DNA from: Cyanobacteria bacterium P01_D01_bin.156
GTDB lineage: Bacteria > Cyanobacteriota > Cyanobacteriia > Phormidesmidales > Phormidesmidaceae
Length of the DNA: 64,000 nucleotides
Reading direction: 5' to 3'
Assembly (NCBI GenBank): GCA_039024555.1
Contig: JBCCQQ010000027.1
Coordinates: 12,038-76,037, forward strand
This document shows, in pieces, positions 1 through 64,000 of this stretch. Below the pieces are notes generated by a model that saw only the letters and a list, made by a program, of their open reading frames with translations, made no database searches and was not told the DNA's origin. A program made the translations under genes and the position numbers. How positions within the stretch are numbered: the first letter of the stretch is position 1; each line of letters starts with the position of its first letter.

Positions 1-26
1 TACCGACATTATTCCTACATGTATCT

Positions 27-926
27 ATGTCCGATGGTTTTCTTAACCTCCATAAACCCGCCGGATGGACATCCCACGACTGTGTTGCCAAGCTACGGCG
101 ACTCCTTAAAACTAAAAAAATTGGTCACGCAGGCACCCTAGACCCAGCCGCAACAGGAGTACTTCCAGTTGCCGTAGGACGAGCCACACGGCTACTACAA
201 TATCTTCCTGGTGACAAGGCTTATCGCGCTGTTATTCAACTAGGCACTACAACCGACACAGACGATCTCGATGGCACAGTTTTAACCCAAACATCAACAG
301 CTCACATCACCCAAGCAGATGTAACAGAGCAGCTTTCACATTTTCAAGGAATTATTCAACAAATTCCGCCTATGTACAGCGCTATCCATGTCAATGGACA
401 GCGGCTGTATGACTTAGCCCGTCAAGGTGAAACAGTTGATGTACCAAGCCGACAAGTCACAGTCCACAGTATTGACCTAGTGAACTGGCAAGCGGGAGAA
501 GTTGCCCAGATCACCCTAAACATCGCCTGTGGGGCCGGTACCTATATTCGTTCAATCGCCCGAGATTTAGGTCAACGCCTCGGTGTAGGGGGCACTCTAG
601 CCACACTGATTAGAACCCAAAGTAGTGGTTTTACCTTAGACACCAGTATCACTTTCGAAACATTGGCAGAGCAGCCAAATACAGTTGAACTTATTGCCCC
701 CGCAGTAGCCATGGAGCACTTGCCAAACATCGTTTTAGCAACCGATGCGGGGCGTCGCTGGTGCCTGGGCCAACGACTGCCCATTGAGCCAACCATTACC
801 CTAGAACAACCGATACGTGTAGCTACTGAAACCTTCGCCTTGCTAGGGATTGGTTTATTTATGATGAAAGATAACCAACCTTACCTGGTGCCCAAAATGG
901 TGTGGGCATCTCCGACCCTTGAATAG
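27..926 (+). CDS. truB: tRNA pseudouridine(55) synthase TruB
   Basis: Motifs KPAGWTSHD, GHAGTLDPAATGVL, QIPPMYSA, CGAGTYIRSIARDLG. Confidence 0.96.
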   Translation: MSDGFLNLHKPAGWTSHDCVAKLRRLLKTKKIGHAGTLDPAATGVLPVAVGRATRLLQYLPGDKAYRAVIQLGTTTDTDDLDGTVLTQTSTAHITQADVTEQLSHFQGIIQQIPPMYSAIHVNGQRLYDLARQGETVDVPSRQVTVHSIDLVNWQAGEVAQITLNIACGAGTYIRSIARDLGQRLGVGGTLATLIRTQSSGFTLDTSITFETLAEQPNTVELIAPAVAMEHLPNIVLATDAGRRWCLGQRLPIEPTITLEQPIRVATETFALLGIGLFMMKDNQPYLVPKMVWASPTLE

Positions 927-1101
927 GGGATACATGTATTTCCTTGGGAAAACTGTGAATTACTCAAAAAATTACGGGTTCTTAAAGCAGAATATAAGAT
1001 ATTGGTATTAAGGAACCTACCGACAATCTAGGTTAATTTTATTCATTACTATGCTCCCGTGATTTTTAGCGACTCCTATTGTTCACTGGATTAGAACATT
1101 C

Positions 1102-2340
1102 ATGATTAACCAGGGTTTCTCCTCCTCGCTCAAGCATTTTCAGAGGGACGAGATGATATTTGCAGAAGGAGATCCTGGCGAATGGGCTTACATTATCGAA
1201 TCTGGCCGTGTAGAAGTCGCCGTTAGTGTTAATGGCCACCCCTATCCATTAGGTATTTTGACCAGAGGAGATGTATTGGGGTAAATGGCTGTTATGGATA
1301 CAGCACCTCGTTCAGCCTCTGCAAAAGCTCTTGAAGAAACCGTCTGTGTCGCTATTCCCAGTCGTCAGATTTCAGAACGATTGGAAGAAGCCGATCCTGT
1401 CATCAAGCTATTAGTCAACACCTTACTGCATCGTATTCGCAACAATATTACCCAAGTTAATTCATCCCCTCAGATACGTATTCCCTCGAAACTTTGTCAA
1501 GCCCTCTCTAAACGGGCGCTGGACAAAATACGCATGGAGTCAGAACTACGGGGGGCGCTTAATAATCAACAACTACGGCCCCATTATCAACCTTTAGTCA
1601 ATATTCAAACTCGCGAAATCCTAGGATTTGAAGCCCTAATTCGCTGGTTTAGTCCTACACGTGGAGAAGTATCCCCTGGAGAATTTACCAGCCTTGCTGA
1701 AGAAACATCGTTAATTATCCCCATTGGACAACAAACGATTCAACAGGCCTGCCGCGATTTAGGGCAATTTCAAACACGTTACTCCAGGGGCAACCTGTCT
1801 ATGAGCATTAACGTTGCCCCTCGTCAGATGGCAGAGGCTCACTTTTTAAGAGATCTTCAGACCATTACTGATCGGTATGGTCTACAGGCATCTCAAATCA
1901 AATTAGAAGTAACAGAGCGGGTTTTTATGGGCAATCCGATTGCCTTAGAAATGTTGAAAAGCTGCCGTCAGGCCGGTTTTCAGATTTTTCTAGACGATTT
2001 TGGCACCGGATTCTCTAGCTTAAATTACCTGACTCGGTTTGAAGTCGATGGGTTCAAGGTCGATCGGGCTTTTGTGCAAGAATTACTCACCAATCGGCGC
2101 ACGCAAATATTATTAGAAAGTATGTTAGCCATGGCCCATGGACTAAAGATACAGACAGTTGTAGAAGGCATTGAGACAGAACAACAACTCACGGTTCTGC
2201 AAGCATCTGGATGTGATATGGGTCAGGGGTATTTATTTGGTAGACCGTTACCGTTTAGTGCAACACAACAACTTCTAACAAGCAGCCTAATTGCCATCGG
2301 TAGTTTAGAAGATGAAACTTCGGTTGAACACGCTACCTGA
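1102..2340 (+). pseudogene. cNMP-binding domain + EAL phosphodiesterase, interrupted by one in-frame stop (TAA 1282-1284); possible pseudogene, split gene or sequencing error
   Basis: ORFs 1102-1284 and 1285-2340 are in the same frame and together read IFAEGDPGEWAYIIESGRVEV...GDVLG*MAVMDTAPRSASAKALE, a cNMP fold whose G-E-M-A motif has E replaced by the stop. EAL motifs FEALIRW, LDDFGTGFSSL, VEGIET, QGYLFGRP are intact. Confidence 0.8.
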
Positions 2341-2390
2341 GCATTGCTTTCTGAATACAAGCCTCATCATCATTAAGCCCAAGCACTATC

Positions 2391-4574
2391 CTAAAGCCCA
2401 ATCAGTTGGTAGCGACTAGCATCCTGGATCAGCAACACAGCAGACTGATTAGGACTTTTTGAGGTAAAGCCTAATAGTGATTGTGTCTGGTTGACATCGC
2501 TGTAAAGCAAGTCACCTGTACTAGATAGAATCAGAGTCTTTCCAGAGGTCAGATTTAGCTCTTGAGGAACGTCATTGCCAATAGAAAAGAGATGTTCTTC
2601 CGCCGAGTCTCCTACTAGATCACGGCTAGCATAGAGCAAATGTGAAAACAACTGCATGGTTTGTTCAGGCGTTAGCGCTAGATGATTGCCAAGGGCTTCT
2701 AACATCAAAGCTTCAGAACTGGATTGAGCAACTTCCTGATGATTGACATTATCAGAACCATTAGAACTGGAGATAGTTGTTGATAGGTTAGGCGTCGGTA
2801 ACCATCGCCAGGGTAATAGGGCCATCCATTGCCAATCATTACCGACAGTGGTGAGTAAGGGTAGTCCTTCAACCTTGGGACCAATACCCAGGAGGGTAAG
2901 CTGAGTGCCATTTTCCTTGACCCCATGAATGGCAAGACTTCCTATGGGTTGATTGCCTTTAAAAAGTTGTAACTGACGACGTAAGGAAAGAGATTCAGCC
3001 CAAAAGTTAGCAGCTGTGGTGCCCCTCAGAGGTGTCTGCCAACCTGACGGATCTTGCAACTGATGTATTTGGATGTGATACCAAGTTTGACCGGGTACTG
3101 GCGTCGGGAGAGTTTGCGATCGCAGCCAGCCATCCCCAACCGCTGCCACTGCCGTCGCTTCACCCACCAGACTCAGATAGCGCCCGGTACCAGCAGAGAC
3201 CTCTTCAACTGCCACAGTGGCTTTAGGTGCCTGTGGTGGCAAAACATCGGCCACGGATATTTGACTCTGGCCCACGGCCTGCAACCTTTCTAAGGTTTTC
3301 TGAGTATGGGGTCTCTCTTTAAGCCAATCTGCTCCAGCCTCAGAAGTTTGTCTCGCCGTCACTAACAGTGCTCCCCAAATTTGGGCAGCAGAGTCTTTAG
3401 GATGCACTTGTAGATGTATAGTCACCTGTCGCCATAGGGGCTCAAAGTCTTTTTCTAGATGATTGAGAATACTCTGATAGATCTCTGGATGGCTTTCTAG
3501 CCTTGCGAGCGCGTCTTCCCACTGCCCATCAATCAGGTAGGTCCAAATATGCTGTTGCTGATTTGACCAAGTTTGTTCTGTTTGAGCCTTGGTCTGTAAC
3601 GCGTGAAATCGAATTAGCCTCAGTTGAAACTCAGCTTCCGGCAACCAGCGCTCAGCCAAAGCCACTTTAGCCGATTCCATCATTTGCAGACTGTGGGACC
3701 ATACAGCCCCCTGAGCCAGCTGCAAAGCTTTGGTGTAAAGAGATGTCTCTAACTCTGTATCATAGGCAGAACGATAGACCGATAATTCCTTTAACTGCGG
3801 CGGATCGTTCGGAACCAATTGATGGACTAAAAAATTGGGTCGCAAACCAACGGTTTGATCAATCACAAACAAACTGGCTGTTTGATCTCGATACCACTGC
3901 AGAGGCTGTTCCACCGGACTGGACCACTTAAGCACCTGATGCAGACGATGAGCACTGGTCTGATAACTCAAAATCTGCCCATATCGCATCACCGTATTGC
4001 CATAGCGACGTTGCCCTTCCAGTAGTAGCCACGGAACTGTCGTCGATACACCTGGAATTAAGCTCACAGAGGATACGTTAGCGTCACTATCAATGCTAGT
4101 TACCTGGGCAGCCGTGCCGACCAATGGTGTAGTGACAAACGATTCTCGCATTGGGCGAATCGTCACTTGATCCATCCGCTGTAGCTGCTGGCCGCGAACA
4201 CGATAGACCCATAGTTCTCGAATAGCCTGATCGTCATCAAGCAATGGATAAAACCAGGCGGTGGGCTTTGTAGGATTAGGCCAGGCTAAAGGAGACGCTG
4301 TCGTTAGGTTTTGCGACCTTAGCTCTGCTTGAATTTCGTCAATCGTCTGGGGAGGAGCCTCAAAACTCGTTGTCAGACTGGGGAATACCTGCTTTAACCA
4401 ATTGGGGCTATAGGGATCCACAATCAGCTTAGCCCCAGACAAAATAACAGCCACTAACAATACACTGCCGCCAGCTATGGTAAACCAACTGATCCAGGAC
4501 CAGGGCATACGTCCCGTTGGGCTGACCAGCAGTTTAACTTGAGCATTGGGCGGATTCGATTTACTCAGTCCCAT
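2391..4574 (-). CDS. Hypothetical protein with N-terminal membrane anchor and central helical region
   Basis: 727-aa ORF with hydrophobic segment WFTIAGGSVLLVAVILSG; no catalytic motif recognised. Confidence 0.7.
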   Translation of the reverse strand: MGLSKSNPPNAQVKLLVSPTGRMPWSWISWFTIAGGSVLLVAVILSGAKLIVDPYSPNWLKQVFPSLTTSFEAPPQTIDEIQAELRSQNLTTASPLAWPNPTKPTAWFYPLLDDDQAIRELWVYRVRGQQLQRMDQVTIRPMRESFVTTPLVGTAAQVTSIDSDANVSSVSLIPGVSTTVPWLLLEGQRRYGNTVMRYGQILSYQTSAHRLHQVLKWSSPVEQPLQWYRDQTASLFVIDQTVGLRPNFLVHQLVPNDPPQLKELSVYRSAYDTELETSLYTKALQLAQGAVWSHSLQMMESAKVALAERWLPEAEFQLRLIRFHALQTKAQTEQTWSNQQQHIWTYLIDGQWEDALARLESHPEIYQSILNHLEKDFEPLWRQVTIHLQVHPKDSAAQIWGALLVTARQTSEAGADWLKERPHTQKTLERLQAVGQSQISVADVLPPQAPKATVAVEEVSAGTGRYLSLVGEATAVAAVGDGWLRSQTLPTPVPGQTWYHIQIHQLQDPSGWQTPLRGTTAANFWAESLSLRRQLQLFKGNQPIGSLAIHGVKENGTQLTLLGIGPKVEGLPLLTTVGNDWQWMALLPWRWLPTPNLSTTISSSNGSDNVNHQEVAQSSSEALMLEALGNHLALTPEQTMQLFSHLLYASRDLVGDSAEEHLFSIGNDVPQELNLTSGKTLILSSTGDLLYSDVNQTQSLLGFTSKSPNQSAVLLIQDASRYQLIGL

Positions 4575-4604
4575 GGAACCGATGGACCGTTAAATACATA
4601 TTGT

Positions 4605-5828
4605 CTAGGAGGATAGCACCTGGGCGTATTTTTGCCCGAGACTCTCCCAGTTAAATTCAGCTTCAATCATTTGCCGCGCATTTTTGGAAAGGGTGTGGCG
4701 CAGCTCAACATCTTCAAACAGTCGGCCAATTGCCTTCACATAGTCCTCCGGTTGGTTAGCTCGCAGTGCTCTTAGGGGCACATCTTGGCTGTCCACATCC
4801 ATGCCTTCAAGACCGCGATCGCTACCGACAACGGGTACCCCAACTGCCATGGATTCGAGGGTTTTAGTTTTAATACCAATACCAGCCCGTAGAGGAACCA
4901 CACTCACCGTTGACTGCTGCAGGCAAGCCGTAATCGACGGGACTCGTCCTGTTACAGTCACCCCTGAGATCTGATCCAGAGCTTTTACAGCTGGGACAGG
5001 CCGGGTACCCACCAAACTCAAGGTAGCCTCCGGATAACGCTGCTTCACCAAGGGAAAAATTTCCCGCGCCAGATAACAGGCCGCATCAATATTATGGGAA
5101 GAATCCATCGCCCCAATAAAGATAAGCGCATGGCCTCCAGGATCATCACTGCGATAGGGAGAAGTCTCTAAATCCACCCCCGTGGAAACAATGTGAAGCG
5201 GTGCATCCGGCATCAATCGTTGGATATGGGCACGATCGTGGGGGGTGGTTACCACCAAGTGCGTGAATTTGGCACAGTAGCGCTTTTCATAACGAGCCAG
5301 CATCGGCAGATACAGCCGATCGCGCATGGGATTTTCCGACGCCCCAGCTTCCAAATGATCTAACACCCAACCATAAACAGAGCTGTGAATATCTGCGATT
5401 GTTTTCACCCGTTCGCGAAACCTGGGGTGAACATACATTTCATTGACACCATGTTCACAAACCACTGCATCATAGTTGCCAGTATCCACCTGCTGGTTCA
5501 CCCAGGCATAGACCTCAGGCGAGAACCGAAAGGTCACGCTGGGGGGGGTAGCTGTAATAAAAAACTGCGCAAATCTTAGGGCCTGCTTGAGGGGGTTACG
5601 ATCCTGCTTTGCAGTGTGGCCAGCCGGTAGCGGGAAGGTTTTAACCTCCTTGACCCATTGCTTTAGTATGTGAATATTGTCTGCTGTGGCATTAGGCGTT
5701 TCATGGGCCGCCAATGTGATGTCATGCAGGGGGCCAATTTGTCGAAGCAGATTAAAGGTACGCACCTCGGCAGCACCATGGCTTGGGGGATAGGGGAAGG
5801 TATTTAGGGAAAGAACAAGCAGGCGCAT
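4605..5828 (-). CDS. Glycosyltransferase family 4 (GT-B)
   Basis: FPYPPSHGA, LIFIGAMD, VPLRAGIGIKTKTLESMAVGVPVV motifs. Confidence 0.9.
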   Translation of the reverse strand: MRLLVLSLNTFPYPPSHGAAEVRTFNLLRQIGPLHDITLAAHETPNATADNIHILKQWVKEVKTFPLPAGHTAKQDRNPLKQALRFAQFFITATPPSVTFRFSPEVYAWVNQQVDTGNYDAVVCEHGVNEMYVHPRFRERVKTIADIHSSVYGWVLDHLEAGASENPMRDRLYLPMLARYEKRYCAKFTHLVVTTPHDRAHIQRLMPDAPLHIVSTGVDLETSPYRSDDPGGHALIFIGAMDSSHNIDAACYLAREIFPLVKQRYPEATLSLVGTRPVPAVKALDQISGVTVTGRVPSITACLQQSTVSVVPLRAGIGIKTKTLESMAVGVPVVGSDRGLEGMDVDSQDVPLRALRANQPEDYVKAIGRLFEDVELRHTLSKNARQMIEAEFNWESLGQKYAQVLSS

Positions 5829-6003
5829 TGGATAGTTAGGGATTTCGTTACTGAGTAATCGTTGGTCATACCTGCCCTAAATTGTTAATCTCATGGGCAT
5901 TACTAATCTTCGAGATGGACTTGGATATCAAACTCTGCCTGTAAAAAGACCTGGCAGCTCTTTTCATTCCAAACATCAGTGTCGACATGCCTGTTGTGAG
6001 GCA

Positions 6004-7005
6004 TTATTCAACATCTTCTAGCCAGGCAATTTCATCTGCCTTTTCTGGCAGTCGCGATTCTCGCTGACCCAGGGTACGGGCACGAAAGCAATAGAGGCTG
6101 ATGGGGGTCATCGCTAAATCAATCAAGTCAGCCTTTCCCAACAGCAATTGCCATACCCTGATGGGTAATTCCTTGATTAGCCAACGAGCGATTGAATACT
6201 GCATCTCATATGACCTGAGAGTACGGCTTAGCCTCACCCCGTGGATTTGGTGTAAATAGCGGTTAGACCGGCCATAGCGATACCATTGTTTATAGAGTTC
6301 CTTAAGAGTGGTGCGATGATGATGCTGCACAGTTGCCGTTTCGGTATAGTGCAACTGCCAGTCACCATCACGCTGTAGCCGCCAGCAAATATCAGCATCC
6401 CCGCCTGTGGTCATATAGGGACGAAACAATCCGATTTTTTCTAGGGCACAGGCACGAATAGCAATGTTGGCCGTCTGGCCATAGGGACAAAATGGATGAG
6501 CCAGGGTAGCCTGCTGAGACATAATGTCTTTGCGTTCAGCGTACTGTTCTAGCCAAGTAAGACCTGGTAAAGCCTTGATTTCGCCAACACACAGACCCAC
6601 AGCAGTATCCTGAAATCCCTGGACTAGATTTTCCAGCCAGGTGCTAGCGGGGTAGCAGTCAGCATCGGTAAAGGCTAATATCTCTCCTTTAGCAGCACGA
6701 ATACCGGTATTACGGGCAGCATAGGCACTTTGAATCTGGGTTTCTTGCAAATACTGAAAGGTGAGCCCAGCTGCTTTGGCTCGGCTCACAGCTTCTTTTA
6801 GAAGATGGGGGGTGCGATCGCAGCTACCATTATCCACAAGCAAATATTCCACCTGATCCGCTGGGTAGGTTTGCTCAAGTAAGCACCTAATTAGCCCCGG
6901 CAAATCAGTTTCACCGTTATAAATAGGCACAACTACCGAAACCGTTGGGAAAAATTTGGTAGATATGGCAGGCGTCTCGTCGGCAACCATAAAAGCTTGG
7001 GGCAT
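6004..7005 (-). CDS. Glycosyltransferase family 2
   Basis: VSVVVPIYN, LVDNGSCD, AARNTG, AFTDADC, GGDAD, QWYRYG. Confidence 0.9.
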   Translation of the reverse strand: MPQAFMVADETPAISTKFFPTVSVVVPIYNGETDLPGLIRCLLEQTYPADQVEYLLVDNGSCDRTPHLLKEAVSRAKAAGLTFQYLQETQIQSAYAARNTGIRAAKGEILAFTDADCYPASTWLENLVQGFQDTAVGLCVGEIKALPGLTWLEQYAERKDIMSQQATLAHPFCPYGQTANIAIRACALEKIGLFRPYMTTGGDADICWRLQRDGDWQLHYTETATVQHHHRTTLKELYKQWYRYGRSNRYLHQIHGVRLSRTLRSYEMQYSIARWLIKELPIRVWQLLLGKADLIDLAMTPISLYCFRARTLGQRESRLPEKADEIAWLEDVE

Positions 7006-7366
7006 CGATTCTCAACTCAATCTACAGCTACAGGTAGTTTTGACTTCAATCCGTCGAGAATAAACAGACATATGTTTCTGCAAACTATGGTTCCCGACTC
7101 AAGGTTCAATCCTTACGCAGCATTGACAGACTGCTTTAACTCAGGAACATTAATTTTTACAGCTCATATCAAGTCAACCTATGCCGCGCTCAGGATCTTC
7201 ACTGAATACCGATTAATATTCACCAGAATTACTATTGAGTTTGAACAACACAGCTGTTCCTCCACAAGAAAAGGTCACCCAAACGGCAACTATCCCAAAA
7301 ATCTAAGTTCTTATTGTCTAGCAGACTCTAAAAACCCTTCTGCACCCATCAACTCAAATTACTATT

Positions 7367-8359
7367 GTGCCTAATATTAGTATTTGCATCCCCACATACA
7401 ATCGGGCTCAAATTTTGCCCTACGCAGTTCAAAGCGTTCTAGCTCAAACCTACAAAAACTTTGAACTGATCATTTGTGACGATGCTTCCCCTGACAATAC
7501 CCCAGAGGTGGTTGCTCAATGGCAGGATCCACGCATTCGGTATATTCGTCATCCACACAATATTCAACGCAGCCGTAACATGCGGTCCGGGTACGAAGCG
7601 GCTCAGGGCAAATATTTTATTAAATTTGATGATGATGACGCCCTGACACCCACTTTTTTGGAACGCACAGTGGCTGTAATGGAAGCTCAGCCAAATATAG
7701 ATTTTGTCTGTACCGATCACTGGGTCATTAATGCCCGTAATCAGAGGGACACAGTAGCCACAGCAGCCAACTCAGCCAAATGGGGTAAAAATAACTTATC
7801 CGAGGACATTATTCATGATCTGCTCAAGGAAACCTTTGTCCATCAGAGTTTACAGGTGGGGTCCACATTATTTCGCAGGAATTGCCTGAAAGCAGTAGAC
7901 TTTATGCGATTTGAAGCCGATGGTTGCGAAGACTTTGATTTGTTAGTGCGACTGGCACTAGTCGGCAAAACGGGATACTTTGTTCCGGAACGACTAATGG
8001 AATATCGGTTCCACGGTGGTCAAACCAGCCTAAAGCAAGACATACATTTTTTATCTGCCAAGATTTTTTGCTTAGAGAGCTATCAATTTCCTGAGCGGCC
8101 AGCACTAGAGTCAATTCGCCACTCAAAGTTGAATGAATTAAAGCAAGTACTCGCGATGCGCCTGATCGAAAAAGGCGAGTCTCAGCGGGGGCGATTGTTA
8201 ATTGAGGAGTTAGCCCAAAAAGGGGCATTATCATCTAAGGCCAAAATAGGGCGTATTTTGGCCTATTTACCCTTAAGCTGGCGAAAATTAGCATTTCAAG
8301 GGTTTCGGCAACTGCGACCTCAAGACTATAGCGAGCGGGTCCGTAATGCAGCAGGCTGA
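7367..8359 (+). CDS. Glycosyltransferase family 2
   Basis: ISICIPTYNR, ICDDASPD, FDDDD, EDFDL; GTG start. Confidence 0.9.
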   Translation: MPNISICIPTYNRAQILPYAVQSVLAQTYKNFELIICDDASPDNTPEVVAQWQDPRIRYIRHPHNIQRSRNMRSGYEAAQGKYFIKFDDDDALTPTFLERTVAVMEAQPNIDFVCTDHWVINARNQRDTVATAANSAKWGKNNLSEDIIHDLLKETFVHQSLQVGSTLFRRNCLKAVDFMRFEADGCEDFDLLVRLALVGKTGYFVPERLMEYRFHGGQTSLKQDIHFLSAKIFCLESYQFPERPALESIRHSKLNELKQVLAMRLIEKGESQRGRLLIEELAQKGALSSKAKIGRILAYLPLSWRKLAFQGFRQLRPQDYSERVRNAAG

Positions 8360-9305
8360 TCGTTATAGTTTGCCCATGATTGCTGCTCTGGGGATAGCAC
8401 TGACTATGCCTCAATGCACAATAAGCTCTAGCCTTGAACCGCAGGAGCCTATTTCTAATCTGAAAACATTGCCAAGTCTCACTCAGCCTAGCTTCGAGCA
8501 ACAAGCCTGGCCCAATGAAGTCCAACCAGTTGCCCAAATTTATATAGTCACCATTCCGCCCGGTCATCCCATTGATGTGGCCGCTAGCACAGACCTGCAA
8601 ACCGTAGAAGAGTTTGCAGCTGAACACAATGCATTAGCTGTGATCAATGGAGGTTTTTTTGACCCAAACAATGGACAAACCACATCTTTTGTGATGATTA
8701 ATGGCGCACTGGTGGCAGACCCACGGGAAAACAAACGACTCATAAACAATCCGGCTCTAGATGCCTACATAGATAAAATTCTGAATCGATCTGAATTTCG
8801 CCGTTACCAATGTGGGGATGACATTCACTACGACATCACCTTTCACAATGCTGCGTTGCCAGATAACTGTATTCTCCATAGCGCCTTGGGTGCTGGTCCC
8901 CAGCTACTACCGACCGATACGTCGCAGACAGAAGGATTTACCGATTATGCCGACGGTCATCTAACTCGGGATGCCATTGGTAGCCAACAACCAAACGCCC
9001 GTAGTGCCGTCGGCATTAAAGAAGACGGCACCGTGGTCTGGGTTATGGTGGCTCAAGCTGATGCAACAGGAGGCATGACGTTAGGCGAATTAGCAGAGTT
9101 TATGGCTAAATTAAACGTTCAACAGGCCCTGAATCTAGATGGGGGCAGTTCCTCTTCCCTAAACGTGGACCAACAGTTGAACAGCAGCGCAGCATCTTCT
9201 ACAACAGTCTCAACTACTAGAGCCCCCTCAACTTATCCATCCCTCAATTCGCGTCCAGTAAAATCCGTTTTGCTATTGCCCCAACAGTCAATTCCTAAAA
9301 ACTAA
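8346..9305 (+). CDS. Phosphodiester glycosidase (NAGPA-like) family protein
   Basis: INGGFFD, GAGPQLL, ARSAVG, ALNLDGGSSS motifs; signal-like N-terminus; 14-nt overlap with upstream GT2. Confidence 0.88.
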   Translation: MQQADRYSLPMIAALGIALTMPQCTISSSLEPQEPISNLKTLPSLTQPSFEQQAWPNEVQPVAQIYIVTIPPGHPIDVAASTDLQTVEEFAAEHNALAVINGGFFDPNNGQTTSFVMINGALVADPRENKRLINNPALDAYIDKILNRSEFRRYQCGDDIHYDITFHNAALPDNCILHSALGAGPQLLPTDTSQTEGFTDYADGHLTRDAIGSQQPNARSAVGIKEDGTVVWVMVAQADATGGMTLGELAEFMAKLNVQQALNLDGGSSSSLNVDQQLNSSAASSTTVSTTRAPSTYPSLNSRPVKSVLLLPQQSIPKN

Positions 9306-9343
9306 ACTCCCTAGAAACGGTTAAGTCCCTAGGGAGTTTAGTT
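9300..9343. terminator. Hairpin between convergent genes
   Basis: 15-bp perfect inverted repeat AACTAAACTCCCTAG / CTAGGGAGTTTAGTT. Confidence 0.7.
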
Positions 9344-9418
9344 ACATCGATACACTGCGACATTAAGAACCAAGGTTCAATAGATTCAATCAGACTGAAC
9401 CTGATTCAAGTCTTTCAA

Positions 9419-9733
9419 CTAAGACGCCTTATCTTGGGGCCAAACTAAACCAAGCTGTTCTGGAGATTCAAGAGGTTGTACCCATAGAGTTGTACCTTGA
9501 CGGCCTACAACTTTAACATTTTCACCAATAGCGATGATGCGATCTCTGTTCGAACAGGCAAACCAATAAACGCCACAGAGACGAATACGCCCCTTTTTCC
9601 CAATACGGATAGGCGTTTCAACAACACCAATGCTTTCCAAATAACTCATCACGTTTGAAGATGGAGATGCATGCTTAGTAATGAGACAGTCTAAATCCAA
9701 AGACTTCTTCAGTAATGATTTCTTGAAATTCAT
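9419..9733 (-). CDS. NfeD-like C-terminal (OB-fold) domain protein
   Basis: GRIRLCGVYWFAC...IAIGENVKVVGRQGTTLWVQP matches the NfeD C-terminal pattern; no transmembrane segment. Confidence 0.75.
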   Translation of the reverse strand: MNFKKSLLKKSLDLDCLITKHASPSSNVMSYLESIGVVETPIRIGKKGRIRLCGVYWFACSNRDRIIAIGENVKVVGRQGTTLWVQPLESPEQLGLVWPQDKAS

Positions 9734-10000
9734 AAGACTGAAAAATCAACAATGCATTAAGTATGTCAATCAAAAGGCTTACTGAATTACCACCTTTTGA
9801 AGGTATTTATCTGACATCTATAAGAGTTTGCTTACAGAAGTAAGAACAAAGTATTGAAGCCCTTGAAAACTCGAAAAAGCAAAGCGTATACCGATCAACA
9901 GGAATCTCAATTGGTTGAATAGCAATTGTCGCTATTTTTGCCTAAACCTATAAATCCCTTCAATACAAAAGTCTCTAGATATGGTTTATAACAAGTTAGA

Positions 10001-12445
10001 GTGTCCCTTTTTCAGAACATGCCGACTACGCTAATACCCACTGATTTTCTCAAGATGTTAGCTAATGACTATAAACTAACTGCTTTTGAGACAGAAGCAT
10101 TTATTGCCCGCATGACTAACATGGGCAAATCAGACGTAATGGTTGCCGAGAATTTTCTCAAAATTACTAGAGAGAGATACAGCACCAGAATGACAGGAGT
10201 CTACAGAAAATTTAATGTTAAGGGTGAGGGAGCAGGGAAATCCACAACTTTATTCTTTAAAGTCGTTGAAATATATCAGAAAAGTGACCCTTCTGGCTCC
10301 TATGAAGTCACGATCGAGGCAGTAGATAAAATAGTTTCTAAAATCCAAGAAAAAATGCGACCTCTGATATTAGAAAGATGCGACTCAATGCGGATTTTTG
10401 ATATGAGCAGTCCAGTAAAAGTAGAAAATATATTTACTAAAGTTAGAGTAAGAAAAGAAATAAGCTCATATAGGAGTATAAGCATACCAAGACTTGTTGA
10501 AATATCATCTGACGATTCTAAATATGAGAATTACCAGTATTTATCTAGATATCAGGCATCAGGCCCAAAGATATCAGGAATTGATATTGTTAAAGCCAAT
10601 TCAAAATTAATAATCCTAGGAAAACCTGGGGCTGGGAAAACAACTTTCCTTAAACATTTAGCTTTACTTGCATGCAATCAATCAAAGGAGCTTTCTGGAT
10701 ACATTCCTGCCTTCGTACCCTTGAAAGATTTCTGTGCTCAAAATGAACAAAAAAGCCTTAAAGACTTTATACTTTCTGACTTTCAGTTTTATGGGGTTCC
10801 AGATAGTGAGCTAGAGGCAACCATCAAGAATGGTAGGTTTATATTCTTGCTTGACGGTTTAGATGAAATACAAGAATCTAATGCTCAATATATTAGAGGT
10901 GAAATAAGAAATTTATCAAGGTTGTTCCATCGAAATAAATTCATAGTTACATGCCGATTAGCTGCCCAGGAATATAGTTTTGAGAACTTTATTGAGGTTG
11001 AAGTTTGTGATTTTAATGATGAACAAATCAAGGGATTTATAATCAGCTGGTTTAAGGAAAGGGAAAGACCAGAACGTGCCCATGAATGTATTCAACGAAT
11101 TGAAAATGACTTAAGAATCAAAGAATTATCTACCAATCCCTTACTTTTAACTTTACTATGCATTGTATTCGGCGACTCACCAGGGGATTTTCCAGATAGT
11201 CGCTCTGAACTATATGAGCAAGGAATAGATGTCTTATTGAGAAAATGGGATGCAACCCGAGACATCAACAGAGCTAAGATTTACAAGAATTTATCTAAAC
11301 AAAAAAAAGAAGATTTACTTAGTCAAATAGCTTATAGCAGCTTTCAAAGAAACGAATACCTACTAAAGCAAAAAACAGTAGAGCACGAAATTAGAAACTA
11401 CATACTTAACCTGCCAAGCTCCACTCAGAGTCCTCAAACAGCTGATACAGATTGTCGAAAAATCCTTAAGGCTGTTGAATACCAACATGGTCTTTTAATA
11501 GAGGTAGCTAAGGGGATATATTCGTTCTCTCATTTGACTTTTCACGAATACTTCACAGGGAAAAAAATAGTTAGAGCGACTGGTCAAGAGAGTCAAGCTA
11601 TTGGAATAGATTCTCTGGTAGAACACATATTCGAATCTAGATATAGAGAAATCTTTCTTCTAGTTTCATGCATGCTGCAAGATGCGAGCTATCTTATGCA
11701 GAGCATGAAACAGAAAAATGATCTCATCGTTCAAGATAATGAGAAGTTCAAGAATTTTTTCCTCTGGCTAGATAGAAAATCTTCTTCTGTAATAGATTCA
11801 AAAGAGATTGAGAACATTGAAGACCCAGAGAAGCTTAAATCTCATGGCCAAATACTTTATTTCCGTCTAGCAATTGAAACGCGCGACCTCAAGAAATTAA
11901 AAAGAGTAAAACATCAAAAAAACTTAGACTTTGAAACTGACTCCCTTCTAAGTATATGTCTACAACAAACTCGGTTTATCTTAGAGTCTACAAGTTTTTC
12001 TTCTGGGTTACTTTCGGAAAAAGAGTTATCCAATCTTAGAAAAACAATAAGCGCTGAGCATTCCTTTGTCATAAAAACTCTTCAGACTTGTAACAACTTA
12101 GTATTTGATGGCTTATTCAAGGCTAAGCTATCTGAACTATGTAGTGAGTTAAAGTCTGCTGAGAAAACTATAAACTGGTGGCTTTCTAATGGTAATACTT
12201 GGATTAGAGAACTCTCAAGCGTCATGCTAAATTTTAGAGACATCGGCCAGCAGTGGGGATTTGAACAGGATGAGCTCAAAATTCTTAGAAAATACTATGA
12301 TGCCAGTCAATTGATGGAAGACTGTCTCAATCAAGAATGCTATGTCAATAGCGAAATTCGAATAACCCTTACTAATAATATTTTATTGCCTCTATGGATT
12401 AATGACTTGAAAACTCGAAATAAAGATTTTAGTCCTGAGAACTAA
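10001..12445 (+). CDS. NACHT-family STAND NTPase with N-terminal HTH-like region and C-terminal helical domain
   Basis: Walker A GKPGAGKTT, Walker B FIFLLDGLDE, IVTCR, TNPLLLTLLC, YSFSHLTFHEYF; AT-rich; start GTG 10001 or ATG 10019. Confidence 0.92.
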   Translation: MSLFQNMPTTLIPTDFLKMLANDYKLTAFETEAFIARMTNMGKSDVMVAENFLKITRERYSTRMTGVYRKFNVKGEGAGKSTTLFFKVVEIYQKSDPSGSYEVTIEAVDKIVSKIQEKMRPLILERCDSMRIFDMSSPVKVENIFTKVRVRKEISSYRSISIPRLVEISSDDSKYENYQYLSRYQASGPKISGIDIVKANSKLIILGKPGAGKTTFLKHLALLACNQSKELSGYIPAFVPLKDFCAQNEQKSLKDFILSDFQFYGVPDSELEATIKNGRFIFLLDGLDEIQESNAQYIRGEIRNLSRLFHRNKFIVTCRLAAQEYSFENFIEVEVCDFNDEQIKGFIISWFKERERPERAHECIQRIENDLRIKELSTNPLLLTLLCIVFGDSPGDFPDSRSELYEQGIDVLLRKWDATRDINRAKIYKNLSKQKKEDLLSQIAYSSFQRNEYLLKQKTVEHEIRNYILNLPSSTQSPQTADTDCRKILKAVEYQHGLLIEVAKGIYSFSHLTFHEYFTGKKIVRATGQESQAIGIDSLVEHIFESRYREIFLLVSCMLQDASYLMQSMKQKNDLIVQDNEKFKNFFLWLDRKSSSVIDSKEIENIEDPEKLKSHGQILYFRLAIETRDLKKLKRVKHQKNLDFETDSLLSICLQQTRFILESTSFSSGLLSEKELSNLRKTISAEHSFVIKTLQTCNNLVFDGLFKAKLSELCSELKSAEKTINWWLSNGNTWIRELSSVMLNFRDIGQQWGFEQDELKILRKYYDASQLMEDCLNQECYVNSEIRITLTNNILLPLWINDLKTRNKDFSPEN

Positions 12446-12589
12446 CGTAATGCTCTTGATTTTATTTTTCAGAAATCACCGTGAATCATTAAAAACCAGG
12501 CTTTAACTAACTCAAAAAAATAATAGTCGAGCAAAATCATTTATTGTTCACCATAAGAAGTATTCAACCAACATTATTATGAATATTTC

Positions 12590-13099
12590 TCATGCATCAA
12601 CTTGTTTCAAATAGCCTAACTGAATAAAGACCCAACAAATCATGCCGTAGATTATCCCTGCTGGAATCAAGATTTTATACCCAGGGTCAATAGCAACCTG
12701 CATAGACGGTGGAGTAAGAATCAGCCCTGACACCATAGAAACCACAACAGATGTCAGGACAAATGTGCAAGAGCTGATAACGCCTTGTCCTGCCAAGGAT
12801 TGTTTAGCCCGTTTAGCCTTACGAAAAAGCCAAGGTGTTTTAGCAACCAGGGAACTGACCCAAGGCCACAGTCGCATGCCAACGATAAATGCGAGAGGAA
12901 ACATTAGAAACCCAACCAAACCACTCAATTGGGAATATGGAGCGACCAATGCAGTCAGATGAGTGCCACCGAAACTACCGCCAAATAGCAGTATTGCTGA
13001 GCTAAAAAAATTGGCTGTTCGCTTTGGGATTGGGGTCGGTGGCATGTACAAAAAAAGTTGGCTGCTGATACTATCTACAGCCGCTCTCAAGCCACCCAT
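12590..13099 (-). CDS. Hypothetical membrane protein (about 4 TM)
   Basis: Four hydrophobic segments; true start may be ATG 13045. Confidence 0.6.
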   Translation of the reverse strand: MGGLRAAVDSISSQLFLYMPPTPIPKRTANFFSSAILLFGGSFGGTHLTALVAPYSQLSGLVGFLMFPLAFIVGMRLWPWVSSLVAKTPWLFRKAKRAKQSLAGQGVISSCTFVLTSVVVSMVSGLILTPPSMQVAIDPGYKILIPAGIIYGMICWVFIQLGYLKQVDA

Positions 13100-13191
13100 G
13101 AAAAGCCATCATGAACTTATCAATAAGGGTTTTCTGTAAGACATTCGCGGATACTTATGCGCTGGCTCAAGCATCCTTGCTACACGGTCTT

Positions 13192-14622
13192 CTAGAACAG
13201 TCTGGAACTAATGCTCTGGGGTACTGGCAAAATAATCATCACTAAAAGCACCATGGCAATGAGTCCCAGGGCATCTCGCAACGCATTGAGTTCACTCATA
13301 TCATCCAATGCTGGATCATCCTGGCTTGGCATAAACAACAGCAGCAATGCCCAAAGCAAGTATTCCGACTGAATGAATACCATAGCTGCCACGATAATTC
13401 TGGCAATATTACCAATGGCCGCACCTCCCCAGCGGCCATACATAGCATGGACGATATGGCCTCCATCCAACTGGCCAACTGGCATTAAGCTAAGCGCAGT
13501 CAGTACTAGCCCCAAACAACCTGCGATCGCAACAGAATGAAGATCCAGTGCCTGCTCAGGCTGCAGCCCATCCCCGAGAGCTAACTTACTGACAATCGCT
13601 AATAAAAAAGACCCCCGAGGATCTAGGGACTGAAAATTGAACAAGCTAGATTCCTCAGTAAGAGGCACCGCTTGGGAATGGGCCACTCCCCAAAAGACTA
13701 TGGGCAAGCTGACAATAAAACCCGCTAATGGTCCTGCTATGCCTAGATCAAAGAGCGCACGACGATGAGGCGCTGGCGCTTTAATACGGACAAAGGCACC
13801 GATGGTACCGAGAAAATAAGGCACCGGAATAAAAAAGGGTGGCGAGGCAGGGATCCTGTGGCGACGGGCGACAGCATAATGCGCTATCTCTCGCACCGCC
13901 AAAATCATCATTACCGCCAGGCTGTACCCTAAACCTTTGGCCAGAATAATCGGCTGTGATCGCAATTCTGAAAAGGACAAATCATGGACCAATAGCATTC
14001 CTGCCAGGGTGGTCGTCCCCAAGGTCAATATAAATAGAAGAATTGAGATAAGCCAGCTACGCCGTCGAGTTGGCTGAGCGCGTTTGGAATTGGGCAATAG
14101 GGTAAATATAGGGTTACCATTACGCTCTTCCTGTAGAACCACCAAAAATCGATCGCCAAATTGCGATCGCACATTTTGCTGAACAGTGCTGTGAGCAACG
14201 GCAGGTTTTGCCTTTAGACGACCTCGGCAAATCGTTACCTGCTGACGTCGTTCAATTTTTTGCAAAAAATAGACAGACCAGGGAAAACAATCCCTTAATT
14301 GATTTTCTTCCTCTGCCTCTAAGAGTAAGGGCGGGGGTGCTGACGATGTTACCATCGGCGACTGTTGGACTTTAGGAGGTTGGCGGCCTAACAAAACCAC
14401 CCAAGTATAGAGTAACGGACAAATAACGAATAACGCCAAGATAAACAGGTTCGGTGGCGTACTGCGACCATACCGAAGCACCCATAGAGTCAGCGAAATA
14501 ATCGGCGCCATAATAATCAGCCACAGCAACCATACGGGTGCACGTGTCATGGTTGCCACACCACGGCGAATGACCCAGTAGGTCAAAAATCCCAGTAAAA
14601 TCGATAACAGTACAAACGTCAT
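13192..14622 (-). CDS. Site-2 protease (peptidase M50) family membrane protein
   Basis: GIAGPLAG, LMPVGQLDGGHI; zinc motif reads REIAH rather than HExxH. Confidence 0.88.
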   Translation of the reverse strand: MTFVLLSILLGFLTYWVIRRGVATMTRAPVWLLWLIIMAPIISLTLWVLRYGRSTPPNLFILALFVICPLLYTWVVLLGRQPPKVQQSPMVTSSAPPPLLLEAEEENQLRDCFPWSVYFLQKIERRQQVTICRGRLKAKPAVAHSTVQQNVRSQFGDRFLVVLQEERNGNPIFTLLPNSKRAQPTRRRSWLISILLFILTLGTTTLAGMLLVHDLSFSELRSQPIILAKGLGYSLAVMMILAVREIAHYAVARRHRIPASPPFFIPVPYFLGTIGAFVRIKAPAPHRRALFDLGIAGPLAGFIVSLPIVFWGVAHSQAVPLTEESSLFNFQSLDPRGSFLLAIVSKLALGDGLQPEQALDLHSVAIAGCLGLVLTALSLMPVGQLDGGHIVHAMYGRWGGAAIGNIARIIVAAMVFIQSEYLLWALLLLFMPSQDDPALDDMSELNALRDALGLIAMVLLVMIILPVPQSISSRLF

Positions 14623-14800
14623 AAATGCACAACGCCATCTTTGCTAGGGTCCTGATCTTAAGTCATTGCTGATTTGTAAGATGAAACGAGCTATAAAACT
14701 GCCGTTTATCATCCTATTGCAGACAAAATCATACCGGGATTCAGCAACGCCAGATTTAATTATCAGGCAGATTATCTAGCAGACGGCTCTCTGAGGAATA

Positions 14801-15553
14801 TTGGTGTCTAGTTCAACAACAACTCTGGGCAGTAGCTCTGCCCCTGATAATTCTCGCCCATCAGCAAAACTTCCCAAACCGGTTTTTGACACTGGCATAA
14901 CTCCCTATGCATTTTCACCTAATCGTGAAACCTTAGGGGGTACCGCTTACTTGATACCGCACAGTGCCACTGCAAATGAAACTTCTTTGGCAAGAAGCAA
15001 CATTTTGGTGGACTGCCCTAGCTGGACCGATGCCAATCTCGATTTTATTGCTCAGCAAGGGGGTATCGGATGTCTGGTGATTACCCATCGAGGTGGGGCT
15101 AGTAACGTACGCGATTGGCAAAACCAGTTCAACTGCCAAGTAGTGGTACAAGAACAAGAAGCTTATCTTCTACCCCAGATACAAACCCATACCTTTCATT
15201 ACGAACTAGAGCTCACCCTCGACCACCGACTACTGTGGACACCCGGTCATTCCCCTGGGTCCATATGCCTTTACAGTTCTACGAACGGTGGCACCCTCTT
15301 CACGGGTCGGCATATTTTACCTACTCGCCAAGGGAGTGCTGTGCCACTGCGCGTCGCTAAGACATTTCACTGGCCACGGCAACTCAAACATGTACAGCGG
15401 TTCCTAGACGAATTTAACCCTCAAACTCTGACCCATATTTGTCCAGGCGCTAGTATCGGCTTTCTGCGAGGAAAGCGTTACATCGACAATGCCTATGCTC
15501 AGATTGCCAGCCTCAACTTTTCAGAGTTAGCTGAGGCCCCAGCTCTGCTATAA
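14801..15553 (+). CDS. MBL-fold metallo-hydrolase-like protein
   Basis: ILVDCP, VITHRGG, WTPGHSPGS, LFTGRH, ICPG; degenerate metal motif. Confidence 0.8.
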   Translation: MVSSSTTTLGSSSAPDNSRPSAKLPKPVFDTGITPYAFSPNRETLGGTAYLIPHSATANETSLARSNILVDCPSWTDANLDFIAQQGGIGCLVITHRGGASNVRDWQNQFNCQVVVQEQEAYLLPQIQTHTFHYELELTLDHRLLWTPGHSPGSICLYSSTNGGTLFTGRHILPTRQGSAVPLRVAKTFHWPRQLKHVQRFLDEFNPQTLTHICPGASIGFLRGKRYIDNAYAQIASLNFSELAEAPALL

Positions 15554-15588
15554 GCCTTTAGACAGCAAAAGAAATCCCTTGTACCAAT

Positions 15589-16890
15589 TCACACCAACTG
15601 ATTCAGACTGGAATTAGCCACGGTTGGCGATGCATCCAAAGGTTCTCGAATCTGCTCAAAAACGGCATCCAAAGACAGGGTCTTTGGATGAATCAGCCAG
15701 GTAAGATGGCAGGGCTTAATCAGGGTCTGAACCAAGGCCGATAACTCACTGATCGCCACCAGACCGGTAGGCATTTTTAATTTAATGCCTCGCTGGTAAA
15801 GGGTATAGCCCCGATTACGAATATGTCGAATTCCCACATAGGCAATCGGGGAAATACTTTGAACCCGCTGCTGTGCTAAGGCCAAAATCTTTGCTTGATC
15901 CTGGGAGTTGTAGTGACTAATATCTGTGGCTTTTGGTAAGCGACGATTCACAAAGCGTTGACACAAGTCCGACAAAATTACATCGCTGTGAGTCTGCCAC
16001 CGCTGCAAATGGTAATGCAGAACATAATCGTCTTGAGCTAGATAAGTGCCCAGGGGCAGCTTGTCCGGAGATTGGCTCAGCCAAGCCGTCATTGTTTCAT
16101 CTGCATCCAAAGCAGACTCACGCAGCAGCTCCCGTGCCCGAGCAATAGCTTTTTCTAAGATCCAGGTAGCAACTAAGTTTTTGGGATGGTTATAAATCTG
16201 AGCGTACATAAAATATCGCACGATCAGATAGTGCTCAATTGCCCCTAAGCCTTTTTGCATGACCACCAGTTGTTGACTCTGGCGGTCATAATCCATAGCC
16301 AAAATGATTCGGTCTAAATCTAACTGGCCGTAGGATGCTCCCGTAAAATGGCTATCACGCATTAGGTAATCAATGCGATCGCAATCCAACTGGCTGGAGA
16401 CTAGCTGCCACACACAAGGAACATCATGCTCATGGCGATAAATTTGTAAAATCTCGCTCAGCAGGGTTGGCGCAAAATCCTCCAGACGCTCACAGATTTC
16501 AGGGGACTCTTCTATAATGCGCTGAGTCCAATATTCGTGGTGCCCTCCAAAAACTTCCTCAGCTGTATGACTGAAAGGACCGTGCCCTACATCATGCAAT
16601 AAAGCAGCACAAAGGACAGCGGCACGATGACACCCCAGTTCGGGATATATGCCCTTCAAACGATCAAACGCCCGTCGAGCTATGGCCATTACCCCCAATG
16701 AATGGGTAAATCGTGAACTTTCAGCACCATGAAACGTTAAGCTAGCTGGCCCCAGCTGCCGAATACGACGCAGCCGCTGAAATATTGACGTATCAATCAA
16801 GTCAATCAACAAAGATTCCACCGAGTCAGCACTATCTAGAGTGATAGCGCCATGGAGTGGATCATGATACGTACGAGTTTTTAACGGCAT
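15589..16890 (-). CDS. HD-domain phosphohydrolase (YdhJ/dNTPase-like)
   Basis: FQRLRRIRQLG, SRFTHSLG, LLHDVGHGPFSH, LDCDRIDYL. Confidence 0.9.
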   Translation of the reverse strand: MPLKTRTYHDPLHGAITLDSADSVESLLIDLIDTSIFQRLRRIRQLGPASLTFHGAESSRFTHSLGVMAIARRAFDRLKGIYPELGCHRAAVLCAALLHDVGHGPFSHTAEEVFGGHHEYWTQRIIEESPEICERLEDFAPTLLSEILQIYRHEHDVPCVWQLVSSQLDCDRIDYLMRDSHFTGASYGQLDLDRIILAMDYDRQSQQLVVMQKGLGAIEHYLIVRYFMYAQIYNHPKNLVATWILEKAIARARELLRESALDADETMTAWLSQSPDKLPLGTYLAQDDYVLHYHLQRWQTHSDVILSDLCQRFVNRRLPKATDISHYNSQDQAKILALAQQRVQSISPIAYVGIRHIRNRGYTLYQRGIKLKMPTGLVAISELSALVQTLIKPCHLTWLIHPKTLSLDAVFEQIREPLDASPTVANSSLNQLV

Positions 16891-16910
16891 GGTCTAAACC
16901 ATGGATTACA

Positions 16911-18167
16911 TCACAACATCGGTATTAAAGTTTCAACTGCCGCTTGGTACTGACTGTCATCAGCTGTCGCGAACTGCTCACGAGTGAGGGCCTCTGCTTT
17001 GACAATACGATCAGGCGTAATCCCCAGCTTATTGATGTCATGGTGATCAGGCGTCTCATATTTAGCAACCGTCACTGCCAAACCAGACCCATGGGGCAGA
17101 TCGAACAGCGATTGAATCAATCCTTTGCCAAAGGTGGTCTCCCCCACAAGCTGGGCACGACCGTTATCTTGAAGGGCACCTGCCAAAATTTCACTCGCAC
17201 TAGCCGTGCCTCCATTCACCAAAAGCACCAAAGGTTTCTGAGTGAGCGCATGGGCACCTGCCTCAAAACTCTCTAAAATCCCTTGACGATTCACGGTGTA
17301 AACAATAGTGCCCTCATCCAACCACAGCCTAGCAATCTCAATGCCAGCCTGCAGTAATCCCCCCGGATTATTACGCAGATCCAAAATGTATCCACTGGCG
17401 CGTTGACGTTCTAATTTATCTAGAGCAACACGAATATCTTCAACGGCATTGCCATTAAATTGCCCCAAGCGAATGTACCCAATCTTTCGAGCCTCTTCTG
17501 TATGAAGTTCAGCAAATACAGGATTGAGATTAATACGCTCACGAGTAAGGTTTACTTCAAAAGGATCAGACTCTCCCCGCTCGATTTCTAAGGTCACAAT
17601 CGTTCCCGCAGGTCCACGCATCCGTGCTGCTGCTTCATCTAAAGAAAACGACTGGGTAGACGTACCATTGATAGCAAGGATCTTATCCTTGGGGGAAAGA
17701 CCCGCCCGCTCAGCTGGCGACCCCACAATGGGAGCAATTACCCGTAAATGTTGATTTTCACCATCCTTAGCAATCTGCAGTCCCACCCCTAATAGCTCAC
17801 CGGATGTATTAGTCTGCAAACTCTGGTATTGCTCAGGTGGCAGAAAACGCGTGTACGGATCATCCAGCCTCTGAAGCATGCCCTGAGATTCTTGATACGC
17901 ATCATCCCAAGACCGCAGGGGACGTTTGAGCGCTTTCTCACGAACGAACCACCAATTTTGATGATTAAACGTCTCATCTAAATAAGCCCGGTTAACGATG
18001 CGCCAAACTTCCATCACCAGCTTCTGCTGCTCTGTAAACGCTAAGGCAGGTGAATTTCCAAACCCCAAACTTAAAAGAGCAGCAATACTTATCGCGCAGA
18101 TACCTCGTATGAGAACTACTCGTAGCAGCTCAACTTTTCTCATTCTTTGCCACAGCTCAAACAACAC
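16911..18167 (-). CDS. ctpA: Carboxyl-terminal processing protease CtpA (S41)
   Basis: LDDPYTRFL, PDZ region, DLRNNPGG, TASASEILAGAL, TFGKGLIQ; divergent from petB. Confidence 0.9.
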   Translation of the reverse strand: MLFELWQRMRKVELLRVVLIRGICAISIAALLSLGFGNSPALAFTEQQKLVMEVWRIVNRAYLDETFNHQNWWFVREKALKRPLRSWDDAYQESQGMLQRLDDPYTRFLPPEQYQSLQTNTSGELLGVGLQIAKDGENQHLRVIAPIVGSPAERAGLSPKDKILAINGTSTQSFSLDEAAARMRGPAGTIVTLEIERGESDPFEVNLTRERINLNPVFAELHTEEARKIGYIRLGQFNGNAVEDIRVALDKLERQRASGYILDLRNNPGGLLQAGIEIARLWLDEGTIVYTVNRQGILESFEAGAHALTQKPLVLLVNGGTASASEILAGALQDNGRAQLVGETTFGKGLIQSLFDLPHGSGLAVTVAKYETPDHHDINKLGITPDRIVKAEALTREQFATADDSQYQAAVETLIPML

Positions 18168-18541
18168 TGCTGCTCAACGACAAGACAATCCTGCATTAAG
18201 CTCCATGGGCACCGCAGCACCCTTCTTTGTAGTCAGCATAGCGGCTTACTCATAACTTTGTGAGCCTCTCATTGCGCAGACATCAGAATTCAAAACCGAC
18301 CTAAGCGAGTCAATAACAATGAAGTTTTGTAAACAAAACTCAGCAAATGGATTGAGCTTTGATGTCTCTAAACTGCCCGTGCGAATCTGTACAGGCTCTG
18401 AACAATATTGCTTAACCTTTATTGGACAGTCTTCTAGAGGTATTTATTTCTACACAGGAAATTACAAAATGCTCAGCTTCCAAAGAGGGGTTGTGTTACA
18501 TTTTTTAGTAACGGCATAGATCTCTTTTATATCCGCGCTTC

Positions 18542-19210
18542 ATGTTTACTAAGCAAGTTACAGACTCTAAAGCCTATCAGTGGTTTAATGAGCGTCTTGA
18601 GATTCAGGCACTTGCCGATGATATCTCTAGCAAGTATGTGCCCCCTCACGTCAATATTTTTTATTGTCTAGGCGGTATCACACTCGTATGTTTTATCATC
18701 CAGTTCGCTACTGGATTTGCAATGACTTTCTACTACAAGCCAACTGTAGTAGAGGCATTTAACTCCGTTCAGTATCTGATGACTGATGTGAGTTTTGGTT
18801 GGTTGATTCGCTCCATTCATCGCTGGTCTGCAAGCATGATGGTACTGATGATGATTTTGCACGTTTTTCGGGTTTATCTCACTGGCGGTTTCAAAAATCC
18901 CCGTGAATTAACCTGGGTAACGGGTGTAATCATGGCAACCATCACCGTCTCCTTTGGTGTGACTGGTTATTCTCTCCCTTGGGACCAAGTAGGCTACTGG
19001 GCTGTCAAAATCGTGTCCGGTGTACCTAGTGCTATTCCCGTTGTGGGTGGTCTGATGGTTGAGTTTATTCGCGGTGGCGAGAGTGTTGGCCAAGCTACGT
19101 TAACTCGCTTCTACAGCTTGCATACCTTTGTATTGCCTTGGTTAATGGCTGTATTTATGCTGACTCACTTCCTAATGATTCGTAAGCAGGGCATTTCTGG
19201 TCCTTTGTAA
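18542..19210 (+). CDS. petB: Cytochrome b6
   Basis: 222 aa; [32 protein letters not shown]. Confidence 0.99.
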
Positions 19211-19362
19211 GTTCAGGAATTAAAGCACGCACGGAACTGAGTTTTGTATTAGCCTGTTTGTTTTACTTGGTTAATAGTTCTGGCTCAATGCTGATTGAAA
19301 AGCTAGAGTGTTAGGACAGGTCATTTATTTTATTAGAGGTCAACTAGGAGACTACTTGAGCT

Positions 19363-19845
19363 ATGGCAACGATTAAGAAGCCTGATCTCAGCGATCCTCA
19401 ACTTAGAGAGAAGCTGAAAAAAGGTATGGGCCACAACTATTATGGTGAGCCCGCATGGCCTAACGACTTGTTGTATATCTTTCCTGTGGTGATTTTAGGC
19501 AGCATTGCTTGCTGTGTAGCACTCGCTGTTCTAGATCCTGCCCTTGTAGGTGAGCCCGCAAATCCCTTTGCAACACCTTTGGAAATTCTTCCTGAATGGT
19601 ACCTGTACCCTGCTTTCCAGATTCTTCGGATTGTTCCTAACAAGCTTCTGGGAATTGCATTGCAGACAGCTATTCCTCTTGGTCTGATGCTTGTACCGTT
19701 TATTGAAAATGTAAACAAGTTTCAGAACCCTTTCCGCCGTCCAGTGGCTACAGCTGTATTTCTGTTTGGTACCTTGACTACTCTGTGGTTGGGTGTTGGT
19801 GCAGCCCTTCCCATCGACAAATCGCTCACACTGGGTTTGTTCTAG
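19363..19845 (+). CDS. petD: Cytochrome b6f subunit IV
   Basis: 160 aa; [20 protein letters not shown]. Confidence 0.99.
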
Positions 19846-19877
19846 GAATTACGCAACGAGATTAGATTCGTTATTCG

Positions 19878-19925
19878 ACTTCTTGGAGATCCACACTATG
19901 TGTGTAAATCTTCAAGAAGTTTTTT
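19878..19925 (+). terminator. Intrinsic terminator after petD
   Basis: ACTTCTTGGAGAT / ATCTTCAAGAAGT stem followed by T tract. Confidence 0.65.
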
Positions 19926-20031
19926 AATGTGCCAAGATACAGCTAAGACTTCTCTTATTACTAGGCATCTCCATCTGTTTTTAGGTTAGATTCGGGCAAA
20001 CTATTGGTGCGAACGTGCCGGCTAGTCGGAC

Positions 20032-20454
20032 ATGTTAAAGCAAGATCAATTAATAGTTCAAAGTAGGCTAGAAGACCTATCTCAAGTACAGCAGTGGTTT
20101 GACCAGTTTTGCACTGCGTCTCAATTGCCATGGCTTGAATCCGTATTTGACAAAGTTAATTTAGCTTTGGCAGAAGGGTTCACCAATGCAGTTAGGCATG
20201 CACATGCTCATTTACCCAACGACACTCCCATTGAGATAGACTTGCTGCTTTGGCAGGAAAAACTAGAGGTTCAGGTTTGGGATATGGGTAACCCGTTTGA
20301 TCCTGACAAGTTAGTCGAACCACAACCGGGCACCCTCAAAGAAGGTGGGTATGGTTGGTTTTTGATACGTCGATTGGCCGATAACGTTGACTATGAGCGA
20401 AATGATTTAGGTCGAAATTGTCTGCGCATTGTCAAATATCCTATCCAACCTTGA
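20032..20454 (+). CDS. RsbW-like anti-sigma factor / HATPase_c kinase
   Basis: LAEGFTNAVRHA, VWDMGNPFDP, EGGYGWFLIRRLAD. Confidence 0.88.
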   Translation: MLKQDQLIVQSRLEDLSQVQQWFDQFCTASQLPWLESVFDKVNLALAEGFTNAVRHAHAHLPNDTPIEIDLLLWQEKLEVQVWDMGNPFDPDKLVEPQPGTLKEGGYGWFLIRRLADNVDYERNDLGRNCLRIVKYPIQP

Positions 20455-20512
20455 GGGTTTGTTGATGCCTTCAACGCGTGGGGGTCTTAAAATTTCCTAG
20501 GAACCAGGTACT

Positions 20513-21697
20513 TTGCAGATGCCATTAACCCACAGTTTATGGAGACAGGACTCATTTATTTTTATTGAAGTCTTTGGCTGTGAGGGGGGCATCCAGTCCT
20601 ACATCAAGGATGTTTTACTGGCGTATAGTAGGCTGCAACATTCCAGGAAAGCTCATATTTTTTTGCTTCGCGACAGCTTAGCTGATATTCCGGCTGAGTT
20701 TTTGTCACGCTTTCACGTCCATTGCTTCAAATCCGGCAATCCAATGGTGGATAGGATTCGCCTAACTTTTGCCTTAGGATGGCATTTATTGGTTAACCGC
20801 CCTCGTCATTTATATTGCGGTCATATTAATCTGGCGTCTATGGTGCATCAGCTTACCCGTCTACCAAGGGTACCTTACACCGTTCTGACGTATGGAAAAG
20901 AGGTGTGGTTTCCTCTAAAACCCAGTGAAGGAAAGGCTTTACAGTCAGCCGAGCGAGTTTGGAGCATCAGTCGTTACAGTGCAAAGCTTGTCTGCGAGGC
21001 GAATCAGTTAGCCCATCATAAAATTGATTTCTTACCTTGCATCGTTGATGGTGACAAGTTTACCCCTGCGATCGCAAACCCCGCATTACAGCAACACTAT
21101 GGCTTAACCGGGGCTCAAGTACTTATGACCGTTGCCCGCCTCTGGAAAGGAGATCCTTATAAAGGAGTAGATGTGACCATACGAGCTCTGCCTGAGATCT
21201 CCAAAACCTTTCCTAACGTGAAATATCTAGTCATTGGACGCGGAGACGATCAGCCCCGATTAGCACAGCTCGCTAAAGATTTAGGAGTTGTCGATCAAGT
21301 AGTCTTTGCCGGCTTTGTCCCCAATGAACAGCTCGTCGAACACTATCGACTGGCAGATGTATACGTGATGCCGTCCCAGGAAGGTTTTGGCATTGTCTAT
21401 CTAGAAGCCATGGCATGCGGTATCCCTGTCATTTCTGGAGATAACGATGGTTCAGCGGACCCTCTACAGGATGGGCGTCTAGGTTGGCATGTTCCCCACC
21501 GCAATCCAGAGGCTGTCGCAACTGCTTGTATTGAAGTATTGAGAGGAGAGGATCGTCGCTGTGATAGCCATTGGTTAAGGGAACAGACCTTGGCCAAATT
21601 TAGTAAATCAGCCCTATCTCTTCAGCTTCTGAAACTTTTGGGCAATGCCACCATGGCTCCAAACCCAACCGAACATTACACAAAGCAGACAAATTAA
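20513..21697 (+). CDS. Glycosyltransferase family 4
   Basis: GGIQ, TVARL, YKGVD, EGFGIVYLEAMACG. Confidence 0.92.
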   Translation: MQMPLTHSLWRQDSFIFIEVFGCEGGIQSYIKDVLLAYSRLQHSRKAHIFLLRDSLADIPAEFLSRFHVHCFKSGNPMVDRIRLTFALGWHLLVNRPRHLYCGHINLASMVHQLTRLPRVPYTVLTYGKEVWFPLKPSEGKALQSAERVWSISRYSAKLVCEANQLAHHKIDFLPCIVDGDKFTPAIANPALQQHYGLTGAQVLMTVARLWKGDPYKGVDVTIRALPEISKTFPNVKYLVIGRGDDQPRLAQLAKDLGVVDQVVFAGFVPNEQLVEHYRLADVYVMPSQEGFGIVYLEAMACGIPVISGDNDGSADPLQDGRLGWHVPHRNPEAVATACIEVLRGEDRRCDSHWLREQTLAKFSKSALSLQLLKLLGNATMAPNPTEHYTKQTN

Positions 21698-21772
21698 GCT
21701 AAAACACTCGCCCATAGAATTCACACTTAGAATGTATAAATCTAGCGAATCTACGGTACAAGAAACGAGATT

Positions 21773-22201
21773 ATGGCGAATAGCGGCTTTAGACAGTTAC
21801 AGCTGAATTTCTCAGGTATGGGGTGTTGGTTAACCCTGGGAATTGGACTTATGCTCATGACAACCGTGGGCATTGGCTGGCTATTGAAGTCCCTGTTTGC
21901 CCTTTTACTACTGTTAGTATTAATTCCGGTTGTACTAGTGGTTGGCGTACAGATTTGGCTAAGACGAAATCTTGTTCAGGGCGATTGTCCATCTTGTGGT
22001 CAGGCATTGACTGGTTTTAACACCATGCCCCTATCCTGTCCCAGTTGTGGCGTGAGTCTTCAAACCATCAACGGTAGCTTTGTAAGGGCGACTCCAGAAG
22101 GCACAATTGATGTAGATGTCATCAACGTAGATGCAGTCAACTCAGATAGTGATAGCAAAACCACCATTGTGGATGTAGATGTGCTTCCCCCCGCTGAGTA
22201 A
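21773..22201 (+). CDS. Hypothetical membrane protein with Zn-ribbon
   Basis: Two TM segments then CPSC-x11-CPSC. Confidence 0.75.
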   Translation: MANSGFRQLQLNFSGMGCWLTLGIGLMLMTTVGIGWLLKSLFALLLLLVLIPVVLVVGVQIWLRRNLVQGDCPSCGQALTGFNTMPLSCPSCGVSLQTINGSFVRATPEGTIDVDVINVDAVNSDSDSKTTIVDVDVLPPAE

Positions 22202-22236
22202 TTCCCCCTATCAACAATTTTCTGGGTCGTTTATGA

Positions 22237-22280
22237 CACAACGCCCTGCGACAAGTCTCTACCTATCGCAGGGCGTTGTG
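22237..22280. terminator. Hairpin between convergent genes
   Basis: 15-bp inverted repeat CACAACGCCCTGCGA / TCGCAGGGCGTTGTG. Confidence 0.7.
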
Positions 22281-22299
22281 CATTTGACAATGGCGTAGA

Positions 22300-22701
22300 C
22301 TAACGAAGGTTCAGGGAAAAATCAGCCCCAGCTCCATCAATATCGCCCACGTAGAGTTCATAGTTACCGGGCTTATAAAGACCACGAGATTGAATAATCC
22401 CCCCATCAAAGTCATGGGCAAGAATACATTCTCGTGAATTATCAGGACCAAGCATTAGCAGGGTATGGTCCCCAGAGCCAGAAACTTCAATGGACACCGA
22501 TGTTGCCGAGGGTCCAATGGAAAAAGAATAATCTGGTTTATCTGGAATAAAACCACAGTCTGCAGATGTTTGCGAGCCACCACTAGTGCCGGTAACTGGT
22601 CTGGTAGTTTGCTGACCATAGGCGGCCGTAGGTGCAGCTATGGCTAGCACCATGAGAAGAGAAGTAAGGTTTTTTGTGGCAATATTTTTCATCGATAGCA
22701 C
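22300..22701 (-). CDS. Small secreted protein (PPC-like beta domain)
   Basis: Signal peptide, CGFIP..PDY, TLLMLGPD, PGNYELYVGD; preceded by GGAGG. Confidence 0.7.
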   Translation of the reverse strand: MLSMKNIATKNLTSLLMVLAIAAPTAAYGQQTTRPVTGTSGGSQTSADCGFIPDKPDYSFSIGPSATSVSIEVSGSGDHTLLMLGPDNSRECILAHDFDGGIIQSRGLYKPGNYELYVGDIDGAGADFSLNLR

Positions 22702-22962
22702 CTCCGCAACTTATTGGGGTAGCCTTACGAGGACACGCAGTCTTTGTCTGAACACCATTCCTGTGGAATGTATATGTAAATACTAAAGATTGGTATGAAA
22801 AACAGATTTAGCTATGTGCCAGTTTCCCAAGCTTGAATAAATTGGAATTCTTGTATAGCTTTTAATATCTGATTTATCAGTTTTATAGGGTAGTGCCAAT
22901 TATTTAGTTTTTATAAGGTTAGGTCGCAACCGTAATATCCAGCAAAAGATCAAGGTGGCTAC

Positions 22963-25236
22963 GTGGCTCAGCAGCAAATCATGGATGTTCGTAATTCAAT
23001 GGTACTTGTCCCTAAGGCAAAACCAGTTGCTTTAGCCTGTAAACGCCTAATTGCCTGGAGTCTAGAGGTAGGACTGGTCTTGGTGAGCGCTGGAATCCCG
23101 TGGGGGTTAGGCCATTACCTGCTGACAGCCGACCAAAAAGCGATATTTACGCCAGAAACCGTAGCCATAGATCCTAATACCAATGAGGCAACTAGAGAGA
23201 ACAGTCTGGTTCGCTTAAATCCGGTCCTAGAGACAACCCAACAAATATGGGCAAGCATCGCCCAAATCCCTCCCCATCAGCTATATCGCTGGGTCCCCCG
23301 ATGGACAGACACACTTTGGACAGTGGCTTTCGTTTTACCGTTCGGGGTAGCAGGAATACAGGTAATTCAGCTAATTCAGTGCGGGCGTACTTGGCCAAAA
23401 CGATGGCTAAAGATTCAGGTATTTTCACTGGTGGGTGGCCAATTGACGCTACGACAGATAGCTGCTCGTGAGTTATTGCGTTGGGGACTACCTCTGGGTT
23501 TAGTGGGGGGTGTCGCGTTGCTAACAGGGGCTTCCTTTGGGCTATGGACACCCGCTGTAATTGGCTTACTAGCCATGCTTGAAGGCTGTAGTGCGATCGC
23601 ACCAGACAATCGAGCCTGGCACGATCGCATTGCCGGTACTCGCGTTGCCCTGACACCAGATAGAGAGGCTGCACTGTTAACCCAAGTCTCTCACCCAAAC
23701 CTTGACAACGTAAGCGTTACTGCACTAGGCGAGGTTATTGCGCCCAATCAGCTGCAGTTATACGGTGAAAACGTAGACGATGATGACTGGTGGTTAACTG
23801 AAGCAGACGGTAACCTGACCTCTTTAGTACTCGCACCACGCAAAGGGCTGATTGAGACTCTTCCCCCCAGTCAGCTTGTTCTAGCGAAATCATTAGTCCC
23901 TGGTCGCTGGATTTGGTGGTTATTAACCACAGGGCTAGTCATCGCGGGGGGCATAGGATTTTTTGCGGGTCGAGCAACGCGGCTATCGGCTAGTCCCCAG
24001 AGCAGTGACGATATTTTTCTAGAGACTGTTCAAGACTTAATAGACAATAATCAGCGAGATAATGAAGCGGCCATTTTAATGATGGCTCAAGTGAACGATC
24101 CTAGAACGGTTTACTATCTGGCTGATTTACTAACTCAGACCACTCACCCTGAAAACCTGATCACACTGCAACAAGCTCTGATCAGTAAAGGATTGGAGAG
24201 CATACCATCCCTACTAGCATTGAGTCATGGCTTTGAGATTGATCTACAACAACCTCTCGATGAAGCCACTCGCCAAACACGTCTAGCTCAGCGTCACATA
24301 GTTCAGGGCGCAATCTCTAAACTCTTGGCCATCCATAGTAATCAGTTAGACGGCACGAACTTAAATCGTATTAATTTGAGTCTTTATCAAGATAATGAGC
24401 GCACCTTTCGCCTCATTCAGCCTGGATTACTAGCTGCAGGCACCAGTTGGCAAAGCGCTAATTTGTACCAGGCCAATCTAGCTCAAGCTAGTTTCTTTGA
24501 TGTAGGGCCTGACGGGAAGTCTAACTCCTATGATGATGTCATCAGCGACTTGAGTGGAGTCAATCTCACCGCTGCCAGCTTAGAAGACATCAACTTGCAG
24601 GGAGCTCAATTGGTTAACGCGACTCTGAAACAGGCCAATCTGACAAATGCTAATCTGACCTACAGCAATTTAGAAGATACACAATTGAGCAAGGCTCGTC
24701 TGATGCATGCCAACGCGACGAAAAGTCGTTGGCAGGGTAGCAACTTGGTAGGGGCAGATCTAACTCAAGCTATTTTTGATCAAGCCAAGATGCCGCAAGC
24801 CCGATTAAACCGGGTCAATGCCTCCCACAGCCGTTGGATCAGCGCGGATTTATCCGAGTCTCATTGGGTGGGTGCTAACTTAATGGGTGCAGACTTTAGT
24901 CAGGCCACTTTAGCCTATGCCAATTTTCAAGGGGCAGATCTAGATGGCGTCAATTTCAGTCAAGCTGATTTGAGGCAGGCAAACTTACGAGAGGCCGATC
25001 TCCAGCATATTAATTTGACTGGAGCAAAGCTTACAGACGTCGATTTTGCAGGCGCTATTTTTGAAGATAGCAGTAGCCTTACTGGCAGTTTTATTACTCC
25101 CAATGCTCAACTAGGTCCTAAACATCTCAAGGGAGTAAACTTTAGCCGTGCTCGCAATTTGGATGAACGCCAAATCACCTATATTTGTGCCCAGGGAGGA
25201 GTTCATCCTGCTTGTATCTCAGAGCAGAGTGATTAA
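22963..25236 (+). CDS. RDD-domain membrane protein with C-terminal pentapeptide repeats (HglK-like)
   Basis: RDD motif RAWHDRIAGTRV, several TM segments, long A-[DN]-L-x-x repeat tract. Confidence 0.85.
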   Translation: MAQQQIMDVRNSMVLVPKAKPVALACKRLIAWSLEVGLVLVSAGIPWGLGHYLLTADQKAIFTPETVAIDPNTNEATRENSLVRLNPVLETTQQIWASIAQIPPHQLYRWVPRWTDTLWTVAFVLPFGVAGIQVIQLIQCGRTWPKRWLKIQVFSLVGGQLTLRQIAARELLRWGLPLGLVGGVALLTGASFGLWTPAVIGLLAMLEGCSAIAPDNRAWHDRIAGTRVALTPDREAALLTQVSHPNLDNVSVTALGEVIAPNQLQLYGENVDDDDWWLTEADGNLTSLVLAPRKGLIETLPPSQLVLAKSLVPGRWIWWLLTTGLVIAGGIGFFAGRATRLSASPQSSDDIFLETVQDLIDNNQRDNEAAILMMAQVNDPRTVYYLADLLTQTTHPENLITLQQALISKGLESIPSLLALSHGFEIDLQQPLDEATRQTRLAQRHIVQGAISKLLAIHSNQLDGTNLNRINLSLYQDNERTFRLIQPGLLAAGTSWQSANLYQANLAQASFFDVGPDGKSNSYDDVISDLSGVNLTAASLEDINLQGAQLVNATLKQANLTNANLTYSNLEDTQLSKARLMHANATKSRWQGSNLVGADLTQAIFDQAKMPQARLNRVNASHSRWISADLSESHWVGANLMGADFSQATLAYANFQGADLDGVNFSQADLRQANLREADLQHINLTGAKLTDVDFAGAIFEDSSSLTGSFITPNAQLGPKHLKGVNFSRARNLDERQITYICAQGGVHPACISEQSD

Positions 25237-25249
25237 CGCTAGTAGACCT

Positions 25250-25582
25250 ATGCAACGAACTCGGTTAAGTGTGTTATTTGAACAAGCGGGTCAGCGGTTT
25301 AGTCAGTGGGCATTTAATCCGTGGCGTCGCCTTTCTTTAGCCATCATCTGTTTACTCTTTGGAAATTTTTTCGCCACGGCAATTTCGGCAACAGCAGGGC
25401 AAACAGCAGGTATTGATATTTTGCTCTCTGCGATTCTTTTAATTTTGGTCGAGCTCGTGAGCTGGCTATACCACCGCTCCCGATTTAATAACCAACGTAC
25501 CGTGTTACCGGAATTGCTCAATTCCTTTAAACTTGGCATGGTATATGGCTTGTTTGTGGAAGCTTTTAAGCTAGGGAGTTAG
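25250..25582 (+). CDS. Ycf20/DUF565 family membrane protein
   Basis: MQRTRL...NPWRRLSL...LNSFKLGMVYGLFVEAFKLGS; ATG 25250 preferred. Confidence 0.85.
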   Translation: MQRTRLSVLFEQAGQRFSQWAFNPWRRLSLAIICLLFGNFFATAISATAGQTAGIDILLSAILLILVELVSWLYHRSRFNNQRTVLPELLNSFKLGMVYGLFVEAFKLGS

Positions 25583-26279
25583 GGCTAGCCTGAATGCGCT
25601 TTACCAACTGGAAGGCAGACTTTTCAATGGTTTTCCAGTCTTGATGAAGTACCTGATCCGATTTGAATAAGCTACTGGAAATACCAACAGCCGTCGCTCC
25701 AGCGTTTAATAAACTGACAGCATTTTTGCTGGTGACGCCGCCTGTGGGAATCAAAGGGATATGGGCGATAGGGCCTTGCAAACATTGAATGTAGTTAGCG
25801 CCCCCAAGAACTTTGATGGGAAAAACTTTCACACTGCTCGCTCCTCCATGCCAGGCTGTGACAATTTCGGTGGGAGTCATGGCTCCGGCAATCATGGGAA
25901 TGTGCACCGACCGACCATGGTGAAGCAAGGCTAGGGATGTGTGGGGACTAAAGCAAAACTGTGCTCCTGTTGCGATCGCAACTCGTAAGTCCTCTTCAGT
26001 CAAAATCGTACCCACTCCAACCATGCAGTCAGGAAGGGCTTTTTGCACAGCTTGTAACAATGCCACTGGCTGATAGCTATTCCAAGTGATTTCTAAGAGC
26101 TGAATTCCACCAGCGGCGGCAGCCAACGCCATATTTAGCCCACTATCTACCGTCTCGGCTCGAATCACACCAATGACTCGGTGAGTTCGCAACGCTTGGA
26201 GCCATCGCTGCTGATACTCCATAGGATGCCTTAAATTTTGGGGACGTTGATGAACAGTGGACAGAACTGTCATAAACAA
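25566..26279 (-). CDS. eda: KDPG/KHG aldolase
   Basis: VIGVIRA, LEIT, GVGTIL, GAMTPTEI, VKVFP, IPTGGV. Confidence 0.9.
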   Translation of the reverse strand: MFMTVLSTVHQRPQNLRHPMEYQQRWLQALRTHRVIGVIRAETVDSGLNMALAAAAGGIQLLEITWNSYQPVALLQAVQKALPDCMVGVGTILTEEDLRVAIATGAQFCFSPHTSLALLHHGRSVHIPMIAGAMTPTEIVTAWHGGASSVKVFPIKVLGGANYIQCLQGPIAHIPLIPTGGVTSKNAVSLLNAGATAVGISSSLFKSDQVLHQDWKTIEKSAFQLVKRIQASPNSLA

Positions 26280-26520
26280 TAAATTGAACCGTAAGGCAAA
26301 AAGATCTTGCTGCTCCTTGGCAGAATTTTATCTGTAGGATGCGTACGTACGTTTTACGAAACGATTCATCCTCTTACTAGCAACGGCATTATTGTGCGTG
26401 AAGCCACCCACTTTGCCACACCTCTTAGGCTTTTAGACCAATTTGTAATACAGAAATTATTGATTTGGTAAGAGCTGCTAACGATTCACCAACCCATGTA
26501 ACAAAGCCAAAGACAAACAA

Positions 26521-26546
26521 AAGCCGTAGGTTATTACCTACGGCTT
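26521..26546 (-). terminator. Intrinsic terminator after ftsH
   Basis: AAGCCGTAGGT / ACCTACGGCTT stem with T-rich tail on minus strand. Confidence 0.75.
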
Positions 26547-26584
26547 CAGAATTTACGCTGGAATTCGCTTATACCGAAAGCGTG

Positions 26585-28429
26585 CTAAACAATACCCGCC
26601 ATGCTGACATTATTATCAATTAGCAGTCGCTGTAGCTCATCAGAATCCACAGTCTCTTTATCAACTAGCATGTCAGCAAGCTGATCCAGAACATTCCGAT
26701 TTTCTACAAGCACCTGCTTGGCACGGCTGTAAGCAACATCCACCAAGTCGCGAACTTCAGAATCAATGACAGAGGCTGTCTCTTCAGAAAAATCGCGCTC
26801 AGTAGCAATATCTCGGCCCAAAAAGGGATTGCCCTGCTGGCGTCCTAAAGCGACGGGACCGAGCCTATCGCTCATACCGTATCGAGTCACCATCTGACGA
26901 GCCGTTTGCGCCACTTGCTGCAAGTCATTAGACGCTCCTGTAGTGACCTCTTCATCACCGAAGACAATCTCTTCAGCCAAACGTCCACCAAGGGCCACTG
27001 CCATCCGGTTCTTTAGATAAGAGCGGGAATACAAACCAGACTCCAAACGCTCTTCACTTGGTGTAAACCAGGTTAAACCACCTGCTTGGCCGCGAGGAAT
27101 GATGCTAATCTTTTGCACCGGGTCGTAGTCAGGCATTAAAGCGCCTACTAGAGCATGTCCGGCTTCATGGTAAGCCACCAAAGACTTACGCTTTTCGCTC
27201 ATCACTCGATCCTTCTTCTCAGGACCTGCCAAGACACGATCAATCGCATCGTTGACCTCATCCATTGAGATTTCAGTCAGGTTACGACGAGCAGCCAAAA
27301 TAGCAGCTTCGTTGAGCAGATTGGATAAATCTGCACCAGTAAAGCCAGGAGTACGGCGAGCAATCTTTTCAAGATCGACATCCTTACTAAAGGTCTTACC
27401 GCGAGAGTGAACCTTGAGAATTTCCAAACGACCAGAATAGTCAGGGCGGTCCACTACAACCTGTCGGTCAAAACGGCCAGGACGTAGAAGTGCAGCATCC
27501 AGAACGTCAGGACGGTTAGTTGCCGCAATAATGATGATCCCAGTGTTGCCCTCGAAACCATCCATCTCAGTTAGTAGCTGGTTGAGGGTCTGCTCCCGCT
27601 CATCGTTGCCACCTCCCAAACCAGCACCGCGCTGACGACCTACGGCGTCAATCTCATCGATAAAGACGATGCAAGGAGCATTGGTCTTAGCCTGTTCAAA
27701 TAAGTCGCGAACACGGGAAGCACCCACACCCACAAACATTTCGACAAATTCAGAACCGGAGATGGAGAAGAATGGGACACCAGCTTCACCAGCTACAGCT
27801 TTAGCCAACAAAGTCTTACCAGTACCTGGAGGACCCACTAGCAAAACGCCCTTTGGAATCTTTGCACCAACAGCAGTAAAGCGGTCGGCGTTCTTCAGGA
27901 AGTCAACAACTTCCGTTAGCTCCAGCTTTGCCTGGTCAATACCAGCAACATCACCAAAGGTAACCTGGGTCTGTGGCTCCATCTGGACCCGCGCCTTAGA
28001 CTTACCAAAGTTCATGGCTTGGCTACCAGGACCATTCTGCGCACGTCTAAGCACAAAGAATAGAACCACCAACAGCAGAATAGGAATGAGCAGCGTACTC
28101 AGTAGCTGCAGCAAGCGATTTTCCTCAGCCTGTCGCTGAACTTCGATGTCAACCGAATTTTCAGTCAGAATATCGACTAGACCAGGATCGCTGGGCAGGT
28201 TAACCACAATCCGACGCTCTTCACCGGACGGATCAGGGAACCGCGCCTGGGTACGGTCAGCACTAATGTAAACCTTCTCAATAGAGCCATCTTCAACAGA
28301 ATTGATGAAGCGACTGTAGCGCCATGCCTCGGTTTCAATACGAGGCTGTTCAAAAAATGCGGTAGCTAATGCAATGACAACGACTACAAGTAGTACGTAG
28401 AGTCCTGCGTTTCTCCAGCGCTTATTCAC
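26585..28429 (-). CDS. ftsH: ATP-dependent zinc metalloprotease FtsH (FtsH3-type N-terminus)
   Basis: [20 protein letters not shown]-terminus [14 protein letters not shown] start after AGGAGG. Confidence 0.97.
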
Positions 28430-28490
28430 AGGGAGTAAGCCTCCTAAAATTTGTATTTTCAGCCATTCCAGCGAGCGTGCCGAGCTGATA

Positions 28491-28508
28491 GTTGTTAACT
28501 TATGTTAA
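28491..28508 (-). promoter_or_regulatory. HLR1-like (RpaB) direct repeat upstream of ftsH
   Basis: Minus strand TTAACATA-AG-TTAACAAC vs consensus KTTACAWW-N2-KTTACAWW (7/8 and 6/8). Confidence 0.45.
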
Positions 28509-28540
28509 CGCATTTCAGGATTCTGCATAACTTACATCGA

Positions 28541-29356
28541 TCAGTCGTTTTGCTCGCCGCTTGAAGGACCGTAAAACGTATGCCTGAGGGCACTTAAACC
28601 TTCGTGGGTAGACCTATAGTTTAGTTTAATATTCCCAAACAAAACTGTGTGCACTGGCATTATTTCCACAACGCAGTTGCTGTAGGCAAGGGATTCAAAC
28701 TGCTTTACTAAGCTCAAGGTCCAATTTTGCTCATAAACGAACTGGTGGCCTAAACGCTTGAGAAGCTGGGTGCGACAAATTCCAGGTAATATACCAGCGC
28801 TGAGCGGTGGTGTAGCCCATCGTCCATCTTGATATCCCCAAAGGTTACCTGTGCTAGTTTCTAGCCAATCGCCTGTGGAATTAATCAATACAGCATCGCG
28901 CGCACCATGACGTTTGGCAGCCTGCATGGCTAGCCAACAGGGCAGATAATTACCGGTTTTGTGAGCTGGCATAGTCCGTCGGTATTGCTCACCTTTAGCA
29001 ATCCACAAAGTCACGCCCTCCTGCTGTTGCTGGCCCAGATTTTCAGGAAGTGGACGCCCGGTAATGAGTTCGTTGCCATCAGCCAAAATCATAACGCGTA
29101 AGACTGGATAGCTCTGAAGCAAGCTTTGACAGCCCCGAATAACGTTTGGCCAGTTGGGTTGTGGCCAGTGAAATGTATTGAGAGAATTGGCGATGCGATC
29201 GCGATGTAGCTGCCAGGCCGTCAGCGGATGCTCCAGATTTTTCTCATAAACCCGCATCGTCGTAAACACACTGGCACCATAGGCCAAAGCCGGGTCGCTG
29301 GGATTAATCGTTATTTGATTTTGGTCATGTAGGCGGCCCGCAAACCAGTACGTCAT
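28541..29356 (-). CDS. Aminotransferase class IV (PabC-like)
   Basis: YGASVFTTMR, HKTGNY, ETSTGNL, GILPGICR; ATG 29356 preferred. Confidence 0.88.
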   Translation of the reverse strand: MTYWFAGRLHDQNQITINPSDPALAYGASVFTTMRVYEKNLEHPLTAWQLHRDRIANSLNTFHWPQPNWPNVIRGCQSLLQSYPVLRVMILADGNELITGRPLPENLGQQQQEGVTLWIAKGEQYRRTMPAHKTGNYLPCWLAMQAAKRHGARDAVLINSTGDWLETSTGNLWGYQDGRWATPPLSAGILPGICRTQLLKRLGHQFVYEQNWTLSLVKQFESLAYSNCVVEIMPVHTVLFGNIKLNYRSTHEGLSALRHTFYGPSSGEQND

Positions 29357-29363
29357 GCCCGGA

Positions 29364-30458
29364 TTAACCAATACCTTCAATCATCGGATGGAAGAAAAAG
29401 GCCAGACCGATAATGGTATAGGTGGCCAGCAGCAGTGTTCCTTCTAACCAGTTAGAACTGCCATCGCTGCTAATGGAATTAGCAATCAGAATCGAAACCG
29501 CAACGGCAATTAACTGAAAATTATTAAAGTCCAGATCCATGGGTTTACCCATGAGCCAGCCAACAATTACCAGCACTGGCGCAACAAATAGAGCAATCTG
29601 CATACTGGAGCCAACGGCCACAGACAACGACAAATCCATCTTATTTTTTAAGGCAACGGTTACGGCTGTGGCGTGTTCAGCGGCGTTGCCAATAATAGGT
29701 AGCAGAATGACCCCTGTAAAGAGTTCCGACAACCCTAACTGGGATGTGGCTACTTCCAAAGAACCTACCAACCACTCAGACTCAACTGCCACCACCAGGG
29801 TGGCGGCCAGTAACACCCCAACCCATAGGGTTAAATTTGGCGTTTCATGGTGCTCCGCTTCAGCTCCTTCTTCTTCTGCTGTACCCACGTCATATAAATA
29901 GGAGTGAGTTTTCATCGAAAACAGCAACGTCAGGCCGTAGACCAAAATTAGGACAATAGCTACCGCTACTGATAGCCGCTGCAGTGTGGGCTCAGTAATG
30001 GAGGGCGAGGTAAAGTCCACCGCTGTGGGTAACAAAATAGCGATTACCGCCAGGTTCATGGACGATGCATTGACTCGGGCAATCACTGGCTGAAAGTCTT
30101 GCTCTTTAAATTTAATTCCCCCCAGCAGCATAGAAAGCCCCATCACCAGCAACAGGTTACCGATGATAGACCCCGTAATACTGGACTTAACCACATTGAT
30201 CAGCCCCTCATTCAAGGCAATCAAGGCAATGATTAATTCTGTAGCGTTCCCAAAAGTGGCATTGAGCAGCCCTCCCAACGACGGCCCTAGCACCACTGCA
30301 ATTTCCTCAGTGGCGTGGCCCATCCATCCTGCTAACGGAATAATGGCGATGGCAGCCGTTATAAAAACAGCCAATTCCCCCCACTCTAAAAAATGAGCAG
30401 CCGCAGAGATGGGGACAAACGTGAGCAACCCAAAGAAAATTAGGTTCTTAATGGACAT
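29364..30458 (-). CDS. cax: Ca2+/H+ exchanger (CaCA family)
   Basis: NATFGNATE, GSIIGNLLLV, GNAAEH, GSSMQIALFVAP. Confidence 0.93.
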   Translation of the reverse strand: MSIKNLIFFGLLTFVPISAAAHFLEWGELAVFITAAIAIIPLAGWMGHATEEIAVVLGPSLGGLLNATFGNATELIIALIALNEGLINVVKSSITGSIIGNLLLVMGLSMLLGGIKFKEQDFQPVIARVNASSMNLAVIAILLPTAVDFTSPSITEPTLQRLSVAVAIVLILVYGLTLLFSMKTHSYLYDVGTAEEEGAEAEHHETPNLTLWVGVLLAATLVVAVESEWLVGSLEVATSQLGLSELFTGVILLPIIGNAAEHATAVTVALKNKMDLSLSVAVGSSMQIALFVAPVLVIVGWLMGKPMDLDFNNFQLIAVAVSILIANSISSDGSSNWLEGTLLLATYTIIGLAFFFHPMIEGIG

Positions 30459-30624
30459 AGGGGCTTCAAGTCATCGTTGAGCATCCCCAGGTTACCCAAA
30501 TCAGGCCAGTTTGAGGGAATAATTTCAATGATTCTTGGAATGAACTTTACAAGTTATACACAGAAGCTGAAGCCCCGCAGAAAAGCATCTTAGATTATTA
30601 CTGTTCAGGTCTCGGTAAACGACG

Positions 30625-31614
30625 ATGATTTGGAAACTAGGTCTAGCAAGTCTAGGGACACTAACATTGGCCCTAGTGATTTTCTACGTTTGGGCAACAT
30701 CGGGTAGCTATCCTCGCGAAAACTACACTCAAGTCTCTAACTATGAATGGGAAAGTCCAAAGGCTGAGGGTAGGAAAACTCTATCCCTTGTGTCCTATAA
30801 CATCGGTTATCTGTCGGGGTTGACTAATCTGGAGGCAGTACAGCGGCCCAAAAAGCTTTTTAATGAGAATTTAGAGCAAGCGATCGCAACGCTACAGCCC
30901 CTCAACCCAGATCTGATCGCATTTCAAGAAGTTGATATAGCCTCCAATCGCTCCTATAACGTCAATCAGCTCGAAGCCATAGCCAGCAGCCTGAGGTTAG
31001 GCCACAGTGGACTGGCCATCAACTGGGATAAAAACTACGTGCCGTTTCCCTACTGGCCCATCTCCGCTCACTTTGGGAAAATCGTCTCTGGTCAAGCCGT
31101 CCTAAGTCGTTATCCCATTCAGGAAAATCAGCGCTTAGTGTTAGACAAGGTGGTTGGCAAACCATTCTTTTACAACGCGGTTTATCTAGATCGTCTGGCT
31201 CAGATTACTCAGGTTGATGTAAGCGGCCAACCGCTGATAGTGATAAATATTCACTTAGAAGCCTTTGACAACCCCACACGATTTAAGCAAACACAAGCAG
31301 TACGAGACTTGGCAGAAACTTACGCTCAGGATTATCCAGTTTTGCTCGTCGGTGACTTTAACAGCGCCCTAAATCGTCCTGAGGAAGGAGAGCGCTCCAT
31401 CGAAATCATGGCCACCTCCGAGCTATTTACATCAGCTCTACCGAAGACCCAGTGGACTACACAGCCGACATTTCCATCAGCAGAATCGGCACATAAGCTG
31501 GACTATCTGTTCTACACACCGGCAACCATTGAGCTCAAAGAAACCCGGGTGATTACAGAAATGGGGACGGCTTCAGACCATTTACCGTTGATGATGACGT
31601 TTGTGTTGAAGTAA
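30625..31614 (+). CDS. Endonuclease/exonuclease/phosphatase family protein
   Basis: SYNIG, AFQEVD, NIHL, VGDFN, LDYLF, SDHLP; N-terminal anchor. Confidence 0.9.
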   Translation: MIWKLGLASLGTLTLALVIFYVWATSGSYPRENYTQVSNYEWESPKAEGRKTLSLVSYNIGYLSGLTNLEAVQRPKKLFNENLEQAIATLQPLNPDLIAFQEVDIASNRSYNVNQLEAIASSLRLGHSGLAINWDKNYVPFPYWPISAHFGKIVSGQAVLSRYPIQENQRLVLDKVVGKPFFYNAVYLDRLAQITQVDVSGQPLIVINIHLEAFDNPTRFKQTQAVRDLAETYAQDYPVLLVGDFNSALNRPEEGERSIEIMATSELFTSALPKTQWTTQPTFPSAESAHKLDYLFYTPATIELKETRVITEMGTASDHLPLMMTFVLK

Positions 31615-31652
31615 AGGAGCCATAGGAAAGAAGTTCATGTAGAGGGCGTTTT

Positions 31653-32366
31653 ATGGAGCAGCTAAAATATACTCTTGGTCCATTTGAGCTGTTTGCCGCA
31701 ATTATTGGAGGCTCTCCATTTGTAGTAGCAGGCATTTTGCTCCATTATCCGGTGAAGCATTTAGGTGAGCTAGTGCCCTTAATTCAGCAAAGTAGCTCGG
31801 TTGCGATCGCACTGACCGCTTTATTTTTGAGTTACATTGCTGGCGGTACAGTCCAATCCATTAGCTGGCCTTACTTTGTGCGCCTGTGTCGTCTATTCAA
31901 TAAAAACTTTCTATTTCTGGGTGATGAGCTGATCAGGCGGAACCAAACCCTACCGCAGCAAAATATCAGTGATGGCATGAACAATCTAGTCTTTGAAGAT
32001 CGTCTAGTACTCCAACTGCGCAAACATATTGGTATTCCTAAAAAGCTGAGCTGGATGGACGGTCGCCTTATGGCCTATCTGCGCGAAAATAACAGTCCCT
32101 CTATGGTTACAGCGGAGGGATTTGTCGCATCCCATATTATGTATCGCAACTTATCCCTGGGATGTCTGCTGTTATGCCTTGTCAGTTTGGTGAATGGGGT
32201 TCGCCTAGGTTCGCCAGCTCCCCTCCTACTAATTCCTATCTTGCTATACGCGGCTTATTTAATGTTTCGGCAGGCCGTTAACTTCAAGCTGTGGCAAAAC
32301 CGCGAACTACTCCTGGGGTTTTATTTCGCATCCACAAAAGAGTCATCCCCTGAGGACAAGTCCTAG
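31653..32366 (+). CDS. Hypothetical membrane protein (about 4 TM)
   Basis: 237-aa ORF with two pairs of hydrophobic helices. Confidence 0.65.
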   Translation: MEQLKYTLGPFELFAAIIGGSPFVVAGILLHYPVKHLGELVPLIQQSSSVAIALTALFLSYIAGGTVQSISWPYFVRLCRLFNKNFLFLGDELIRRNQTLPQQNISDGMNNLVFEDRLVLQLRKHIGIPKKLSWMDGRLMAYLRENNSPSMVTAEGFVASHIMYRNLSLGCLLLCLVSLVNGVRLGSPAPLLLIPILLYAAYLMFRQAVNFKLWQNRELLLGFYFASTKESSPEDKS

Positions 32367-32445
32367 CATCTGATAACGTTAATCTTCTGGAGCGTTGTTA
32401 CCACCATCACAACTGCTTCAGAATCCTCTAACTAAAGCATTGCAA

Positions 32446-33078
32446 ATGTTCGGTTTGGCCATCCACTCCTCCACCCCTGAACTAGGTCTGGCAATCAGTG
32501 ACTTTGATACAAACATCCGATACCAAGGTTGGGATTTAGGTCGGGAGTTATCTAGTCAACTGCACATTTTATTGCAAGAATTTTTAGCACCTCAATCCTG
32601 GCAAGAGCTGTCTTTTGTAGCCGTATGTATTGGTCCTGGAGGCTTTACCGGCACTCGCATCGGCGTTGCCACCGCTCGCACCCTGGCGCAGCAATTGAAA
32701 ATTCCACTTTTTGGCATTTCAGCAACGGCAGCAGTAGCCCATCACCATGTCACTGAAGTTAAAAAATCAGCTTTCCCCCAAGACATTGCAGTCACCATGC
32801 CTGCAAAACGGGGAGCAGTCTACGGCGCTATTTATCACTGGGACGGCGAAACTCTTTCCGTCAAGCGAACTGATGCTGTTGTCCCCGCCAACGACTGGAC
32901 GCAAACCAAGACCCAGTGGCCCCACCACCTCACATCAGTATCGTTAGAGTCAGGGATAGGGTTAGCAAACACCACACAGTCGCTATTACACCTGGGCTAT
33001 AAGCAATGGCAGATAGGCCCACATCCAGATTGGCGAGACATCGTTCCATTTTATGGACAACATCCCGTAACGGTGTGA
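32446..33078 (+). CDS. tsaB: tRNA threonylcarbamoyladenosine biosynthesis protein TsaB
   Basis: LAIHSS, GPGGFTGTRIG; ATG 32446 preferred. Confidence 0.9.
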   Translation: MFGLAIHSSTPELGLAISDFDTNIRYQGWDLGRELSSQLHILLQEFLAPQSWQELSFVAVCIGPGGFTGTRIGVATARTLAQQLKIPLFGISATAAVAHHHVTEVKKSAFPQDIAVTMPAKRGAVYGAIYHWDGETLSVKRTDAVVPANDWTQTKTQWPHHLTSVSLESGIGLANTTQSLLHLGYKQWQIGPHPDWRDIVPFYGQHPVTV

Positions 33079-33084
33079 GTGCGC

Positions 33085-33423
33085 CTAATCTTGGTTGGCT
33101 TCACCATCACGACGCCCCAGCTCATAAACACCGCTACCGATGCAGGTAATGATGCCAAAGCTAATAGTCCAGCTGCGTCCCATGCTAATGTCCAGCAGGT
33201 AGTTACACAGCACTCCAGCCAATACAAAAGGCACAATGCTCATGACCGAACCGTACAATTCTGCGGCTCCAGTCATCGTTTCTTTGCGCCCAGTCGCTAC
33301 AATCCATGTCATCGCTTGTTTTTCTAAAGTACTGACCAAGCGAGTCACGAGGGGAGAAAACATTAGATAGAGCGCTAAAGCCCACAAAGATACGCCAGAA
33401 ATCCAAATTGGATCAACAATCAT
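33085..33423 (-). CDS. Hypothetical membrane protein
   Basis: Three hydrophobic segments; C-terminal GVYELGRRDG. Confidence 0.7.
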   Translation of the reverse strand: MIVDPIWISGVSLWALALYLMFSPLVTRLVSTLEKQAMTWIVATGRKETMTGAAELYGSVMSIVPFVLAGVLCNYLLDISMGRSWTISFGIITCIGSGVYELGRRDGEANQD

Positions 33424-33573
33424 TGAATCTAAAAGTTAGAGTGGATAGCCCGAATGTGTTGCAGGCGCAGAGGGCAGGTGTAAAGCTCAGAAGTTTTTTA
33501 CCTACCGTTATAAATTATTACATTGTCGGGTGTGCAGTAGCCTTCCAAGCACTTAGACTGTCGATTTTTTTGG

Positions 33574-34158
33574 TTATCGCTTAACGATAACGGGAGTACC
33601 TAGCTCTAAATAGGTGTAGAGATCTTCCACATCTTCGTTGAGCATACGAATACAGCCATGGGAAATGGCCTCCCCGATCAGGCTTTCTTCATTAGTACCA
33701 TGAAAGCCAATTTCGCCATCCTTACTAGACAGAAACCCAATCCAACGGGAGCCTAAGGGATTCTGCTTTCTACCAGCGGGGATAATCTCACCGGTAATGG
33801 GGTGCTGCCAGGCGGGATATTCGCTTTTTTGGATAACTTCAAAGGAGCCTTCTGGGGTTTCCCATTCGGTTTGGCCGATAGCCACTAGATATTGCTTAAT
33901 GATTTCATCGTGGTGGTACACACTGATTTTGCGATCGCTCAGTTCTACCATCACTCGCACATCCGATTCCTTGACGCGAGTAAACCAGCCAAGCCGACGG
34001 CTAGAAATACGATTGCTTAGGTTCTGAAATGTATCCGTCGGTTGAGTATTGGCCGATTTCCAATCCAGCGGATCGCGCCACTCCATAATGGCCAACCCAA
34101 AGGCCGCCATCAGACATAAAAAAGCAAAACTGCGCGATAACGGGTTAAGACCTTGCAT
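33574..34158 (-). CDS. L,D-transpeptidase (YkuD family)
   Basis: ETPEG, NPLGSRWI, GFHGT, SHGCIRM. Confidence 0.93.
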   Translation of the reverse strand: MQGLNPLSRSFAFLCLMAAFGLAIMEWRDPLDWKSANTQPTDTFQNLSNRISSRRLGWFTRVKESDVRVMVELSDRKISVYHHDEIIKQYLVAIGQTEWETPEGSFEVIQKSEYPAWQHPITGEIIPAGRKQNPLGSRWIGFLSSKDGEIGFHGTNEESLIGEAISHGCIRMLNEDVEDLYTYLELGTPVIVKR

Positions 34159-34330
34159 TAAGGACTAAGCAAACACTAAAAACACGTTCAATCGGTCTGT
34201 GTTTCCATCATTTTACCTATCTCAATCCACGGACTACGAGGAAATAGCATTAGGCAGCTAAGTTGTTAGAATTATCAGGTCTGTGGCGCCCAACCTAGAG
34301 ACCTCCACCCATTCATAAAGGCAAACAAGC

Positions 34331-35218
34331 GTGACCGTTAAACCCGATTGGCTAAGAGTAAAAGCCCCCCAGTGGGAACGAGTGGGGAATGTTAAAGGTA
34401 TTTTGCAGGATCTGGCACTCAATACCGTGTGCGAAGAAGCCTCCTGCCCTAACATTGGCGAGTGCTTTAATGCGGGAACAGCCACCTTTTTGATCATGGG
34501 TCCAGCCTGTACTCGGGCTTGCCCCTACTGCGATATTGATTTTGAGAAAAAACCTCAGCCGCTGGACCTGACAGAACCGCTACGGTTAGGGGAAGCGGTT
34601 CGGCGCATGAAGCTAAACCACGTGGTGATTACATCGGTAAATCGTGATGATTTGTCAGATGGTGGTGCGAGCCAGTTTGTCCGCTGCATTGAAGAAACGC
34701 GAAAGCTGTCGCCGGATACGACCATTGAAGTGTTGATTCCTGACCTGTGTGGTCACTGGGATGCTCTAGGGATTATTCTGTCAGCAGCGCCCGAGGTAAT
34801 GAATCACAATACGGAGACGGTTCCTCGCCTCTACAAACGGACACGTCCCCAGGGAGACTATCGGCGCAGTTTGGAATTGTTGAGACGGACCCGTGAGCTG
34901 GCTCCATGGGCTTACACTAAGTCGGGCATCATGGTGGGTTTGGGTGAAACCGACGAGGAAGTGCGTCAGGTGATGGCAGACTTGCGAGCGGTAGACTGTG
35001 ATATTTTGACCATTGGCCAGTATTTACAGCCGACGCAAAAGCACCTAGGCGTGAAGGATTTTGTAACGCCGGAGCAGTTTGACCAGTGGAGAAAAGTCGG
35101 TGAGGCAATGGGCTTTTTACAGGTGGTCTCGTCACCGCTGACACGGAGCTCCTATCACGCAGAAGAAGTAAGACGGCTAATGAGTGAACATCCTCGACAA
35201 CGTCCTACAGTCTGTTGA
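34331..35218 (+). CDS. lipA: Lipoyl synthase
   Basis: [26 protein letters not shown]. Confidence 0.97.
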
Positions 35219-35333
35219 TTTGAACTAGCTTTACAAACGTAATCTCTGCTGAGGCTAATCCATCGTTGTTCCTGCACATCTCTAAACTGAAGCAATGCTA
35301 CTCATATGCAGCATTAGAGATAATATGCCTGAC

Positions 35334-36326
35334 CTAGAGTACAAACAGAGCTAGGGCTTTTTCTAAGTTTTGCCGCACAGATTGAGCAGACACTTCTAAA
35401 GCAGTCTGTTCCTTACCTGACAAAGGCAACTCAACAATAGAACCAACACCATTAATATTCAGATGACAGGGCACCCCTAAATAAATATCATTCAGCCCAT
35501 ACTGCCCTTCCAAATAAGCTGACACTGGCAAAATAGCTGACTGATTTTGCAAAATGGCCGCCACCATCGCAGCAGTTGCCGCTGCTGGAGCATAGTAGGC
35601 ACCACCCGTTTTCAGATGGTTCACAATCTCAGCCCCGCCGTGACGGGTGCGTTCCACCAACTGCTCAATCTTCCTAACTGGTAACAGATCACTGAGGGGA
35701 ATCCCGTTCACTGAGGTTTTGCTGATCAGCGGCACCATCAAATCCCCATGGCCACCCAGTACCATCGTAGAAACATCCTGGGGTGGCACATCCAATTCCC
35801 GAGCAATAAACGTACGAAACCTTGCCGAATCTAACACCCCAGCCTGACCTAGGACTCGATGGGGTGTGAGCCCACTGGTTTTCCAAGCCAGATAGGTCAT
35901 CACATCCAGAGGATTCGTGACCAAAATAAAGTGCGCATCGGGAGAATGGGGCAGCGCCTTGGCCATTACCTCCAAGATGATCTTGCCATTTACCCTCAGC
36001 AAATCCTCCCTCGACATCCCCGGCTTTCTAGGCAGACCTGCCGTAATCACAACGACCTGCGAATCTGCAGTATCCCGATAATCGTTAGTGCCCGTAATCC
36101 GATGATAAAACCCCATTAATGGCTGAGATTCAGCCAGATCTAGCGCCACTCCCTGGGGACGACCTTCAACGATATCCAACAGGGTTACGTTACCTAAATT
36201 TTTAGCCAACAAACATTGGGCCAAACTGGCACCCACATTACCAGCGCCAATAATGGTGACCTTTGGAACAGCGATTGCTCCCCTAGCCACAACTGCAACC
36301 TGCCTAAACGGATTAGCTACTACCAT
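35334..36326 (-). CDS. mdh: Malate dehydrogenase (LDH-like)
   Basis: IIGAGNVG, TAGLPRKPGMSREDL, LDSARF, LGGHGD. Confidence 0.93.
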   Translation of the reverse strand: MVVANPFRQVAVVARGAIAVPKVTIIGAGNVGASLAQCLLAKNLGNVTLLDIVEGRPQGVALDLAESQPLMGFYHRITGTNDYRDTADSQVVVITAGLPRKPGMSREDLLRVNGKIILEVMAKALPHSPDAHFILVTNPLDVMTYLAWKTSGLTPHRVLGQAGVLDSARFRTFIARELDVPPQDVSTMVLGGHGDLMVPLISKTSVNGIPLSDLLPVRKIEQLVERTRHGGAEIVNHLKTGGAYYAPAAATAAMVAAILQNQSAILPVSAYLEGQYGLNDIYLGVPCHLNINGVGSIVELPLSGKEQTALEVSAQSVRQNLEKALALFVL

Positions 36327-36576
36327 AGGGCTCCTAACCGCTGATAGGCAGCTTTACCAAATCAATTGCTCCAAAGCAATTGCCCAAAAGTCGCCTAGAG
36401 ACGATTCATTAAATGGGTTAAACCACACTCAGGTCAACAGCAGATATTTGCCAAAATGTAGTCTATGTAACTATTGTGACGATTGCTACCTAAACTGTGG
36501 CTGTTCTATGGGGATTCTTAATACAAAATCCTGGTTAACTGCTCCGATCTAAAAGGACAACCATAAGGGATTGTCC

Positions 36577-36792
36577 CTACTTGAATTCTGCCAGCTGGGC
36601 CAATTGCAACCAAATGTTTGGTGTGGGAACGCGGCCAAATTTTACTAGCGCGTAGTCATCACGAATCTCCATAATCTCCCCTTTGGTTTCAAAGAGGTAA
36701 GGTGGAAACCGATTATCGCTAGCGGTGGCTTCAACGCTGTTTTCTAGCTTCTCACGCACGACGCGTACGTAGGTACCCTTCTTGATGGCCAT
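36577..36792 (-). CDS. ndhO: NDH-1 subunit O
   Basis: KKG..VRVVREKLENSVEATASD.RFPPYLF..KGE...VPTPNIWL. Confidence 0.92.
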   Translation of the reverse strand: MAIKKGTYVRVVREKLENSVEATASDNRFPPYLFETKGEIMEIRDDYALVKFGRVPTPNIWLQLAQLAEFK

Positions 36793-36906
36793 TACTAGGA
36801 TTATTGATGGTGACTCTGGTGATTATATTATCGCGTTAGTAGAGGGAGTAGGGAGTTCGCTGCACAATGGGCAATTCGCTACTCCCCATTGCCTACTGCC
36901 CTCTGC

Positions 36907-37752
36907 CTACTTCTGACAACTGGGACAATAGTGGGCCGACCTTCCCGCTAACTTAATTCGCTGAATTGGAGTGCCACATACCCGACAAGGCTGATCTTCT
37001 CGATCGTAGACCCAGGCAACGCCGCCGTAGTTGCCGTTGGTGCCATGGATATCTCGAAAATCGCTAAAGGTGGTGCCTCCGGCTTCAATGCTGTCAGCGA
37101 GAACTTTACGAATGGCCGCGTGGAGCTTTTTTAGGCGAGGTTTAGAGATGCGATCGCACCTCACTTTAGGCCGAATACCGCTCAAAAATAGCGCTTCATC
37201 TGCATAGATATTGCCGATACCCGCCACCATTGCCTGATCTAGCAGAGCATTTTTAATGGGCTTCTGTCTGCGCTTTAGCCAAGACCGCAGATAATCTAAC
37301 GAAAACTCATCCCCAAAGGGTTCTGGCCCTAACCGCTGCAGTCCCGTCATGATGTTTTCAGGCAACTGTTCTGGAGGCACCCACCACAGTCGGCCAAAGG
37401 TACGCTGATCCACATAGCGCAGCTCTCGATCATCATCAAAAAACAAACGCACTCGGCAGTGGCTAGACATAGGCATTGACTGGGGCACCCACAATAGCTG
37501 CCCCGTCATTCGTAAATGACAGCCTAACCAGCCAGCGGGTTGTCCCTGACGGGATAAAACTGCTAAGAGGTACTTACCTCGTCGTTGCCAAGCCGTGAGC
37601 TCAGCCCCCTCAACGCCAGACAAAAAAGCATCAACAAAAATGGGGTGAGCAATGGTGCGATCTAAAAGCACCTTGCCACCCCGGATAGGTTGGTTCAGAG
37701 TAACTCGACTGAGCCCTCGTCGGACAGTTTCTACTTCAGGCAGTTCTGGCAA
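36907..37752 (-). CDS. mutM: Formamidopyrimidine-DNA glycosylase
   Basis: PELPEVE, RRGKY, HLRMTG, GIGNIYADE, C-terminal Zn finger; TTG start. Confidence 0.97.
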   Translation of the reverse strand: MPELPEVETVRRGLSRVTLNQPIRGGKVLLDRTIAHPIFVDAFLSGVEGAELTAWQRRGKYLLAVLSRQGQPAGWLGCHLRMTGQLLWVPQSMPMSSHCRVRLFFDDDRELRYVDQRTFGRLWWVPPEQLPENIMTGLQRLGPEPFGDEFSLDYLRSWLKRRQKPIKNALLDQAMVAGIGNIYADEALFLSGIRPKVRCDRISKPRLKKLHAAIRKVLADSIEAGGTTFSDFRDIHGTNGNYGGVAWVYDREDQPCRVCGTPIQRIKLAGRSAHYCPSCQK

Positions 37753-37813
37753 GGCTGATTAGACAAACAACTGCACTAATCTTACCAAGCCACCCCTAGG
37801 ATGCTTAGAGCAA

Positions 37814-37996
37814 CTAAACTTCCTTTAGCTCGGCTTCTGCAAAGTTGTTGGTGTTCACACCGGCATAGTTAACTTTGTCGAATCGAACAACAACCGAATA
37901 CTTAATACCACTTTGGTCAACGGATGCAACCGTGCCAACATCTTGATACCAATAAGACTCTTTACGCAGGATGCGAACCTTAGATCCACGCTTCAT
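37814..37996 (-). CDS. psaE: Photosystem I subunit IV
   Basis: [15 protein letters not shown]...[21 protein letters not shown] 37996. Confidence 0.97.
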
Positions 37997-38259
37997 GAAT
38001 ATTCCTCTCTTAGTCAAAGATGAGCAATTGATGTAAGCAGCAAGCTACTACCTGTTCACCAGATTACTACTCCTCAGAACCGAACTCACCACCTGAGGAT
38101 TTAAGAATTGTTGCATATCGAAGATTTTGGCAACAATTCTTTAGAAAGATAACGTTGTGCCTGTATTTCAAGAGATATACAAGCAATGAAAGCCTTAGGT
38201 AGCAACAGCTAGACGCAATGAAAGTCGCTAAGCCTATGGAGCGTCATACCCATACAAAA

Positions 38260-38301
38260 AACAAAACAGCCGCTGTTATTCAGTTCAGCGGCTGTTTTGT
38301 T
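38260..38301 (-). terminator. Intrinsic terminator after sigF and downstream lipoprotein gene
   Basis: 16-bp inverted repeat AACAAAACAGCCGCTG / CAGCGGCTGTTTTGTT with T tract on minus strand. Confidence 0.75.
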
Positions 38302-38362
38302 CTCAAAGGTTAACGCCAGATCTGCTTGCTCTATGTGGAAAAGCAAACAACCTTATGTTGCT

Positions 38363-39208
38363 TCAAATACCAGGACTCGGTAATACGGGCAACGCACCAA
38401 TAGTTGAAACCGTTGCTGAGGGCTGGGGGGGGGCCTCTTCAACGCCCTCTTCCTCAGTAGAGGTTACAAACCGTTCCACAGGGATACCATTTTCAAGTAA
38501 AACTACCCTGGGCTCAGCAGAACGAACATCAATTTGCTGTACTAGGACCCGACCATTGGCCACCCTCTCGCCCTGCCTCACATAACGCTCGGTTTCATCA
38601 GGGGCCTTGATAATGGCATAGGGTGAACCACCCACTTGTACAACACCGGATACGCGCACCGCCTGTGCAGTTGTAGGCTGTGGGGGAGCTGGTAATTCAG
38701 CAATTTCCGGCGTGCTGGCTCCAACCTGACGTGGAGCTTCAATTGTGGGTCGCTCGTTATTGCCAGCAGCATTATTGTTATTGTTACTGGCCGCTGCTCC
38801 ACCATTGGCTTGACTCGCAGTCGTACCACCACCATTGTTGCTTCCCTCAACTTCAATAGGTTGAGGAGGAACAAGGGGAATAGTTAACCCTGCGAAAGGA
38901 TCAGGACGAGTGCGTTCTACGCCAATAGCTCGTTCATTTGGGTCAGTTGACTGAATTAAATCACGCGCAAGAATCGTAGGAGAATTTGCTGAAATCGCCA
39001 CAGCATCTGGATCTTCTCCTTCTGGAATGGCAGGGAGGCCATCTGACGTTCCTGCTGGTTGAACAGCCGTTGGTGCTGCTTCAATCACTGGATCCTCAGT
39101 CGCAACATCGTCGTCGCCACCGCCAAATAAGCCACAACCACCTAGGGAAACTGCCCCAGTCGTTATTAGCAATACCAAGAGCAGACGCTGCATGTTCAAA
39201 TTCTCCAA
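38363..39208 (-). CDS. Putative lipoprotein, PilP/GspC-HR-like C-terminal domain
   Basis: Lipobox LGGC, RPDPF motif, low-complexity linker, beta-rich C-terminus VRVSGVVQVGGSPYAIIKAPDETERYVRQGE. Confidence 0.6.
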   Translation of the reverse strand: MENLNMQRLLLVLLITTGAVSLGGCGLFGGGDDDVATEDPVIEAAPTAVQPAGTSDGLPAIPEGEDPDAVAISANSPTILARDLIQSTDPNERAIGVERTRPDPFAGLTIPLVPPQPIEVEGSNNGGGTTASQANGGAAASNNNNNAAGNNERPTIEAPRQVGASTPEIAELPAPPQPTTAQAVRVSGVVQVGGSPYAIIKAPDETERYVRQGERVANGRVLVQQIDVRSAEPRVVLLENGIPVERFVTSTEEEGVEEAPPQPSATVSTIGALPVLPSPGI

Positions 39209-39273
39209 GGAGTTTTGTTCGCAAAGTATAGGCTAAGTTGACCAGAATGCCTAGAGGTTTAAAGGAAATCCTG

Positions 39274-40053
39274 TTAATTCTCCTCAGCAGGAGCCATCAG
39301 ATCTCTCAAAATCTTCAACCCGCTTTTCACACGGCGAGAAACGGTTACAGCACTAATACCGAGTCTTTCAGCAGTTTCTTTTTGAGTTAAGTCGTGGAGA
39401 AAAACAAATTCTAAAACTTCTTGTGTTCTCCGCTCCAACTGCGCTAGGCCCTGCTGAAGACGAATACGATCTTCCTGGGCCAGCTGAAAGCTGCGATATT
39501 TTGGATCGGGCAGTAAATCACTTAGGGATGCTGAACCACTGCCTTCATCCTGTATGGGCGCATCTAAGCTTAATAATGAGCGGTTCCGGCTAGCTAGCTT
39601 AACTTCTTGCCATTCCTGCACCGAAATCTTGAGATGCTCAGCAATTTCTTGATCGGTAGGCTTGCGATCTAGGGTTTCTTGTAGCTGGCGAATGGCCCGA
39701 GCTGACTGATGTTGTAGAGACTGCCAGCGTCTGGGGATACGGACGATAGCACTGCGATCTCGCAAATAGTGTTGAATTTCGCCACGAATGTAAGGTATGG
39801 CAAAGGAGCTAAAGGCATAGCCTTTGGACATGTCGAAGCGTTCGATGGCACGAATTAGACCAAGACTGCCAACTTGCATCAAATCATCAAAGGTTTCATT
39901 AGAGTGGTAGAGCCAATGATGTGCTTCTCTACGTACCAACCCAAGATTCATCTGCACCAACTTATTACGCAATTCAGGAGAGCGACTTTTTTGGTAGTCA
40001 TTTAATAACTCGAGTGTTTCGCTTTTTAACGCGGTATTTACTTTGGACGACAT
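39274..40053 (-). CDS. sigF: Group 3 RNA polymerase sigma factor SigF
   Basis: DLMQVGSLGLIRAIERFD, FSSFAIPYIRGEIQHYLRD, YRSFQLAQEDRIRL; ATG 40053 preferred (ORF extends to 40104). Confidence 0.9.
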   Translation of the reverse strand: MSSKVNTALKSETLELLNDYQKSRSPELRNKLVQMNLGLVRREAHHWLYHSNETFDDLMQVGSLGLIRAIERFDMSKGYAFSSFAIPYIRGEIQHYLRDRSAIVRIPRRWQSLQHQSARAIRQLQETLDRKPTDQEIAEHLKISVQEWQEVKLASRNRSLLSLDAPIQDEGSGSASLSDLLPDPKYRSFQLAQEDRIRLQQGLAQLERRTQEVLEFVFLHDLTQKETAERLGISAVTVSRRVKSGLKILRDLMAPAEEN

Positions 40054-40472
40054 GGGAAACCCCTTTGGCATTTGCACGCTCATGTACTGCAGCCGATGCA
40101 GCATTGAACTGGTAAAGACAGGAACCTGAACAAGAAAATTAACGTTGCTGATTCAGATGATGATGACACCTGACAAATTTCGGTACATCGAATTTTTGAC
40201 AGATTAGTTCATGATTTAAATTAGCAACGACGAAAATCTAGCTGTCACCCTAATGCATGACTTAATAGTGGAGACCGTTGCTCAAGAGCACAGTGACTGA
40301 AATCACAAGTCCCCCATTAATCAATGTCCACTGCCAGAGTCAGACTAGTCTCTGGGACTAAGATTCAACAATGACGTATATACGGAAGTCTACGATGCTT
40401 AGCATTAGCTTGTTGACCGGTCAGGGCCTATTCTTCACGATGAATTTACGGACATCCGCTAATCTTTAAAGC

Positions 40473-40510
40473 AACATGGGCGACTACCCATAAAGGTAGT
40501 CGCCCATGTT
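40473..40510 (-). terminator. Hairpin downstream of psbO
   Basis: 16-bp inverted repeat AACATGGGCGACTACC / GGTAGTCGCCCATGTT. Confidence 0.7.
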
Positions 40511-40579
40511 AATTAGCAAGTTTTCTCAAAACTCAATCAGCTAAAAGCATCAAGAGCTGGTCAAATGCAGGAGGCAACC

Positions 40580-41413
40580 TTAAGCATCTAGAGACTCAAC
40601 ACGGCCGTAGAACAAGCCTTGAACCTTAACATCCGAAGGTTCTGCAGTCCCCATATCAGTATCGGAAGGCTGCTCACACTCAAACGTACCTGCAATCTCA
40701 CCAGTAACTGAGTCTACCTTCTCAACCTGGAGTGACATAGTACCTTGACCGACCTTAAATGCCTTCATGTTCTCCTTGATCAGCTCCTCACTATCTCCAC
40801 CAGCAGGCAGAGCAACAGCTGTATCGTAACCTGTGGTCAAACCACGACCTTTGGGATCTAAGAAGTTAGAAGTACGGTAGGAAGGAACGCGATAATCTCC
40901 AATAAAGTCAGTGGAAGAGGTAATTGCATTTAATCCAGCTTGAGTTTCTGCAACTAGACCTTTGATGGTGAATAGGAAGGGAACTTCTTCACCACCAGGC
41001 AACAGAACAGTAACAGCTTGGAAATCAATGCCGTCCTTCTCCTTAAATAGCAGGCTACCGTCGCTATTCAAAGAAAGAGCACCGCGAACTTGATCCAAAC
41101 TAGATGTGTAACGGGTTAGGGACTTACCAGGAACAAACTCAGCTTCACGACGCTTGTTAAGGGGCTCTTCTTTAACAAAGTAGCTAGTTGGCTCTAAGCA
41201 TAGGCCCGCAATCTGATAAGCTTTGCCGTCTTCGATAGCAATCTCCCCACGACGAACACTGGCAATCTGAGGGCAGCTGTTGGCTAAACCCGTATTTCGA
41301 ATCTGATCGTAGGTGAGGGGGGTATTACTATCAGCACTAGGAGCATCGCTACATGCTGTCAAAACACCCATACAGAGTGCTAAAAATGCAACGATTAGGG
41401 CACGATACCTCAT
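40580..41413 (-). CDS. psbO: Photosystem II manganese-stabilising protein
   Basis: TGLANSCP, DGIDFQ, PFLFT, FLDPKGRG, QPSDTDMG. Confidence 0.98.
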   Translation of the reverse strand: MRYRALIVAFLALCMGVLTACSDAPSADSNTPLTYDQIRNTGLANSCPQIASVRRGEIAIEDGKAYQIAGLCLEPTSYFVKEEPLNKRREAEFVPGKSLTRYTSSLDQVRGALSLNSDGSLLFKEKDGIDFQAVTVLLPGGEEVPFLFTIKGLVAETQAGLNAITSSTDFIGDYRVPSYRTSNFLDPKGRGLTTGYDTAVALPAGGDSEELIKENMKAFKVGQGTMSLQVEKVDSVTGEIAGTFECEQPSDTDMGTAEPSDVKVQGLFYGRVESLDA

Positions 41414-41747
41414 GGTCAACCTCAAACAAAAAGTATTTATGCAAGAAAATTTCTTAGTGGTTATAAAACCAACTAGGGGCCTATTGACGTTGTCTATGCC
41501 TCAAGCTTTTTGTATTTCAAACAAAGCTCTTTGAGAGGCTAACCGAAGTTGCTCTAAGGATAGCCAACTAACCTTCCCGAAAGTATTTTACACGGACGAG
41601 TCCCCGCTGAAGGTTGAAAATTCTGAAATCTGCTGATTGATTAATACTCTGCAGCTATCCTGCTTATGTGGCTCCCCAGGCGGTGAATTCGTGAAATTGG
41701 GCTACACTATCTGCATTATCGGGTTTTTCTACTAAATTAGTCGCTCA

Positions 41748-42086
41748 ATGGAACCCTACTCCTCAGATACTTCTGGTCCGGAAATTAGTGATATAGAGGC
41801 AATTCGAGAAGCCGTTCAACAAGCCGCTCGAAGAAGAGAAAAGGATTGTATTGAGCTCTTGGACCTATTAAGACAATTAGAAGAGCTACACCGGGATATT
41901 CGTGAGACTTTTTTCCAGGAGTCGTTACCGACAAATCGTCAGCGGTTATACAATTTGCTACGCGATATCGAGGTGAGTGGTGGATGGCCTTACATCCAGA
42001 GAATGAAGTTGCAGAAACTTCTGGCGGCCTCAGACTATTCAATCTTGTCTGACTCGTCACCGGCTCAGGAGTCGTCTGAAAGTTAA
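41748..42086 (+). CDS. Hypothetical helical protein
   Basis: 112-aa ORF; LPTNRQRLYNLLRDIEVSGGWPYI. Confidence 0.7.
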   Translation: MEPYSSDTSGPEISDIEAIREAVQQAARRREKDCIELLDLLRQLEELHRDIRETFFQESLPTNRQRLYNLLRDIEVSGGWPYIQRMKLQKLLAASDYSILSDSSPAQESSES

Positions 42087-42160
42087 ATGGTGAGGTTCTA
42101 TCTGAATTAAAGCAGGGCCTGTTGGGTAACTTCTTGAGTTAGATTTTTGTTTTATTTTTT

Positions 42161-43669
42161 ATGGTCATGCTTGGTTGGCAGCATATGGACAGACGTGGCG
42201 TACGCTGTGGACTATTGGCATTGGTAACGGGTTTACTAGTTCAATGTCCGACCGCTGGTCTAGCGCAAACTGCACACCTCAATCGATACTGTCAATTTCC
42301 TCAAACTGAGGTCGATGATAAGGAGGCGTTACGGCAACAGACTGCTAATCGAGATGCTACTGCGATCGCACAGTATAACGACTTACTCAAACGCCATAGT
42401 GAGCGTTTAAAATCTTGCCGTCAGCAGCAGTGGCCCCGTCAGCAGGCAACTTGGCTGAGACTTTATCCCTGCGATCTCCGACCAGGGCTGCTCGATGCTT
42501 TGATGGATCGAGTGGTCAACTTGGGCTACACCGATGTTTATGTGGAAGTTTTTTACAACGGCCAGGTACTTTTGCCAAAGCAGGAAAATCGCACCATCTG
42601 GCCGAGTGTGGTGCAGCAACAGGGCTATGAAAATCGAGATTTATTAGCAGAAGCGATCGCAGCAGGTCACAAACGAGGCCTGAATGTACATGCCTGGATG
42701 TTTACCATGAATTTTGGGTATTCCTATGGGCAAAGAAGCGATCGCCAGCACGTACTGGCCCGCAATGGCCAAGGAGAAACCACATCTGCCTTTGCCAGCC
42801 GAGGCGCTAGCAATAACCCCGAAGAAATTTTTATTGACCCTTACAACTACCAAGCACGTAACGACTATCTACAAATGCTCCAGCAGGTGCTGCGGCGAAA
42901 TCCAGATGGAGTGCTATTTGACTACATTCGATATCCCCGTGGGACAGGTAGCAATTCAGTCGTAGGCCAGGTGGGCGACCTTTGGATTTACAGCACAGCC
43001 GCCAAGAACTCATTGATACAGAGGGCCTTAAACAATAAAGGGCGGACACTGATTCAGCAGTTTCTAGAACGAGGTTATTTAACGGAGTCGGATTTAGAGC
43101 GCGTTGATCAGCAGTTCCCTAATGAAGCTGAACCCCTTTGGCAAAGTCGGCGTCCCTCGGGTAACACCAGCGATGTATCTGCAGCCGCCCGTCGCCCTGG
43201 GTTACAGCTGGAACTATGGAGATTGAGCGTTGCCCATGCCGTTCAAGGGGTCGTTGACTTTTTGACAACAGTCTCTCAACCAGCACAACAACAAAATATT
43301 CCAACAAGTGCTGTCTTTTTTCCAACAGCCAACCAGCCTGTTGGAACCCAGGGTTACGATTCTCGACTCCAGCATTGGAACCGGTTTCCTAAAGCGATGA
43401 GCTGGCACCCCATGGCTTACAGCATCTGTGGAAATACTCGATGCATTGTGCAAGACATACAGTTGGTATTGCGTCAGAACAACGCTAGTAACGTCAAGCC
43501 AGCCTTAGCAGGGGTATGGGGCAAAGCCATCAATAATCGCCCCTCTTTAGAAGCTCAAATGGACGCCATACAGAAGGTGGCACCAAACATTCCTTCCGTC
43601 AGTCATTTTGCCTATTCTTGGCAAGATCCTGAATTTGATCGAGTACGAAAGTTTTGTGCACTGCCCTAA
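42161..43669 (+). CDS. Glycoside hydrolase-like (GHL10) family secreted protein
   Basis: Signal peptide; YVEVFYNG, GHKRGLNVHAWM, DGVLFDYIRYP. Confidence 0.75.
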   Translation: MVMLGWQHMDRRGVRCGLLALVTGLLVQCPTAGLAQTAHLNRYCQFPQTEVDDKEALRQQTANRDATAIAQYNDLLKRHSERLKSCRQQQWPRQQATWLRLYPCDLRPGLLDALMDRVVNLGYTDVYVEVFYNGQVLLPKQENRTIWPSVVQQQGYENRDLLAEAIAAGHKRGLNVHAWMFTMNFGYSYGQRSDRQHVLARNGQGETTSAFASRGASNNPEEIFIDPYNYQARNDYLQMLQQVLRRNPDGVLFDYIRYPRGTGSNSVVGQVGDLWIYSTAAKNSLIQRALNNKGRTLIQQFLERGYLTESDLERVDQQFPNEAEPLWQSRRPSGNTSDVSAAARRPGLQLELWRLSVAHAVQGVVDFLTTVSQPAQQQNIPTSAVFFPTANQPVGTQGYDSRLQHWNRFPKAMSWHPMAYSICGNTRCIVQDIQLVLRQNNASNVKPALAGVWGKAINNRPSLEAQMDAIQKVAPNIPSVSHFAYSWQDPEFDRVRKFCALP

Positions 43670-43798
43670 AAAATGAGACCACATTCAGATTCGTAATCTC
43701 GATCAAATGTATTGCTAAAAAAATACATCCACTACCCTTTTCAAGAACAGTGGATGCATCTAAAAGCTCAAACAGGCTTTAGCCAGTTAAGTAATAGG

Positions 43799-46700
43799 CT
43801 ATTCAACTCCTTCAATACGGTTCTCTACTTCTTCGTAGAGTTCCTGGAGTTTCTCGATGTTTTCATCACTCGTTTCCCAATAGCCACGGCCATTGACTTC
43901 TAGCAATGTAGTCACCATGCGGCGGAAGGAGTTGGGATTGAGGTCCATCAGACGCTTACACATCTCTTCATCCTGAATAAATGTGGTGTTAGTGTCTTCA
44001 TAAACCCAGTTATCCACAGCATCCGCAGTGGCTGACCACCCCATTGTGTTTACCAAACGGTTAGACAGCTCACGCACACCTTCATAACCGTTAGCCAGCA
44101 TCCCTTCATACCACTTGGGATTCAGGAGCTTGGTGCGGGAGTCGAGACGAACCGTCTCAGACAGCGTGCGCACCTGGGCATTTGCCGTTGTGGTGTCGGC
44201 CACAAAGGATGTGGGCTTCTTACCATCATCTCGCAGCTGACCAATCACCTTAGTGGGGTCAGAGTCAAAGTAGTGGGATACGTCAGTTAGAGAAATCTCA
44301 GATGAATCCAGGTTCTGGAAAGTGACATCAGCAGTTTTTAGAGATGCCTCAAACAGGTCGCGAGAGTTATCCATCACGCCAGGGTTATCAGAATTAAAGG
44401 CGAAGGACTTACGCTTCAAGTACATTTCCTGAAGTTCAGACTCCTCTTCCCAACTGCTGTTTTCTACTGCCAAGTTCACGTTGGCCGCATAGGAACCAGA
44501 GGCATTGGAAAAGATGCGTGTAGCTGCTTCCCGCAGGGATAGCCCCATTTCATCTGCCTGTTTTAAGGCATGCTTACGAACAAAGTTCATCTCCAAGGGC
44601 TCATCGGCCTCAGCTGCCATTTTCACAGCGCGGTCCAACAAAGCCATCTGGTTAACAAACAGATCGCGGAACACACCAGAGCAGTTAATGACTACGTCAA
44701 TGCGGGGACGCCCCAACTCATTTAGAGGAACAATCTCCAGCTTATTCACACGCCCTAGAGCATCAGGAACAGGTTTAACACCTACAAACCAGAGCATCTG
44801 AGCTAAGGATTCGCCATAGGTCTTGATGTTGTCAGTTCCCCAGAGGACAGAAGCAATTGTCTCGGGATACTTACCACCATTTTCCTTACGCTGACGCTCT
44901 AGCAAACGATCTACCACTACCTTGGCAGACTGCACCGCCGCAGTTGTAGGAATAGACTGAGGATCTAAAGCATGGAGGTTTTTACCCGTGGGTAATACAT
45001 CCGGGTTTCGAATGGGGTCACCGCCAGGCCCAGGCAAGATATACTCACCATCTAGCGCCCTCAGCAGGGAAGACAACTCGTTATCAGCAACTACCTGCTT
45101 CAAGCAGAACTGCAAATATTCAAACAATGGCTTGAGGTCTTCTTCATTGACGTTTTTGTAGCCATGCTCATGGAGCGCCTCAACCCAGGGGTCTTTACGT
45201 TTGCCAAAGTTGAAGAATTTAAGCATGGTTTTGAGGGAAACTCGGCCCTCATCATCCACCTGTTCATTCACGATGGCACCTACAGCAGCCCGAGTTGCCT
45301 CATTGATGTCATATAGCAGCTGAACATCATCCAAAATGCCCAGGTCGCTATTTCTATAGATGGCATCAATGTTTCGCTCAATACTCTCTGCGATAATGCG
45401 CTGCAGACTCTTAAAGCCTTCTTCCTCACGGTCAAGGCCTGCAATATTAACCAGGGTAGCTACGGCTTCCTCAGCCGTCGGGGGCTTACCGATAACGTGC
45501 AAGCCACAGGGCAACAGGCGAGATTCGATTTCCATCAGCTTGATGTAAATCTTACCCACCAGGGTATCTCGCTCCTCTTTACTGAGTTCGCTGGCATCAT
45601 CCACATCAGGCAGAGTGACATCGCGCTCTAAGTTGACCTGACGAGCCTGCTCAATAATGGCGTTAACGATAGAAACCGCACGGCCACCTTCCTTGAGGCC
45701 TTGATAAGAAGCAATCAGCTCACTGAGCTCCTTAAGCCCCTTATACAAACCAGCATTTTCAGCAGGAGGCGTCAGATAGCTGATGGTTTCCGCATAACCA
45801 CGGCGCTTAGCAATAGTGGCTTCGGAAGGGTTATTAGCAGCGTAGTAGTAGAGATTGGGAGTGCTACCAATCAAGTTATCCGGATAGCATTGACCCGACA
45901 TTCCCATCTGCTTCCCAGGCATGAACTCCAAAGAGCCATGGGTACCAAAGTGAAGTACCGCATCTGCCTTCCAAATCTTTTCGATGAAGGTGTAGTAAGC
46001 GGCAAAACCATGGTGGGGGCTAGCAGAGCGGGAGAAAAGCAACCGCATCGGATCGCCCTCGTACCCAAATGTGGGCTGAACACCAATGAACAAATTGCCA
46101 AAGGTCTTACCGTAAACCAGTAGATTCTGGCCATCGGTATTGAGGTTTCCTGGCGGTGGTCCCCAGTTCTCTTCTAACCGCTCTGAGTAGGGTGTGAGCT
46201 TTTCATACTCACCCACCGACATGCGATAAGCAACGTTAAGCTCAGGGCTGTTGTACTGAGCCTGGGCATCATTGATAACCTCTAGCATCAGCGCTTCCGC
46301 TGACTCAGGCATATTTTCAATGGTGTAGCCCTGCTCTTGCATCTCAATCATGGCTTCATAGATAGAGCCAAATACGTTGAGATAAGCAGCGGTACCCACA
46401 TTGCCCTTATCGGGTGGGAAGCTAAAGACGGTAATAGCCAGCTTCTTATTAGCACGCTCAACACGGCGCAGGTTAGCCCACTTAAGAGCACGCTGGGAAA
46501 TGATTTCCACACGGTCTTGTAAAGTAATCGCCCGACCGGTCATACCGTCACGACCAGAGACCACAATGGGGTCAATGGCACCGTCTAGCTCGGGAATAGC
46601 CATTTGCAAGGCTACTTGAATAGGATGCAGACCTAGGTCGCTATCTTCCCACTCTTCAGTAGTTTGAAATACTAGGGGTAGAGCCACCATGTAAGGACGA

Positions 46701-47794
46701 TTCAGCTTTTGAAGAGACTCAATTGCCTTGGGATGGTCTTGACGAGCAGGACCTCCTACCAGAGCAAACCCCGTTAAGGAAACTACAGAGTCAACCAAAG
46801 GCTCTTGGCTAACAGGCTCATAGAAAAACTGCTCTACAGGCTTCGAGAAGTCAAGACCACCAGCAAACACAGGAATAACCCGAGCTCCCATGTACTCCAG
46901 CTCTTGAACCATGGAGACATAGTGGGCTTCATCACCGGTCACCAAGTGGGTGCGCTGCAATACTAGACCAACGCAGGGGGCCTGCTCCTTTTTGTGAGAA
47001 GCAGGTAAATCCTGCCGAGAGCTATACCAGTTGAGGTACTCTTTAACGTCCTCATACATGCAAGGCGCAAGGGGATGCCAAATACCTGTGTCGGGATAGG
47101 TAACAGGCTCCTCGTACTCCATATTCTTTGGAGCACCTTCGATTTCTTTGTCGCCAAACATGTAGCGATCAGCCAGCATCAGCATGAAGTTCTCCAAATT
47201 TTCAGGAGACCCTCCAAGCCAGTACTGAAAGCTAAGCATAAAGTTGCGAGCATCTTGGGCCTTATCAACCGGCAAATACTTAAGCACCTTAGGCAAGGTA
47301 CGCAACAACTTCAGCATGGCGTCCTCAAAGCTGCCCCCTTGCTTTTGGCGACGCTTCTTCATAAACTCGCCAATGGCGCTCTTGGACTGCCCTAGCTGAG
47401 CCATGGAAAAGCTACCCATCTTGTTCAGACGCATTACCTGAGGCATAGATGGGAAGACAACAGCTACGTCGAGGCTGTCACGATGGGGAGTGACGGCTGC
47501 TACGACCTTTTCAGCGAGTTCTTCAATAAAAATTAGAGATGCGACAAAAACGTTTGCTTCGGAAACGTCTTTTTTAAATGCTTCGTAGTTACCACCATCT
47601 CGCAGCTCCTCAATGAGATAGCCGCTAACTTCTACTGCAATGTGAGGATTATTAGCATTAATGGACTTAACAGCTGCGGATAAAGCGCTTTGATACTGTG
47701 GCTCAAGTACGACGTACACCACTTTCATCAAAGACCGTTCGCCAAGGTTCTCGGGTGAGATATGTCTCACAGTGGGCTTGACGTTCGTGAACAT
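43799..47794 (-). CDS. chlH: Magnesium chelatase subunit H
   Basis: [51 protein letters not shown] 47794. Confidence 0.98.
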
Positions 47795-48148
47795 GCAGTT
47801 TGACTCCTTCCTCTGTGTTTTCAACCTTATCCACGCCTAGAAAAGTCGCTTAACTATTAAGCACAACTAAAGCTCTGGACGTGGTTTGTCTCTTCCAATG
47901 GGTGGTGATGACTGCCGCCTAGCATGTTAAACCCGGTTGGGTATTGCCATCGGTCGGACTCATTAAGCGATCGCATGGACCCAGTAGCCACAAAACATTT
48001 ACAAAAACGCTTTACAAACGTGAAGTGATTACTGTAATGAGAAACATTCCATAACATCTGTATAGGTCTTTAAACCTATTGTGTTTGTATCAGAAAATCC
48101 CTACAGACTAGGGATACAGCCACAGATGCGATACAAAATGACATATTG

Positions 48149-48190
48149 ACTCTCGCTTTATGTAACAGATCTGTTACATAAAGCGAGAGT
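48149..48190. repeat. Perfect 42-bp palindrome
   Basis: ACTCTCGCTTTATGTAACAGA|TCTGTTACATAAAGCGAGAGT. Confidence 0.95.
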
Positions 48191-48362
48191 GTTACTAATT
48201 CTTATACTTCAAATAAAGTAAAAAGATAATGGTTGACAAATTCGACCCTGCACCGGTTGCTCATTTTTTAGTCTTGATGCTTGGAACATTCGTTACTTTG
48301 CTGGAGTAACAATCTTCAATAGGATCTAAAGAGATTGTTTCTAAGTGTGGTCGGGAAAAGCT

Positions 48363-49280
48363 ATGCGAATTTTGGTGATGGGTGGCACACGCTTTATCGG
48401 TGTGTATCTTACCCGCCTGCTATTGGATGCAGGCCATGCGGTGACGTTATTAAACCGGGGTAACAAACCAGCTCCTGAGGGAGTAGATGTGGTGAAGTGC
48501 GATCGCAAAGACCCTGCTGCCCTAAAAACAGCCCTGGCTGGAAAACAATTCGACGCCATCTACGACAACAACGGTCGCGAACTGAGCGACACTGAACCCT
48601 TAGTTGAGCTTTTTGGAAAAACCGTTGGGCAGTTTATCTACATCAGCTCGGCAGGCGTTTACCTCAAAAGTGACCAAATGCCCCATATCGAGGGGGACCC
48701 CGTCGACCCCAAAAGTCGCCACAAAGGTAAACACCACACCGAAGATTACCTGGCCGAGCAAGGGGTGCCGTTCACATCGATTCGCCCCGTGTATATCTAT
48801 GGCCCTCAAAACTACAACCCACTCGAAAAGTGGTTTTTTGACCGCCTCAGCCATGATCGTGCCCTACCTATCCCCGGCAACGGTAAAGCAATCACCCAGC
48901 TAGGGCACTGTGCTGACCTGGCGCAAGCGATGGTTGCGGTACTTGGCAATACCAAAGCCATCGGACAGATTTACAACATTTCAGGGGAGCGTTACGTCAC
49001 CTTTGATGGATTAGCCCAGGCCTGTGCTGAAGCCATGGGTAAACCTACACCAGAAATCATCCATTACGACCCCGCTCAATTTGACTTTGGTAAGCGCAAA
49101 GCCTTTCCGATGCGGGTACAGCACTTTTTTACATCCATCACTAAAGCCCAATCAGAACTCGATTGGACACCACATTACAGTCTAGTAGAAGGGCTAAAAG
49201 ACTCCTATAACCAGGATTACTGCAAATTAGAGCAAGCAGTAGATTTTGAATTAGACGAGCAAATTTTGTCTGCTGTGTAG
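48363..49280 (+). CDS. NAD-dependent epimerase/dehydratase family (CSP41-like)
   Basis: MRILVMGGTRFIG, DNNGR, SSAGVY, RPVYIYGP, KAFPMR. Confidence 0.88.
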   Translation: MRILVMGGTRFIGVYLTRLLLDAGHAVTLLNRGNKPAPEGVDVVKCDRKDPAALKTALAGKQFDAIYDNNGRELSDTEPLVELFGKTVGQFIYISSAGVYLKSDQMPHIEGDPVDPKSRHKGKHHTEDYLAEQGVPFTSIRPVYIYGPQNYNPLEKWFFDRLSHDRALPIPGNGKAITQLGHCADLAQAMVAVLGNTKAIGQIYNISGERYVTFDGLAQACAEAMGKPTPEIIHYDPAQFDFGKRKAFPMRVQHFFTSITKAQSELDWTPHYSLVEGLKDSYNQDYCKLEQAVDFELDEQILSAV

Positions 49281-49318
49281 CCTTAGAGCCGCTAACCCCC
49301 ACCCAAACCGAAATCCAG

Positions 49319-49334
49319 GTTCGGTAACCCCCCC
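49319..49334 (+). promoter_or_regulatory. K-box-like element upstream of dnaK
   Basis: GTTCGG-TAAC-CCCCCC vs cyanobacterial K-box GTTCGG-NNAN-CCNNAC (one mismatch). Confidence 0.55.
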
Positions 49335-49432
49335 TTCAGGGATTGGCTCTGGATTAGCACTATAGTAATGAGCTTTTAAGAAACCGTTTTCAAGGTTCGT
49401 TTAGAAGCAGCTATTCAGCCGGAGCAACTGAT

Positions 49433-51340
49433 ATGGGAAAAGTAGTTGGAATTGACTTAGGAACTACAAACTCTGTAGTCGCCGTTATGGAAGGTGGTAA
49501 GCCCACCGTAATTGCTAATGCAGAAGGTTTTCGTACCACACCATCCGTAGTCGCCTATGCCAAGAGTGGCGATCGTCTGGTCGGCCAAATCGCTAAGCGT
49601 CAGGCCGTGATGAACCCTACCAATACGTTTTACTCAGTAAAGCGTTTCATCGGTCGTCGCAATGACGAGGTAGGCAACGAGTCCTCAGAGGTTCCCTATA
49701 ACGTTCTCAACGTGAACGGTAACGTCAAAATTGAGTGTACTAATGCCGACAAGCAGTTTGCTCCTGAGGAAATTTCTGCCCAGGTACTGCGTAAACTAGC
49801 CGACGATGCCAGTAAGTATCTGGGCGACCAGGTCACCCAGGCGGTCATTACTGTTCCAGCCTATTTTAACGACTCCCAGCGTCAGGCGACTAAGGATGCT
49901 GGCAAGATTGCGGGCCTCGAAGTTCTGCGGATTATCAACGAGCCCACCGCTGCCGCTTTAGCCTACGGTCTTGATAAAAAGAGCAACGAAACTATCTTAG
50001 TATTCGACTTAGGTGGTGGCACCTTTGACGTTTCCATTCTGGAAGTGGGCGATGGTGTATTTGAGGTACTCTCCACATCCGGTGACACTCACTTGGGTGG
50101 TGACGACTTCGACAAGAAGATTGTGGATCATCTGGCTGAGCAGTTCATGTCCCAAGAGGGCATTGACCTCCGCAAGGATAAGCAGGCTCTGCAGCGTTTA
50201 ACTGAAGCTGCTGAAAAAGCAAAAATTGAGCTTTCCAGCGTTACCCAAGCGGAAATTAACCTGCCCTTTATTACAGCAACCCAGGACGGTCCTAAGCACC
50301 TGGATTTGACCCTCACACGAGCTAAGTTCGAAGAGCTCTGCTCTGACCTAATCGATCGTTGCGGCATCCCTGTAGAAAATGCCATCCGCGATGCCAAGCT
50401 AGCCAAGGGAGACATCAATGAAATCGTGCTAGTGGGTGGTTCCACTCGTATTCCTGCAGTTCAAGAACTGGTTACTAAAATTCTTGGCAAAGAGCCTAAC
50501 CAGAGTGTAAACCCCGACGAAGTTGTGGCCATTGGTGCCGCAATTCAGGGTGGTGTCCTAGCGGGTGAAGTGAAGGACATTCTGCTGCTTGATGTGACTC
50601 CCCTATCCTTGGGTGTGGAGACGTTGGGTGGCGTAATGACTAAGCTAATCCCCAGAAACACCACAATTCCTACTAAGAAGTCTGAGGTGTTCTCCACTGC
50701 TGTCGACGGTCAGACCAACGTGGAAATTCACGTTCTCCAAGGTGAGCGTGAAATGGCTAACGACAATAAAGACCTGGGCGTATTCCGCTTAGATGGCATT
50801 CCTCCTGCTCCCCGTGGTGTACCTCAAATTGAAGTGACATTCGATATCGATGCTAACGGTATTTTGAATGTAACTGCTAAAGATAAGGGCACTGGCAAAG
50901 AGCAGTCCATCAGCATCACGGGTGCATCCACTCTATCGGATGACGAAGTAGATCGGATGGTGCGCGATGCGGAAGCTAACTCCGCTGCCGACAAGGAACG
51001 TCGCGAGAAGATCGATGTTAAGAACCAGGCAGACTCCTTGGTTTACCAGGCTGAGAAGCAAATGGGTGAACTGGCGGACAAGATCTCTGATGAGGATAAG
51101 TCCAAAGTGGAGACTGAAATTGCCAGTCTGAAAGAAGCGATCGCATCCGACGATGCTGACAAGATAAAGGCAGGTACCGAATCTCTGCAACAGGCGCTGT
51201 TTGCTTTGAGCAGCAACATGTATGGCGGAGCAGATGCTGCCGCTGCCGCTGCAGATGCTGCCGGTGGTGCAGCCCCTGATAGCAGCGAGGGCGGTGATGA
51301 TGACGTTATCGACGCTGAGTTCTCTGAAGAAGACAAATAA
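49433..51340 (+). CDS. dnaK: Chaperone DnaK (DnaK2-type)
   Basis: [26 protein letters not shown]-terminal [10 protein letters not shown]. Confidence 0.99.
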
Positions 51341-51420
51341 CTTCAACCAATCACGGCGGCGCTCTCATCTGAAAAGTACCGCCGTGACATAGCCGACAAA
51401 CTTGCTCCGGCTAGCAAGGG

Positions 51421-51450
51421 GGTGGATGGTTTAACCATTCACCTTTTTTT
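51421..51450 (+). terminator. Intrinsic terminator after dnaK
   Basis: GGTGGATGGTT / AACCATTCACC stem followed by T7. Confidence 0.8.
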
Positions 51451-51616
51451 GCGTCAGTAACATCCCCTAACTCAGATGACTAATTGTTCGTACTCATCAT
51501 GAAACGTACAAATCATTGATGCTGAGTCAAAGTACACAACTGTAAGCAGCGCTTTTCTATATTTGAGAAACGAATTACCCTCAGGCTCCGGTCAAATAGG
51601 GGCAAGTAAAGGTAGC

Positions 51617-51787
51617 CTACTTAAGGCCAATGAGCGAAACCAGGCTTTGGCCAGTGAAATATTCAAGGGCGATTAAAATCAAAAAACCCACCATAGCAGC
51701 TCGACCATTGAGCTGCTCAGCATATTCGTTGAACCCTTTTTTAGGGCGTTCAAGGTTAGGACTAACGGAAGGCTTAATATCAGGCAC
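51617..51787 (-). CDS. hli: High-light-inducible protein (Hli/SCP)
   Basis: GFNEYAEQLNGRAAMVGF chlorophyll-binding helix; GTG 51787 gives 56 aa. Confidence 0.9.
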   Translation of the reverse strand: MPDIKPSVSPNLERPKKGFNEYAEQLNGRAAMVGFLILIALEYFTGQSLVSLIGLK

Positions 51788-51980
51788 GGTATTTGACGTC
51801 GGGTTATACCCATCTATTCTCGCTATCAAAGGGAAAATTCGTCAATGAATTTGAATAGTCTAAAATTCTCATTTTTGATGATTCTCGCAATGGTTAGCAG
51901 CGCTAAGCTGTAGGCAACGGCAGTTTTGCAGTAACAAATATATTGCTACTCAAAGCTTTAAACACATGGTGGAGGTGCTT

Positions 51981-53057
51981 GTGCAGATTGGTGTACCCAA
52001 AGAGATTAAAAATCTTGAGTTTCGTGTGGGGCTAAGTCCCAGCAGCGTTCGAGCACTCACCGAACAAGGACATCAGGTTATGGTGGAAACCGATGCAGGC
52101 CTAGGTGCGGGTTTTAGTAACACTGACTATCAACAGGCTGGAGCTACCCTTGTGTCTGCATCCGAGGCATGGCAGCAAGGCATGGTAGTCAAGGTCAAAG
52201 AACCTTTGCCCCAAGAATATGATTACCTGCAAAAAGAACAACTGCTGTTTACCTACCTGCATCTAGCCGCTAGTCGGCAGTTAACTGAAGCACTGATGCA
52301 AAGTGGGACCACAGCTATCGCATATGAAACAGTCGAGAAAAACCACCAGCGACCTCTGCTCACTCCCATGAGTATCATTGCTGGGCGGCTGTCGGTACAG
52401 TTTGGAGCCAGGTTTCTTGAAAAACAGCAGGGGGGACGCGGCGTTTTACTAGGGGGCATTCCCGGTGTTAGTCCAGGACGAGTGGTAGTACTAGGTGGCG
52501 GCATCGTTGGCACTGAAGCGACCAAAATGGCAGTAGGTTTGGGGGCTCAGGTCACACTCATCGACATTAATCTGGACCGATTAAATCAGTTAGAAGAGCT
52601 GTTTGGCTCTCGGGTAGAACTTTTGTATAGCAATTCTGCCAATATTGAAAAAGCCATTACCCAGGCAGATTTAGTGGTGGGTGCGGTACTGGTGCCAGGG
52701 CGTCGACCACCAACGCTGGTGTCGCGATCGCTCGTCGAAAAAATGCCTGAAGGTGCCGTTATTGTGGATGTTGCCGTTGACCAAGGGGGCTGTATCGAAA
52801 CCGTACACCCTACTTCCCATAGTGAGCCCGTCTACAGGGAGGCTGGAGTACTGCATTACGGTGTCCCCAACATGCCAGGGGCTGTCCCTCGAACAGCGAC
52901 CGAAGCCCTGAATAATAGCACGTTGCCCTATGCGCTGAAACTCGCCAACTTAGGCATCAAAGCACTGGATAACGATCCCGCCCTGGCTGAAGGACTTAAT
53001 GTCATCAATCACCAGCTGGTACACCCAGCGGTCAAAGCCACTTTTCCAGATCTGTAA
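51981..53057 (+). CDS. ald: Alanine dehydrogenase
   Basis: IGVPKEIK..EFRV, KVKEP, FTYLHLA, DVAVDQGG, VPNMPGAVPRT; GTG start after GGAGG. Confidence 0.96.
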   Translation: MQIGVPKEIKNLEFRVGLSPSSVRALTEQGHQVMVETDAGLGAGFSNTDYQQAGATLVSASEAWQQGMVVKVKEPLPQEYDYLQKEQLLFTYLHLAASRQLTEALMQSGTTAIAYETVEKNHQRPLLTPMSIIAGRLSVQFGARFLEKQQGGRGVLLGGIPGVSPGRVVVLGGGIVGTEATKMAVGLGAQVTLIDINLDRLNQLEELFGSRVELLYSNSANIEKAITQADLVVGAVLVPGRRPPTLVSRSLVEKMPEGAVIVDVAVDQGGCIETVHPTSHSEPVYREAGVLHYGVPNMPGAVPRTATEALNNSTLPYALKLANLGIKALDNDPALAEGLNVINHQLVHPAVKATFPDL

Positions 53058-53079
53058 TGGGGTGAAGTCTGAACTTAAC

Positions 53080-53133
53080 TTCAGAATTGGGAAGTCGGAA
53101 TTCTGTTCCTTTTTCTGACTTCCCAATTCTGAA
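53080..53133. terminator. Long hairpin between convergent genes
   Basis: TTCAGAATTGGGAAGTC / GACTTCCCAATTCTGAA. Confidence 0.75.
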
Positions 53134-53141
53134 TTCGTTAT

Positions 53142-53834
53142 CTAGTGCTGTAAATTCAACATCGCCTGACGGGTTTGCATCGCTAACCAGCCCATTTGTT
53201 CATGTTTGTCTAAATGTTTAACCGGGTCTAGAAAAATAGGTTTACCTAGCCTGACATCAGCGGATTGATAACGAACAATCGAGGTCACCTGATTTAGATC
53301 GTAGTGCTGTTCTAGATAGTGACGTACGTTAGCAGGTATGGTGATTGGCTTTAACGTCTCGGATTTTGGGACAATAACCACTGGAATCACGGGTACCTGA
53401 GCCATATACGCCAAATGGGAAAACCCAGACTGTAACTGGGCTAGGGGAGCACTAAAATCGTTGGCAAAAATATAGTTTTCACCCTCGGGGAAAATTCCTA
53501 GCAGTCTCCCTTGCTGCAGTTGCGTCAGAGCCTTTTTAATCGAAGATGGGGTTAGTCGTCCCTCAGTATTAACAGGCACCATGCCCGTCCACCTCAGTAA
53601 CTGACTGGTCATCGGAATCGAGGTCATATAGTCTGCCACCATCCAGGCAACATAGCGGGGCAGTGCTAGGGTCATCACTAAACCATCAGTATCAGAACGG
53701 TGGTTGCAAACAACAATCGCCGGACCTTGCTGAGGTAAATGATTGATACCATGGGTTGCAATCTCCACATTCCTCAAGAGAAAAGGTCGCAATAACCATC
53801 GCAACCCATGGTAAGTGGCTATTTGAACATCCAT
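53142..53834 (-). CDS. Lysophospholipid acyltransferase (PlsC-like)
   Basis: CNHRSDTD and IFPEG motifs. Confidence 0.88.
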   Translation of the reverse strand: MDVQIATYHGLRWLLRPFLLRNVEIATHGINHLPQQGPAIVVCNHRSDTDGLVMTLALPRYVAWMVADYMTSIPMTSQLLRWTGMVPVNTEGRLTPSSIKKALTQLQQGRLLGIFPEGENYIFANDFSAPLAQLQSGFSHLAYMAQVPVIPVVIVPKSETLKPITIPANVRHYLEQHYDLNQVTSIVRYQSADVRLGKPIFLDPVKHLDKHEQMGWLAMQTRQAMLNLQH

Positions 53835-54011
53835 ACCATCATCAGTAACAATGAGAATGTGCTTGACTCGGCCGTTGCTGCTCCATAGCCAGCGAGCGCT
53901 CTATCAATGATTGAATAGGGGCGACTTGCTCAGGTAGCTCATGCTGCCGTTCAGCAATACCAACTTCGTATAGGCTAACCCCTACAGGGGAAAACCCTCC
54001 ACTCAAACTCC

Positions 54012-54692
54012 ATGACCCCTGACAAACTCAACAAATTAGAAACTGATTTACGCGCTCCTGCTTTAAATGTACGCATTGCTGCATTGAATAACTTGGCAGG
54101 CCAGCCGGCCATCGTAGCAGTCCCTATTTTGCAGCGTTTGTCTCAGGAATCTTCTTTTCTACTTCGCCGTTTAGCGGTGATGGGGTTAGGTAATCAGGCA
54201 CCAGATACGACTGCCCTGAATACCTTAAAAACGTTTTTGGATGCTGAAACCGATAGTAATGTGATGGCAGAGGTCGCCAACTCTCTCTATGAATTTGGCG
54301 ACCTCTCTATTCCATTGCTAGAGCAGCTGTACGACAGCAACGATAACTGGCTGGTGCGACAAACAGTACTCTCTATTTTGCAAGAGACACAGCACTATGA
54401 TGTTTTATTGACAGTTGCCCTTAAAGCATTGGATGACCCTACACAGACAGTTAAAGAAACAGCTATTTTGTCACTTCGTCAGGTGTTAACATCGCCATTA
54501 CAACCGAAAGCATTAGATGCACTAACAAAATTAGCCCACAGCGAAATTTGGCGTGATCGCTGGCGGGCTGCGACAGCACTCACTGGCTGTAACCATCCCC
54601 AAGCAACCAAATTACTAGCAAACTTACGGACTGATGAAAACCATTATGTCGTCGCTGCTGCGCTGGATGCATCCATGGGCAATGGACTATAG
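54012..54692 (+). CDS. HEAT-repeat (PBS lyase-like) protein
   Basis: Repeated helices RIAAL.., RRLAVMGLG, VMAEVANSL, RWRAATAL. Confidence 0.8.
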   Translation: MTPDKLNKLETDLRAPALNVRIAALNNLAGQPAIVAVPILQRLSQESSFLLRRLAVMGLGNQAPDTTALNTLKTFLDAETDSNVMAEVANSLYEFGDLSIPLLEQLYDSNDNWLVRQTVLSILQETQHYDVLLTVALKALDDPTQTVKETAILSLRQVLTSPLQPKALDALTKLAHSEIWRDRWRAATALTGCNHPQATKLLANLRTDENHYVVAAALDASMGNGL

Positions 54693-54781
54693 ACGACGTT
54701 TGTTTGGGTAGTAATGGTGGAATATGTTTCGTAGGGGGCTTGAGTACCACTCCCTACAAAACATATTTATCAAAATTTTCC

Positions 54782-55633
54782 ATGACCACCCCACGCGAAA
54801 TTTTAGAGGCCCTATTACCTCACCTCAAGGTAGCCGCAGGCTATGCCCGGAAAATTCAAACCAGCATTTCGGCCCATCCTGACAAATTTGATTCGGATAA
54901 CTTTTTTGCAACAGCGTTAACCGACGCAGATCTCTCAATTCAGACTTTTATCGAAGTCACTCTGCTATATCTATTTCCCAACATTCGTTTTTACGGTGAA
55001 GAGTTTGAAAAAACCTACAACACCAAATACTTTCGTTCTATTGAGCTTGGTCCCCAGGACGACTATTTAGTCACCTTAGACCCCATTGATGGCACCCGCT
55101 TCTACATGGATGGTCATCCAAATTATCAAATTATCCTGACTGTATTGAATGCTGATGGTTTTGAGGCGGTTATCGCCCTCAGCCCAGCCCTTGACCGGTT
55201 CTATTACAGTCTACGAGGCCAAGGCACATTTTATGGTTCTCTATCTGACGATCTGGATAGCTGTCAGCCCCTCAAAATAGAAACTCCTAAGGATCAGGTA
55301 CTGCTTAGTTGGGCACTGACCCATCTGGCAGACAACCTCAAGGGTCAGTTTGAAGCCATCAGCGTTAAAGCAGACTATTCTCGCGAAGTGGCGATTCCTA
55401 ACACCAATGGTCTGTTGACAGGCGACCTTACTGGCGCAATCTTAGCAGCAGGCCAGTTTATTGATGGTGGTGCTCTAAGTTGGATGGCGCAGGAAATGGG
55501 CTATATCATCACAGACCATCAAGGCAATCCATTGCCCCCGCTCAGTGCTTGTCAGAACTACAAATGGCCAGGCATCGTTGTGGGTTCCACGCCAGAGATT
55601 CATCAGAAATTATTGGCAGCCTTGGCACAGTAA
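54782..55633 (+). CDS. Inositol monophosphatase family protein
   Basis: TDAD, YGEE, LDPIDGT; ATG 54782 preferred. Confidence 0.85.
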   Translation: MTTPREILEALLPHLKVAAGYARKIQTSISAHPDKFDSDNFFATALTDADLSIQTFIEVTLLYLFPNIRFYGEEFEKTYNTKYFRSIELGPQDDYLVTLDPIDGTRFYMDGHPNYQIILTVLNADGFEAVIALSPALDRFYYSLRGQGTFYGSLSDDLDSCQPLKIETPKDQVLLSWALTHLADNLKGQFEAISVKADYSREVAIPNTNGLLTGDLTGAILAAGQFIDGGALSWMAQEMGYIITDHQGNPLPPLSACQNYKWPGIVVGSTPEIHQKLLAALAQ

Positions 55634-55695
55634 ACCGTTCCCCCTGCTATTTCCATAGTTGAATACAAATCTGGCAGGAGATATTCAAAATCTGC

Positions 55696-55723
55696 AAAAA
55701 AAAAGGATAGCCGATGGCTATCC
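55696..55723 (-). terminator. Intrinsic terminator
   Basis: GGATAGCC / GGCTATCC stem with A9 on plus strand (U tract on minus). Confidence 0.75.
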
Positions 55724-55767
55724 CCCTGGAATCGCGATTTAACTAGAGATAAACGTTTGGGTCTAGC

Positions 55768-56169
55768 CTACTGACTAGGTAATGAGCTTAGGGACTCTTG
55801 CTGAGAATAGATCCGGGCTGTACATCCTTCTGGATGTTCGCAGTTGGGCATAAATACTTCCAACAAAAAGTCGCCATCGTAGGGGGCCGATAACGTAGGG
55901 GCAATATCGAGGTCCGTATCTTGAGAGAGCAGGTTACCGTCGATATCGTAAAGGTATAAGTCTAAATCCAAGCAATGTTTACTACAGGAGGCTGTAATTG
56001 TTTCACCGTTTGTGAAATGTTGCTGAATTAGCTCTGACTCACCATGGGCTAGATGCAAATCTACCCCCTGAGCCTTAACAGGGGAAAGCATTATGAGCGT
56101 TGTTAGGGATGCAAATGCAGCCAAGTGTAAACCGTTCATAGGCGTATCTAGCCCCTTAAAATTACGCAA
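55768..56169 (-). CDS. Small secreted Cys-containing protein (PPC-like)
   Basis: Signal peptide, CSKHCLDLDLYLYD.DG.LL.QD, C-terminal Cys pair. Confidence 0.65.
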   Translation of the reverse strand: MRNFKGLDTPMNGLHLAAFASLTTLIMLSPVKAQGVDLHLAHGESELIQQHFTNGETITASCSKHCLDLDLYLYDIDGNLLSQDTDLDIAPTLSAPYDGDFLLEVFMPNCEHPEGCTARIYSQQESLSSLPSQ

Positions 56170-56345
56170 CTCTATAGTTCCCTATGAACCTGCTCAATCT
56201 TGTGGTGAAATATGCGTAATCTTGGTATAAATTATTGCACTACTAGTTTTATCAGACGTTTTTTCGAGAAAACCTCAGTTCTTATAAGTATGAATAGATT
56301 TCCGTCTGCGCAGACTCAGTAAAAGTTAGTAATTCTTGCGTAAAA

Positions 56346-57341
56346 TCACTGAGTCTGAAAAATGTTTTGAACCATTTTTTTATCCGAGTTGGCCGCTGCT
56401 CGGTCTAATTCCTCAACTTCTGCAATGTTGAGACGCCATCCCAAGGATCCTATATTCTGTTGGGCCTGCTCCAGATTTTTAGCACCTGGGATAGGAATCA
56501 CACCTTTGCAAATACACCAATTGAGGGCGGTCTGAGCCATCGTTTTATTGCGTTCGGCAGCTACTTCCTTCAGACAGTCCAATAAAGGTTGAATTCCTGG
56601 CAGTAACTGACGAAATAAAAGACCGCGTATCCCCTTAGGTTTAGCGGTAGACTCGCCATATTTACCGGTCAAAAGACCGAGCCCCAGAGGACTGTAAGCA
56701 ATCATGTGAATTCCCAGCTCGTCACACACATCTTTGAGACCCAGCTCAGTGACTGGAAATGTTGATAGGAGAGAATACTGAACCTGCAATGAAACAATGG
56801 GCACACCTCGCTCTGCAAAACGTTTATGCACCCAGCGCAATCGTTTAGGGCCATAGTTGGACAGCCCCACACCCTTCACTAGCCCCTGTTCGTATAGATC
56901 CGCCAACCCATCAAGTAGGGGACCTTCTTGCCACGGAAAATAATTAGCCGTGGACCAATGCATTTGGGCAATATCCAGTCGGCCCATACGTTGTTTAGAG
57001 GCTCGACCAGCATTAACCATCATGCCTCGGGTCAAGCGCCAGGGATAGGCAGCAAGTTTAGTCGCTAGACAAATGCTGTCTTTGTTATGGCCCTGATATG
57101 CCTGACAAAATTTACCCAGTAACTTTTCACTTTGACCATTCAGTTTTCCGGTACCGTAGGAATCACCAGTGTCGAATAGGGTCACGCCACGATCGACACA
57201 GTAATTAAAAACTTGCTGGAGACCAGCATTCATACTTTCGTCGTAACCCCAGAGCAACCGATTACCCCAGGCCCAGGTACCACAGCCCATTTCAGGAAGA
57301 GTGATGGTGTTTGTAGAGCTGGTCTCAGTCGTAACAGTCAT
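56346..57341 (-). CDS. Aldo/keto reductase
   Basis: GCGTWAWG, FDTGDSYG, GLSNYG, AYSPLGLG, IPIPGAK. Confidence 0.92.
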   Translation of the reverse strand: MTVTTETSSTNTITLPEMGCGTWAWGNRLLWGYDESMNAGLQQVFNYCVDRGVTLFDTGDSYGTGKLNGQSEKLLGKFCQAYQGHNKDSICLATKLAAYPWRLTRGMMVNAGRASKQRMGRLDIAQMHWSTANYFPWQEGPLLDGLADLYEQGLVKGVGLSNYGPKRLRWVHKRFAERGVPIVSLQVQYSLLSTFPVTELGLKDVCDELGIHMIAYSPLGLGLLTGKYGESTAKPKGIRGLLFRQLLPGIQPLLDCLKEVAAERNKTMAQTALNWCICKGVIPIPGAKNLEQAQQNIGSLGWRLNIAEVEELDRAAANSDKKMVQNIFQTQ

Positions 57342-57667
57342 GGAAGCGGTGAAAAAAATAAGTAAGGATGCCTTGCAGATTGGCTCTTTGACCAAATCTG
57401 CAGGACACATTAATAAGCCAGGTACAGCAAGCCAGCGTAGCTGCCATACGTTAAACCTATCGGGTTGCCATAAACCCTGGCAAGAGATTAATTGTCCAAG
57501 GTGATAGCTCTTGAAGCTTTTCTACAGGTACAAACTAGGGCAAATGCAATTTTAAAATATGCCAGTTATTACTCCGTAATCACCGCCACTGTATCTAGGT
57601 TTGTTGAACTTTCTTCAAAAAATCTAGGCTAGACTACCTAGAAAGCTACTTGTTGGATTAATCGGTT

Positions 57668-58585
57668 GTGAAATCTTTTTGGTTTTTAGGCTGCTGCAGC
57701 GCATTATTGGTGATTGGTGCTGGTTTGGGACACAGTCATTTGTTTAAGGCTGGACCTGGAGATACAGCTGATGCGATCGCACAAACCCAAGCACCATTAG
57801 CAGCCACACAGGAACCATCCCATCAAACCATCCTAGACACGTTGACCCAGGCAGACGTGATTTATCTAGGAGAAACTCACACAGATCCAGCCGACCACGC
57901 AGCCCAGCTAGAAATCATTACAGCCATGTACCAGGACCGTAATGATATTGCTATTGGTCTAGAAATGTTCCAACGGCCATTCCAGTCCGTATTAGACCAG
58001 TACATTGCAGGCGAAATTACAGAATCGGAGCTGGTGAAAAAAAGTGAATATGAAACTCGTTGGGGATTTGACTGGGAACTCTATGCACCGATCATTCGCT
58101 ACGCTCAGAGTAATCAAATTCCGTTGATTGCCCTCAATACCCCGAGGGAAATCACCAAAAAAGTTGCCAGAGAAGGGCTGGCTAGCCTGAGTGGAGACGA
58201 TTTAAAGTACATCCCACCCATCAATGACATCGATACCAGCGATGAAAACTACCAGGCCATGGTAGCTCAGGTCTTTAGCCACCATGGTGGCCACGGGCAC
58301 AGTGGTCCTAGCTTCGAAAACTTTTTTGCAGCTCAGGTACTTTGGGATGAAACGATGGCTGAATCTGTAGCTGACTACGTCACGGCCTCTCCAGATACCC
58401 AGGTGATCGTGCTAGCAGGTGAAGGCCATATCGTTTTTGATTTTGGTATTCCTAATCGTGTGGAACGTCGCCTAGGTGAAGACTTAGTCGCCTATAGCGT
58501 TTTGCTCAATCCAACGTCAACAGCTCCTGAACTAGCCGACTTTTTCTGGATCTCTGAGCCAACCGAGACCGCAACAGCAAAGTAA
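57668..58585 (+). CDS. ChaN family (haem-uptake/TIKI-like) protein
   Basis: IYLGETH, GLEMFQ, QVLWDETMA, AGEGH. Confidence 0.85.
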   Translation: MKSFWFLGCCSALLVIGAGLGHSHLFKAGPGDTADAIAQTQAPLAATQEPSHQTILDTLTQADVIYLGETHTDPADHAAQLEIITAMYQDRNDIAIGLEMFQRPFQSVLDQYIAGEITESELVKKSEYETRWGFDWELYAPIIRYAQSNQIPLIALNTPREITKKVAREGLASLSGDDLKYIPPINDIDTSDENYQAMVAQVFSHHGGHGHSGPSFENFFAAQVLWDETMAESVADYVTASPDTQVIVLAGEGHIVFDFGIPNRVERRLGEDLVAYSVLLNPTSTAPELADFFWISEPTETATAK

Positions 58586-58601
58586 CCACTTCAAAGGCGA
58601 A

Positions 58602-60023
58602 CTAAAAATCAGCTTCCTGAATGGGAATAAAGTCAAATCCAAAACCTGACCGATTGCCCGATTGAATTTCCACCAGTTGAGATGCCTGATTACGATCACC
58701 GGAAGGGAGGAAATAGACATCTCCAGTGGCTCCTTGGGCTGAAAAATTAGTCTCATGCATGATGTTGCGCACACCTTCTCGGCTAGGGTCCTCCTGCAGA
58801 GCTAAGCTGAGTGCTGCGATCGCATCATAGGCCATGGCACTACGCCAACTGACATCTCCCCCCCAAATTTGTCGTGCATCTTCTACAAACTCAGAATCAG
58901 GATCCGACAGCACATGCCAAGGAACTGCGACCACTAGTCCCTCAGCGTCAGCGCCTCCATTTTCTAATACCTGGGGATGATATAAATCATCGCCTCCAAG
59001 CAAAGAGATTTCCTGATCAACAGCAGCCATCACGGCCAACGAAGGCTCTAATGTATCGGTGCTAGCTGCCAGCATAACCACGTCTACCGCTTGTTCTTTA
59101 GCCGCTGCAATCTGCTCTTCAGCATTAAATTCCGTCGCATCGGCGAGATCGTATTCAGTCAGAACTTCGCCGCCATCGCTAAAGACAGATGTTGTAAATT
59201 CACTTTTTAGAGAAAGACTGTAGGCACTGTTGGAATCATAATAAACAATCGCCTTTTGCGCATTTAACCCATCAAGCATATGGCGAGCCAAGGCAGCAGC
59301 AGCAAAGCTATCGCTTGGTACGGTGCGAAATACGTAGGGACTAAACCCAGAAAGCTCTACTGAAGTACTAATGGCAGACACCATCGGTAGCTTGCCTGCG
59401 TTATATACAGGGGCAGCTTGGAGGGTGACACCACTGCTGTAATGCCCTAATACGCCTAATACGTCCGATCGTTTTACCAGCTCAGAGGCCACGGCCTTCG
59501 CAATATCAGGGTCATTCTCATCGTTGGCAATGAGAATCTTGATGGGGGCTTCAATATTCTCATTCAATTGATTGAAGGTGTACTGGGCTTGACCAGCTCC
59601 CCGCAAAATTTCTAAGCCAATTTCGCTCGTGCTGCCGACTGGTGCAATTACAGCCAAGGTGTGAGCAGTTTCTTTACCAATGCGCGCGTTATTCAAATAA
59701 ATAAAAGTCTCAGGGTCATTACGATTGTTTTCAAGCGCAGCCTCTAAAGATGCGATCGCTTGGTCATAATTCCCTTCAGCATAAGCTGCTATCCCCTGCA
59801 GCTTTAAGTCAGAAGGGTTAGGCAACAGACTTTGGGTTCCTTCGCTCAATCTTTGAGCGAGAGACACCTCAGCAGTCACATTTTCTAAATTAGAATTTTC
59901 TCGAGTGGAGACGTTACGAGTTGGTACTGTCAGCACACCAGAAAGAGTAACAAAGAAAATACCTAAAATACCCAGTGTAGATAAGGCAAAGAGTATTTCA
60001 AATTTATATTTAGAGATTCGCAT
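58602..60023 (-). CDS. Membrane-anchored LivJ-type substrate-binding/receptor protein
   Basis: N-terminal TM, TPR-like NDPETFIYLNNA, VLGHYSS, VFRTVPSD, AMAYDA, GATG. Confidence 0.85.
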   Translation of the reverse strand: MRISKYKFEILFALSTLGILGIFFVTLSGVLTVPTRNVSTRENSNLENVTAEVSLAQRLSEGTQSLLPNPSDLKLQGIAAYAEGNYDQAIASLEAALENNRNDPETFIYLNNARIGKETAHTLAVIAPVGSTSEIGLEILRGAGQAQYTFNQLNENIEAPIKILIANDENDPDIAKAVASELVKRSDVLGVLGHYSSGVTLQAAPVYNAGKLPMVSAISTSVELSGFSPYVFRTVPSDSFAAAALARHMLDGLNAQKAIVYYDSNSAYSLSLKSEFTTSVFSDGGEVLTEYDLADATEFNAEEQIAAAKEQAVDVVMLAASTDTLEPSLAVMAAVDQEISLLGGDDLYHPQVLENGGADAEGLVVAVPWHVLSDPDSEFVEDARQIWGGDVSWRSAMAYDAIAALSLALQEDPSREGVRNIMHETNFSAQGATGDVYFLPSGDRNQASQLVEIQSGNRSGFGFDFIPIQEADF

Positions 60024-60369
60024 AGCTCAAACAAAAGCATAGTGTTTATCGCACTAAGTCTCCCCATAAAGCCCACCTCAGCAGTCAGAGAGACTTAATC
60101 CCATTAGATCTTTTGACCCTTAACAAGGCATATAGTTCTCACCAAGTATTCCCCACCTACAAAATAGAGTCATGATATGGAAAGTTAAACTCTCTAAGTA
60201 CGTGAAGTATGCACACGAGATAACTTCTGTAGAGTTATCAAGTTCGAGAATGCCCACTGTCTTGCAATTGAGTCCTGTATAGGCGATGTAACACCACAGT
60301 CTTCGCACAGGAACTCTTGAGAGAGCTCTGACTCATGACGATGTCCTGAGCTACGCAATATCTACAAAC

Positions 60370-60402
60370 AAAAAAGACTACTCCCGGAAGGCAGCAGTCT
60401 TT
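60370..60402 (-). terminator. Terminator after rplL
   Basis: AAAGACT / AGTCTTT stem with T tract on minus strand. Confidence 0.55.
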
Positions 60403-60484
60403 CTTGAGGGTGTGAAGGTGAACTGGTTATCTGTAAACCCCAAAAGCTATGGGACTAAAAGGACCAACCTCACTTAAGCAAAAT

Positions 60485-60874
60485 TTACTTAACAGAAACC
60501 TTGGCACCAGCTTCCTCAAGCTGCTTTTTAGCAGCTTCAGCATCGTCTTTGGAAACACCTTCTTTAATGGCTTTGGGGGCACCTTCAACCATAGCCTTAG
60601 CTTCCTTCAGACCCAAGCCTGTGAGAGCACGAACTGCCTTAAGAACGGCAATCTTGTTGCCACCAAATTCTTCAAGAACAACATCAAATTCAGTTTTCTC
60701 TTCAGCAGCTTCACCACCGCCACCACCAGCGCCAGGCGCAGCCATCATCACACCACCAACAGGTGCAGCAGCACTAACATCGAAAGTTTCTTCGATTTGC
60801 TTAACCAACTCAGAAGCCTCAAGAAGAGTAAGGGACTTCAGTTTTTCCAAAATTTCATCAGTTGCAGCAGACAT
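60485..60874 (-). CDS. rplL: 50S ribosomal protein L7/L12
   Basis: [24 protein letters not shown]. Confidence 0.99.
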
Positions 60875-60929
60875 GGATTTCTCCTTGATTTATATGTAAT
60901 GAACGAACTAAAAACTGAGCACGAAAGAA

Positions 60930-61469
60930 CTACTCGTCGCCTGCGCCACCTTCTTTGTCGACGTAAGCTTGAAGACCACGGGCAATAGAGGAAGGTACTG
61001 CATTGATACCAACTGCCAGCTTCGTGGCCAGAGCATTGATACTGCCTGCAATCTTGGCGTATAGCTCTTCCTTACTAGGCAGATCAGCCAATGCTTCAGC
61101 CTCTGTTTTAGACAGAGCTTTGCCTTCAAGAACACCACCGCGAAGTTCAGACTTTTTAGTATCTTTCTGGAACTTCTTATATTCCTTAACGACACTTCCG
61201 ATGTCTTCTTTGGTGAGTAATAGTGCAGTCGTATCTTTCAGAAACTCCTGAACAGGCTGCCAATTCTCATCGTCTTGAACCGCAATCCGGATCAGAGTAT
61301 TCTTTGCAATCTTGCAAGTACCACCCTTTTCACGAATACGATTACGTAGGTCACTCATTTCAGCAACCGTCAGACCTTTGTAGTCAATAACAAAAATAGA
61401 TTGAGTATCACTCAAGAGATCCTTAAGCTCAGCAACAATCTCTTTTTTGTTTTCTAGGGTTCTCCCCAT
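60930..61469 (-). CDS. rplJ: 50S ribosomal protein L10
   Basis: DYKGLTVAE, KNTL, LPSKEEL. Confidence 0.98.
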   Translation of the reverse strand: MGRTLENKKEIVAELKDLLSDTQSIFVIDYKGLTVAEMSDLRNRIREKGGTCKIAKNTLIRIAVQDDENWQPVQEFLKDTTALLLTKEDIGSVVKEYKKFQKDTKKSELRGGVLEGKALSKTEAEALADLPSKEELYAKIAGSINALATKLAVGINAVPSSIARGLQAYVDKEGGAGDE

Positions 61470-61548
61470 GCGGATCTCACCTCCTTCAGTTCGGGGATAA
61501 ATTGAAAATACTATGGCCTCACATCACACTTCACTGACAGTACAAAAT

Positions 61549-61650
61549 CAAAAGGGCCTCAGCTAATACCGAGACCCCAAAATGCATGCTAATCGCATCC
61601 ACATTCTGCATCTCGGCAGGATATTAAGCACAATGCACCTGCTGTCTTTG
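61549..61650 (-). promoter_or_regulatory. L10 leader (rplJ autoregulatory RNA)
   Basis: Minus strand AAAGACAGCAGG...AATATCCTGCCGAG followed by a GGGTCTCGG/CTGAGGCCC-TTTT hairpin, between rplA and rplJ. Confidence 0.75.
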
Positions 61651-61721
61651 AATGCCTATTTAGTTAATGGGATGTTTCAGACGCAATATCTCCAAAGCTT
61701 TTAAGGCTGCCACAGCAGCAC

Positions 61722-62444
61722 CTACATCTGAGCGGCTTCTTCTAACTTCAGGTCACGAAGCGCACTGATATCTAACTTAATCGCAGGACCCATAGTAGCA
61801 GTTACTGACATAGTTCGCCAATAACGACCTTTTGCACCAGAGGGACGATTACGATCAATGGTTTCCTGGAGAGCCTTGAGGTTAACAAGTAAATCCTCAG
61901 CGGCAAAGTCAGCCTTGCCAAACATAACGTGCACAATACCTGCTTTATCAGCTCGGAATTCCAGCTTACCAGCTTTAAAGTCGCTAATAGCTTGTGCCAG
62001 GTCAAAGGTTACAGAACCACCCTTAGGGGATGGCATTAAACCACGGGGGCCTAGAACACGTCCCAACTTAGCTACCTTAGGCATCATGTCAGGTGTAGCA
62101 ATCAGGATGTCAAAATCCATCATGCCCTTCTGAATTTCATCAATCAGCTCTTCAGAGCCCGCCATATCAGCACCATTTTCAGTGGCTTCAGCTACCTTTT
62201 CACCACGGGCGATAACGGCAACTCGAACGGTCTGACCAGTGCCCTTGGGCAGGGCAACAGTGGTACGCAGCTGCTGGTCCGTATATTTCGGGTCGATTCC
62301 CAAGCGGATGTGGACCTCTGCTGTTTCATTAAATTTTGCAGTCGCTGTTTCCTTAAGCAACTGCATTGCCTCTAACGGTTCGTAGAGCTTATCGCCTACT
62401 TTTGTCTGCAGCTCTTTTAAGCGGCGTGACAGTTTCTTTGCCAT
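61722..62444 (-). CDS. rplA: 50S ribosomal protein L1
   Basis: [23 protein letters not shown]. Confidence 0.99.
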
Positions 62445-62525
62445 CTATTCTCCTTGGGGTAATAACGAAGAAAACCTTCTTCCCCACACGTTTTTTAATG
62501 TATACGAAAAAATTGAGTGCCGAAA

Positions 62526-62951
62526 TTATTCAGCGATGGTCACACCCATATTCCGGGCAGTACCTTCAATGATATTCATGGCTGCATCAACGTCATTGGC
62601 GTTGAGATCAGGCATTTTCATCTCAGCAATCTCTTTTAATTGAGCACGGGTGATAGAACCAACTTTAGTTTTGTTGGGCTCACCAGAACCCTTCTCAATT
62701 TTGGCCGCTTTTTTAATCAGCACAGAGGCTGGCGGTGTTTTGAGAATGAATGTAAAGCTTCTGTCTTCAAAAACAGAAATCTCAACCGGCACAATCAGTC
62801 CAGCTTTGTCAGAGGTCTTGGCGTTATATTCTTTGCAGAACGCCATAATGTTGACCCCGTGCTGACCCAAGGCAGGACCAATGGGCGGTGCAGGATTCGC
62901 TTTTCCAGCTGGGATTGCCAGCTTAATAAGGGCAACTACCTTCTTCGCCAT
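62526..62951 (-). CDS. rplK: 50S ribosomal protein L11
   Basis: [31 protein letters not shown]. Confidence 0.99.
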
Positions 62952-62954
62952 TGA

Positions 62955-63593
62955 TTAACTCTCTTTTTGCACTTGGTTAAATTCCAGCTCAACGGGGGTA
63001 TCGCGACCGAAAATCGACAGTAATGCCTTGAGCTTGCTGCGCTCAGGGCTCACTTCAATGACTTCACCACTAAAGTCCTTAAACGGACCAGACAGCACCA
63101 AAATCTTGTCTCCTTCAGCCATATCAACTTTGACTACAGGAGCCTGTTCTTGGGTCTGCTTAAAGATTCGTTCGACCTCAGCCCGACTCAGAGGCATGGG
63201 TTTAACATGACCTCGCCCACGTCCAGTGGCACGACGCTGTTCAGCGCCGACAAAGTTAATGACATGGGGGGTGTTTTTAACGACCTGCCAAACGTCATCC
63301 TCTAAAATCATGCGGATGAGTACGTATCCAGGAAAAACCTTTTCCTCGATATTCTGACGACTACCGTCTTTACGCAGCTTAACTGCAGGAGTTTGCGGTA
63401 TTTCAATCTGAAATATGTACTGATTGACTCCTAGAGTAATAGCCCGCTGCTCAAGATTGAGCTTAACGCGCTTTTCACACCCGGAGGCTACCTGCACTGC
63501 ATACCAGCGAGACTGAGACTTTTTCGGTTCTTCAGCAACACCGGGATTATCAACATCAATTGCAGAATTTGAATCGTCAGAAGCGTAAGTCAT
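62955..63593 (-). CDS. nusG: Transcription termination/antitermination factor NusG
   Basis: WYAVQVASGCE, FPGYVL, GPFKDF, IFGRDTPVEL. Confidence 0.98.
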   Translation of the reverse strand: MTYASDDSNSAIDVDNPGVAEEPKKSQSRWYAVQVASGCEKRVKLNLEQRAITLGVNQYIFQIEIPQTPAVKLRKDGSRQNIEEKVFPGYVLIRMILEDDVWQVVKNTPHVINFVGAEQRRATGRGRGHVKPMPLSRAEVERIFKQTQEQAPVVKVDMAEGDKILVLSGPFKDFSGEVIEVSPERSKLKALLSIFGRDTPVELEFNQVQKES

Positions 63594-63829
63594 TAGAACA
63601 CCTGCCTAGAAGCCCAACCAAATAGTTTATCCACTAAGTAAATAAGCGTTGCAGACATGCCCACCATAAAAATGACAGCTGCAGACTCACTGAGCAACTG
63701 CTGCCTGGAGGGCCAAACTACCTTACTTAACTCTTCGCGAGTGCCTTTAACAAAAGACCCTGCGTCAAACGAGTCAGAGGATTCGCTTGGCTGCTTTTCA
63801 ACTACTTTCTTAGCGTCCTTTTTGACCAC
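63593..63829 (-). CDS. secE: Preprotein translocase subunit SecE
   Basis: EELSKVVWPSR then TM helix; GTG 63829 preferred; TAATG overlap with nusG. Confidence 0.95.
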   Translation of the reverse strand: MVKKDAKKVVEKQPSESSDSFDAGSFVKGTREELSKVVWPSRQQLLSESAAVIFMVGMSATLIYLVDKLFGWASRQVF

Positions 63830-64000
63830 GTCATTAGCTTCCTTGTTTGCTACATCGAGTCTGGTCGATGTATCCATCAACCTAGAGCCATCCAAACAAA
63901 AGTTCTACCTAAAGCATATTGCTTAAAAGAAGAATGAAAGCTTCCTTTAAACAATAAATGTAGATGCTTTAGGCAGAACTTATGCTAATCGCTCAGCGCG

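Follow-up and report, generated by a model that had tools for sequence, protein, structure and literature searches.

A soluble NfeD gene facing a predicted HTH–NACHT regulator, a recurrent cyanobacterial pair with candidate phased operators

The regulators MalT and the SARPs bind to tandem direct repeats and control divergent promoters. Among NfeD proteins, the short forms (NfeD1a/NfeD2) include YbbJ of E. coli, which occurs with QmcA, YuaF of B. subtilis, and NfeD of S. aureus, which occurs with FloA. The NfeDs described in PMC2636767 are 140–150 aa long, carry three hydrophobic stretches and lie in SPFH operons, and the OB domain of S. aureus NfeD is described as binding flotillin and itself (PMC11222466). 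STAND transcription regulators have been named as a class (10.64898/2026.01.04.697583), and XssQ (Slr5058) of Synechocystis sp. PCC 6803 is reported as a STAND activator of the synechan genes, for which a knockout and EMSA show gene activation through single or tandem boxes (PMC8205485). Cyanobacteria have numerous NACHT/NB-ARC paralogues, for which a role as immune receptors is often assumed; in the literature examined, XssQ is the only NACHT/NB-ARC protein with a tested output. Phage protection by bacterial NACHT proteins has been described, along with a proposal that effectors of the wHTH type trigger transcription (Kibby et al., bioRxiv 10.1101/2022.07.19.500537). Here, we describe a two-gene cassette in which a STAND gene with a predicted HTH faces a gene for a soluble NfeD. 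It lies in a window of 64,000 nucleotides, by which we mean the whole stretch of DNA that was analysed.

The two genes of the cassette

The small ORF (9419..9733, reverse strand) and the large ORF (10019..12445, forward strand) lie head-to-head where a sequence-only reading had placed them. The small gene encodes a 104-aa protein with the Pfam NfeD family PF01957 at aa 31–87 (E 8.9e-11, above the cut-off). Its peak 19-residue hydropathy is only 0.69, so that it has no TM helix, whereas membrane-type NfeD forms mostly reach 2.0–2.8 on the same measure. AlphaFold predicts a five-strand barrel at about aa 30–88, and the best six PDB matches of this model in Foldseek are all NfeD-family entries, among them 3wwv at 1.6 Å over 61 columns. 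Thus, the description of a TM-less protein resembling the NfeD C-terminal OB-fold domain held at the level of family, hydropathy and fold. An amphipathic N-terminal membrane anchor was considered for soluble NfeDs and rejected, the mean hydrophobic moment of 56 proteins being 0.54 against 0.51 ± 0.13 for shuffles. The absence of an SPFH gene nearby was also borne out, as the contig has no Band_7 match (six are found elsewhere in the genome). Purifying selection acts on the gene (dN 0.27, dS 1.85 in comparison with the L040 orthologue), and for a paralogous Microcoleus NfeD set pN/pS was 0.15 across 57 non-independent comparisons, all made to a single reference. The small protein had no match among 50,697 phage records.

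The large gene encodes a LuxR-HTH–NACHT–NCH2 STAND protein. Its ORF is open from GTG 10001, which gives the 814-aa protein and 267-bp spacer of the sequence-only reading. The start is more likely ATG 10019, because the corresponding Met does not vary among 13 aligned N-termini and the entry in the protein collection is the 808-aa form; the arrangement therefore stays head-to-head, with probable sizes of 808 aa for the protein and 285 bp for the spacer. Pfam places NACHT at aa 203–353 of the ORF (10607..11059, forward strand; E 1.6e-16) and the C-terminal helical domain NCH2 at aa 709–797 (12125..12391, forward strand; E 4e-22). Walker A (GKPGAGKT, aa 207–214) and Walker B (LLDGLDE, aa 283–289) are both intact, and their columns are invariant across 90 homologues. 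The model of the protein has a fold match to NLRC4/NLRP3. Of 7992 candidates that were scored, 2824 are relatives at E ≤ 1e-30; those with names are cyanobacterial, and the genome itself has 32 NACHT matches.

The N-terminal 90 residues gave no Pfam match. Using hhalign, we found that this N-terminus matches the GerE-positive N-terminus of a homologue (L111) at 99%, and a profile that included two GerE-positive members matched GerE 1fse at E 2.7e-6. The family profile matched LuxR-like regulator ORFs of the genome weakly, at E 2e-4 to 0.015, and the model of this part has four helices. On these grounds the N-terminal domain (aa 11–99 of the 814-aa ORF; 10031..10297, forward strand) is predicted to be a LuxR/GerE-type HTH. 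The AT-richness noted earlier for the whole module is clear for the NACHT gene (35% GC) and the spacer (34%), but only mild for the small gene (42%), compared with 47% for the genome.

Recurrence of the pair and its gain or loss at the site

In the genome of the window there are six NfeD matches, two beside Band_7 genes and four without TM helices, and all four of the TM-less genes face a STAND gene across 268–938 bp. The background is low, with 24 of 4970 ORFs facing a STAND gene within 1.8 kb (0.5%); 34 of the 38 STAND-like ORFs of the genome have no NfeD neighbour. A first survey of relatives and the class took short-frame matches plus all matches of new genomes with more than one hit, and left out single-hit genomes. 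Proteins were called soluble at a hydropathy below 1.95 and a length below 200 aa, and two borderline proteins were put into 'other' by hand. The survey gave 95 soluble NfeD genes from 36 genomes, a sample in which 50 genes come from the genus of the window and tandem copies are counted twice in three loci. After six genes at contig edges were set aside, 50 of 89 were paired with a STAND gene (44 facing it directly and six with one small gene between), 17 faced another regulator and 22 neither. Outside the genus, the corresponding counts among 42 genes were 18, 8 and 16. None of the 29 evaluable membrane-type or other NfeDs faced a STAND gene, and NfeD–STAND pairs were present in 24 genomes from eight families. 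In a second set, 40 stretches from the order of genome G063 that were picked mostly for short frames and chosen after the hypothesis was formed, a divergent STAND gene was found in 10 of 39 units; one of the ten partners is a TIR–AAA_35 protein in which no HTH was found. As 29 of the 39 units have no divergent STAND gene, the link is strong but not obligate. Taken together, the four of four in this genome and the counts of both sets against the 0.5% background agree with the proposal that the pair is a recurrent unit.

The partners are diverse. STAND cores include NACHT, NB-ARC, AAA_35 and AAA_22/16, with GerE, Cro/XRE, EAD4 or unassigned heads, and non-STAND partners comprise PadR, OmpR-type and other response regulators, TetR, RHH, XRE and GerE–TPR proteins. 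They share a DNA-binding function rather than a family, which is the pattern expected of a regulator and its target. Soluble NfeDs occur as several paralogues per genome (up to 11 NfeD matches), and also in tandem arrays of up to six or alone. A named example of the pair is found on plasmid pLBX of Leptolyngbya boryana, where LBWT_RS31325 faces LBWT_RS31330. The scan of named genomes yielded mostly one Microcoleus orthologue set and served only for selection and neighbourhood counts. In a tree of 124 NfeD cores, the QmcA-type membrane forms are one clade with the soluble forms outside it; with about 60 columns and no support values read, this tree is too weak for claims on origin.

Comparison with 21 congeners showed that the two genes move as one. 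Both flanking genes were on one contig in 16 congeners, and in 15 of these the NfeD and NACHT genes are both absent and the flanks are adjacent (eight empty sites were checked directly), while G015 has both genes at the same site. The two genes are thus gained or lost together at this site. In this unrooted comparison, gain of the cassette is more likely than repeated loss because the cassette is of low GC. It contains only these two genes; the nearby glycosyltransferase genes are part of the conserved backbone. The left edge has a perfect inverted repeat of 15 bp (9300..9343, unstranded; z about −6), a likely terminator between convergent genes, and a further inverted repeat at the right edge (12552..12594, unstranded; z −3.6) is likely also a terminator.

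Phased repeats in the divergent spacer

The spacer (9734..10018, unstranded; 34% GC as above) contains both predicted promoters. A scan of the window's spacer for a complete sigma-70 consensus or a terminator found neither. The putative −10-like element TATAAC lies directly before the NACHT gene (9987..9992, forward strand) and is common to homologous spacers; the word GTTATA is present in 9 of the 11 spacers of the same-genus LuxR–NACHT group. In the same group the word GCTTACA is found in 10 of 11 spacers compared to 1 of 29 other spacers, and often forms arrays with a 10-bp period.

In an unbiased repeat test, which called at least three copies at a period of 10–11 bp, we used 33 spacers that remained of 40 after dropping seven near-duplicates. 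The test was positive for 10 of the 33 NfeD–STAND spacers compared to 6 of 400 control divergent spacers, and 23 of the 33 have no array. At other periods the count was 0 of 33 for six, with four spacers at the double period of 20–21 bp. Different HTH heads pair with different repeat words. The word CT[T/G]AC[A/G] has two to six same-strand copies in all ten same-genus homologues with the HTH of the window protein, whereas seven more distant LuxR–STANDs have zero or one copy per strand. In most same-genus homologues the array lies about 180–210 bp from the NfeD ORF start and 170–390 bp from the STAND start, and in some other groups the arrays adjoin the STAND start.

The window's own spacer fails the unbiased test, with two copies and a p of 0.8. 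With the motif taken from homologous spacers, it carries three copies of CT[T/G]AC(A) at 9778, 9811 and 9831 (9778..9836, forward strand), a predicted operator array whose gaps of 33 and 20 bp keep the copies on the same helical face. Only four phased triplets of this pattern occur in the genome, and the window's is the only non-coding one. As the last base and the gap set were widened after the window had been seen, this three-copy array is suggestive only; relative to the homologues, of which L037 and L042 have four copies in an intact array, the array in the window is decayed. Two HTH-STAND genes of this genome that have no NfeD also have phased repeats upstream, so the arrays may serve autoregulation and mark these regulators generally. 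Control of the shared promoter by the HTH protein, as had been suggested, agrees with the phased repeats and with the kinship to XssQ.

Proposed regulation, alternative explanations and comparison with known systems

Our main reading, to which we give a probability of roughly 60%, is that the STAND protein binds the phased repeats and activates the facing soluble NfeD gene. In this model, the C-terminal region of the STAND protein would sense a signal, leading to nucleotide exchange and oligomerization; the oligomer would line up several HTH heads on boxes one helical turn apart, and the facing gene would be switched on. These steps are drawn from the STAND class and from XssQ. That the soluble NfeD gene is the target of the regulator is, by the same reckoning, probable. 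Its product could serve as a free adaptor or decoy, lacking the membrane anchor, towards proteins that bind NfeD, for instance SPFH cages. What the small protein would bind is the weakest step of the model. SPFH cages are our best guess for the partner, a tentative one, since soluble NfeD genes do not lie beside SPFH genes and this choice comes from knowledge of the family.

An alternative is that the soluble NfeD interacts directly with the STAND machinery, as inhibitor, ligand or adaptor, and is made from the facing gene to provide feedback. MalY and MalK are such feedback partners of MalT. Across families, NfeD similarity tracks the NTPase core (rho 0.31) over the N-terminal head (0.04) in pairs that are not independent, which would fit a tie at the protein level, but co-inheritance would also explain this correlation. 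Furthermore, in 13 of the fetched loci the STAND gene is followed by one for a 400–430-aa helical protein that belongs to no Pfam family. In P0017, P0043 and P0134, the N-terminal part of this protein is joined to tandem NfeD domains (E 1e-11 to 4e-15); through these fusions NfeD is connected with STAND operons as a protein, which keeps the direct-partner model alive. Modelling the NACHT protein in complex with the small protein gave a score of 0.00, with controls that were not folded, and weighs neither for nor against a contact. Against direct partnership, the family also faces the non-homologous PadR, response regulator, TetR and RHH proteins, and occurs in tandem or alone, and it is unlikely that one 60-residue barrel serves all those partners. 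We therefore consider it rather unlikely. Because the soluble NfeD faces several STAND classes and unrelated regulators, it is more suggestive of an output under regulation than of a dedicated antitoxin; the ligand or antitoxin role suggested by the sequence-only reading is further weakened by the frequent lack of a facing STAND gene or regulator (22 of 89 genes in the first survey) or of a divergent STAND gene (29 of 39 in the second set).

The pair could instead be an anti-phage system of NLR type, in which the NACHT protein senses infection, the small protein is the effector or antitoxin, and a transcription step could be included. The protection afforded by bacterial NACHT proteins and their proposed wHTH-type effectors (bioRxiv 10.1101/2022.07.19.500537) would favour this, as would the AT-rich and patchy cassette and the position of the pLBX pair beside ABC-three-component and restriction-subunit genes. 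However, the PADLOC and NCBIfam defence models include none close to either protein (the best, EruA, scored 42 bits against a cut-off of 1000), no catalytic effector domain was found in the window pair, and XssQ, the sole tested relative, controls polysaccharide synthesis. Among 117 neighbours of 28 pair loci, nine match PADLOC at E 1e-20, a count that has no control set, and all nine are generic kinase, ABC/AAA-like, TPR or single-domain models. These data lend little support to an anti-phage role, which we regard as quite unlikely. Finally, the small gene may be a passenger, with soluble NfeD and STAND genes sharing variable islands and the repeats only autoregulating the STAND gene. Many soluble NfeDs indeed lack a divergent regulator. 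In 22 of 71 Microcoleus loci, a STAND gene lies downstream of the tandem NfeD genes instead of facing them; there the NfeD genes are constant, and it is the STAND genes that vary in presence. The specific orientation in the 44 direct cases and in all four pairs of this genome, the joint gain or loss of the two genes and the distance that the same-genus array holds to the NfeD gene argue against this, and make a passenger very improbable.

We thus return to regulation of the soluble NfeD gene by the STAND protein. The regulator half belongs to a described class, so the locus as a whole is not the undescribed system for which it had been put forward; it pairs a known regulator class with a recurrent, expanded and apparently undescribed target family. 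A literature search of incomplete coverage turned up neither an account of soluble NfeD genes next to STAND genes nor a paper on NfeD together with cyanobacteria and NACHT; PMC7159879 mentions NfeD zero times, and the supplement of PMC13156569 names slipin-linked NfeDs only. The soluble family breaks the rule of NfeD as a membrane-anchored SPFH partner. If the pairing reflects regulation, it links NLR-type sensing to an unstudied protein family, and a recurring target gene with a predictable operator array is a ready read-out, through a reporter on the small gene, for signals sensed by STAND proteins. As the pLBX pair of L. boryana is in a cultured strain, the questions of sensing and of NfeD function are directly testable. 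A bolder and doubtful extension is that, in filamentous cyanobacteria, the NfeD barrel has become a large family of free, inducible decoys or adaptors, which NLR-like factors with their own operator codes would switch on to remodel SPFH cages; such a decoy bank, if true, would connect NLR-type sensing directly with membrane microdomains.

Compared with known systems, the small protein has the same C-terminal five-stranded OB barrel as YbbJ, YuaF and S. aureus NfeD, but it has neither their N-terminal hydrophobic stretches nor an SPFH neighbour, and the family faces regulators. The large protein shares with the bNACHT anti-phage proteins the NACHT module, an NCH-type C-terminus, the NLRC4/NLRP3 fold match and the cyanobacterial expansion; in contrast to theirs, its effector is a predicted HTH rather than an enzyme, and in most loci no clear defence-island context was seen. 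Like MalT, AfsR/large SARP and GutR, it combines a STAND switch with an HTH, although with NACHT instead of the MalT/AP-ATPase core, an N-terminal LuxR head and a different target. For the comparison with XssQ we used SGL_RS00265, a NACHT gene of pSYSM flanked by a sugar transferase gene and two response-regulator genes, which we take as slr5058/xssQ from its position in the cluster described in PMC12267927. The NACHT protein is 28% identical to this XssQ over 620 aa (E 2e-75). Both have an N-terminal HTH, NACHT and NCH2, and both genes face a divergent gene, which in the window encodes a soluble NfeD, unlike that facing XssQ. The cassette does not contain the XssR/XssS two-component or polysaccharide (EPS) genes of the XssQ cluster, the HTH differs, with the alignment beginning at residue 115, and the predicted box is CT[T/G]ACA compared to AAGTTnnAC for XssQ. 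With a different HTH and box, the NACHT protein is related to XssQ without being its orthologue, and it is likely that it works like XssQ, through predicted DNA binding and activation.

Tandem NfeD genes and a helical companion family

Among the loci fetched around NfeD genes in other cyanobacterial genomes, one carries a single 818-aa STAND gene opposite six soluble NfeD genes in tandem (L247:5466-7474). The Microcoleus loci (L164-L234) share a fixed pair of soluble NfeD genes in tandem, and after it, downstream of position 4800, comes a variable slot, which is occupied by differing HTH-NACHT genes at 22 of the 71 loci.

A family of helical proteins of 400-480 aa, which gave no convincing Pfam match, sits behind STAND genes at 13 loci, including L152:1140-2399, L038:7781-9031, and L102:6851-8125. 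The genome containing the window has four paralogues of this family, and tandem NfeD domains are fused to the N-terminal part of the companion in the proteins P0017, P0043, and P0134.

Other partners and fusions of NfeD

An 855-890-aa protein consisting of an XRE-HTH and helical repeats, without a P-loop, recurs opposite soluble NfeD in distant genomes (L070:5203-7869, L114:5656-8259, and L238-L241). At L082:4461-5060 and L260:4126-4869, soluble NfeD genes have an ECF-like gene encoding sigma-70 region 4 either among them or facing them. At L108:4427-6418, an NfeD-like domain forms the C-terminus of a 663-aa protein, whose N-terminal region we take to be CHAT-like. The Leptolyngbya boryana plasmid pLBX pair (L282:6770-10591) has palindromes rather than direct repeats in its spacer, and its neighbours are ABC-three-component and restriction-subunit genes.

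HTH-STAND genes without NfeD

In the window itself, positions 13000-64000 hold ordinary cyanobacterial housekeeping genes (FtsH, Fpg, SigF, ChlH, DnaK, LipA, and Mdh). Elsewhere in the same genome, phased 10-11-bp repeats were observed upstream of HTH-STAND genes that lack NfeD, at contig positions C2:243626 and C97:14890, where the small genes opposite are a 73-aa hydrophobic ORF and a 135-aa ORF. Taken together, these repeats and the different facing genes suggest that HTH-STAND regulators have further target families beyond soluble NfeD.
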